Both the position numbers and the translations under genes were made by a program. The notes beneath the pieces are model-generated. The model did not search any database. It was not told the DNA's origin and worked only from the letters and a program-made list of their open reading frames with translations. From Auanema rhodensis (lineage: Eukaryota > Animalia > Nematoda): a DNA stretch of 64,000 bases. Shown piece after piece: positions 1 through 64,000 of this stretch; position 1 is the stretch's first letter; each line of letters starts with the position of its first letter. The stretch covers positions 310,001-374,000 of the forward strand of contig OZ059894.1 in NCBI GenBank assembly GCA_964057225.1. Direction: 5' to 3'.

Positions 1-2816
1 AGACTAATATGGACATGGGGAATCTAATTTTAAAAACCGCATCTCTTTATCTTTCACGTGAAGCGAGTTACATACCAAGTGCACATCACGTGTACATTTA
101 ATAAGCATAAATTAAAGTTCACGTAAATTTCAAAGTCATGGTTACCATGCACCAATATCAATAAAAATTTGATTTTAGACTAATATGGACATGGGGAATC
201 TAATTTTGAAAACCGCATCTCTTTATCTTTCACGTGAAGCGAGTTACATACCAAGTGCACATCACGTGTACATTTAATTAGCATAAATTAAAGTTCACGT
301 AAATTTCAAAGTCATGGTTACCATGAACCAATATCAATAAAAATTTGTTTTTAGACTAATATGGACATGGGGAATCAAATTTTGAAAACCGCATCTCTTT
401 ATCTTTCACGTGAAGCGAGTTACATACCAAGTGCACATCACGTGTACATTTAATTAGCATAAATTAAAGTTCACGTAAATTTCAAAGTCATGGTTACCAT
501 GAACCAATATCAATAAAAATTTGTTTTTAGACTAAAATGGACATGGGGAATCTAATTTTGAAAACCGCATCTCTTTATCTTTCACGTGAAGCGAGTTACA
601 TACCAAGTGCACATCACGTGTACATTTAATTAGCATAAATTAAAATTCACGTAAATTTCAAAGTCATGGTTACCATGCACCAATATCAATAAAAATTTGT
701 TTTTAGACTAATATGAACATGGGGAATCTAATTCTGAAAACCGCATCTCTTTATCTTTCACGTGAAGCGAGTTACATACCAAGTGCACATCACGTGTACA
801 TTTAATTAGCATAAATTAAAGTTCACGTAAATTTCAAAGTCATGGTTACCATGAACCAATATCAATAAAAGTTTGTTTTTAGACTAATATGGACATGGGG
901 AATCAAATTTTGAAAACCGCATCTCTTTATCTTTCACGTAAAGCGAGTTACATACCAAGTGCACATCACGTGTACATTTAATTAGCATAAATTAAAGTTC
1001 ACGTAAATTTCAAAGTCATGGTTACCATGAACCAATATCAATAAAAATTTGTTTTTAGACTAATATGGACATGGGGAATCTAATTTTGAAAACCGCATCT
1101 CTTTATCTTTCACGTGAAGCGAGTTACATACCAAGTGCACATCACGTGTACATTTAATTAGCATAAATTAAAGTTCACGTAAATTTCAAAGTCATGGTTA
1201 CCATGCACCAATATCAATAAAAATTTGTTTTTAGACTAATATGGACATGGGGAATCCAATTTTGAAAACCGCATCTCTTTATCTTTCACGTGAAGCGAGT
1301 TACATACCAAGTGCACATCACGTGTACATTTAATTAGCATAAATTAAAGTTCACGTAAATTTCAAAGTCATGGTTACCATGAACCAATATCAATAAAAAT
1401 TTGTTTTTAGACTAATATGGACATGGGGAATCTAATTTTGAAAACCGCATCTCTTTATCTTTCACGTGAACCGAGTTACATACCAAGTGCAGATCACGTG
1501 TACATTTAATTAGCATAAATTAAAGTTCACGTAAATTTCAAAGTCATGGTTACCATGAACCAATATCAATAAAAATTTGTTTTTAGACTAATATGGACAT
1601 GGGAAATCTAATTTTGAAAACCGCATCTCTTTATCTTTCACGTGAAGCGAGTTACATACCAAGTGCACATCACGTGTACATTTAATTAGCATAAATTAAA
1701 GTTCACGTAAATTTCAAAGTCATGGTTACCATGAACCAATATCAATAAAAATTTGTTTTTAGACTAATATGGACATGGGGAATCTAATTTTAAAAACCGC
1801 ATCTCTTTATCTTTCACGTGAAGCGAGTTACATACCAAGTGCACATCACGTGTACATTTAATAAGCATAAATTAAAGTTCACGTAAATTTCAAAGTCATG
1901 GTTACCATGAACCAATATCAATAAAAATTTGTTTTTAGACTAATATGGACATGGGGAATCCAATTTTGAAAACCGCATCTCTTTATCTTTCACGTGAAGC
2001 GAGTTACATACCAAGTGCACATCACGTGTACATTTAATTAGCATAAATTAAAGTTCACGTAAATTTCAAAGTCATGGTTACCATGAACCAATATCAATAA
2101 AAATTTGTTTTTAGACTAATATGGACATGGGGAATCAAATTTTGAAAACCGCATCTCTTTATCTTTCACGTGAAGCGAGTTACATACCAAGTGCACATCA
2201 CGTGTACATTTAATTAGCATAAATTAAAGTTCACGTAAATTTCAAAGTCATGGTTACCATGAACCAATATCAATAAAAATTTGTTTTTAGACTAAAATGG
2301 ACATGGGGAATCTAATTTTGAAAACCGCATCTCTTTATCTTTCACGTGAAGCGAGTTACATACCAAGTGCACATCACGTGTACATTTAATTAGCATAAAT
2401 TAAAGTTCACGTAAATTTCAAAGTCATGGTTACCATGCACCAATATCAATAAAAATTTGTTTTTAGACTAATATGAACATGGGGAATCTAATTCTGAAAA
2501 CCGCATCTCTTTATCTTTCACGTGAAGCGAGTTACATACCAAGTGCACATCACGTGTACATTTAATTAGCATAAATTAAAGTTCACGTAAATTTCAAAGT
2601 CATGGTTACCATGAACCAATATCAATAAAAATTTGTTTTTAGACTAATATGGACATGGGGAATCTAATTTTAAAAACCGCATCTCTTTATCTTTCACGTG
2701 AAGCGAGTTACATACCAAGTGCACATCACGTGTACATTTAATTAGCATAAATTAAAGTTCACGTAAATTTCAAAGTCATGGTTACCATGAACCAATATCA
2801 ATAAAAATTTGTTTTT

Positions 2817-5800
2817 AGACTAATATGGACATGGGGAATCTAATTTTAAAAACCGCATCTCTTTATCTTTCACGTGAAGCGAGTTACATACCAAGTGCAC
2901 ATCACGTGTACATTTAATAAGCATAAATTAAAGTTCACGTAAATTTCAAAGTCATGGTTACCATGCACCAATATCAATAAAAATTTGATTTTAGACTAAT
3001 ATGGACATGGGGAATCTAATTTTGAAAACCGCATCTCTTTATCTTTCACGTGAAGCGAGTTACATACCAAGTGCACATCACGTGTACATTTAATTAGCAT
3101 AAATTAAAGTTCACGTAAATTTCAAAGTCATGGTTACCATGAACCAATATCAATAAAAATTTGTTTTTAGACTAATATGGACATGGGGAATCAAATTTTG
3201 AAAACCGCATCTCTTTATCTTTCACGTGAAGCGAGTTACATACCAAGTGCACATCACGTGTACATTTAATTAGCATAAATTAAAGTTCACGTAAATTTCA
3301 AAGTCATGGTTACCATGAACCAATATCAATAAAAATTTGTTTTTAGACTAAAATGGACATGGGGAATCTAATTTTGAAAACCGCATCTCTTTATCTTTCA
3401 CGTGAAGCGAGTTACATACCAAGTGCACATCACGTGTACATTTAATTAGCATAAATTAAAGTTCACGTAAATTTCAAAGTCATGGTTACCATGCACCAAT
3501 ATCAATAAAAATTTGTTTTTAGACTAATATGAACATGGGGAATCTAATTCTGAAAACCGCATCTCTTTATCTTTCACGTGAAGCGAGTTACATACCAAGT
3601 GCACATCACGTGTACATTTAATTAGCATAAATTAAAGTTCACGTAAATTTCAAAGTCATGGTTACCATGAACCAATATCAATAAAAGTTTGTTTTTAGAC
3701 TAATATGGACATGGGGAATCAAATTTTGAAAACCGCATCTCTTTATCTTTCACGTAAAGCGAGTTACATACCAAGTGCACATCACGTGTACATTTAATTA
3801 GCATAAATTAAAGTTCACGTAAATTTCAAAGTCATGGTTACCATGAACCAATACCAATAAAAATTTGTTTTTAGACTAATATGGACATGGGGAATCTAAT
3901 TTTGAAAACCGCATCTCTTTATCTTTCACGTGAAGCGAGTTACATACCAAGTGCACATCACGTGTACATTTAATTAGCATAAATTAAAGTTCACGTAAAT
4001 TTCAAAGTCATGGTTACCATGCACCAATATCAATAAAAATTTGTTTTTAGACTAATATGAACATGGGGAATCTAATTCTGAAAACCGCATCTCTTTATCT
4101 TTCACGTGAAGCGAGTTACATACCAAGTGCACATCACGTGTACATTTAATTAGCATAAATTAAAGTTCACGTAAATTTCAAAGTCATGGTTACCATGAAC
4201 CAATATCAATAAAAATTTGTTTTTAGACTAATATGGACATGGGGAATCGAATTTTGAAAACCGCATCTCTTTATCTTTCACGTGAAGCGAGTTACATACC
4301 AAGTGCACATCACGTGTACATTTAATTAGCATAAATTAAAGTTCACGTAAATTTCAAAGTCATGGTTACCATGAACCAATATCAATAAAAATTTGTTTTT
4401 AGACTAATATGGACATGGGGAATCTAATTTTGAAAACCGCATCTCTTTATCTTTCACGTGAAGCGAGTTACATACCAAGTGCACATCACGTGTACATTTA
4501 ATTAGCATAAATTAAAGTTCACGTAAATTTCAAAGTCATGGTTACCATGCACCAATATCAATAAAAATTTGTTTTTAGACTAATATGAACATGGGGAATC
4601 TAATTCTGAAAACCGCATCTCTTTATCTTTCACGTGAAGCGAGTTACATACCAAGTGCACATCACGTGTACATTTAATTAGCATAAATTAAAGTTCACGT
4701 AAATTTCAAAGTCATGGTTACCATGAACCAATATCAATAAAAGTTTGTTTTTAGACTAATATGGACATGGGGAATCAAATTTTGAAAACCGCATCTCTTT
4801 ATCTTTCACGTAAAGCGAGTTACATACCAAGTGCACATCACGTGTACATTTAATTAGCATAAATTAAAGTTCACGTAAATTTCAAAGTCATGGTTACCAT
4901 GAACCAATATCAATAAAAATTTGTTTTTAGACTAATATGGACATGGGGAATCTAATTTTGAAAACCGCATCTCTTTATCTTTCACGTGAAGCGAGTTACA
5001 TACCAAGTGCACATCACGTGTACATTTAATTAGCATAAATTAAAGTTCACGTAAATTTCAAAGTCATGGTTACCATGCACCAATATCAATAAAAATTTGT
5101 TTTTAGACTAATATGGACATGGGGAATCCAATTTTGAAAACCGCATCTCTTTATCTTTCACGTGAAGCGAGTTACATACCAAGTGCACATCACGTGTACA
5201 TTTAATTAGCATAAATTAAAGTTCACGTAAATTTCAAAGTCATGGTTACCATGAACCAATATCAATAAAAATTTGTTTTTAGACTAATATGGACATGGGG
5301 AATCTAATTTTAAAAACCGCATCTCTTTATCTTTCACGTGAAGCGAGTTACATACCAAGTGCACATCACGTGTACATTTAATAAGCATAAATTAAAGTTC
5401 ACGTAAATTTCAAAGTCATGGTTACCATGCACCAATATCAATAAAAATTTGATTTTAGACTAATATGGACATGCGGAATCTAATTTTGAAAACCGCATCT
5501 CTTTATCTTTCACGTGAAGCGAGTTACATACCAAGTGCACATCACGTGTACATTTAATTAGCATAAATTAAAGTTCACGTAAATTTCAAAGTCATGGTTA
5601 CCATGAACCAATATCAATAAAAATTTGTTTTTAGACTAATATGGACATGGGGAATCAAATTTTGAAAACCGCATCTCTTTATCTTTCACGTGAAGCGAGT
5701 TACATACCAAGTGCACATCACGTGTACATTTAATTAGCATAAATTAAAGTTCACGTAAATTTCAAAGTCATGGTTACCATGAACCAATATCAATAAAAAT

Positions 5801-8800
5801 TTGTTTTTAGACTAAAATGGACATGGGGAATCTAATTTTGAAAACCGCATCTCTTTATCTTTCACGTGAAGCGAGTTACATACCAAGTGCACATCACGTG
5901 TACATTTAATTAGCATAAATTAAAGTTCACGTAAATTTCAAAGTCATGGTTACCATGCACCAATATCAATAAAAATTTGTTTTTAGACTAATATGAACAT
6001 GGGGAATCTAATTCTGAAAACCGCATCTCTTTATCTTTCACGTGAAGCGAGTTACATACCAAGTGCACATCACGTGTACATTTAATTAGCATAAATTAAA
6101 GTTCACGTAAATTTCAAAGTCATGGTTACCATGAACCAATATCAATAAAAGTTTGTTTTTAGACTAATATGGACATGGGGAATCAAATTTTGAAAACCGC
6201 ATCTCTTTATCTTTCACGTAAAGCGAGTTACATACCAAGTGCACATCACGTGTACATTTAATTAGCATAAATTAAAGTTCACGTAAATTTCAAAGTCATG
6301 GTTACCATGAACCAATACCAATAAAAATTTGTTTTTAGACTAATATGGACATGGGGAATCTAATTTTGAAAACCGCATCTCTTTATCTTTCACGTGAAGC
6401 GAGTTACATACCAAGTGCACATCACGTGTACATTTAATTAGCATAAATTAAAGTTCACGTAAATTTCAAAGTCATGGTTACCATGCACCAATATCAATAA
6501 AAATTTGTTTTTAGACTAATATGAACATGGGGAATCTAATTCTGAAAACCGCATCTCTTTATCTTTCACGTGAAGCGAGTTACATACCAAGTGCACATCA
6601 CGTGTACATTTAATTAGCATAAATTAAAGTTCACGTAAATTTCAAAGTCATGGTTACCATGAACCAATATCAATAAAAATTTGTTTTTAGACTAATATGG
6701 ACATGGGGAATCGAATTTTGAAAACCGCATCTCTTTATCTTTCACGTGAAGCGAGTTACATACCAAGTGCACATCACGTGTACATTTAATTAGCATAAAT
6801 TAAAGTTCACGTAAATTTCAAAGTCATGGTTACCATGAACCAATATCAATAAAAATTTGTTTTTAGACTAATATGGACATGGGGAATCTAATTTTGAAAA
6901 CCGCATCTCTTTATCTTTCACGTGAAGCGAGTTACATACCAAGTGCACATCACGTGTACATTTAATTAGCATAAATTAAAGTTCACGTAAATTTCAAAGT
7001 CATGGTTACCATGCACCAATATCAATAAAAATTTGTTTTTAGACTAATATGAACATGGGGAATCTAATTCTGAAAACCGCATCTCTTTATCTTTCACGTG
7101 AAGCGAGTTACATACCAAGTGCACATCACGTGTACATTTAATTAGCATAAATTAAAGTTCACGTAAATTTCAAAGTCATGGTTACCATGAACCAATATCA
7201 ATAAAAGTTTGTTTTTAGACTAATATGGACATGGGGAATCAAATTTTGAAAACCGCATCTCTTTATCTTTCACGTAAAGCGAGTTACATACCAAGTGCAC
7301 ATCACGTGTACATTTAATTAGCATAAATTAAAGTTCACGTAAATTTCAAAGTCATGGTTACCATGAACCAATATCAATAAAAATTTGTTTTTAGACTAAT
7401 ATGGACATGGGGAATCTAATTTTGAAAACCGCATCTCTTTATCTTTCACGTGAAGCGAGTTACATACCAAGTGCACATCACGTGTACATTTAATTAGCAT
7501 AAATTAAAGTTCACGTAAATTTCAAAGTCATGGTTACCATGCACCAATATCAATAAAAATTTGTTTTTAGACTAATATGGACATGGGGAATCCAATTTTG
7601 AAAACCGCATCTCTTTATCTTTCACGTGAAGCGAGTTACATACCAAGTGCACATCACGTGTACATTTAATTAGCATAAATTAAAGTTCACGTAAATTTCA
7701 AAGTCATGGTTACCATGAACCAATATCAATAAAAATTTGTTTTTAGACTAATATGGACATGGGGAATCTAATTTTAAAAACCGCATCTCTTTATCTTTCA
7801 CGTGAAGCGAGTTACATACCAAGTGCACATCACGTGTACATTTAATAAGCATAAATTAAAGTTCACGTAAATTTCAAAGTCATGGTTACCATGCACCAAT
7901 ATCAATAAAAATTTGATTTTAGACTAATATGGACATGGGGAATCTAATTTTGAAAACCGCATCTCTTTATCTTTCACGTGAAGCGAGTTACATACCAAGT
8001 GCACATCACGTGTACATTTAATTAGCATAAATTAAAGTTCACGTAAATTTCAAAGTCATGGTTACCATGAACCAATATCAATAAAAATTTGTTTTTAGAC
8101 TAATATGGACATGGGGAATCAAATTTTGAAAACCGCATCTCTTTATCTTTCACGTGAAGCGAGTTACATACCAAGTGCACATCACGTGTACATTTAATTA
8201 GCATAAATTAAAGTTCACGTAAATTTCAAAGTCATGGTTACCATGAACCAATATCAATAAAAATTTGTTTTTAGACTAAAATGGACATGGGGAATCTAAT
8301 TTTGAAAACCGCATCTCTTTATCTTTCACGTGAAGCGAGTTACATACCAAGTGCACATCACGTGTACATTTAATTAGCATAAATTAAAGTTCACGTAAAT
8401 TTCAAAGTCATGGTTACCATGCACCAATATCAATAAAAATTTGTTTTTAGACTAATATGAACATGGGGAATCTAATTCTGAAAACCGCATCTCTTTATCT
8501 TTCACGTGAAGCGAGTTACATACCAAGTGCACATCACGTGTACATTTAATTAGCATAAATTAAAGTTCACGTAAATTTCAAAGTCATGGTTACCATGAAC
8601 CAATATCAATAAAAGTTTGTTTTTAGACTAATATGGACATGGGGAATCAAATTTTGAAAACCGCATCTCTTTATCTTTCACGTAAAGCGAGTTACATACC
8701 AAGTGCACATCACGTGTACATTTAATTAGCATAAATTAAAGTTCACGTAAATTTCAAAGTCATGGTTACCATGAACCAATACCAATAAAAATTTGTTTTT

Positions 8801-9100
8801 AGACTAATATGGACATGGGGAATCTAATTTTGAAAACCGCATCTCTTTATCTTTCACGTGAAGCGAGTTACATACCAAGTGCACATCACGTGTACATTTA
8901 ATTAGCATAAATTAAAGTTCACGTAAATTTCAAAGTCATGGTTACCATGCACCAATATCAATAAAAATTTGTTTTTAGACTAATATGAACATGGGGAATC
9001 TAATTCTGAAAACCGCATCTCTTTATCTTTCACGTGAAGCGAGTTACATACCAAGTGCACATCACGTGTACATTTAATTAGCATAAATTAAAGTTCACGT
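2817..9100. repeat. 14-monomer higher-order repeat (2,464 bp), ~2.5 copies
   Basis: Marker monomer with TTTTAAAAA, AATAAGC and TTTGATTTT at 2817, 5281, 7745. GAATCGA at ~4244 and ~6708. AATACCAAT at ~3850, ~6314, ~8778. End coordinate approximate. Confidence 0.85.
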
Positions 9101-12100
9101 AAATTTCAAAGTCATGGTTACCATGAACCAATATCAATAAAAGTTTGTTTTTAGACTAATATGGACATGGGGAATCAAATTTTGAAAACCGCATCTCTTT
9201 ATCTTTCACGTAAAGCGAGTTACATACCAAGTGCACATCACGTGTACATTTAATTAGCATAAATTAAAGTTCACGTAAATTTCAAAGTCATGGTTACCAT
9301 GAACCAATATCAATGAAAATTTGTTTTTAGACTAATATGGACATGGAGAATCAAATTTTGAAAACCGCATCTCTTTATCTTTCACGTGAAGCGAGTTACA
9401 TACCAAGTGCACATCACGTGTACATTTAATTAGCATAAATTAAAGTTCACGTAAATTTCAAAGTCATGGTTACCATGAACCAATATCAATAAAAGTTTGT
9501 TTTTAGACTAATATGGACATGGGGAATCAAATTTTGAAAACCGCATCTCTTTATCTTTCACGTGAAGCGAGTTACATACCAAGTGCACATCACGTGTACA
9601 TTTAATTAGCATAAATTAAAGTTCACGTAAATTTCAAAGTCATGGTTACCATGCACCAATATCAATAAAAATTTGTTTTAGACTAATATGGACATGGGGA
9701 ATCTAATTTTGAAAACCGCATCTCTTTATCTTTCACGTGAAGCGAGTTACATACCAAGTGCACATCACGTGTACATTTAATTAGCATAAATTAAAGTTCA
9801 CGTAAATTTCAAAGTCATGGTTACCATGAACCAATATCAATAAAAATTTGTTTTTAGACTAATATGGACATGGGGAATCTAATTTTGGAAACCGCATCTC
9901 TTTATCTTTCACGTGAAGCGAGTTACATACCAAGTGCACATCACGTGTACATTTAATTAGCATAAATTAAAGTTCACGTAAATTTCAAAGTCATGGTTAC
10001 CATGAACCAATATCAATAAAAGTTTGTTTTTAGACTAATATGGACATGGGGAATCAAATTTTGAAAACCGCATCTCTTTATCTTTCACGTAAAGCGAGTT
10101 ACATACCAAGTGCACATCACGTGTACATTTAATTAGCATAAATTAAAGTTCACGTAAATTTCAAAGTCATGGTTACCATGAACCAATATCAATGAAAATT
10201 TGTTTTTAGACTAATATGGACATGGAGAATCAAATTTTGAAAACCGCATCTCTTTATCTTTCACGTGAAGCGAGTTACATACCAAGTGCACATCACGTGT
10301 ACATTTAATTAGCATAAATTAAAGTTCACGTAAATTTCAAAGTCATGGTTACCATGAACCAATATCAATAAAAGTTTGTTTTTAGACTAATATGGACATG
10401 GGGAATCAAATTTTGAAAACCGCATCTCTTTATCTTTCACGTGAAGCGAGTTACATACCAAGTGCACATCACGTGTACATTTAATTAGCATAAATTAAAG
10501 TTCACGTAAATTTCAAAGTCATGGTTACCATGCACCAATATCAATAAAAATTTGTTTTTAGACTAATATGGACATGGGGAATCTAATTTTGAAAACCGCA
10601 TCTCTTTATCTTTCACGTGAAGCGAGTTACATACCAAGTGCACATCACGTGTACATTTAATTAGCATAAATTAAAGTTCACGTAAATTTCAAAGTCATGG
10701 TTACCATGAACCAATATCAATAAAAATTTGTTTTTAGACTAATATGGACATGGGGAATCTAATTTTGGAAACCGCATCTCTTTATCTTTCACGTGAAGCG
10801 AGTTACATACCAAGTGCACATCACGTGTACATTTAATTAGCATAAATTAAAGTTCACGTAAATTTCAAAGTCATGGTTACCATGCACCAATATCAATAAA
10901 AATTTGTTTTTAGACTAATATGGACATGGGGAATCTAATTTTGAAAACCGCATCTCTTTATCTTTCACGTGAAGCGAGTTACATACCAAGTGCACATCAC
11001 GTGTACATTTAATTAGCATAAATTAAAGTTCACGTAAATTTCAAAGTCATGGTTACCATGAACCAATATCAATGAAAATTTGTTTTTAGACTAATATGGA
11101 CATGGGGAATCAAATTTTGAAAACCGCACCTCTTTATCTTTCACGTGAAGCGAGTTACATACCAAGTGCACATCACGTGTACATTTAATTAGCATAAATT
11201 AAAGTTCACGTAAATTTCAAAGTCATGGTTACCATGCACCAATATCAATAAAAATTTGTTTTTAGACTAATATGGACATGGGGAATCTAATTTTGAAAAC
11301 CGCATCTCTTTATCTTTCACGTGAAGCGAGTTACATACCAAGTGCACATCACGTGTACATTTAATTAGCATAAATTAAAGTTCACGTAAATTTCAAAGTC
11401 ATGGTTACCATGAACCAATATCAATAAAAATTTGTTTTTAGACTAATATGGACATGGGGAATCTAATTTTGAAAACCGCATCTCTTTATCTTTCACGTGA
11501 AGCGAGTTACATACCAAGTGCACATCACGTGTACATTTAATTAGCATAAATTAAAGTTCACGTAAATTTCAAAGTCATGGTTACCATGCACCAATATCAA
11601 TAAAAAATTGTTTTTAGACTAATATGGACATGGGGAATCTAATTTTGAAAACCGCATCTCTTTATCTTTCACGTGAAGCGAGTCACATACCAAGTGCACA
11701 TTACGTGTACATTTAATTAGCATAAATTAAAGTTCACGTAAATTTCAAAGTCATGGTTACCATGCACCAATATCAATAAAAATTTGTTTTTAGACTAATA
11801 TGGACATGGGGAATCTAATTTTGAAAACCGCATCTCTTTATCTTTCACGTGAAGCGAGTTACATACCAAGTGCACATCACGTGTACATTTAATTAGCATA
11901 AATTAAAGTTCACGTAAATTTCAAAGTCATGGTTACCATGCACCAATATCAATAAAAAATTGTTTTTAGACTAATATGGACATGGGGAATCTAATTTTGA
12001 AAACCGCATCTCTTTATCTTTCACGTGAAGCGAGTCACATACCAAGTGCACATTACGTGTACATTTAATTAGCATAAATTAAAGTTCACGTAAATTTCAA

Positions 12101-13199
12101 AGTCATGGTTACCATGCACCAATATCAATAAAAATTTGTTTTTAGACTAATATGGACATGGAGAATCTAATTTTGAAAACCGCATCTCTTTATCTTTCAC
12201 GTGAAGCGAGTTACATACCAAGTGCACATCACGTGTACATTTAATTAGCATAAATTAAAGTTCACGTAAATTTCAAAGTCATGGTTACCATGCACCAATA
12301 TCAATAAAAATTTGTTTTTAGACTAATATGGACATGGGGAATCTAATTTTGAAAACCGCATCTCTTTATCTTTCACGTGAAGCGAGTTACATACCAAGTG
12401 CACATCACGTGTACATTTAATTAGCATAAATTAAAGTTCACGTAAATTTCAAAGTCATGGTTACCATGCACCAATATCAATAAAAATTTGTTTTTAGACT
12501 AATATGGACATGGGGAATATAATTTTGAAAACCGCATCTCTTTATCTTTCACGTGAAGCGAGTTACATACCAAGTGCACATCACGTGTACATTTAATTAG
12601 CATAAATTAAAGTTCACGTAAATTTCAAAGTCATGGTTACCATGAACCAATATCAATAAAAATTTGTTTTTAGACTAATATGGACATGGGGAATCAAATT
12701 TTGAAAACCGCATCTCTTTATCTTTCACGTGAAGCGAGTTACATACCAAGTGCACATCACGTGTACATTTAATTAGCATAAATTAAAGTTCACGTAAATT
12801 TCAAAGTCATGGTTACCATGAACCAATATTAATAAAAATTTGTTTTTAGACTAATATGGACATGGGGAATCTAATTTTGAAATTCGCATCACTTTATCTT
12901 TCACGTGAAGCGAGTTACATACCAAGTGCACATCACGTGTACATTTAATTAGCATAAATTAAAGTTCACGTAAATTTCAAAGTCATGGTTACCATGCACC
13001 AATATCAATAAAAATTTGTTTTTAGACTAATATGGACATGGGGAATCTAATTTTGAAAACCGCATCTCTTTATCTTTCACGTGAATCGAGTTACATACCA
13101 AGTGCACATCACGTGTACATTTAATTAGCATAAATTAAAGTTCACGTAAATTTCAAAGTCATGGTTACCATGAACCAATATCAATAAAAATTTGTTTTT

Positions 13200-13335
13200 A
13201 GACTAATATGGACATGGGGAATCTAATTTTGAAAACCGCATCTCTTCATCTTTCACGTGAAGCGAGTTACATACCAAGTGCACATCACGTGTACATTTAA
13301 TTAGCATAAATTAAAGTTCACGTAAATTTGTTTTT
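13200..13335. repeat. Truncated 136-bp satellite monomer (40-bp deletion), copy 1
   Basis: CGTAAATTT is joined directly to GTTTTTAGACT; monomer positions 131-170 are missing. Confidence 0.95.
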
Positions 13336-14919
13336 AGACTAATATGGACATGGGGAATCTAATTTTGAAAACCGCATCTCTTTATCTTTCACGTGAAGCG
13401 AGTTACATACCAAGTGCACATCACGTGTACATTTAATTAGCATAAATTAAAGTTCACGTAAATTTCAAAGTCATGGTTACCATGCACCAATATCAATAAA
13501 AATTTGTTTTTAGACTAATATGGACATGGGGAATCTAATTTTGAAAACCGCATCTCTTTATCTTTCACGTGAAGCGAGTTACATACCAAGTGCACATCAC
13601 GTGTACATTTAATTAGCATAAATCAAAGTTCACGTAAATTTCAAAGTCATGGTTACCATGCACCAATATCAATAAAAATTTGTTTTTAGACTAATATGGA
13701 CATGGGGAATCTAATTTTGAAAACCGCATCTCTTTATCTTTCACGTGAAGCGAGTTACATACCAAGTGCACATCACGTGTACATTTAATTAGCATAAATT
13801 AAAGTTCACGTAAATTTCAAAGTCATGGTTACCATGAACCAATATCAATAAAAATTTGTTTTTAGACTAATATGTACATGGAGAATCTAATTTTGAAAAC
13901 CGCATCTCTTTATCTTTCACGTGAAGCGAGTTACATACCAAGTGCACATCACGTGTACATTTAATTAGCATAAATTAAAGTTCACGTAAATTTCAAAGTC
14001 ATGGTTACCATGCACCAATATCAATAAAAATTTGTTTTTAGACTAATATGGACATGGGGAATCTAATTTTGAAAACCGCATCTCTTTATCTTTCACGTGA
14101 AGCGAGTTACATACCAAGTGCACATCACGTGTACATTTAATTAGCATAAATTAAAGTTCACGTAAATTTCAAAGTCATGGTTACCATGCACCAATATCAA
14201 TAAAAATTTGTTTTTAGACTAATATGGACATGGGGAATATAATTTTGAAAACCGCATCTCTTTATCTTTCACGTGAAGCGAGTTACATACCAAGTGCACA
14301 TCACGTGTACATTTAATTAGCATAAATTAAAGTTCACGTAAATTTCAAAGTCATGGTTACCATGAACCAATATCAATAAAAATTTGTTTTTAGACTAATA
14401 TGGACATGGGGAATCAAATTTTGAAAACCGCATCTCTTTATCTTTCACGTGAAGCGAGTTACATACCAAGTGCACATCACGTGTACATTTAATTAGCATA
14501 AATTAAAGTTCACGTAAATTTCAAAGTCATGGTTACCATGAACCAATATTAATAAAAATTTGTTTTTAGACTAATATGGACATGGGGAATCTAATTTTGA
14601 AATTCGCATCACTTTATCTTTCACGTGAAGCGAGTTACATACCAAGTGCACATCACGTGTACATTTAATTAGCATAAATTAAAGTTCACGTAAATTTCAA
14701 AGTCATGGTTACCATGCACCAATATCAATAAAAATTTGTTTTTAGACTAATATGGACATGGGGAATCTAATTTTGAAAACCGCATCTCTTTATCTTTCAC
14801 GTGAATCGAGTTACATACCAAGTGCACATCACGTGTACATTTAATTAGCATAAATTAAAGTTCACGTAAATTTCAAAGTCATGGTTACCATGAACCAATA
14901 TCAATAAAAATTTGTTTTT

Positions 14920-15055
14920 AGACTAATATGGACATGGGGAATCTAATTTTGAAAACCGCATCTCTTCATCTTTCACGTGAAGCGAGTTACATACCAAGTG
15001 CACATCACGTGTACATTTAATTAGCATAAATTAAAGTTCACGTAAATTTGTTTTT
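14920..15055. repeat. Truncated 136-bp satellite monomer (40-bp deletion), copy 2
   Basis: Same junction at 15041-15060 and the same TCTCTTCATC variant as copy 1. Confidence 0.95.
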
Positions 15056-17322
15056 AGACTAATATGGACATGGGGAATCTAATTTTGAAAACCGCATCTC
15101 TTTATCTTTCACGTGAAGCGAGTTACATACCAAGTGCACATCACGTGTACATTTAATTAGCATAAATTAAAGTTCACGTAAATTTCAAAGTCATGGTTAC
15201 CATGAACCAATATCAATAAAAATTTGTTTTTAGACTAATATGGACATGGGGAATCTAATTTTGAAAACCGCATCTCTTTATCTTTCACGTGAAGCGAGTT
15301 ACATACCAAGTGCACATCACGTGTACATTTAATTAGCATAAATCAAAGTTCACGTAAATTTCAAAGTCATGGTTACCATGAACCAATATCAATAAAAATT
15401 TGTTTTTAGACTAATATGGACATGGGGAATCTAATTTTGAAAACCGCATCTCTTTATCTTTCACGTGAAGCGAGTTACATACCAAGTGCACATCACGTGT
15501 ACATTTAATTAGCATAAATCAAAGTTCACGTAAATTTCAAAGTCATGGTTACCATGAACCAATATCAATAAAAATTTGTTTTTAGACTAATATGGACATG
15601 GGGAATCTAATTTTGAAAACCGCATCTCTTTATCTTTCACGTGAACCGAGTTACATACCAAGTGCACATCACGTGTACATTTAATTAGCATAAATTAAAG
15701 TTCACGTAAATTTCAAAGTCATGGTTACCATGAACCAATATCAATAAAAATTTGTTTTTAGACTAATATGTACATGGGGAATTTTATTTTGAAAACCGCA
15801 TCTCTTTATCTTTCACGTGAAGCGAGTTACATACCAAGTGCACATCACGTGTACATTTAATTAGCATAAATTAAAGTTCACGTAAATTTCAAAGACATGG
15901 TTACCATGAACCAATATCAATGAAAATTTGTTTTTAGACTAATATGGACATGGGGAATCTAATTTTGAAAACCGCATCTCTTTATCTTTCACGTGAAGCG
16001 AGTTACATACCAAGTGCACATCACGTGTACATTTAATTAGCATAAATTAAAGTTCACGTAAATTTCAAAGTCATTGTTACCATGCACCAATATCAATAAA
16101 AATTTGTTTTTAGACTAATATGGACATGGGGAATCTTATTTTGAAAACCGCATCTCTTTATCTTTCACGTGAAGCGAGTTACATACCAAGTGCACATCAC
16201 GTGTACATTTAATTAGCATAAATTAAAGTTCACGTAAATTTCAAAGTCATGGTTACCATGCACCAATATCAATAAAAATTTGTTTTTAGACTAATATGAA
16301 CATGGGGAATCTAATTTTGAAAACCGCATCTCTTTATCTTTCACGTGAAGCGAGTTACATACCAAGTGCACATCACGTGTACATTTAATTAGCATAAATT
16401 AAAGTTCACGTAAATTTTAAAGACATGGTTACCATGAACCAATATCAATGAAAATTTGTTTTTAGACTAATATGGACATGGGGAATCTAATTTTGAAAAC
16501 CGCATCTCTTTATCTTTCACGTGAAGCGAGTTACATACCAAGTGCACATCACGTGTACATTTAATTAGCATAAATTAAAGTTCACGTAAATTTCAAAGTC
16601 ATGGTTACCATGCACCAATATCAATAAAAATTTGTTTTTAGACTAATATGGACATGGGGAATCTTATTTTGAAAACCGCATCTCTTTATCTTTCACGTGA
16701 AGCGAGTTACATACAAAGTGCACATCACGTGTACATTTAATTAGCATAAATTAAAGTTCACGTAAATTTCAAAGTCATGGTTACCATGCACCAATATCAA
16801 TAAAAATTTGTTTTTAGACTAATATGGACATGGGGAATCTAATTTTGAAAACCGCATCTCTTTATCTTTCACGTGAAGCGAGTTACATACCAAGTGCACA
16901 TCACGTGTACATTTAATTAGCATAAATTAAAGTTCACGTAAATTTCAAAGTCATGGTTACCATGAACCAATATCAATGAAAATTTGTTTTTAGACTAATA
17001 TGGACATGGGGAATCAAATTTTGAAAACCGCATCTCTTTATCTTTCACGTGAAGCGAGTTACATACCAAGTGCACATCACGTGTACATTTAATTAGCATA
17101 AATTAAAGTTCACGTAAATTTCAAAGTCATGGTTACCATGCACCAATATCAATAAAAATTTGTTTTTAGACTAATATGGACATGGGGAATCTAATTTTGA
17201 AAACCGCATCTCTTTATCTTTCCTTCCGCGATTTGACCTCGCCTTGGTTGGTCGACTCCTGCTCGTGTCTCTCTGTATCCCATAACGCCGGACTGGTTTT
17301 GCAAGGTACGCTCTCTTTTTTT

Positions 17323-17440
17323 TTTCTTCTTCTCTTTTTTTTTATCTTTCTTCAACTTTCTTCTTCTCTTTTTTTTTATCTTTCTTCAACTTTCTTCTTC
17401 TCTTTTTTTTTATCTTTCTTCAACTTTCTTCTTCTCTTTT
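17323..17440 (+). repeat. 34-bp pyrimidine-rich minisatellite (~3.5 copies) in the LINE 5'UTR
   Basis: ATCTTTCTTCAACTTTCTTCTTCTC(T)n starts at 17344, 17378 and 17412, with a partial unit upstream. Confidence 0.9.
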
Positions 17441-17459
17441 CTTTTCTTCCTGTTATTTC

Positions 17460-17484
17460 ATATATATATATATATTTTTTTTTT
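17460..17484. repeat. (AT)8 microsatellite followed by a T tract in the 5'UTR
   Basis: ATATATATATATATAT then TTTTTTTTT read directly. Confidence 0.85.
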
Positions 17485-17509
17485 ATTTTCTCTGCTCTTT
17501 CACTTAAGT

Positions 17510-18577
17510 ATGTCTCCCGTAACTAACGAGTTTCTTACTACTGCTCTCGAATCACTTTCTGACTCCCTACATAATTCTTTTGCTGAATTATCAGTACAAA
17601 TAAAAAATGAGCTCAGTAGTATTAAAACCGCAGTTGCAAAGCATGACTCCCGTATAACTTTTATAGAAACCGATTTCAAATCTCGTTTCGAAAAGTTAGA
17701 GAAAAAGTTAGCTCAACTTTCTCTCACCAGTACTAACACACTCTCAAATTCACCCTCTTTGCTCTCTTCCTCCAATGTTGCATGTCAAATTCAAAAAATT
17801 AGATCAGAAGAGACAAAGTATGATTATCGATGTAAGAGAGCACTCTGGTTCCGTGTACCGGTCTCTTCCTCGGATTTACCTTCTGACCCTACTTCTTTAC
17901 TTAAACTGGTCATTGAAAAATCCAACGACGCTACTTTGTCTAGTCTGATCAATACTAATCAAATAACTATTGCACGCTGTATCCTCAAATCTAAATCTCC
18001 CGGTCCACTCATCATCACGTGTCCATCGGTTGAATTGCGAGATAAAATTATGACATCTATCAAAACGAATAAAACTAAATGTTTTGAATCTTTATCCAAA
18101 ACTTTCATACGTCGCGACTATCTTCCTTTTGAAATTCAACTGGAAAAGAACCTTCGTGAGGAAGCTAAAGAAAAAAATAAAAACAACACTAAGTCCGTCT
18201 TTTTGGTACGAGATCTCCGACTCATTGAAGTTTTCCGTAATTCGACCGATTCTCCAAATTCCCAAATAGCTCCTGTCCCTGCTTGTAACCAAACTCCCAA
18301 ATCACCATGCCTTCACACTGCTCCTTTATTAACACCACACTCTCAAACACTCACGTCTCCAATTCTTTTATCTAGCCCCCCTTGTAAATCTGGTAGATTA
18401 AGCCGATCGAAGGATAGACAGAATCGCACGTCGAAAGATAAACGTTCTTCTGTTAGCCCAAGACGACGCAAAAATCCACCACGATCTGCAAAGTTAACCT
18501 CAGATCAAATAACCAGGTCTGTTAGCATGAACCCTGCATCTCAACGTGTCGCGTCTGACAAAATGTCCTTTCGTTAA
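17510..18577 (+). CDS. LINE ORF1 protein (355 aa), putative RNA-binding/chaperone
   Basis: ATG-initiated ORF directly upstream of EN-RT. N-terminal coiled-coil-like segment (LSVQIKNELSSIKTAV...FEKLEKKLAQL), central domain ending FIRRDYLPFEIQLEKNLREEAKEKN...FLVRDLRL that resembles ORF1s of invertebrate CR1-like elements, then a Ser/Pro-rich and basic tail. No CCHC zinc knuckle. Confidence 0.85.
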   Translation: MSPVTNEFLTTALESLSDSLHNSFAELSVQIKNELSSIKTAVAKHDSRITFIETDFKSRFEKLEKKLAQLSLTSTNTLSNSPSLLSSSNVACQIQKIRSEETKYDYRCKRALWFRVPVSSSDLPSDPTSLLKLVIEKSNDATLSSLINTNQITIARCILKSKSPGPLIITCPSVELRDKIMTSIKTNKTKCFESLSKTFIRRDYLPFEIQLEKNLREEAKEKNKNNTKSVFLVRDLRLIEVFRNSTDSPNSQIAPVPACNQTPKSPCLHTAPLLTPHSQTLTSPILLSSPPCKSGRLSRSKDRQNRTSKDKRSSVSPRRRKNPPRSAKLTSDQITRSVSMNPASQRVASDKMSFR

Positions 18578-21401
18578 CATTGTCTCGTCCTCAACCCCTC
18601 TTGTCTCTGCTAACCCTACCAGCTTCTCAGTTCAGTGTTTTAATGCACGATCCATCCTAAACAAACTTCATTCACTTTCTCACGTTATTTCCCTATCCTC
18701 TCCTGATATAATTGCTATATCAGAATCTTGGCTTTTTCCAGAGTTCGATTCCTACCTGCTCCCGTGCAAAGATACTTACTCTATTTTTAGAGCCGATAGG
18801 TGTCTTTCACGTGGTGGTGGCGTTGTCCTCTATGTGAAAAGTCATGTCAAAGTCTGTCTCCTTTCCTGCTCTTCCCCTCAATCTTCCATACAATTTATTA
18901 ACTTACTCATTCCTTCACTCAATGCTGTTTTTTCATTGTGTTATCGTCCTCCAACAGCGTCTCATTCAGACTTCATTCTTTTTCTTTCTGATCTTCGTAA
19001 ACAAATTTCTAGACGATCGTTCTTTCTAACAGGCGATCTTAATTTCCCTAAAATTAATTGGGATCTCGGTATTTGCTCACAACCTTGCTCCTCTAGTAAA
19101 TCTATTCTTCAATTTCTCAATGACTGCTGTTCTTATCAGTTAGTAAAATTCCCTACCAGAGGCAAGAACATTCTCGATTATGTTATCACGGATAACATAT
19201 CTAGTGTAGTCAACATAGCTCGTTCTTCTCCCCTCGGTTCCTCGGATCATCATTCTGTTGTCTTCCATATTGTTTCAGACACTTTTCAGCTAGCTACTGC
19301 AATCAACTCTTCCGATATTTCTTCCCCAGCAACACTTCCTATGTTTTCTGATCGTAATTTTCAAGCTGCCGATTACAACCTCATCAACCATAGACTAGCC
19401 AACATTGATTTTGCTAGTCATCTTTCCGGTCTCACTCCTTTAGACTCTTATTCCAAACTTATTCACATTCTTCACTCGGTCATTGATTGCTGCGTACCCA
19501 GGAAACAAGAAAGAAGAAAAAAGAAGATTGACCGAGATATTTTAAAACTCTCTTCTCACATAAACAAACTTAGTTCCTCTTATCATCATCATGATGAATC
19601 CCGCCGTAAAAAACTATCTCTTTCCCTTGATAAACTCATCAAGAATAGATTGGCTTCTGAAGAGGAACGTATTGCTAACTATAACAATTCAAAACTTTTT
19701 TACCGTTTCTGCAGAACTCGTCTGGGCGGCAACACTTCAGATATCCCTGATCTCAAAATAGATAATAATTCTGTCTCGTCTGATTCTGACAAAGCTTCTA
19801 TCTTTGCCAGTACCTTCTCTGTCCACCCTCTTTCTATCTCTTCAGCACATGCTCCTGTTTCCCCTTCTTCTGGTATCATCGATTTTATTGATGTTTCCCC
19901 TCTCAACGTCTACAAAATTCTCTGTCAGTTACCTCTCCGGGTATCAACCTCTCCGGACGGAATTCCTTATTTTTTCCTAAAAAACTGTGCTTCTACTATT
20001 TCTCAGCCTCTAGCCTTTGTCTTTCACAATCTTCTTATTTCTTCTTCTTGCCCTGCTGACTGGAAAACAGCATGGATTCGTCCTGTTCTCAAATCAGGGC
20101 TTTCTTCAAACCCGGTTAATTATCGCCCTATTTCTCTCACATCCAGTCTGTCTAAAGTTTTTGAACGTCTTCTCCGTTCACCTCTTCTTGATTTTGGTAT
20201 TTCCTCCGGCTGTATTTCACCTAATCAGTTTGCTTTTCTTCCAAAACGCAATACTGTATCGGCAATTCTTAGTAGTCATGTACTCTGGAGATCTTCAGTG
20301 GACAAGAAAAGACCTGTTTATGTTGCCTTCATTGACTTCTCCAAGGCTTTCGATCTTATAAATCATTCTGTTCTTTTAACTAAACTGAAATCAATTGGTA
20401 TCGACGGCTGTATTCACTCCTTTCTCAAAAATTTCATTACTGATAGATCCTTCTCGGTATTGGTTAATTATTCTCTATCCGCCACAAATCGTTTGCCCTG
20501 TGGAGTTCCACAAGGGACAGTTCTGGGTCCACTTCTTTTTCTATTTTACATAAATGACATCACATCAAACTTACCCGATGACGTGCATCCAACTCTCTAT
20601 GCGGATGATCTTAAACTAAGCAGCACTAATCCTGTAAGTTTACAATTGGCCTTGGATAACCTGAAAAACTGGTGTCTATTAAACGGTATGAAGGTAAATA
20701 CTACTAAATCTAAAGTTATGATTATATCTAGTACTACTACATCAAGATTAAACACAATTTTCAAATTTGGCGACATCTCGTTAGCCACAGTAACAACGTA
20801 CAAAGATCTTGGTGTATGTACTGACTATAATCTTTCTTTCAATAGCCATATAAATAGAATCTCTAACATCGCTGCTCACAAATGTCGTGTTATCTTGCGT
20901 TGTTTTTACTCAAGATCACCTACCTTGATGTTTAAACTGTTTTGCTGCTATATCAGGCCTATTTTAGAATATGCCTCAGTTGTATGGTCCCCTCAAAATA
21001 ACAAAGATAAAGCACGCATTGAGTCCGTACAAAAAAAGTTCTTAAACGCTATTTTTAAGAGAGCCGAAATAGCTTTGGATTACAAAAACCAGCTATTGTT
21101 TCTTGGAGCTAAGGAACTATCTTTTAGAAGACTGTTAATTGATCTCGTCTTCTATCACAATCAGATAACTAAAAACATTCCAGAAAACAGCCTTAATTTT
21201 TTTACTATCAAGCACTACGCACATTCACTTCGTAGGCATCTATGGAATGTTGAATATCCTGATCTTTGGAGAAGCGAAACAAGAACTGGAATTGAATACA
21301 GAGCTATTCAAATCTGGAACGCTCTTCCTGAAAACATCATTCAACTGAGAAACACCTCCAGCTTCAGAAAACACCTATCTGTTATTTTAAATGATTTTTA
21401 A
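18546..21401 (+). CDS. LINE ORF2: apurinic-like endonuclease plus reverse transcriptase (true start uncertain; probably reached by +1 frameshift at 18566-18574)
   Basis: EN motifs: FNARS, IAISESWL, RGGGVVLYV, YRPP, TGDLN, PTRGKNILD, SSDH. RT motifs: SPDGIP, YRPISLTSSLSKVFE, QFAF, FIDFSKAFD, GVPQGTVLGP, YADD, KDLGV. Frame is open from 18531; the track start at 18546 is GTG; first in-frame ATG is at 19341 (residue 266), after the EN domain. Confidence 0.95.
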   Translation: MSRLTKCPFVNIVSSSTPLVSANPTSFSVQCFNARSILNKLHSLSHVISLSSPDIIAISESWLFPEFDSYLLPCKDTYSIFRADRCLSRGGGVVLYVKSHVKVCLLSCSSPQSSIQFINLLIPSLNAVFSLCYRPPTASHSDFILFLSDLRKQISRRSFFLTGDLNFPKINWDLGICSQPCSSSKSILQFLNDCCSYQLVKFPTRGKNILDYVITDNISSVVNIARSSPLGSSDHHSVVFHIVSDTFQLATAINSSDISSPATLPMFSDRNFQAADYNLINHRLANIDFASHLSGLTPLDSYSKLIHILHSVIDCCVPRKQERRKKKIDRDILKLSSHINKLSSSYHHHDESRRKKLSLSLDKLIKNRLASEEERIANYNNSKLFYRFCRTRLGGNTSDIPDLKIDNNSVSSDSDKASIFASTFSVHPLSISSAHAPVSPSSGIIDFIDVSPLNVYKILCQLPLRVSTSPDGIPYFFLKNCASTISQPLAFVFHNLLISSSCPADWKTAWIRPVLKSGLSSNPVNYRPISLTSSLSKVFERLLRSPLLDFGISSGCISPNQFAFLPKRNTVSAILSSHVLWRSSVDKKRPVYVAFIDFSKAFDLINHSVLLTKLKSIGIDGCIHSFLKNFITDRSFSVLVNYSLSATNRLPCGVPQGTVLGPLLFLFYINDITSNLPDDVHPTLYADDLKLSSTNPVSLQLALDNLKNWCLLNGMKVNTTKSKVMIISSTTTSRLNTIFKFGDISLATVTTYKDLGVCTDYNLSFNSHINRISNIAAHKCRVILRCFYSRSPTLMFKLFCCYIRPILEYASVVWSPQNNKDKARIESVQKKFLNAIFKRAEIALDYKNQLLFLGAKELSFRRLLIDLVFYHNQITKNIPENSLNFFTIKHYAHSLRRHLWNVEYPDLWRSETRTGIEYRAIQIWNALPENIIQLRNTSSFRKHLSVILNDF
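18566..18577 (+). promoter_or_regulatory. Candidate +1 programmed ribosomal frameshift site UCC_UUU_CGU followed by UAA
   Basis: Last ORF1 codons read TCC TTT CGT TAA in frame. ORF2 is in the +1 frame and reads TTC GTT AAC here. The motif and phase match the influenza A PA-X shift site. Confidence 0.7.
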
Positions 21402-21875
21402 CCTGCTCTGATTAATGTAACTTGAAATCTTGCTCATGTATATTTTTTTTTTCCATATTACTAGCCTGCTAGCCTCACTGCATGTTATAGTTAGACAGTT
21501 TCCTAGTTAACCTCCGAGACCTGTTACTATGCTCCGAATCCTATAGACATTAGTCATATGGATCAAGCGTTAGTTACCTCTTACTGTCAGAACGGGCTCG
21601 ACTCATGTCAAGAGTTCCACCGCACCTGTCAGAATACTACAGAGGTCAGTGATCTACACTGAACAACTTTTCTCTCCTCTACCTAACTAGAACTTCGAAA
21701 CTTTAACACACCAGTAGTGCTGTACGCTATCATAATAAAAGGAAATATGCACGACTCGTTTCTTTACATATATCTAGCCAATTATTATGTATGTTTGTAT
21801 TGTAAGGTTCTTCTGTATATCTACAATTTTCTCTATTTATTAACATTATTTCCGCTTTCAACCTGTGATTCGAAC

Positions 21876-21881
21876 AATAAA
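21876..21881 (+). promoter_or_regulatory. Polyadenylation-signal-like AATAAA at the element 3' terminus
   Basis: AATAAA lies 9 nt before the 3' junction. No poly(A) tail follows; the element ends CCCGTTCAA. Confidence 0.6.
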
Positions 21882-21890
21882 CCCGTTCAA

Positions 21891-24800
21891 ACGTGTACAT
21901 TTAATTAGCATAAATTAAAGTTCACGTAAATTTCAAAGTCATGGTTACCATGCACCAATATCAATAAAAATTTGTTTTTAGACTAATATGTACATGGGGA
22001 ATTTTATTTTGAAAACCGCATCTCTTTATCTTTCACGTGAAGCGAGTTACATACCAAGTGCACATCACGTGTACATTTAATTAGCATAAATTAAAGTTCA
22101 CGTAAATTTCAAAGTCATGGTTACCATGCACCAATATCAATAAAAATTTGTTTTTAGACTAATATGGACATGGGGAATCTAATTTTGAAAACCGCATCTC
22201 TTTATCTTTCACGTGAAGCGAGTTACATACCAAGTGCACATCACGTGTACATTTAATTAGCATTAATTAAAGTTCACGTAAATTTCAAAGTCATGGTTAC
22301 CATGAACCAATATCAATAAAAATTTGTTTTTAGACTAATATGGACATGGGGAATCTGATTTTGAAAACCGCATCTCTTTATCTTTCACGTGAAGCGAGTT
22401 ACATACCAAGTGCACATCACGTGTACATTTAATTAGCATAAATTAAAGTTCACGTAAATTTCAAAGTCATGGTTACCATGAACTAATATCAATAAAAATT
22501 TGTTTTTAGACTAATATGGACATGGGGAATCTAATTTTGAAAATCGCATCTCTTTATCTTTCACGTGAAGCGAGTTACATACCAAGTGCACATCACGTGT
22601 ACATTTAATTAGCATAAATTAAAGTTCACGTAAATTTCAAAGTCATGGTTACCATGAACCAATATCAATAAAAATTTGTTTTTAGACTAATATGGACATG
22701 GGGAATCTAATTTTGAAAACCGCATCTCTTTATCTTTCACGTGAAGCGAGTTACATACCAAGTGCACATCACGTGTACATTTAATTAGCATAAATCAAAG
22801 TTCACGTAAATTTCAAAGTCATGGTTACCATGAACCAATATCAATAAAAATTTGTTTTTAGACTAATATGGACATGGGGAATCTAATTTTGAAAACCGCA
22901 TCTCTTTATCTTTCACGTGAACCGAGTTACATACCAAGTGCACATCACGTGTACATTTAATTAGCATAAATTAAAGTTCACGTAAATTTCAAAGTCATGG
23001 TTACCATGAACCAATATCAATAAAAATTTGTTTTTAGACTAATATGGACATGGGAAATCTAATTTTGAAAACCGCATCTCTTTATCTTTCACGTGAAGCG
23101 AGTTACATACCAAGTGCACATCACGTGTACATTTAATTAGCATAAATTAAAGTTCACGTAAATTTCAAAGTCATGGTTACCATTAACCAATATCAATAAA
23201 AATTTGTTTTTAGACTAATATGGACATGGGGAATCTAATTTTGAAAACCGCATCTCTTTATCTTTCACGTGAAGCGAGTTACATACCAAGTGCACATCAC
23301 GTGTACATTTAATTAGCATAAATTAAAGTTCACGTAAATTTCAAAGTCATGGTTACCATGCACCAATATCAATAAAAATTTGTTTTTAGACTAATATGAA
23401 CATGTGGAATCTAATTTTGAAAACCGCATCTCTTTATCTTTCACGTGAAGCGAGTTACATACCAAGTGCACATCACGTGTAAATTTAATTAGCATAAATT
23501 AAAGTTCACGTAAATTTCAAAGTCATGGTTACCATGAACCAATATCAATGAAAATTTGTTTTTAGACTAATATGTACATGGGGAATTTTATTTTGAAAAC
23601 CGCATCTCTTTATCTTTCACGTGAAGCGAGTTACATACCAAGTGCACATCACGTGTACATTTAATAAGCATAAATTAAAGTTCACGTAAATTTCAAAGTC
23701 ATGGTTACCATGAACTAATATCAATAAAAATTTGTTTTTAGACTAATATGGACATGGGGAATCTAATTTTGAAAACCGCATCTCTTTATCTTTCACGTGA
23801 AGCGAGTTACATACCAAGTGCACATCACGTGTACATTTAATTAGCATAAATTAAAGTTCACGTAAATTTCAAAGTCATGGTTACCATGAACCAATATCAA
23901 TAAAAATTTGTTTTTAGACTAATATGGACATGGGGAATCTAATTTTGAAAACCGCATCTCTTTATCTTTCACGTGAAGCGAGTTACATACCAAGTGCACA
24001 TCACGTGTACATTTAATTAGCATAAATTAAAGTTCACGTAAATTTCAAAGTCATGGTTACCATGCACCAATATCAATAAAAATTTGTTTTTAGACTAATA
24101 TGAACATGGGGAATCTAATTTTGAAAACCGCATCTCTTTATCTTTCACGTGAAGCGAGTTACATACCAAGTGCACATCACGTGTAAATTTAATTAGCATA
24201 AATCAAAGTTCACGTAAATTTCAAAGTCATGGTTACCATGAACCAATATCAATGAAAATTTGTTTTTAGACTAATATGTACATGGGGAATTTTATTTTGA
24301 AAACCGCATCTCTTTATCTTTCACGTGAAGCGAGTTACATACCAAGTGCACATCACGTGTACATTTAATTAGCATAAATTAAAGTTCACGTAAATTTCAA
24401 AGTCATGGTTACCATGAACCAATATCAATAAAAATTTGTTTTTAGACTAATATGGACATGGGGAATCTAATTTTGAAAACCGCATCTCTTTATCTTTCAC
24501 GTGAAGCGAGTTACATACCAAGTGCACATCACGTGTACATTTAATTAGCATTAATTAAAGTTCACGTAAATTTCAAAGTCATGGTTACCATGAACCAATA
24601 TCAATAAAAATTTGTTTTTAGACTAATATGGACATGGGGAATCTAATTTTGAAAACCGCATCTTTTTATCTTTCACGTGAAGCGAGTTACATACCAAGTG
24701 CACATCACGTGTAAATTTAATTAGCATAAATTAAAGTTCACGTAAATTTCAAAGTCATGGTTACCATGAACCAATATCAATGAAAATTTGTTTTTAGACT

Positions 24801-27800
24801 AATATGTACATGGGGAATTTTATTTTGAAAACCGCATCTCTTTATCTTTCACGTGAAGCGAGTTACATACCAAGTGCACATCACGTGTACATTTAATTAG
24901 CATAAATTAAAGTTCACGTAAATTTCAAAGTCATGGTTACCATGAACTAATATCAATAAAAATTTGTTTTTAGACTAATATGGACATGGGGAATCTAATT
25001 TTGAAAACCGCATCTCTTTATCTTTCACGTGAAGCGAGTTACATACCAAGTGCACATCACGTGTACATTTAATTAGCATAAATTAAAGTTCACGTAAATT
25101 TCAAAGTCATGGTTACCATGAACCAATATCAATAAAAATTTGTTTTTAGACTAATATGGACATGGGGAATCTAATTTTGAAAACCGCATCTCTTTATCTT
25201 TCACGTGAAGCGAGTTACATACCAAGTGCACATCACGTGTACATTTAATTAGCATAAATTAAAGTTCACGTAAATTTCAAAGTCATGGTTACCATGCACC
25301 AATATCAATAAAAATTTGTTTTTAGACTAATATGAACATGGGGAATCTAATTGTGAAAACCGCATCTCTTTATCTTTCACGTGAAGCGAGTTACATACCA
25401 AGTGCACATCACGTGTAAATTTAATTAGCATAAATTAAAGTTCACGTAAATTTCAAAGTCATGGTTACCATGAACCAATATCAATAAAAATTTGTTTTTA
25501 GACTAATATGGACATGGGGAATCTAATTTTGAAAACCGCATCTCTTTATCTTTCACGTGAAGCGAGTTACATACCAAGTGCACATCACGTGTACATTTAA
25601 TTAGCATAAATTAAAGTTCACGTAAATTTCAAAGTCATGGTTACCATGCACCAATATCAATAAAAATTTGTTTTTAGACTAATATGAACATGGGGAATCT
25701 AATTTTGAAAACCGCATCTCTTTATCTTTCACGTGAAGCGAGTTACATACCAAGTGCACATCACGTGTAAATTTAATTAGCATAAATCAAAGTTCACGTA
25801 AATTTCAAAGTCATGGTTACCATGAACCAATATCAATGAAAATTTGTTTTTAGACTAATATGTACATGGGGAATTTTATTTTGAAAACCGCATCTCTTTA
25901 TCTTTCACGTGAAGCGAGTTACATACCAAGTGCACATCACGTGTACATTTAATTAGCATAAATTAAAGTTCACGTAAATTTCAAAGTCATGGTTACCATG
26001 AACCAATATCAATAAAAATTTGTTTTTAGACTAATATGGACATGGGGAATCTAATTTTGAAAACCGCATCTCTTTATCTTTCACGTGAAGCGAGTTACAT
26101 ACCAAGTGCACATCACGTGTACATTTAATTAGCATTAATTAAAGTTCACGTAAATTTCAAAGTCATGGTTACCATGAACCAATATCAATAAAAATTTGTT
26201 TTTAGACTAATATGGACATGGGGAATCTAATTTTGAAAACCGCATCTTTTTATCTTTCACGTGAAGCGAGTTACATACCAAGTGCACATCACGTGTAAAT
26301 TTAATTAGCATAAATTAAAGTTCACGTAAATTTCAAAGTCATGGTTACCATGAACCAATATCAATGAAAATTTGTTTTTAGACTAATATGTACATGGGGA
26401 ATTTTATTTTGAAAACCGCATCTCTTTATCTTTCACGTGAAGCGAGTTACATACCAAGTGCACATCACGTGTACATTTAATTAGCATAAATTAAAGTTCA
26501 CGTAAATTTCAAAGTCATGGTTACCATGAACTAATATCAATAAAAATTTGTTTTTAGACTAATATGGACATGGGGAATCTAATTTTGAAAACCGCATCTC
26601 TTTATCTTTCACGTGAAGCGAGTTACATACCAAGTGCACATCACGTGTACATTTAATTAGCATAAATTAAAGTTCACGTAAATTTCAAAGTCATGGTTAC
26701 CATGAACCAATATCAATAAAAATTTGTTTTTAGACTAATATGGACATGGGGAATCTAATTTTGAAAACCGCATCTCTTTATCTTTCACGTGAAGCGAGTT
26801 ACATACCAAGTGCACATCACGTGTACATTTAATTAGCATAAATTAAAGTTCACGTAAATTTCAAAGTCATGGTTACCATGCACCAATATCAATAAAAATT
26901 TGTTTTTAGACTAATATGAACATGGGGAATCTAATTTTGAAAACCGCATCTCTTTATCTTTCACGTGAAGCGAGTTACATACCAAGTGCACATCACGTGT
27001 ACATTTAATTAGCATAAATTAAAGTTCACGTAAATTTCAAAGTCATGGTTACCATGAACTAATATCAATAAAAATTTGTTTTTAGACTAATATGGACATG
27101 GGGAATCTAATTTTGAAAATCGCATCTCTTTATCTTTCACGTGAAGCGAGTTACATACCAAGTGCACATCACGTGTACATTTAATTAGCATAAATTAAAG
27201 TTCACGTAAATTTCAAAGTCATGGTTACCATGCACCAATATCAATAAAAATTTGTTTTTAGACTAATATGAACATGGGGAATCTAATTTTGAAAACCGCA
27301 TCTCTTTATCTTTCACGTGAAGCGAGTTACATACCAAGTGCACATCACGTGTAAATTTAATTAGCATAAATTAAAGTTCACGTAAATTTCAAAGTCATGG
27401 TTACCATGAACCAATATCAATAAAAATTTGTTTTTAGACTAATATGGACATGGGGAATCTAATTTTGAAAACCGCATCTCTTTATCTTTCACGTGAAGCG
27501 AGTTACATACCAAGTGCACATCACGTGTACATTTAATTAGCATAAATTAAAGTTCACGTAAATTTCAAAGTCATGGTTACCATGCACCAATATCAATAAA
27601 AATTTGTTTTTAGACTAATATGAACATGGGGAATCTAATTTTGAAAACCGCATCTCTTTATCTTTCACGTGAAGCGAGTTACATACCAAGTGCACATCAC
27701 GTGTAAATTTAATTAGCATAAATCAAAGTTCACGTAAATTTCAAAGTCATGGTTACCATGAACCAATATCAATGAAAATTTGTTTTTAGACTAATATGTA

Positions 27801-30800
27801 CATGGGGAATTTTATTTTGAAAACCGCATCTCTTTATCTTTCACGTGAAGCGAGTTACATACCAAGTGCACATCACGTGTACATTTAATTAGCATAAATT
27901 AAAGTTCACGTAAATTTCAAAGTCATGGTTACCATGAACCAATATCAATAAAAATTTGTTTTTAGACTAATATGGACATGGGGAATCTAATTTTGAAAAC
28001 CGCATCTCTTTATCTTTCACGTGAAGCGAGTTACATACCAAGTGCACATCACGTGTACATTTAATTAGCATTAATTAAAGTTCACGTAAATTTCAAAGTC
28101 ATGGTTACCATGAACCAATATCAATAAAAATTTGTTTTTAGACTAATATGGACATGGGGAATCTAATTTTGAAAACCGCATCTTTTTATCTTTCACGTGA
28201 AGCGAGTTACATACCAAGTGCACATCACGTGTAAATTTAATTAGCATAAATTAAAGTTCACGTAAATTTCAAAGTCATGGTTACCATGAACCAATATCAA
28301 TGAAAATTTGTTTTTAGACTAATATGTACATGGGGAATTTTATTTTGAAAACCGCATCTCTTTATCTTTCACGTGAAGCGAGTTACATACCAAGTGCACA
28401 TCACGTGTACATTTAATTAGCATAAATTAAAGTTCACGTAAATTTCAAAGTCATGGTTACCATGAACTAATATCAATAAAAATTTGTTTTTAGACTAATA
28501 TGGACATGGGGAATCTAATTTTGAAAACCGCATCTCTTTATCTTTCACGTGAAGCGAGTTACATACCAAGTGCACATCACGTGTACATTTAATTAGCATA
28601 AATTAAAGTTCACGTAAATTTCAAAGTCATGGTTACCATGAACCAATATCAATAAAAATTTGTTTTTAGACTAATATGGACATGGGGAATCTAATTTTGA
28701 AAACCGCATCTCTTTATCTTTCACGTGAAGCGAGTTACATACCAAGTGCACATCACGTGTACATTTAATTAGCATAAATTAAAGTTCACGTAAATTTCAA
28801 AGTCATGGTTACCATGCACCAATATCAATAAAAATTTGTTTTTAGACTAATATGAACATGGGGAATCTAATTTTGAAAACCGCATCTCTTTATCTTTCAC
28901 GTGAAGCGAGTTACATACCAAGTGCACATCACGTGTAAATTTAATTAGCATAAATTAAAGTTCACGTAAATTTCAAAGTCATGGTTACCATGAACCAATA
29001 TCAATGAAAATTTGTTTTTAGACTAATATGGACATGGGGAATCTAATTTTGAAAACCGCATCTCTTTATCTTTCACGTGAAGCGAGTTACATACCAAGTG
29101 CACATCACGTGTACATTTAATTAGCATAAATTAAAGTTCACGTAAATTTCAAAGTCATGGTTACCATGCACCAATATCAATAAAAATTTGTTTTTAGACT
29201 AATATGGACATGGGGAATCTTATTTTGAAAACCGCATCTCTTTATCTTTCACGTGAAGCGAGTTACATACCAAGTGCACATCACGTGTACATTTAATTAG
29301 CATAAATTAAAGTTCACGTAAATTTCAAAGTCATGGTTACCATGCACCAATATCAATAAAAATTTGTTTTTAGACTAATATGTACATGGGGAATTTTATT
29401 TTGAAAACCGCATCTCTTTATCTTTCACGTGAAGCGAGTTACATACCAAGTGCACATCACGTGTACATTTAATTAGCATAAATTAAAGTTCACGTAAATT
29501 TCAAAGTCATGGTTACCATGAACCAATATCAATAAAAATTTGTTTTTAGACTAATATGGACATGGGGAATCTAATTTTGAAAACCGCATCTCTTTATCTT
29601 TCACGTGAAGCGAGTTACATACCAAGTGCACATCACGTGTACATTTAATTAGCATTAATTAAAGTTCACGTAAATTTCAAAGTCATGGTTACCATGAACC
29701 AATATCAATAAAAATTTGTTTTTAGACTAATATGGACATGGGGAATCTAATTTTGAAAACCGCATCTTTTTATCTTTCACGTGAAGCGAGTTACAAACCA
29801 AGTGCACATCACGTGTAAATTTAATTAGCATAAATTAAAGTTCACGTAAATTTCAAAGTCATGGTTACCATGAACCAATATCAATGAAAATTTGTTTTTA
29901 GACTAATATGTACATGGGGAATTTTATTTTGAAAACCGCATCTCTTTATCTTTCACGTGAAGCGAGTTACATACCAAGTGCACATCACGTGTACATTTAA
30001 TTAGCATAAATTAAAGTTCACGTAAATTTCAAAGTCATGGTTACCATGAACTAATATCAATAAAAATTTGTTTTTAGACTAATATGGACATGGGGAATCT
30101 AATTTTGAAAACCGCATCTCTTTATCTTTCACGTGAAGCGAGTTACATACCAAGTGCACATCACGTGTACATTTAATTAGCATAAATTAAAGTTCACGTA
30201 AATTTCAAAGTCATGGTTACCATGAACCAATATCAATAAAAATTTGTTTTTAGACTAATATGGACATGGGGAATCTAATTTTGAAAACCGCATCTCTTTA
30301 TCTTTCACGTGAAGCGAGTTACATACCAAGTGCACATCACGTGTACATTTAATTAGCATAAATTAAAGTTCACGTAAATTTCAAAGTCATGGTTACCATG
30401 CACCAATATCAATAAAAATTTGTTTTTAGACTAATATGAACATGGGGAATCTAATTTTGAAAACCGCATCTCTTTATCTTTCACGTGAAGCGAGTTACAT
30501 ACCAAGTGCACATCACGTGTAAATTTAATTAGCATAAATTAAAGTTCACGTAAATTTCAAAGTCATGGTTACCATGAACCAATATCAATGAAAATTTGTT
30601 TTTAGACTAATATGTACATGGGGAATTTTATTTTGAAAACCGCATCTCTTTATCTTTCACGTGAAGCGAGTTACATACCAAGTGCACATCACGTGTACAT
30701 TTAATTAGCATAAATTAAAGTTCACGTAAATTTCAAAGTCATGGTTACCATGAACCAATATCAATAAAAATTTGTTTTTAGACTAAAATGGACATGGGGA

Positions 30801-33800
30801 ATCTAATTTTGAAAACCGCATCTCTTTATCTTTCACGTGAAGCGAGTTACATACCAAGTGCACATCACGTGTACATTTAATTAGCATAAATTAAAGTTCA
30901 CGTAAATTTCAAAGACATGGTTACCATGAACCAATATCAATGAAAATTTGTTTTTAGACTAATATGGACATGGGGAATCTAATTTTGAAAACCGCATCTC
31001 TTTATCTTTCACGTGAAGCGAGTTACATACCAAGTGCACATCACGTGTACATTTAATTAGCATAAATTAAAGTTCACGTAAATTTCAAAGTCATGGTTAC
31101 CATGCACCAATATCAATAAAAATTTGTTTTTAGACTAATATGGACATGGGGAATCTTATTTTGAAAACCGCATCTCTTTATCTTTCACGTGAAGCGAGTT
31201 ACATACCAAGTGCACATCACGTGTACATTTAATTAGCATAAATTAAAGTTCACGTAAATTTCAAAGTCATGGTTACCATGCACCAATATCAATAAAAATT
31301 TGTTTTTAGACTAATATGTACATGGGGAATTTTATTTTGAAAACCGCATCTCTTTATCTTTCACGTGAAGCGAGTTACATACCAAGTGCACATCACGTGT
31401 ACATTTAATTAGCATAAATTAAAGTTCACGTAAATTTCAAAGTCATGGTTACCATGAACCAATATCAATAAAAATTTGTTTTTAGACTAATATGGACATG
31501 GGGAATCTAATTTTGAAAACCGCATCTCTTTATCTTTCACGTGAAGCGAGTTACATACCAAGTGCACATCACGTGTACATTTAATTAGCATAAATTAAAG
31601 TTCACGTAAATTTCAAAGTCATGGTTACCATGAACCAATATCAATAAAAATTTGTTTTTAGACTAATATGGAAATGGGGAATCTAGTTTTGAAAACCGCA
31701 TCTCTTTATCTTTCACGTGAAGCGAGTTACATACCAAGTGCACATCACGTGTACATTTAATTAGCATAAATTAAAGTTCACGTAAATTTCAAAGTCATGG
31801 TTACCATGAACCAATATCAATAAAAATTTGTTTTTAGACTAATATGGACATGGGGAATCTAATTTTGAAAACCGCATCTCTTTATCTTTCACGTGAAGCG
31901 AGTTACATACCAAGTGCACATCACGTGTACATTTAATTAGCATTAATTAAAGTTCACGTAAATTTCAAAGTCATGGTTACCATGAACCAATATCAATAAA
32001 AATTTGTTTTTAGACTAATATGGACATGGGGAATCTAATTTTGAAAACCGCATCTTTTTATCTTTCACGTGAAGCGAGTTACAAACCAAGTGCACATCAC
32101 GTGTAAATTTAATTAGCATAAATTAAAGTTCACGTAAATTTCAAAGTCATGGTTACCATGAACCAATATCAATGAAAATTTGTTTTTAGACTAATATGTA
32201 CATGGGGAATTTTATTTTGAAAACCGCATCTCTTTATCTTTCACGTGAAGCGAGTTACATACCAAGTGCACATCACGTGTACATTTAATTAGCATAAATT
32301 AAAGTTCACGTAAATTTCAAAGTCATGGTTACCATGAACTAATATCAATAAAAATTTGTTTTTAGACTAATATGGACATGGGGAATCTAATTTTGAAAAC
32401 CGCATCTCTTTATCTTTCACGTGAAGCGAGTTACATACCAAGTGCACATCACGTGTACATTTAATTAGCATAAATTAAAGTTCACGTAAATTTCAAAGTC
32501 ATGGTTACCATGAACCAATATCAATAAAAATTTGTTTTTAGACTAATATGGACATGGGGAATCTAATTTTGAAAACCGCATCTCTTTATCTTTCACGTGA
32601 AGCGAGTTACATACCAAGTGCACATCACGTGTACATTTAATTAGCATAAATTAAAGTTCACGTAAATTTCAAAGTCATGGTTACCATGCACCAATATCAA
32701 TAAAAATTTGTTTTTAGACTAATATGAACATGGGGAATCTAATTTTGAAAACCGCATCTCTTTATCTTTCACGTGAAGCGAGTTACATACCAAGTGCACA
32801 TCACGTGTAAATTTAATTAGCATAAATTAAAGTTCACGTAAATTTCAAAGTCATGGTTACCATGAACCAATATCAATGAAAATTTGTTTTTAGACTAATA
32901 TGTACATGGGGAATTTTATTTTGAAAACCGCATCTCTTTATCTTTCACGTGAAGCGAGTTACATACCAAGTGCACATCACGTGTACATTTAATTAGCATA
33001 AATTAAAGTTCACGTAAATTTCAAAGTCATGGTTACCATGAACCAATATCAATAAAAATTTGTTTTTAGACTAAAATGGACATGGGGAATCTAATTTTGA
33101 AAACCGCATCTCTTTATCTTTCACGTGAAGCGAGTTACATACCAAGTGCACATCACGTGTACATTTAATTAGCATAAATTAAAGTTCACGTAAATTTCAA
33201 AGACATGGTTACCATGAACCAATATCAATGAAAATTTGTTTTTAGACTAATATGGACATGGGGAATCTAATTTTGAAAACCGCATCTCTTTATCTTTCAC
33301 GTGAAGCGAGTTACATACCAAGTGCACATCACGTGTACATTTAATTAGCATAAATTAAAGTTCACGTAAATTTCAAAGTCATGGTTACCATGCACCAATA
33401 TCAATAAAAATTTGTTTTTAGACTAATATGGACATGGGGAATCTTATTTTGAAAACCGCATCTCTTTATCTTTCACGTGAAGCGAGTTACATACCAAGTG
33501 CACATCACGTGTACATTTAATTAGCATAAATTAAAGTTCACGTAAATTTCAAAGTCATGGTTACCATGCACCAATATCAATAAAAATTTGTTTTTAGACT
33601 AATATGTACATGGGGAATTTTATTTTGAAAACCGCATCTCTTTATCTTTCACGTGAAGCGAGTTACATACCAAGTGCACATCACGTGTACATTTAATTAG
33701 CATAAATTAAAGTTCACGTAAATTTCAAAGTCATGGTTACCATGAACCAATATCAATAAAAATTTGTTTTTAGACTAATATGGACATGGGGAATCTAATT

Positions 33801-36800
33801 TTGAAAACCGCATCTCTTTATCTTTCACGTGAAGCGAGTTACATACCAAGTGCACATCACGTGTACATTTAATTAGCATTAATTAAAGTTCACGTAAATT
33901 TCAAAGTCATGGTTACCATGAACCAATATCAATAAAAATTTGTTTTTAGACTAATATGGACATGGGGAATCTAATTTTGAAAACCGCATCTCTTTATCTT
34001 TCACGTGAAGCGAGTTACATACCAAGTGCACATCACGTGTACATTTAATTAGCATAAATTAAAGTTCACGTAAATTTCAAAGTCATGGTTACCATGCACC
34101 AATATCAATAAAAATTTGTTTTTAGACTAATATGTACATGGGGAATTTTATTTTGAAAACCGCATCTCTTTATCTTTCACGTGAAGCGAGTTACATACCA
34201 AGTGCACATCACGTGTACATTTAATTAGCATAAATTAAAGTTCACGTAAATTTCAAAGTCATGGTTACCATGAACTAATATCAATAAAAATTTGTTTTTA
34301 GACTAATATGGACATGGGGAATCTAATTTTGAAAACCGCATCTCTTTATCTTTCACGTGAAGCGAGTTACATACCAAGTGCACATCACGTGTACATTTAA
34401 TTAGCATAAATTAAAGTTCACGTAAATTTCAAAGTCATGGTTACCATGAACCAATATCAATAAAAATTTGTTTTTAGACTAATATGGACATGGGAAATCT
34501 AATTTTGAAAACCGCATCTCTTTATCTTTCACGTGAAGCGAGTTACATACCAAGTGCACATCACGTGTACATTTAATTAGCATTAATTAAAGTTCACGTA
34601 AATTTCAAAGTCATGGTTACCATGAACCAATATCAATAAAAATTTGTTTTTAGACTAATATGGACATGGGGAATCTAATTTTGAAAACCGCATCTCTTTA
34701 TCTTTCACGTGAAGCGAGTTACATACCAAGTGCACATCACGTGTACATTTAATTAGCATAAATTAAAGTTCACGTAAATTTCAAAGTCATGGTTACCATG
34801 AACTAATATCAATAAAAATTTGTTTTTAGACTAATATGGACATGGGGAATCTAATTTTGAAAACCGCATCTCTTTATCTTTCACGTGAAGCGAGTTACAT
34901 ACCAAGTGCACATCACGTGTACATTTAATTAGCATAAATTAAAGTTCACGTAAATTTCAAAGTCATGGTTACCATGAACCAATATCAATAAAAATTTGTT
35001 TTTAGACTAATATGGACATGGGGAATCTAATTTTGAAAACCGCATCTCTTTATCTTTCACGTGAAGCGAGTTACATACCAAGTGCACATCACGTGTACAT
35101 TTAATTAGCATAAATTAAAGTTCACGTAAATTTCAAAGTCATGGTTACCATGAACCAATATCAATAAAAATTTGTTTTTAGACTAATATGGACATGGGGA
35201 ATCTAATTTTGAAAACCGCATCTCTTTATCTTTCACGTGAACCGAGTTACATACCAAGTGCAGATCACGTGTACATTTAATTAGCATAAATTAAAGTTCA
35301 CGTAAATTTCAAAGTCATGGTTACCATGAACCAATATCAATAAAAATTTGTTTTTAGACTAATATGGACATGGGAAATCTAATTTTGAAAACCGCATCTC
35401 TTTATCTTTCACGTGAAGCGAGTTACATACCAAGTGCACATCACGTGTACATTTAATTAGCATAAATTAAAGTTCACGTAAATTTCAAAGTCATGGTTAC
35501 CATGCACCAATATCAATAAAAATTTGTTTTTAGACTAATATGGACATGGGGAATCCAATTTTGAAAACCGCATCTCTTTATCTTTCACGTGAAGCGAGTT
35601 ACATACCAAGTGCACATCACGTGTACATTTAATTAGCATAAATTAAAGTTCACGTAAATTTCAAAGTCATGGTTACCATGAACCAATATCAATAAAAATT
35701 TGTTTTTAGACTAATATGGACATGGGGAATCTAATTTTAAAAACCGCATCTCTTTATCTTTCACGTGAAGCGAGTTACATACCAAGTGCACATCACGTGT
35801 ACATTTAATAAGCATAAATTAAAGTTCACGTAAATTTCAAAGTCATGGTTACCATGCACCAATATCAATAAAAATTTGATTTTAGACTAATATGGACATG
35901 GGGAATCTAATTTTGAAAACCGCATCTCTTTATCTTTCACGTGAAGCGAGTTACATACCAAGTGCACATCACGTGTACATTTAATTAGCATAAATTAAAG
36001 TTCACGTAAATTTCAAAGTCATGGTTACCATGAACCAATATCAATAAAAATTTGTTTTTAGACTAATATGGACATGGGGAATCAAATTTTGAAAACCGCA
36101 TCTCTTTATCTTTCACGTGAAGCGAGTTACATACCAAGTGCACATCACGTGTACATTTAATTAGCATAAATTAAAGTTCACGTAAATTTCAAAGTCATGG
36201 TTACCATGAACCAATATCAATAAAAATTTGTTTTTAGACTAATATGGACATGGGGAATCTAATTTTGAAAACCGCATCTCTTTATCTTTCACGTGAAGCG
36301 AGTTACATACCAAGTGCACATCACGTGTACATTTAATTAGCATAAATTAAAGTTCACATAAATTTCAAAGTCATGGTTACCATGCACCAATATCAATAAA
36401 AATTTGTTTTTAGACTAATATGAACATGGGGAATCTAATTCTGAAAACCGCATCTCTTTATCTTTCACGTGAAGCGAGTTACATACCAAGTGCACATCAC
36501 GTGTACATTTAATTAGCATAAATTAAAGTTCACGTAAATTTCAAAGTCATGGTTACCATGAACCAATATCAATAAAAGTTTGTTTTTAGACTAATATGGA
36601 CATGGGGAATCAAATTTTGAAAACCGCATCTCTTTATCTTTCACGTGAAGCGAGTTACATACCAAGTGCACATCACGTGTACATTTAATTAGCATAAATT
36701 AAAGTTCACGTAAATTTCAAAGTCATGGTTACCATGAACCAATATCAATAAAAATTTGTTTTTAGACTAAAATGGACATGGGGAATCTAATTTTGAAAAC

Positions 36801-39800
36801 CGCATCTCTTTATCTTTCACGTGAAGCGAGTTACATACCAAGTGCACATCACGTGTACATTTAATTAGCATAAATTAAAGTTCACGTAAATTTCAAAGTC
36901 ATGGTTACCATGAACCAATATCAATAAAAATTTGTTTTTAGACTAATATGGACATGGGGAATCAAATTTTGAAAACCGCATCTCTTTATCTTTCACGTGA
37001 AGCGAGTTGCATACCAAGTGCACATCACGTGTACATTTAATTAGCATAAATTAAATTTCACGTAAATTTCAAAGTCATGGTTACCATGAACCAATATCAA
37101 TAAAAGTTTGTTTTTAGACTAATATGGACATGGGGAATCAAATTTTGAAAACCGCATCTCTTTATCTTTCACGTGAAGCGAGTTACATACCAAGTGCACA
37201 TCACGTGTACATTTAATTAGCATAAATTAAAGTTCACGTAAATTTCAAAGTCATGGTTACCATGCACCAATATCAATAAAAATTTGTTTTTAGACTAATA
37301 TGGACATGGGGAATCTAATTTTGAAAACCGCATCTCTTTATCTTTCACGTGAAGCGAGTTACATACCAAGTGCACATCACGTGTACATTTAATTAGCATA
37401 AATTAAAGTTCACGTAAATTTCAAAGTCATGGTTACCATGCACCAATATCAATAAAAATTTGTTTTTAGACTAATATGAACATGGGGAATCTAATTCTGA
37501 AAACCGCATCTCTTTATCTTTCACGTGAAGCGAGTTACATACCAAGTGCACATCACGTGTACATTTAATTAGCATAAATTAAAGTTCACGTAAATTTCAA
37601 AGTCATGGTTACCATGAACCAATATCAATAAAAGTTTGTTTTTAGACTAATATGGACATGGGGAATCAAATTTTGAAAACCGCATCTCTTTATCTTTCAC
37701 GTAAAGCGAGTTACATACCAAGTGCACATCACGTGTACATTTAATTAGCATAAATTAAAGTTCACGTAAATTTCAAAGTCATGGTTACCATGAACCAATA
37801 TCAATGAAAATTTGTTTTTAGACTAATATGGACATGGGGAATCAAATTTTGAAAACCGCATCTCTTTATCTTTCACGTGAAGCGAGTTACATACCAAGTG
37901 CACATCACGTGTACATTTAATTAGCATAAATTAAAGTTCACGTAAATTTCAAAGTCATGGTTACCATGAACCAATATCAATAAAAGTTTGTTTTTAGACT
38001 AATATGGACATGGGGAATCAAATTTTGAAAACCGCATCTCTTTATCTTTCACGTGAAGCGAGTTACATACCAAGTGCACATCACGTGTACATTTAATTAG
38101 CATAAATTAAAGTTCACGTAAATTTCAAAGTCATGGTTACCATGCACCAATATCAATAAAAATTTGTTTTTAGACTAATATGGACATGGGGAATCTAATT
38201 TTGAAAACCGCATCTCTTTATCTTTCACGTGAAGCGAGTTACATACCAAGTGCACATCACGTGTACATTTAATTAGCATAAATTAAAGTTCACGTAAATT
38301 TCAAAGTCATGGTTACCATGAACCAATATCAATAAAAATTTGTTTTTAGACTAATATGGACATGGGGAATCTAATTTTGAAAACCGCATCTCTTTATCTT
38401 TCACGTGAAGCGAGTTACATACCAAGTGCACATCACGTGTACATTTAATTAGCATAAATTAAAGTTCACGTAAATTTCAAAGACATGGTTACCATGAACC
38501 AATATCAATGAAAATTTGTTTTCAGACTAATATGGACATGGGGAATCTAATTTTGAAAACCGCATCTCTTTATCTTTCACGTGAAGCGAGTTACATACCA
38601 AGTGCACATCACGTGTACATTTAATTAGCATAAATTAAAGTTCACGTAAATTTCAAAGTCATGGTTACCATGCACCAATATCAATAAAAATTTGTTTTTA
38701 GACTAATATGGACATGGGGAATCTTATTTTGAAAACCGCATCTCTTTATCTTTCACGTGAAGCGAGTTACATACCAAGTGCACATCACGTGTACATTTAA
38801 TTAGCATAAATTAAAGTTCACGTAAATTTCAAAGTCATGGTTACCATGCACCAATATCAATAAAAATTTGTTTTTAGACTAATATGGACATGGGGAATTT
38901 TATTTTGAAAACCGCATCTCTTTATCTTTCACGTGAAGCGAGTTACATACCAAGTGCACATCACGTGTACATTTAATTAGCATAAATTAAAGTTCACGTA
39001 AATTTCAAAGTCATGGTTACCATGAACCAATATCAATAAAAATTTGTTTTTAGACTAATATGGACATGGGGAATCTAATTTTGAAAACCGCATCTCTTTA
39101 TCTTTCACGTGAACCGAGTTACATACCAAGTGCAGATCACGTGTACATTTAATTAGCATAAATTAAAGTTCACGTAAATTTCAAAGTCATGGTTACCATG
39201 AACCAATATCAATAAAAATTTGTTTTTAGACTAATATGGACATGGGAAATCTAATTTTGAAAACCGCATCTCTTTATCTTTCACGTGAAGCGAGTTACAT
39301 ACCAAGTGCACATCACGTGTACATTTAATTAGCATAAATTAAAGTTCACGTAAATTTCAAAGTCATGGTTACCATGCACCAATAACAATAAAAATTTGTT
39401 TTTAGACTAATATGGACATGGGGAATCCAATTTTGAAAACCGCATCTCTTTATCTTTCACGTGAAGCGAGTTACATACCAAGTGCACATCACGTGTACAT
39501 TTAATTAGCATAAATTAAAGTTCACGTAAATTTCAAAGTCATGGTTACCATGAACCAATATCAATAAAAATTTGTTTTTAGACTAATATGGACATGGGGA
39601 ATCTAATTTTAAAAACCGCATCTCTTTATCTTTCACGTGAAGCGAGTTACATACCAAGTGCACATCACGTGTACATTTAATAAGCATAAATTAAAGTTCA
39701 CGTAAATTTCAAAGTCATGGTTACCATGAACCAATATCAATAAAAATTTGTTTTTAGACTAATATGGACATGGGAAATCTAATTTTGAAAACCGCATCTC

Positions 39801-42800
39801 TTTATCTTTCACGTGAAGCGAGTTACATACCAAGTGCACATCACGTGTACATTTAATTAGCATAAATTAAAGTTCACGTAAATTTCAAAGTCATGGTTAC
39901 CATGCACCAATATCAATAAAAATTTGTTTTTAGACTAATATGGACATGGGGAATCCAATTTTGAAAACCGCATCTCTTTATCTTTCACGTGAAGCGAGTT
40001 ACATACCAAGTGCACATCACGTGTACATTTAATTAGCATAAATTAAAGTTCACGTAAATTTCAAAGTCATGGTTACCATGAACCAATATCAATAAAAATT
40101 TGTTTTTAGACTAATATGGACATGGGGAATCTAATTTTAAAAACCGCATCTCTTTATCTTTCACGTGAAGCGAGTTACATACCAAGTGCACATCACGTGT
40201 ACATTTAATAAGCATAAATTAAAGTTCACGTAAATTTCAAAGTCATGGTTACCATGCACCAATATCAATAAAAATTTGATTTTAGACTAATATGGACATG
40301 GGGAATCTAATTGTGAAAACCGCATCTCTTTATCTTTCACGTGAAGCGAGTTACATACCAAGTGCACATCACGTGTACATTTAATTAGCATAAATTAAAG
40401 TTCACGTAAATTTCAAAGTCATGGTTACCATGAACCAATATCAATAAAAATTTGTTTTTAGACTAATATGGACATGGGGAATCAAATTTTGAAAACCGCA
40501 TCTCTTTATCTTTCACGTGAAGCGAGTTACATACCAAGTGCACATCACGTGTACATTTAATTAGCATAAATTAAAGTTCACGTAAATTTCAAAGTCATGG
40601 TTACCATGAACCAATATCAATAAAAATTTGTTTTTAGACTAATATAGACATGGGGAATCTAATTTTGAAAACCGCATCTCTTTATCTTTCACGTGAAGCG
40701 AGTTACATACCAAGTGCACATCACGTGTACATTTAATTAGCATAAATTAAAGTTCACGTAAATTTCAAAGTCATGGTTACCATGCACCAATATCAATAAA
40801 AATTTGTTTTTAGACTAATATGAACATGGGGAATCTAATTCTGAAAACCGCATCTCTTTATCTTTCACGTGAAGCGAGTTACATACCAAGTGCACATCAC
40901 GTGTACATTTAATTAGCATAAATTAAAGTTCACGTAAATTTCAAAGTCATGGTTACCATGAACCAATATCAATAAAAGTTTGTTTTTAGACTAATATGGA
41001 CATGGGGAATCAAATTTTGAAAACCGCATCTCTTTATCTTTCACGTAAAGCGAGTTACATACCAAGTGCACATCACGTGTACATTTAATTAGCATAAATT
41101 AAAGTTCACGTAAATTTCAAAGTCATGGTTACCATGAACCAATATCAATAAAAATTTGTTTTTAGACTAATATGGACATGGGAAATCTAATTTTGAAAAC
41201 CGCATCTCTTTATCTTTCACGTGAAGCGAGTTACATACCAAGTGCACATCACGTGTACATTTAATTAGCATAAATTAAAGTTCACGTAAATTTCAAAGTC
41301 ATGGTTACCATGCACCAATATCAATAAAAATTTGTTTTTAGACTAATATGGACATGGGGAATCCAATTTTGAAAACCGCATCTCTTTATCTTTCACGTGA
41401 AGCGAGTTACATACCAAGTGCACATCACGTGTACATTTAATAAGCATAAATTAAAGTTCACGTAAATTTCAAAGTCATGGTTACCATGAACCAATATCAA
41501 TAAAAATTTGTTTTTAGACTAATATGGACATGGGGAATCTAATTTTGAAAACCGCATCTCTTTATCTTTCACGTGAAGCGAGTTACATACCAAGTGCACA
41601 TCACGTGTACATTTAATTAGCATAAATTAAAGTTCACGTAAATTTCAAAGTCATGGTTACCATGAACCAATATCGATAAAAATTTGTTTTTAGACTAATA
41701 TGGACATGGGGAATCTAATTTTGAAAACCGCATCTCTTTATCTTTCACGTGAAGCGAGTTACATACCAAGTGCACATCACGTGTACATTTAATTAGCATA
41801 AATTAAAGTTCACGTAAATTTCAAAGTCATGGTTACCATGAACCAATATCAATAAAAATTTGTTTTTAGACTAATATGGACATGGGGAATCTAATTTTGA
41901 AAACCGCATCTCTTTATCTTTCACGTGAAGCGAGTTACATACCAAGTGCACATCACGTGTACATTTAATTAGCATAAATTAAAGTTCACGTAAATTTCAA
42001 AGTCATGGTTACCATGAACCAATATCAATAAAAATTGGTTTTTAGACTAATATGGACATGGGGAATCTAATTTTGAAAACCGCATCTCTTTATCTTTCAC
42101 GTGAAGCGAGTTACATACCAAGTGCACATCACGTGTACATTTAATTAGCATAAATTAAAGTTCACGTAAATTTCAAAGTCATGGTTACCATGCACCAATA
42201 TCAATAAAATATTGTTTTTAGACTAATATGGACATGGGGAATCTAATTTTGAAAACTGCATCTCTTTATCTTTCACGTGAAGCGAGTTACATACCAAGTG
42301 CACATCACGTGTACATTTAATTAGCATAAATTAAAGTTCACGTTATTTTCAAAGACATGGTTACCATGAACCAATATCAATAAAAATTTGTTTTTAGACT
42401 AATATGGACATGGGTAATCTAATTTTGAAAACCGCATCTCTTTATCTTTCACGTGAAGCGAGTTACATACCAAGTGCACATCACGTGTACATTTAATTAG
42501 CATAAATTAAAGTTCACGTAAATTTCAAAGTCATGGTTACCATGAACCAATATCAATAAAAATTTGTTTTTAGACTAATATGGACATGGGGAATCTAATT
42601 CTGAAAACCGCATCTCTTTATCTTTCACGTGAAGCGAGTTACATACCAAGTGCACATCACGTGTACATTTAATTAGCATAAATTAAAGTTCACGTAAATT
42701 TTAAAGTCATGGTTACCATGAACCAATATCAATAAAAATTTGTTTTTAGACTAATATGGACATGGGGAATCTAATTTTGAAAACCGCATCTCTTTATCTT

Positions 42801-45800
42801 TCACGTGAAGCGAGTTACATACCAAGTGCACATCACGTGTACATTTAATTAGCATAAATTAAAGTTCACGTAAATTTCAAAGTCATGGTTACCATGAACC
42901 AATATCAATAAAAATTTGTTTTTAGACTAATATGGACATGGGGAATCTAATTTTGAAAACCGCATCTCTTTATCTTTCACGTGAAGCGAGTTACATACCA
43001 AGTGCACATCACGTGTACATTTAATTAGCATAAATTAAAGTTCACGTAAATTTCAAAGTCATGGTTACCATGAACCAATATCAATAAAAATTGGTTTTTA
43101 GACTAATATGGACATGGGGAATCTAATTTTGAAAACCGCATCTCTTTATCTTTCACGTGAAGCGAGTTACATACCAAGTGCACATCACGTGTACATTTAA
43201 TTAGCATAAATTAAAGTTCACGTAAATTTCAAAGTCATGGTTACCATGCACCAATATCAATAAAATATTGTTTTTAGACTAATATGGACATGGGGAATCT
43301 AATTTTGAAAACTGCATCTCTTTATCTTTCACGTGAAGCGAGTTACATACCAAGTGCACATCACGTGTACATTTAATTAGCATAAATTAAAGTTCACGTT
43401 ATTTTCAAAGACATGGTTACCATGAACCAATATCAATAAAAATTTGTTTTTAGACTAATATGGACATGGGTAATCTAATTTTGAAAACCGCATCTCTTTA
43501 TCTTTCACGTGAAGCGAGTTACATACCAAGTGCACATCACGTGTACATTTAATTAGCATAAATTAAAGTTCACGTAAATTTCAAAGTCATGGTTACCATG
43601 AACCAATATCAATAAAAATTTGTTTTTAGACTAATATGGACATGGGGAATCTAATTCTGAAAACCGCATCTCTTTATCTTTCACGTGAAGCGAGTTACAT
43701 ACCAAGTGCACATCACGTGTACATTTAATTAGCATAAATTAAAGTTCACGTAAATTTCAAAGTCATGGTTACCATGAACCAATATCAATAAAAATTTGTT
43801 TTTAGACTAATATGGACATGGGGAATCTAATTTTGAAAACCGCATCTCTTTATCTTTCACGTGAAGCGAGTTACATACCAAGTGCACATCACGTGTACAT
43901 TTAATAAGCATAAATTAAAGTTCACGTAAATTTCAAAGTCATGGTTACCATGAATCAATATCAATAAAATATTGTTTTTAGACTAATATGGACATGGGGA
44001 ATCTAATTTTGAAATCCGCATCTCTTTATCTTTCACGTGAAGCGAGTTACATACCAAGTGCACATCACGTGTACATTTAATTAGCATAAATTAAAGTTCA
44101 CGTTATTTTCAAAGACATGGTTACCATGAACCAATATCAATAAAAATTTGTTTTTAGACTAATATGGACATGGGGAATCTAATTTTGAAAACCGCATCTC
44201 TTTATCTTTCACGTGAAGCAAGTTACATACCAAGTGCACATCACGTGTACATTTAATTAGCATAAATTAAAGTTCACGTAAATTTCAAAGTCATGGTTAC
44301 CATGCACCAATATCGATAAAAATTTGTTTTTAGACTAATATGGACATGGGGAATCTAATTTTGAAAACCGCATCTCTTTATCTTTCACGTGAAGCGAGTT
44401 ACATACCAAGTGCACATCACGTGTACATTTAATTAGCATAAATTAAAGTTCACGTAAATTTCAAAGTCATGGTTACCATGAACCAATATCAATAAAAATT
44501 TGTTTTTAGACTAATATGGACATGGGGAATCTAATTTTGAAAACCGCATCTCTTTATCTTTCACGTGAAGCGAGTTACATACCAAGTGCACATCACGTGT
44601 ACATTTAATTAGCATAAATTAAAGTTCACGTAAATTTCAAAGTCATGGTTACCATGAACCAATATCAATAAAAATTTGTTTTTAGACTAATATGGACATG
44701 GGGAATCTAATTTTGAAAACCGCATCTCTTTATCTTTCACGTGAAGCGAGTTACATACCAAGAGCACATCACGTGTACATTTAATTAGCATAAATTAAAG
44801 TTCACGTAAATTTCAAAGTCATGGTTACCATGAACCAATATCAATAAAAGTTTGTTTTTAGACTAATATGGACATGGGGAATCTAATTTTGAAAACCGCA
44901 TCTCTTTATCTTTCACGTGAAGCGAGTTACATACCAAGTGCACATCACGTGTACATTTAATTAGCATAAATTAAAGTTCACGTAAATTTCAAAGTCATGG
45001 TTACCATGCACCAATATCAATAAAAATTTGTTTTTAGACTAATATGGACATGGGGAATCTAATTTTGAAAACCGCATCTCTTTATCTTTCACGTGAAGCG
45101 AGTTACACACCAAGTGCACATCACGTGTACATTTAATTAGCATAAATTAAAGTTCACGTAATTTTCAAAGACATGGTTACCATGAACCAATATCAATAAA
45201 AATTTGTTTTTAGACTAATATTGACATGGGGAATCTAATTTTGAAAACCGCATCTCTTTATCTTTCACGTGAAGCGAGTTACATACCAAGTGCACATCAC
45301 GTGTACATTTAATTAGCATAAATTAAAGTTCACGTAATTTTCAAAGACATGGTTACCATGAACCAATATCAATAAAAATTTGTTTTTAGACTAATATGGA
45401 CATGGGGAATCTAATTTTGAAAACCGCATCTCTTTATCTTTCACGTGAAGCGAGTTACATACCGAGTGCACATCACGTGTACATTTAATTAGCATAAATT
45501 AAAGTTCACGTAAATTTCAAAGTCATGGTTACCATGAACCAATATCAATAAAAATTTGTTTTTAGACTAATATGGACATGGGGAATCTAATTTTGAAAAC
45601 CGCATCTCTTTATCTTTCACGTGAAGCGAGTTACATACCAAGTGCACATCACGTGTACATTTAATTAGCATAAATTAAAGTTCACGTAAATTTCAAAGTC
45701 ATGGTTACCATGAACCAATATCAATAAAAATTTGTTTTTAGACTAATATGGAGATGGGGAATCTAATTTTGAAAACCGCATCTCTTTATCTTTCACGTGA

Positions 45801-48800
45801 AGCGAGTTACATACCAAGTGCACATCACGTGTACATTTAATTAGCATAAATTAAAGTTCACGTAATTTTCAAAGACATGGTTACCATAAACCAATATCAA
45901 TAAAAATTTGTTTTTAGACTAATATGGACATGGGGAATCTAATTTTGAAAACCGCATCTCTTTATCTTTCACGTGAAGCGAGTTACATACCAAGTGCACA
46001 TCACGTGTACATTTAATTAGCATAAATTAAAGTTCACGTAATTTTCAAAGACATGGTTACCATGAACCAATATCAATAAAAATTTGTTTTTAGACTAATA
46101 TGGACATGGGGAATCTAATTTTGAAAACCGCATCTCTTTATCTTTCACGTGAAGCGAGTTACATACCAAGTGCACATCACGTGTACATTTAATTAGCATA
46201 AATTAAAGTTCACGTAAATTTCAAAGTCATGGTTACCATGCACCGATATCAATAAAAATTTGTTTTTAGACTAATATGGACATGGGGAATCTAATTTTGA
46301 AAACCGCATCTCTTTATCTTTCACGTGAAGCGAGTTACATACCAAGTGCACATCACGTGTACATTTAATTAGCATAAATTAAAGTTCACGTAATTTTCAA
46401 AGTCATGGTTACCATGAACCAATATCAATAAAAATTTGTATTTAGACTAATATGGACATGGGGAATCTAATTTTGAAAACCGCATCTCTTTATCTTTCAC
46501 GTGAAGCGAGTTACATACCAAGTGCACATCACGTGTACATTTAATTAGCATAAATTAAAGTTCACGTAAATTTCAAAGTCATGGTTACCATGCACCAATA
46601 TCAATAAAAATTTGTTTTTAGACTAATATGGACATGGGGAATCTAATTTTGAAAACCGCATCTCTTTATCTTTCACGTGAAGCGAGTTACATACCAAGTG
46701 CACATCACGTGTACATTTAATTAGCATAAATTAAAGTTCACGTAATTTTCAAAGACATGGTTACCATGAACCAATATCAATAAAAATTTGTTTCTAGACT
46801 AATATTGACATGGGGAATCTAATTTTGAAAACCGCATCTCTTTATCTTTCACGTGAAGCGAGTTACATACCAAGTGCACATCACGTGTACATTTAATTAG
46901 CATAAATTAAAGTTCACGTAATTTTCAAAGACATGGTTACCATGAACCAATATCAATAAAAATTTGTTTTTAGACTAATATGGACATGGGGAATCTAATT
47001 TTGAAAACCGCATCTCTTTATCTTTCACGTGAAGCGAGTTACATACCAAGTGCACATCACGTGTACATTTAATTAGCATAAATTAAAGTTCACGTAAATT
47101 TCAAAGTCATGGTTACCATGAACCAATATCAATAAAAATTTGTTTTTAGACTAATATGGACATGGGGAATCTAATTTTGAAAACCGCATCTCTTTATCTT
47201 TCACGTGAAGCGAGTTACATACCAAGTGCACATCACGTGTACATTTAATTAGCATAAATTAAAGTTCACGTAAATTTCAAAGTCATGGTTACCATGAACC
47301 AATATCAATAAAAATTTGTTTTTAGACTAATATGGACATGGGGAATCTAATTTTGAAAACCGCATCTCTTTATCTTTCACGTGAAGCGAGTTACATACCA
47401 AGTGCACATCACGTGTACATTTAATTAGCATAAATTAAAGTTCACGTAAATTTCAAAGTCATGGTTACCATGAACCAATATCAATAAAAATTTGTTTTTA
47501 GACTAATATGGACATGGGGAATCTAATTTTGAAAACCGCATCTCTTTATCTTTCACGTGAAGCGAGTTACATACCAAGTGCACATCACGTGTACATTTAA
47601 TTAGCATAAATTAAAGTTCACGTAAATTTCAAAGTCATGGTTACCATGAACCAATATCAATAAAAATTTGTTTTTAGACTAATATGGACATGGGGAATCT
47701 AATTTTGAAAACCGCATCTCTTTATCTTTCACGTGAAGCGAGTTACATACCAAGTGCACATCACGTGTACATTTAATTAGCATAAATTAAAGTTCACGTA
47801 ATTTTCAAAGACATGGTTACCATGAACCAATATCAATAAAAATTTGTTTTTAGACTAATATGGACATGGGGAATCTAATTTTGAAAACCGCATCTCTTTA
47901 TCTTTCACGTGAAGCGAGTTACATACCAAGTGCACATCACGTGTACATTTAATTAGCATAAATTAAAGTTCACGTAAATTTCAAAGACATGGTTACCATG
48001 AACCAATATCAATAAAAATTTGTTTTTAGACTAATATGGACATGGGGAATCTAATTTTGAAAACCGCATCTCTTTATCTTTCCCGTGAAGCGAGTTACAT
48101 ACCAAGTGCACATCACGTGTACATTTAATTAGCATAAATTAAAGTTCACGTAAATTTCAAAGTCATGGTTACCATGCACCAATATCAATAGAATATTGTT
48201 TTTAGACTAATATGGACATGGGGAATCTAATTTTGAAAACTGCATCTCTTTATCTTTCACGTGAAGCGAGTTACATACCAAGTGCACATCACGTGTACAT
48301 TTAATTAGCATAAATTAAAGTTCACGTTATTTTCAAAGACATGGTTACCATGAACCAATATCAATAAAAATTTGTTTTTAGACTAATATGGACATGGGGA
48401 ATCTAATTTTGAAAACCGCATCTCTTTATCTTTCACGTGAAGCGAGTTACATACCAAGTGCACATCACGTGTACATTTAATTAGCATAAATTAAAGTTCA
48501 CGTAATTTTCAAAGTCATGGTTACCATGAACCAATATCAATAAAAATTTGTTTTTAGACTAATATGGACATGGGGAATCTAATTTTGAAAACCGCATCTC
48601 TTTATCTTTCACGTGAAGCGAGTTACATACCAAGTGCACATCACGTGTACATTTAATTAGCATAAATTAAAGTTCACGTAATTTTCAAAGACATGGTTAC
48701 CATGAACCAATATCAATAAAAATTTGTTTTTAGACTAATATGGACATGGGGAATCTAATTTTGGAAACCGCATCTTTTTATCTTTCACGTGAAGCGAGTT

Positions 48801-51800
48801 ACATACCAAGTGCACATCATGTGTACATTTAATTAGCATAAATTAAAGTTCACGTAAATTTCAAAGTCATGGTTACCATGAACCAATATCAATAAAAAAT
48901 TTTTTTAGACTAATATGGACATGGGGAATCTAATTTTGAAAACCGCATCTCTTCATCTTTCACGTGAAGCGAGTTACATACCAAGTGCACATCACGTGTA
49001 CATTTAATTAGCATAAATTAAAGTTCACGTAAATTTCAAAGTCATGGTTACCATGAACCAATATCAATAAAAATTTGTTTTTAGACTAATATGGACATGG
49101 GGAATCTAATTTTGAAAACCGCATCTCTGTATCTTTCACGTGAAGCGAGTTACATACCAAGTGCACATCACGTGTACATTTAATTAGCATAAATTAAAGT
49201 TCACGTAAATTTCAAAGTCATGGTTACCATGAACCAATATCAATAAAAATTTGTTTTTAGACTAATATGGACATGGGGAATCTAATTTTGGAAACCGCAT
49301 CTCTTTATCTTTCACGTGAAGCGAGTTACATACCAAGTGCACATCACGTGTACATTTAATAAGCATAAATTAAAGTTCACGTAAATTTCAAAGTCATGGT
49401 TACCATGAATCAATATCAATAAAATATTGTTTTTAGACTAATATGGACATGGGGAATCTAATTTTGAAAACTGCATCTCTTTATCTTTCACGTGAAGCGA
49501 GTTACATACCAAGTGCACATCACGTGTACATTTAATTAGCATAAATTAAAGTTCACGTTATTTTCAAAGACATGGTTACCATGAACCAATATCAATAAAA
49601 ATTTGTTTTTAGACTAATATGGACATGGGTAATCTAATTTTGAAAACCGCATCTCTTTATCTTTTACGTGAAGCGAGTTACATACCAAGTGCACATCACG
49701 TGTACATTTAATTAGCATAAATTAAAGTTCACGTAAATTTCAAAGTCATGGTTACCATGAACCAATATCAATAAAAATTTGTTTTTAGACTAATATGGAC
49801 ATGGGGAATCTAATTTTGAAAACCGCATCTCTTTATCTTTCACGTGAAGCGAGTTACATACCAAGTGCACATCACGTGTACATTTAATTAGCATAAATTA
49901 AAGTTCACGTAAATTTCAAAGTCATGGTTACCATGCACCAATATCAATAGAATATTGTTTTTAGACTAATATGGACATGGGGAATCTAATTTTGAAAACT
50001 GCATCTCTTTATCTTTCACGTGAAGCGAGTTACATACCAAGTGCACATCACGTGTACATTTAATTAGCATAAATTAAAGTTCACGTTATTTTCAAAGACA
50101 TGGTTACCATGAACCAATATCAATAAAAATTTGTTTTTAGACTAATATGGACATGGGTAATCTAATTTTGAAAACCGCATCTCTTTATCTTTCACGTGAA
50201 GCGAGTTACATACCAAGTGCACATCACGTGTACATTTAATTAGCATAAATTAAAGTTCACGTAAATTTCAAAGTCATGGTTACCATGAACCAATATCAAT
50301 AAAAATTTGTTTTTAGACTAATATGGACATGGGGAATCTAATTTTGAAAACCGCATCTCTTTATCTTTCACGTGAAGCGAGTTACATACCAAGTGCACAT
50401 CACGTGTACATTTAATTAGCATAAATTAAAGTTCACGTAATTTTCAAAGACATGGTTACCATGAACCAATATCAATAAAAATTTGTTTTTAGACTAATAT
50501 GGACATGGGGAATCTGATTTTGAGAACCGCATCTCTTTATCTTTCACGTGAAGCGAGTTACATACCAAGTGCACATCACGTGTACATTTAATTAGCATAA
50601 ATTAAAGTTCACGTAAATTTCAAAGTCATGGTTACCATGAACCAATATCAATAAAAATTTGTTTTAAGACTAATATGGACATGGGGAATCTAATTTTGAA
50701 AACCGCATCTCTTTATCTTTCACGTGAAGCGAGTTACATACCAAGTGCACATCACGTGTACATTTAATTAGCATAAATTAAAGTTCACGTAAATTTCAAA
50801 GTCATGGTTACCATGAACCAATATCAATAAAAATTTGTTTTTAGACTAATATGGACATGGGGAATCTAATTTTGAAAACCGCATCTCTTTATCTTTCACG
50901 TGAAGCGAGTTACATACCAAGTGCACATCACGTGTACATTTAATTAGCATAAATTAAAGTTCACGTAAATTTCAAAGTCATGGTTACCATGCACTAATAT
51001 CAATAAAAATTTGTTTTTAGACTAATATGGACATGGGGAATCTAATTTTGGAAACCGCATCTCTTTATCTTTCACGTGAAGCGAGTTACATACCAAGTGC
51101 ACATCACGTGTACATTTAATAAGCATAAATTAAAGTTCACGTAAATTTCAAAGTCATGGTTACCATGAATCAATATCAATAAAATATTGTTTTTAGACTA
51201 ATATGGACATGGGGAATCTAATTTTGAAAACTGCATCTCTTTATCTTTCACGTGAAGCGAGTTACATACCAAGTGCACATCACGTGTACATTTAATTAGC
51301 ATAAATTAAAGTTCACGTTATTTTCAAAGACATGGTTACCATGAACCAATATCAATAAAAATTTGTTTTTAGACTAATATGGACATGGGTAATCTAATTT
51401 TGAAAACCGCATCTCTTTATCTTTTACGTGAAGCGAGTTACATACCAAGTGCACATCACGTGTACATTTAATTAGCATAAATTAAAGTTCACGTAAATTT
51501 CAAAGTCATGGTTACCATGAACCAATATCAATAAAAATTTGTTTTTAGACTAATATGGACATGGGGAATCTAATTTTGAAAACCGCATCTCTTTATCTTT
51601 CACGTGAAGCGAGTTACATACCAAGTGCACATCACGTGTACATTTAATTAGCATAAATTAAAGTTCACGTAAATTTCAAAGTCATGGTTACCATGAACCA
51701 ATATCAATAAAAATTTGTTTTTAGACTAATATGGACATGGGGAATCTAATTTTGAAAACCGCATCTCTTTATCTTTCACGTGAAGCGAGTTACATACCAA

Positions 51801-54800
51801 GTGCACATCACGTGTACATTTAATTAGCATAAATTAAAGTTCACGTAAATTTCAAAGTCATGGTTACCATGAACCAATATCAATAAAAATTTGTTTTTAG
51901 ACTAACATGGACATGGGTAATCTAATTTTGAAAACCGCATCTCTTTATCTTTCACGTGAAGCGAGTTACATACCAAGTGCACATCACGTGTACATTTAAT
52001 TAGCATAAATTAAAGTTCACGTAAATTTCAAAGTCATGGTTACCATGAACTAATATCAATAAAAATTTGTTTTTAGACTAATATGGACATGGGGAATCTA
52101 ATTTTAAAACCGCATCTCTTTATCTTTCACGTGAAGCGAGTTACATACCAAGTGCACATCACGTGTACATTTAATTAGCATAAATTAAAGTTCACGTAAA
52201 TTTCAAAGTCATGGTTACCATGAACCAATATCAATAAAAATTTGTTTTTAGACTAATATGGACATGGGGAATCTGATTTTGAGAACCGCATCTCTTTATC
52301 TTTCACGTGAAGCGAGTTACATACCAAGTGCACATCACGTGTACATTTAATTAGCATAAATTAAAGTTCACGTAAATTTCAAAGTCATGGTTACCATGAA
52401 CCAATATCAATAAAAATTTGTTTTAAGACTAATATGGACATGGGGAATCTAATTTTGAAAACCGCATCTCTTTATCTTTCACGTGAAGCGAGTTACATAC
52501 CAAGTGCACATCACGTGTACATTTAATTAGCATAAATTAAAGTTCACGTAAATTTCAAAGTCATGGTTACCATGAACCAATATCAATAAAAATTTGTTTT
52601 TAGACTAATATGGACATGGGGAATCTAATTTTGAAAACCGCATCTCTTTATCTTTCACGTGAAGCGAGTTACATACCAAGTGCACATCACGTGTACATTT
52701 AATTAGCATAAATTAAAGTTCACGTAAATTTCAAAGTCATGGTTACCATGCACTAATATCAATAAAAATTTGTTTTTAGACTAATATGGACATGGGGAAT
52801 CTAATTTTGAAAACCGCATCTCTTTATCTTTCACGTGAAGCAAGTTACATACCAAGTGCACATCACGTGTACATTTAATTAGCATAAATTAAAGTTCACG
52901 TAAATTTCAAAGTCATGGTTACCATGAACCAATATCAATAAAAATTTGTTTTTAGACTAATATGGACATGGGGAATCTGATTTTGAAAACCGCATCTCTT
53001 TATCTTTCACGTGAAGCGAGTTACATACCAAGTGCACATCACGTGTACATTTAATTAGCATAAATTAAAGTTCACGTAAATTTCAAAATCATGGTTATCA
53101 TGAATTAATATCAATAAAAATTTGTTTTTGGACTAATATGGACATGGGGATTCTAATTTTGAAAACCGCATCTCTTTATCTTTCACGTGAAGCGAGTTAC
53201 ATACCAAGTGCACATCACGTGTACATTTAATTAGCATAAATTAAAGTTCACGTAAATTTCAAAGTCATGGTTACCATGCACCGATATCAATAAAAATTTG
53301 TTTTTAGACTAATATGGACATGGGGAATCTAATTTTGAAAACCGCATCTCTTTATCTTTCACGTGAAGCGAGTTACATACCAAGTGCACATCACGTGTAC
53401 ATTTAATTAGCATAAATTAAAGTTCACGTAATTTTCAAAGTCATGGTTACCATGAACCAATATCAATAAAAATTTGTATTTAGACTAATATGGACATGGG
53501 GAATCTAATTTTGAAAACCGCATCTCTTTATCTTTCACGTGAAGCGAGTTACATACCAAGTGCACATCACGTGTACATTTAATTAGCATAAATTAAAGTT
53601 CACGTAAATTTCAAAGTCATGGTTACCATGCACCAATATCAATAAAAATTTGTTTTTAGACTAATATGGACATGGGGAATCTAATTTTGAAAACCGCATC
53701 TCTTTATCTTTCACGTGAAGCGAGTTACATACCAAGTGCACATCACGTGTACATTTAATTAGCATAAATTAAAGTTCACGTAATTTTCAAAGACATGGTT
53801 ACCATGAACCAATATCAATAAAAATTTGTTTCTAGACTAATATTGACATGGGGAATCTAATTTTGAAAACCGCATCTCTTTATCTTTCACGTGAAGCGAG
53901 TTACATACCAAGTGCACATCACGTGTACATTTAATTAGCATAAATTAAAGTTCACGTAATTTTCAAAGACATGGTTACCATGAACCAATATCAATAAAAA
54001 TTTGTTTTTAGACTAATATGGACATGGGGAATCTAATTTTGAAAACCGCATCTCTTTATCTTTCACGTGAAGCGAGTTACATACCAAGTGCACATCACGT
54101 GTACATTTAATTAGCATAAATTAAAGTTCACGTAAATTTCAAAGTCATGGTTACCATGAACCAATATCAATAAAAATTTGTTTTTAGACTAATATGGACA
54201 TGGGGAATCTAATTTTGAAAACCGCATCTCTTTATCTTTCACGTGAAGCGAGTTACATACCAAGTGCACATCACGTGTACATTTAATTAGCATAAATTAA
54301 AGTTCACGTAAATTTCAAAGTCATGGTTACCATGAACCAATATCAATAAAAATTTGTTTTTAGACTAATATGGACATGGGAAATCTAATTTTGAAAACCG
54401 CATCTCTTTATCTTTCACGTGAAGCGAGTTACATACCAAGTGCACATCACGTGTACATTTAATTAGCATAAATTAAAGTTCACGTAAATATCAAAGTCAT
54501 GGTTACCATGAACCAATATCAATAAAAATTTGTTTTTAGACTAATATGGACATGGGGAATCTAATTTTGAAAACCGCATCTCTTTATCTTTCACGTGAAG
54601 CGAGTTACATACCAAGTGCACATCACGTGTACATTTAATTAGCATAAATTAAAGTTCACGTAAATTTCAAAGTCATGGTTACCATGAACCAATATCAATA
54701 AAAATTTGTTTTTAGACTAATATGGACATGGGGAATCTAATTTTGAAAACCGCATCTCTTTATCTTTCACGTGAAGCGAGTTACATACCAAGTGCACATC

Positions 54801-57800
54801 ACGTGTACATTTAATTAGCATAAATTAAAGTTCACGTAATTTTCAAAGACATGGTTACCATGAACCAATATCAATAAAAATTTGTTTTTAGACTAATATG
54901 GACATGGGGAATCTAATTTTGAAAACCGCATCTCTTTATCTTTCACGTGAAGCGAGTTACATACCAAGTGCACATCACGTGTACATTTAATTAGCATAAA
55001 TTAAAGTTCACGTAATTTTCAAAGACATGGTTACCATGAACCAATATCAATAAAAATTTGTTTTTAGACTAATATGGACATGGGGAATCTAATTTTGAAA
55101 ACCGCATCTCTTTATCTTTCACGTGAAGCGAGTTACATACCAAGTGCACATCACGTGTACATTTAATTAGCATAAATTAAAGTTCACGTAATTTTCAAAG
55201 TCATGGTTACCATGCACCGATATCAATAAAAATTTGTTTTTAGACTAATATGGACATGGGGAATCTAATTTTGAAAACCGCATCTCTTTATCTTTCACGT
55301 GAAGCGAGTTACATACCAAGTGCACATCACGTGTACATTTAATTAGCATAAATTAAAGTTCACGTAAATTTCAAAGTCATGGTTACCATGCACCGATATC
55401 AATAAAAATTTGTTTTTAGACTAATATGGACATGGGGAATCTAATTTTGAAAACCGCATCTCTTTATCTTTCACGTGAAGCGAGTTACATACCAAGTGCA
55501 CATCACGTGTACATTTAATTAGCATAAATTAAAGTTCACGTAATTTTCAAAGTCATGGTTACCATGAACCAATATCAATAAAAATTTGTTTTTAGACTAA
55601 TATGGACATGGGGAATCTAATTTTGAAAACCGCATCTCTTTATCTTTCACGTGAAGCGAGTTACATACCAAGTGCACATCACGTGTACATTTAATTAGCA
55701 TAAATTAAAGTTCACGTAAATTTCAAAGTCATGGTTACCATGCACCAATATCAATAAAAATTTGTTTTTAGACTAATATGGACATGGGGAATCTAATTTT
55801 GAAAACCGCATCTCTTTATCTTTCACGTGAAGCGAGTTACATACCAAGTGCACATCACGTGTACATTTAATTAGCATAAACTAAAGTTCACGTAAATTTC
55901 AAAGTCATGGTTACCATGAACCAATATCAATAAAAATTTGTTTTTAGACTAATATGGACATGGGGAATCTAATTTTGAAAACCGCATCTTTTTATCTTTC
56001 ACGTGAAGCGAGTTACATACCAAGTGCACATCACGTGTACATTTAATTAGCATAAATTAAAGTTCACGTAAATTTCAAAGTCATGGTTACCATGAACCAA
56101 TATCAATAAAAATTTGTTTTTAGACTAATATGGACATGGGGAATCTAATTTTGAAAACCGCATCTCTTTATCTTTCCCGTGAAGCGAGTTACATACCAAG
56201 TGCACATCACGTGTACATTTAATTAGCATAAATTAAAGTTCACGTAAATTTCAAAGTCATGGTTACCATGCACCAATATCAATAGAATATTGTTTTTAGA
56301 CTAATATGGACATGGGGAATCTAATTTTGAAAACTGCATCTCTTTATCTTTCACGTGAAGCGAGTTACATACCAAGTGCACATCACGTGTACATTTAATT
56401 AGCATAAATTAAAGTTCACGTTATTTTCAAAGACATGGTTACCATGAACCAATATCAATAAAAATTTGTTTTTAGACTAATATGGACATGGGTAATCTAA
56501 TTTTGAAAACCGCATCTCTTTATCTTTCACGTGAAGCGAGTTACATACCAAGTGCACATCACGTGTACATTTAATTAGCATAAATTAAAGTTCACGTAAA
56601 TTTCAAAGTCATGGTTACCATGAACCAATATCAATAAAAATTTGTTTTTAGACTAATATGGACATGGAGAATCTAATTTTGAAAACCGCATCTCTTTATC
56701 TTTCACGTGAAGCGAGTTACATACCAAGTGCACATCACGTGTACATTTAATTAGCATAAATTAAAGTTCACGTAAATTTCAAAGTCATGGTTACCATGAA
56801 CCAATATCAATAAAAATTTGTTTTTAGACTAATATGGACATGGGGAATCTAATTTTGAAAACCGCATCTCTTTATCTTTCCCGTGAAGCGAGTTACATAC
56901 CAAGTGCACATCACGTGTACATTTAATTAGCATAAATTAAAGTTCACGTAAATTTCAAAGTCATGGTTACCATGCACCAATATCAATAGAATATTGTTTT
57001 TAGACTAATATGGACATGGGGAATCTAATTTTGAAAACTGCATCTCTTTATCTTTCACGTGAAGCGAGTTACATACCAAGTGCACATCACGTGTACATTT
57101 AATTAGCATAAATTAAAGTTCACGTTATTTTCAAAGACATGGTTACCATGAACCAATATCAATAAAAATTTGTTTTTAGACTAATATGGACATGGGTAAT
57201 CTAATTTTGAAAACCGCATCTCTTTATCTTTCACGTGAAGCGAGTTACATACCAAGTGCACATCACGTGTACATTTAATTAGCATAAATTAAAGTTCACG
57301 TAAATTTCAAAGTCATGGTTACCATGAACCAATATCAATAAAAATTTGTTTTTAGACTAATATGGACATGGGGAATCTAATTTTGAAAACCGCATCTCTT
57401 TATCTTTCACGTGAAGCGAGTTACATACCAAGTGCACATCACGTGTACATTTAATTAGCATAAATTAAAGTTCACGTAATTTTCAAAGACATGGTTACCA
57501 TGAACCAATATCAATAAAAATTTGTTTTTAGACTAATATGGACATGGGGAATCTAATTTTGGAAACCGCATCTTTTTATCTTTCACGTGAAGCGAGTTAC
57601 ATACCAAGTGCACATCATGTGTACATTTAATTAGCATAAATTAAAGTTCACGTAAATTTCAAAGTCATGGTTACCATGAACCAATATCAATAAAAAATTT
57701 TTTTAGACTAATATGGACATGGGGAATCTAATTTTGAAAACCGCATCTCTTCATCTTTCACGTGAAGCGAGTTACATACCAAGTGCACATCACGTGTACA

Positions 57801-60800
57801 TTTAATTAGCATAAATTAAAGTTCATGTAAATTTCAAAGTCATGGTTACCATGAACCAATATCAATAAAAATTTGTTTTTAGACTAATATGGACATGGGG
57901 AATCTAATTCTGAAAACCGCATCTCTGTATCTTTCACGTGAAGCGAGTTACATACCAAGTGCACATCACGTGTACATTTAATTAGCATAAATTAAAGTTC
58001 ACGTAAATTTCAAAGTCATGGTTACCATGAACCAATATCAATAAAAATTTGTTTTTAGACTAATATGGACATGGGGAATCTAATTTTGGAAACCGCATCT
58101 CTTTATCTTTCACGTGAAGCGAGTTACATACCAAGTGCACATCACGTGTACATTTAATAAGCATAAATTAAAGTTCACGTAAATTTCAAAGTCATGGTTA
58201 CCATGAATCAATATCAATAAAATATTGTTTTTAGACTAATATGGACATGGGGAATCTAATTTTGAAAACTGCATCTCTTTATCTTTCACGTGAAGCGAGT
58301 TACATACCAAGTGCACATCACGTGTACATTTAATTAGCATAAATTAAAGTTCACGTTATTTTCAAAGACATGGTTACCATGAACCAATATCAATAAAAAT
58401 TTGTTTTTAGACTAATATGGACATGGGTAATCTAATTTTGAAAACCGCATCTCTTTATCTTTTACGTGAAGCGAGTTACATACCAAGTGCACATCACGTG
58501 TACATTTAATTAGCATAAATTAAAGTTCACGTAAATTTCAAAGTCATGGTTACCATGAACCAATATCAATAAAAATTTGTTTTTAGACTAATATGGACAT
58601 GGGTAATCTAATTTTGAAAACCGCATCTCTTTATCTTTCACGTGAAGCGAGTTACATACCAAGTGCACATCACGTGTACATTTAATTAGCATAAATTAAA
58701 GTTCACGTAAATTTCAAAGTCATGGTTACCATGAACCAATATCAATAAAAATTTGTTTTTAGACTAATATGGACATGGGGAATCTAATTTTGAAAACCGC
58801 ATCTCTTTATCTTTCACGTGAAGCGAGTTACATACCAAGTGCACATCACGTGTACATTTAATTAGCATAAATTAAAGTTCACGTAAATTTCAAAGTCATG
58901 GTTACCATGAACCAATATCAATAAAAATTTGTTTTTAGACTAACATGGACATGGGTAATCTAATTTTGAAAACCGCATCTCTTTATCTTTCACGTGAAGC
59001 GAGTTACATACCAAGTGCACATCACGTGTACATTTAATTAGCATAAATTAAAGTTCACGTAAATTTCAAAGTCATGGTTACCATGAACTAATATCAATAA
59101 AAATTTGTTTTTAGACTAATATGGACATGGGGAATCTAATTTTAAAACCGCATCTCTTTATCTTTCACGTGAAGCGAGTTACATACCAAGTGCACATCAC
59201 GTGTACATTTAATTAGCATAAATTAAAGTTCACGTAAATTTCAAAGTCATGGTTACCATGAACCAATATCAATAAAAATTTGTTTTTAGACTAATATGGA
59301 CATGGGGAATCTGATTTTGAGAACCGCATCTCTTTATCTTTCACGTGAAGCGAGTTACATACCAAGTGCACATCACGTGTACATTTAATTAGCATAAATT
59401 AAAGTTCACGTAAATTTCAAAGTCATGGTTACCATGAACCAATATCAATAAAAATTTGTTTTAAGACTAATATGGACATGGGGAATCTAATTTTGAAAAC
59501 CGCATCTCTTTATCTTTCACGTGAAGCGAGTTACATACCAAGTGCACATCACGTGTACATTTAATTAGCATAAATTAAAGTTCACGTAAATTTCAAAGTC
59601 ATGGTTACCATGAACCAATATCAATAAAAATTTGTTTTTAGACTAATATGGACATGGGGAATCTAATTTTGAAAACCGCATCTCTTTATCTTTCACGTGA
59701 AGCGAGTTACATACCAAGTGCACATCACGTGTACATTTAATTAGCATAAATTAAAGTTCACGTAAATTTCAAAGTCATGGTTACCATGCACTAATATCAA
59801 TAAAAATTTGTTTTTAGACTAATATGGACATGGGGAATCTAATTTTGAAAACCGCATCTCTTTATCTTTCACGTGAAGCAAGTTACATACCAAGTGCACA
59901 TCACGTGTACATTTAATTAGCATAAATTAAAGTTCACGTAAATTTCAAAGTCATGGTTACCATGAACCAATATCAATAAAAATTTGTTTTTAGACTAATA
60001 TGGACATGGGGAATCTGATTTTGAAAACCGCATCTCTTTATCTTTCACGTGAAGCGAGTTACATACCAAGTGCACATCACGTGTACATTTAATTAGCATA
60101 AATTAAAGTTCACGTAAATTTCAAAATCATGGTTATCATGAATTAATATCAATAAAAATTTGTTTTTGGACTAATATGGACATGGGGATTCTAATTTTGA
60201 AAACCGCATCTCTTTATCTTTCACGTGAAGCGAGTTACATACCAAGTGCACATCACGTGTACATTTAATTAGCATAAATTAAAGTTCACGTAAATTTCAA
60301 AGTAATGGTTACCATGCACCAATATCAATAAAATATTGTTTTTAGACTAATATGGACATGGGGAATCTAATTTTGAAAACCGCATCTCTTTATCTTTCAC
60401 GTGAAGCGAGTTACATACCAAGTGCACATCACGTGTACATTTAATTAGCATAAATTAAAGTTCACGTAAATTTCAAAGTCATGGTTACCATGAACCAATA
60501 TCAATAAAAATTTGTTTTTAGACTAATATGGAAATGGGGAATCTAGTTTTGAAAACCGCATCTCTTTATCTTTCACGTGAAGCGAGTTACATACCAAGTG
60601 CACATCACGTGTACATTTAATTAGCATAAATTAAAGTTCACGTAAATTTCAAAGTCATGGTTACCATGCACTAATATCAATAAAATATTGTTTTTAGACT
60701 AATATGGACATGGGGAATCTAATTTTGAAAACCGCATCTCTTTATCTTTCACGTGAAGCGAGTTACATACCAAGTGCACATCACGTGTACATTTAATTAG

Positions 60801-63800
60801 CATAAATTAAAGTTCACGTAATTTTCAAAGACATGGTTACCATGAACCAATATCAATAAAAAATTGTTTTTAGACTAATATGGACATGGGGAATCTAATT
60901 TTGAAAACCGCATCTCTTCATCTTTCACGTGAAGCGAGTTACATACCAAGTGCACATCACGTGTACATTTAATTAGCATAAATTAAAGTTCACGTAAATT
61001 TCAAAGTCATGGTTACCATGAACCAATATCAATAAAAATTTGTTTTTAGACTAATATGGACATGGGGAATCTGATTTTGGAAACCGCATCTCTTTATCTT
61101 TCACGTGAAGCGAGTTACATACCAAGTGCACATCACGTGTACATTTAATTAGCATAAATTAAAGTTCACGTAAATTTCAAAGTCATGGTTACCATGAACC
61201 AATATCAATAAAAATTTGTTTTTAGACTAATATGGACATGGGGAATCTAGTTTTGAAAACCGCATCTCTTTATCTTTCACGTGAAGCGAGTTACATACCA
61301 ATTGCACATCACGTGTACATTTAATTAGCATAAATTAAAGTTCACGTAAATTTCAAAGTCATGGTTACCATGAACCAATATCAATAAAAATTTGTTTTTA
61401 GACTAATATGGACATGGGGAATCTAATTTTGAAAACCGCATCTCTTTATCTTTCACGTGAAGCGAGTTACATACCAAGTGCACATCAAGTGTACATTTAA
61501 TTAGCATAAATTGAAGTTCACGTAAATTTCAAAGTCATGGTTACCATGCAACAATATCAATAAAAATTTGTTTTTAGACTAATATGGACATGGGGAATCT
61601 AATTTTGAAAACCGCATCTCTTTATCTTTCACGTGAAGCGAGTTACATACCAAGTGCACATCACGTGTACATTTAATTAGCATAAATTAAAGTTCACGTA
61701 ATTTTCAAAGACATGGTTACCATGAACCAATATCAATAAAAATTTGTTTTTAGACTAATATGGACATGGGGAATCTAATTTTGGAAACCGCATCTTTTTA
61801 TCTTTCACGTGAAGCGAGTTACATACCAAGTGCACATCATGTGTACATTTAATTAGCATAAATTAAAGTTCACGTAAATTTCAAAGTCATGGTTACCATG
61901 AACCAATATCAATAAAAAATTTTTTTAGACTAATATGGACATGGGGAATCTAATTTTGAAAACCGCATCTCTTCATCTTTCACGTGAAGCGAGTTACATA
62001 CCAAGTGCACATCACGTGTACATTTAATTAGCATAAATGAAAGTTCACGTAAATTTCAAAGTCATGGTTACCATGAACCAATATCAATAAAAATTTGTTT
62101 TTAGACTAATATGGACATGGGGAATCTGATTTTGAAAACCGCATCTCTTTATCTTTCACGTGAAGCGAGTTACATACCAAGTGCACATCACGTGTACATT
62201 TAATTAGCATAAATTAAAGTTCACGTAAATTTCAAAGTCATGGTTACCATGAACCAATATCAATAAAAATTTGTTTTTAGACTAATATGGACATGAGGAA
62301 TCTAGTTTTGAAAACCGCATCTCTTTATCTTTCACGTGAAGCGAGTTACATACCAATTGCACATCACGTGTACATTTAATTAGCATAAATTAAAGTTCAC
62401 GTAAATTTCAAAGTCATGGTTACCATGAACCAATATCAATAAAAATTTGTTTTTAGACTAATATGGACATGGGGAATCTAATTTTGAAAACCGCATCTCT
62501 TTATCTTTCACGTGAAGCGAGTTACATACCAAGTGCACATCACGTGTACATTTAATTAGCATAAATTGAAGTTCACGTAAATTTCAAAGTCATGGTTACC
62601 ATGCAACAATATCAATAAAAATTTGTTTTTAGACTAATATGGACATGGGGAATCTAATTTTGAAAACCGCATCTCTTTATCTTTCACGTGAAGCGAGTTA
62701 CATACCAAGTGCACATCACGTGTACATTTAATTAGCATAAATTAAAGTTCACGTAATTTTCAAAGACATGGTTACCATGAACCAATATCAATAAAAATTT
62801 GTTTTTAGACTAATATGGACATGGGGAATCTAATTTTGAAAACCGCATCTTTTTATCTTTCACGTGAAGCGAGTTACATACCAAGTGCACATCATGTGTA
62901 CATTTAATTAGCATAAATTAAAGTTCACGTAAATTTCAAAGTCATGGTTACCATGAACCAATATCAATAAAAATTTTTTTTAGACTAATATGGACATGGG
63001 GAATCTAATTTTGAAAACCGCATCTCTTTATCTTTCACGTGAAGCGAGTTACATACCAAGTGCACATCACGTGTACATTTAATTAGCATAAATTAAAGTT
63101 CACGTAATTTTCAAAGACATGGTTACCATGAACCAATATCAATAAAAATTTGTTTTTAGACTAATATGGACATGGGGGATCTAATTTTGAAAACCGCATC
63201 TCTTCATCTTTCACGTGAAGCGAGTTACATACCAAGTGCACATCACGTGTACATTTAATTAGCATAAATTAAAGTTCACGTAAATTTCAAAGTCATGGTT
63301 ACCATGAACCAATATCAATAAAAATTTGTTTTTAGACTAATATGGACATGGGGAATCTAGTTTTGAAAACCGCATCTCTTTATCTTTCACGTGAAGCGAG
63401 TTACATACCAAGTGCACATCACGTGTACATTTAATTAGCATAAATTAAAGTTCACGTAATTTTCAAAGTCATGGTTACCATGAACCAATATCAATAAAAA
63501 TTTGTTTTTAGACTAACATGGACATGGGGAATCTGATTTTGAAAACCGCATCTCTTTATCTTTCACGTGAAGCGAGTTACATACCAAGTGCACATCACGT
63601 GTACATTTAATTAGCATAAATTAAAGTTCACGTAAATTTCAAAGTCATGGTTACCATGAACCAATATCAATAAAAATTTGTTTTTAGACTAATATGGACA
63701 TGGGGAATCTAGTTTTGAAAACCGCATCTCTTTATCTTTCACGTGAAGCGAGTTACATACCAAGTGCACATCACGTGTACATTTAATTAGCATAAATTAA

Positions 63801-64000
63801 AGTTCACGTAAATTTCAAAGTCATGGTTACCATGCACCAATATCAATAAAAATTTGTTTTTAGACTAATATGGACATGGGGAATCTAATTTTGAAAACCG
63901 CATCTCTTTATCTTTCACGTGAAGCGAGTTACATACCAAGTGCACATCACGTGTACATTTAATTAGCATAAATTAAAGTTCACGTAAATTTCAAAGTCAT
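21891..64000. repeat. 176-bp tandem satellite DNA array, right arm (~239 monomers; runs off the window end)
   Basis: Same monomer and orientation resume at 21891 with ACGTGTACATTTAATTAGC (monomer position 88) and continue to 64000. Confidence 0.99.
29500..33950. repeat. 13-monomer higher-order duplication (2,288 bp)
   Basis: ACAAACCA at ~29793/32081, GACTAAAATG at 30781/33069, and AAAGACATG plus GAATCTTATT at the same offset. Boundaries approximate. Confidence 0.8.

Follow-up and report, generated by a model that had tools for sequence, protein, structure and literature searches.

A predicted PA-X-type +1 frameshift site at the ORF1/ORF2 junction of a satellite-embedded LINE

A two-ORF non-LTR retrotransposon and its proteins

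The window analysed here, a stretch of 64,000 nucleotides, carries a full-length two-ORF non-LTR retrotransposon of ~4.67 kb (17223..21890, + strand), the boundaries of which were set by satellite alignment on both flanks, the TRF array and a shift in composition. The insertion host is a 176-bp satellite array; the satellite aligns on both flanks of the element, and its unit lacks ~32 nt at the insertion site, where no target-site duplication was apparent. The 3' end of the element runs directly into satellite. CR1-clade elements end in short 3' tandem repeats; the TRF listing contained no array near 21890. Both ORFs are intact, and the host of the LINE is likely a nematode.

ORF1 (17510..18577, + strand; 355 aa) is predicted to encode an L1-type ORF1p. 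The AlphaFold model contains a coiled coil, an RRM and a CTD, the combination that defines a type II ORF1, and a C-terminal tail of ~110 aa modelled with low confidence. The 11 top-ranking Foldseek matches of this model were all to entries for human L1 ORF1p (lowest E 1.5e-5), and the sequence match to 2w7a was weak (E 0.0075). ORF2 (18531..21401, + strand; 956 codons from stop to stop) encodes both an APE endonuclease, located at residues 37-243, and a reverse transcriptase (Pfam PF03372, PF14529 and PF00078, above cut-offs), as expected of an APE-type two-ORF non-LTR element. An ESM Atlas search returned unnamed clusters only (0.86-0.90). In a quick RT tree, which compared the LINE only with unclassified contaminant LINEs, the element was placed on a long branch (1.79); the label "CR1-like", taken over from the initial annotation, is a putative one.

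The ORF1/ORF2 junction in the element, its family and its relatives

ORF1 and ORF2 overlap by 47 nt (18531..18577, + strand), with ORF2 in the +1 frame. In frame with the ORF1 start (ATG 17510), the overlap ends in ATG TCC TTT CGT TAA (18563-18577), where the TAA stop (18575-18577) directly follows the predicted +1 shift site TCC TTT CGT (18566..18574, + strand), the same 9-mer as in influenza A PA-X (PMC3498833). Both ATGs near the junction, 18527 and 18563, belong to the ORF1 frame, and the near-cognate codons of the ORF2 frame inside the overlap are CTG 18534, GTG 18546 and CTG 18555. Re-reading of the sequence bore out the junction layout given in the initial annotation (ORF1 end, overlap, phase and ATG frames) and the length of the fusion that a shift would yield (354+942=1296 aa). 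The statement that ORF2 has no ATG until residue 266 was correct in that ORF2 is ATG-less through the endonuclease; the first ORF2-frame ATG (19341), 3' of the endonuclease, is residue 271 counted from 18531, and 266 fits a count from GTG 18546.

As in PA-X-type sites, a zero-frame UUU_CGN lies within a +1 overlap and UCC is the E-site codon. TTT_CGN occurs in frame only once across both ORFs; the five remaining Phe-Arg pairs contain TTC or AGA codons instead. Based on the codon usage of the element and for this window alone, the exact 9-mer is expected in phase within the 14 overlap codons with a probability of ~2e-4, and UUU_CGN with one of ~0.014. Were SFR conserved purely as a protein motif, these codons and the +1 phase would coincide with a probability of ~0.013 for the exact 9-mer and ~0.12 for UUU_CGN. 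RNA folds of 18575-18660, 18480-18565 and 18520-18620 showed no excess stability over mononucleotide shuffles (z 1.0, -0.3 and -0.4), and a candidate hairpin around the shift site was dropped, both for this reason and because position 18580 varies.

Since contigs from 4/4 sequencing runs compared, out of 14, show no junction indel, the ORF1/ORF2 layout and the +1 phase are a family trait, and the concern that this copy alone carries an indel did not hold. The 14 listed runs include no RNA run, which carries no information on expression. A second subfamily, ~89% identical (50-56 differing letters in 450-500 nt), keeps the +1 phase; its three gaps amount to a net in-frame loss at 18609-18614, downstream of the motif, and among the differences listed there is no change at 18552-18579. 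At 18403-18520, 11 of the 12 listed changes fall on ORF1 third positions; 11/40 ORF1 third positions differ in this segment compared with 0/17 at 18521-18577 (P ~0.004, a contrast noticed after the fact). At 18533-18551, four of five changes are on ORF2 third positions, and the changes are synonymous in 3/4 ORF2 codons and 0/4 ORF1 codons, a pattern that fits ORF2-frame reading from ~18534, before the motif. The two alternative ORF2 starts named in the initial annotation fared differently: GTG 18546 is GTC in the second subfamily and is therefore not kept, whereas CTG 18534, with which this pattern is compatible, is replaced by ATA, also a near-cognate start.

The best support for a conserved shift site comes from the three best of 20 ORF1 relatives (E 3e-23 to 5e-18; NCBI CAI4220742.1, CAI4221027.1 and CAI4220829.1), which end in SFRK, SFR and TFRK. 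These proteins are 30-33% identical to the present ORF1 and 39-48% to each other; all are from one assembly (Auanema sp. JU1783) and are predicted proteins only, in which codons and phase are not visible. Their [S/T]FR(K) ends lie in an otherwise variable tail at a variable distance from the last aligned block, are preceded by Thr, Asn and Ser rather than Met, and place Ser, Ser and Thr at the E-site position (at the protein level); in 7,196 other positions, FR occurs 16 times and [ST]FR once. Such ends are as a conserved N_UUU_CGN site would predict, but in these relatives Phe may be encoded by TTC and Arg by AGR. The pattern [S/T]-x-[R/K] at the ORF1 ends also resembles a kinase site. None of the 13 other ORF1-only matches has an FR end (one ends in TF), and the remaining four of the 20 are joined ORF1+EN gene models (Pristionchus). 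Conservation of the motif among relatives, which had been proposed as a check, is hence apparent at the protein level in the three closest and absent from the 13 others.

Metagenome, GTDB contig and genome searches found no DNA of divergent close relatives. The ORF1-based DNA search yielded 0/50 GTDB contig candidates and 0/5 genomes, and the metagenome scan a single locus (L001) of 31% identity, whose ORF1 is truncated and whose ORF2 is in the -1 phase. A word-index protein search returned no relatives with ORF1 as a single query and P0009 only with a 12-row alignment; viral contigs gave six weak RT matches (25-29% identity).

Further analysis of 34 distant LINE families (15 at -1, 8 at +1 and 11 same-frame) indicated that their junctions often look recoded. 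In-phase -1 heptamers were found in 12/15 of the -1 families and 0/8 of the +1 families (Fisher p 3e-4), and a TGA-C stop context in 6/11 same-frame families. UUU_CG was found at the junction in 0/8 of the +1 families. An ATG-less ORF2 as such is not special, because 23/34 of these families, across all three phases, also have one. Copies of one surveyed family differ in phase (three at -1, two at +1), and therefore single copies can mislead. L100, with TTT CGT near its ORF1 end, was left out of the supporting evidence because its ORF2 is in the -1 phase. L041 and L094, candidates for +1 families, share their end (T TTA AAC followed by the stop) with the -1 family and probably represent indel copies.

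Expression of ORF2 and its alternatives

The explanation that we consider probable is that ORF2 is expressed by a +1 shift at UUU_CGU. A small share of ribosomes would slip one base forward at UUU_C into the ATG-less ORF2, the P-site tRNA-Phe re-pairing from UUU to UUC while CGU occupies the A site and UCC the E site, as in PA-X (PMC3498833). A 3' structure, of which none was found in the LINE, would not be needed for the slip, again by analogy with PA-X (PMC3498833). The predicted product is a 1,296-aa ORF1-endonuclease-RT fusion beside abundant ORF1p, perhaps at a shift level near 1-2%, a figure borrowed from PA-X as quoted in PMC5052127. Because the coiled coil is included, the fusion could be incorporated into ORF1p trimers and so deliver the enzyme to the RNA that encodes it. 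The frameshift reading proposed initially is thus supported in part, by the fixed phase and the [S/T]FR ends, and is opposed by the ORF2-frame-like substitutions upstream of the motif.

These substitutions are an argument for a separate ORF2p made from a near-cognate start, either CTG 18534 (replaced by ATA in the second subfamily) or CTG 18555. Ribosomes would probably reinitiate there once ORF1 has ended, and SFR would be a protein motif or by-product. Moreover, codon 18534 is near-cognate in both subfamilies and has A at -3, ORF1 third positions are frozen at 18521-18577, and ORF1-dependent ORF2 translation has been described for L1 and SART1 (PMC2881922). For human L1 ORF2, initiation is held to be AUG-independent (PMC5009743), and the lack of an ATG therefore need not imply a shift. 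However, five changes in 19 nt exceed the average density and lie in an indel-prone spacer, which fits relaxed sequence; the pattern comes from one sequence pair, among the differences listed; codon 18534 sits 41 nt 5' of the ORF1 stop; and the exact 9-mer and [S/T]FR ends are left to coincidence. Such a start is considered rather unlikely. It is improbable that the shift occurs at the same site in ribosomes starting or restarting at ATG 18563, which would yield ORF2p on its own with a leader of three residues instead of a fusion; this ATG abuts the 5' end of the motif, is preceded by AAA, lies 12 nt from the ORF1 stop and has no second-subfamily change among the differences listed, but the three relatives lack Met before [S/T]FR.

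Splicing that links the two ORFs or provides a start without recoding is very improbable. AG acceptors are present at 18622, 18630 and 18635, ahead of endonuclease motif I, and the four Pristionchus gene models join ORF1 to EN; yet splicing to them would cut into the strand before motif I, the gene models could reflect either genuine single frames or spurious introns, and splicing should leave spliced copies in the genome, whereas the sole joints in the four runs, 18397/8 to 18699/700, are bounded by TT..CC and TA..CT. Scarcely credible, finally, is an offset that reflects an indel of this copy or a dead family, with the motif present by chance: the surveyed family with copies in both phases is a precedent, but both ORFs are intact here, neither the 4/4 runs nor the second subfamily have a junction indel, and the subfamily changes at 18403-18520 are concentrated on ORF1 third positions.

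Relation to known recoding systems

A broader proposal, held tentatively and at slightly less than even confidence, is that a nematode LINE lineage makes EN-RT solely as a Gag-Pol-like fusion via a conserved PA-X-type +1 shift, as one branch of a general rule by which CR1/L2-type LINEs set the ORF1p:ORF2p ratio by recoding (-1 heptamers, +1 UUU_Y, leaky TGA-C) and switch routes in evolution, with L1-style reinitiation as the exception. ORF2 translation beyond L1 and SART1 is largely unresolved, and a nine-letter site with a known mechanism reduces the question to one reporter experiment. If true, a fused ORF1-EN-RT would alter the view of LINE particle assembly, and would also account for many intact LINEs annotated as "broken" or as lacking an ORF2 start.

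The element resembles CR1/L2-type LINEs with a type II ORF1 (PMC4120745) in its APE and RT in ORF2 and its coiled coil-RRM-CTD ORF1, and differs from them in that no 3' tandem-repeat tail was found; frameshifting is not discussed in that paper. No description of the PA-X motif as a shift site in LINEs was found in the literature, and the novelty claimed initially is narrowed to this part. Frameshift-dependent ORF2 expression, by comparison, has already been proposed: +1 shift or reinitiation for Paramecium non-LTR groups 1-2 (PMC5405496) and a -1 shift for Dictyostelium TRE5-A/TRE3-A (PMC5911963). These elements belong to other clades, the TRE shift is -1, and no shift site is named in the parts of these two sources consulted. 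Human L1 and silkworm SART1 (PMC2881922) share with the present LINE a bicistronic RNA; their ORF2 depends on ORF1 translation, and they restart translation to make a separate ORF2p, whereas the present LINE is without an ATG before the endonuclease. In amalgaviruses and at other predicted UUU_CGN sites (PMC5052127), a +1 shift likewise joins an upstream ORF to a polymerase ORF; these are RNA viruses with overlaps of 287-968 nt, compared with 47 nt and an EN-RT polymerase in the LINE.

The closest parallel is influenza A PA-X (PMC3498833), which has the same zero-frame UCC_UUU_CGU, GUN next in the +1 frame and no significant 3' structure. The PA-X product has been shown by mass spectrometry, while the shift at the LINE site is a prediction. 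Unlike the PA-X site, that of the LINE comprises the last three ORF1 sense codons, with UAA immediately after, and resides in a chromosomal retrotransposon. The 2012 PA-X paper left open the use of such motifs outside viruses (PMC3498833); if the predicted shift is true, a chromosomal element translated on host ribosomes would represent a case of a PA-X-type motif beyond viruses.

The LINE insertion and its ORF1/ORF2 junction

The window consists of a satellite array with a 176-bp unit, interrupted by one insertion (17223-21890), a LINE that holds both ORFs of at least 150 codons found in the window. ORF2 carries endonuclease and RT domains, and ORF1 is modelled as a coiled coil, an RRM and a CTD, with human L1 ORF1p as its best structural matches. 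At the edges (17222/17223 and 21890/21891), neither a target-site duplication nor a poly(A) or repeat tail was seen, and the satellite unit at the insertion site lacks ~32 nt between two CACGTG sites. Within the 5' UTR (17307-17508) lie a GT donor-like site and an extended T-rich tract that includes a 34-bp repeat (17323-17445). An AG sits one base 5' of the ORF1 ATG; these features possibly mark an intron or a trans-splice acceptor.

The ORF1/ORF2 junction is itself a real feature. As the initial annotation described, TCC TTT CGT (18566-18574, + strand) is in the ORF1 frame with TAA directly after it, the ORF2 reading frame, +1 relative to ORF1, is open from 18531, and the predicted ORF1-EN-RT fusion would comprise 1,296 aa. 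The earliest ATG in the ORF2 frame, at 19341, corresponds to residue 271 counted from 18531, not to residue 266 as annotated. The exact 9-mer had been called unlikely by chance; its probability of occurring in phase within the overlap is ~2e-4 by the element's codon usage, compared to ~0.014 for UUU_CGN, both uncorrected for scan size. Judged from sequence, it is fairly probable that a +1 shift takes place at UUU_CGU, and somewhat more probable if a variant starting at ATG 18563 is included.

Copies of the element and initiation of ORF2

Contigs from 4 of 14 sequencing runs (X1, X2, X6 and X10) were compared with window positions 18200-18900. Junction-spanning contigs of all four runs differed from the window at 2-11 letters and were free of gaps (depth 2 in X10), which argues against an indel peculiar to this copy, with the qualification that the window itself may derive from one of these runs and that contigs lose rare variants. 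X2 and X6 also contained a second subfamily, with 56 differing letters over 18351-18851 (50 over 18403-18851) and three single-base gaps at 18609-18614 that preserve the frame. Since 11 of the 12 changes listed at 18403-18520 fall on ORF1 third positions, the two LINE lineages diverged under selection. None of the listed changes falls at 18552-18579 and, judged on these changes, an ATG for ORF2 is absent from both lineages. Changes listed at the subfamily's own support level end at 18590; the 29 further difference rows therefore probably lie to the right of this position.

The second subfamily also bears on the alternative that ORF2 is initiated at a near-cognate non-AUG codon, with no shift needed. 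GTG 18546, one start put forward initially, is GTC in this subfamily; CTG 18534 is replaced by ATA, so that a near-cognate codon is retained, with A at -3. Furthermore, 0/17 ORF1 third positions differ at 18521-18577, compared to 11/40 just upstream (P ~0.004), and ORF2 third positions take four of the five changes at 18533-18551. This third-position pattern, along with a near-cognate codon at 18534 in both subfamilies, is expected if ORF2 is read from ~18534, and because of it we retain non-AUG initiation as an unlikely but not negligible explanation. The pattern comes from one sequence pair and was spotted post hoc, and the spacer is more variable than average, such that a stretch under relaxed constraint with a conserved RNA signal after it would explain the changes as well.

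Distribution of the motif among relatives

A phmmer search with ORF1 against 1.84 billion representative proteins yielded 20 matches; of the 18 whose origin was looked up, 12 bear nematode names, one a fungal name and five no species, which makes a nematode host probable. The top three (E 3e-23 to 5e-18) are gene models of Auanema sp. JU1783, with 30-33% identity to the window ORF1 and 39-48% among themselves. These proteins end in TSFRK, NSFR and STFRK, and the window ORF1 ends in MSFR, with a spacer from the last shared block that varies by up to 11 residues; by this comparison, the position of [S/T]FR is tied to the stop and not to the alignment. The ORF1 tail bearing the motif has pLDDT <50 in the predicted model, and away from the endings the count over 7,196 positions of the ORF1-relative proteins is 16 for FR and one for [ST]FR. 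A conserved N_UUU_CGN site would predict such endings, seen here at the protein level in one assembly. Such an ending is shared by the three Auanema proteins and is missing from the 13 other ORF1-only matches. If SFR were a protein motif, the chance of these codons plus the +1 phase would be ~0.013 (exact) or 0.12 (UUU_CGN). The other four matches, Pristionchus gene models (P0011, P0014, P0020 and P0024), join ORF1 and endonuclease in one protein, which could reflect either genuine elements with a single frame or introns called in error. A short P-R-S...I block (~18482-18520, ORF1 residues 325-337), modelled as a helix, is common to the three Auanema proteins; since it lies 20-31 residues upstream of the motif Phe, within exit-tunnel length, one may speculate that it acts as a nascent-peptide signal.

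More distant junctions (<40% identity) came from LINE contigs present as contaminants in genome bins of bacteria and archaea; many such GTDB bins (behind loci L002-L081) contain eukaryotic LINE contigs, and 519 stretches matched. From 193 loci (duplicates included), 106 full endonuclease matches represented 64 families, 30 of which were excluded for no usable ORF1 junction. In 23 of the 34 families scored, the ORF2 frame contains no ATG upstream of the endonuclease. An in-phase X XXY YYZ heptamer was found in 12/15 -1 families versus 0/8 +1 families (p 3e-4), some overlaps being long and hence more likely to contain a heptamer. These heptamers are mostly T TTT TTA, also T TTA AAC and G GGA AAC, and their bearers (including L021, L187, L140, L146, L147, L155 and L188) comprise some invertebrate-looking contigs. 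TGA-C was present in 6 of the 11 same-frame families; in L040, L045, L093, L096, L118 and L126, ORF1 stops at a lone TGA with C as the next base (CTA, CAA, CTC) and ORF2 has no pre-endonuclease ATG, making these junctions candidates for stop-codon readthrough, and three other same-frame families have TAG GAC in common. TTT followed by C/T within the last three ORF1 codons occurred in 4/8 +1 families versus 3/26 others (p 0.04), a criterion chosen after an earlier look at the survey, with an upstream ATG also in 3/4 positives. In the +1 families L071, L157, L164 and L171, ORF1 ends in TTT TAG or TTT CAG TAA, candidate shifty-stop +1 sites. UUU_CG itself was found in none of the eight distant +1 families. 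Judged from these sequence counts, recoding-like junctions are common in the surveyed LINEs, and the UUU_CG form seems restricted to the lineage of the window LINE.

Comparison with known recoding systems

Frameshift proposals may exist in older work on CR1-type elements of mosquitoes, C. elegans and chicken and in Repbase reports. Among the papers listed by full-text searches, none assigns UCC_UUU_CGU or UUU_CGN to a LINE in its title or the opening of its abstract. The word "frameshift" is absent from PMC4120745 and PMC13343379, and passages of PMC5006619 and PMC1965478 hold nothing on a UUU_CGU site. According to passages of other papers, L1 and SART1 restart translation for ORF2 (PMC2881922), in agreement with the initial annotation, a +1 frameshift or reinitiation has been proposed for Paramecium non-LTR groups 1-2 (PMC5405496, whose supplements may name shift sites), and a -1 frameshift for Dictyostelium TRE5-A and TRE3-A (PMC5911963).

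For influenza A PA-X, excerpts report that the shift site and direction were fixed by mass spectrometry, with slippage of P-site tRNA-Phe from UUU to UUC as the favoured model (PMC3498833), and that stimulators are not evident and the shift level is very low (PMC5009743), quoted as about 1-2% (PMC5052127). At UUU_CGU of the window LINE, P-site tRNA-Phe would likewise slip from UUU to UUC, and a low ORF2 yield would suit an enzyme required in few copies per particle. The slippage model for PA-X fits the window LINE junction in a further respect, since no 3' RNA structure was found there.
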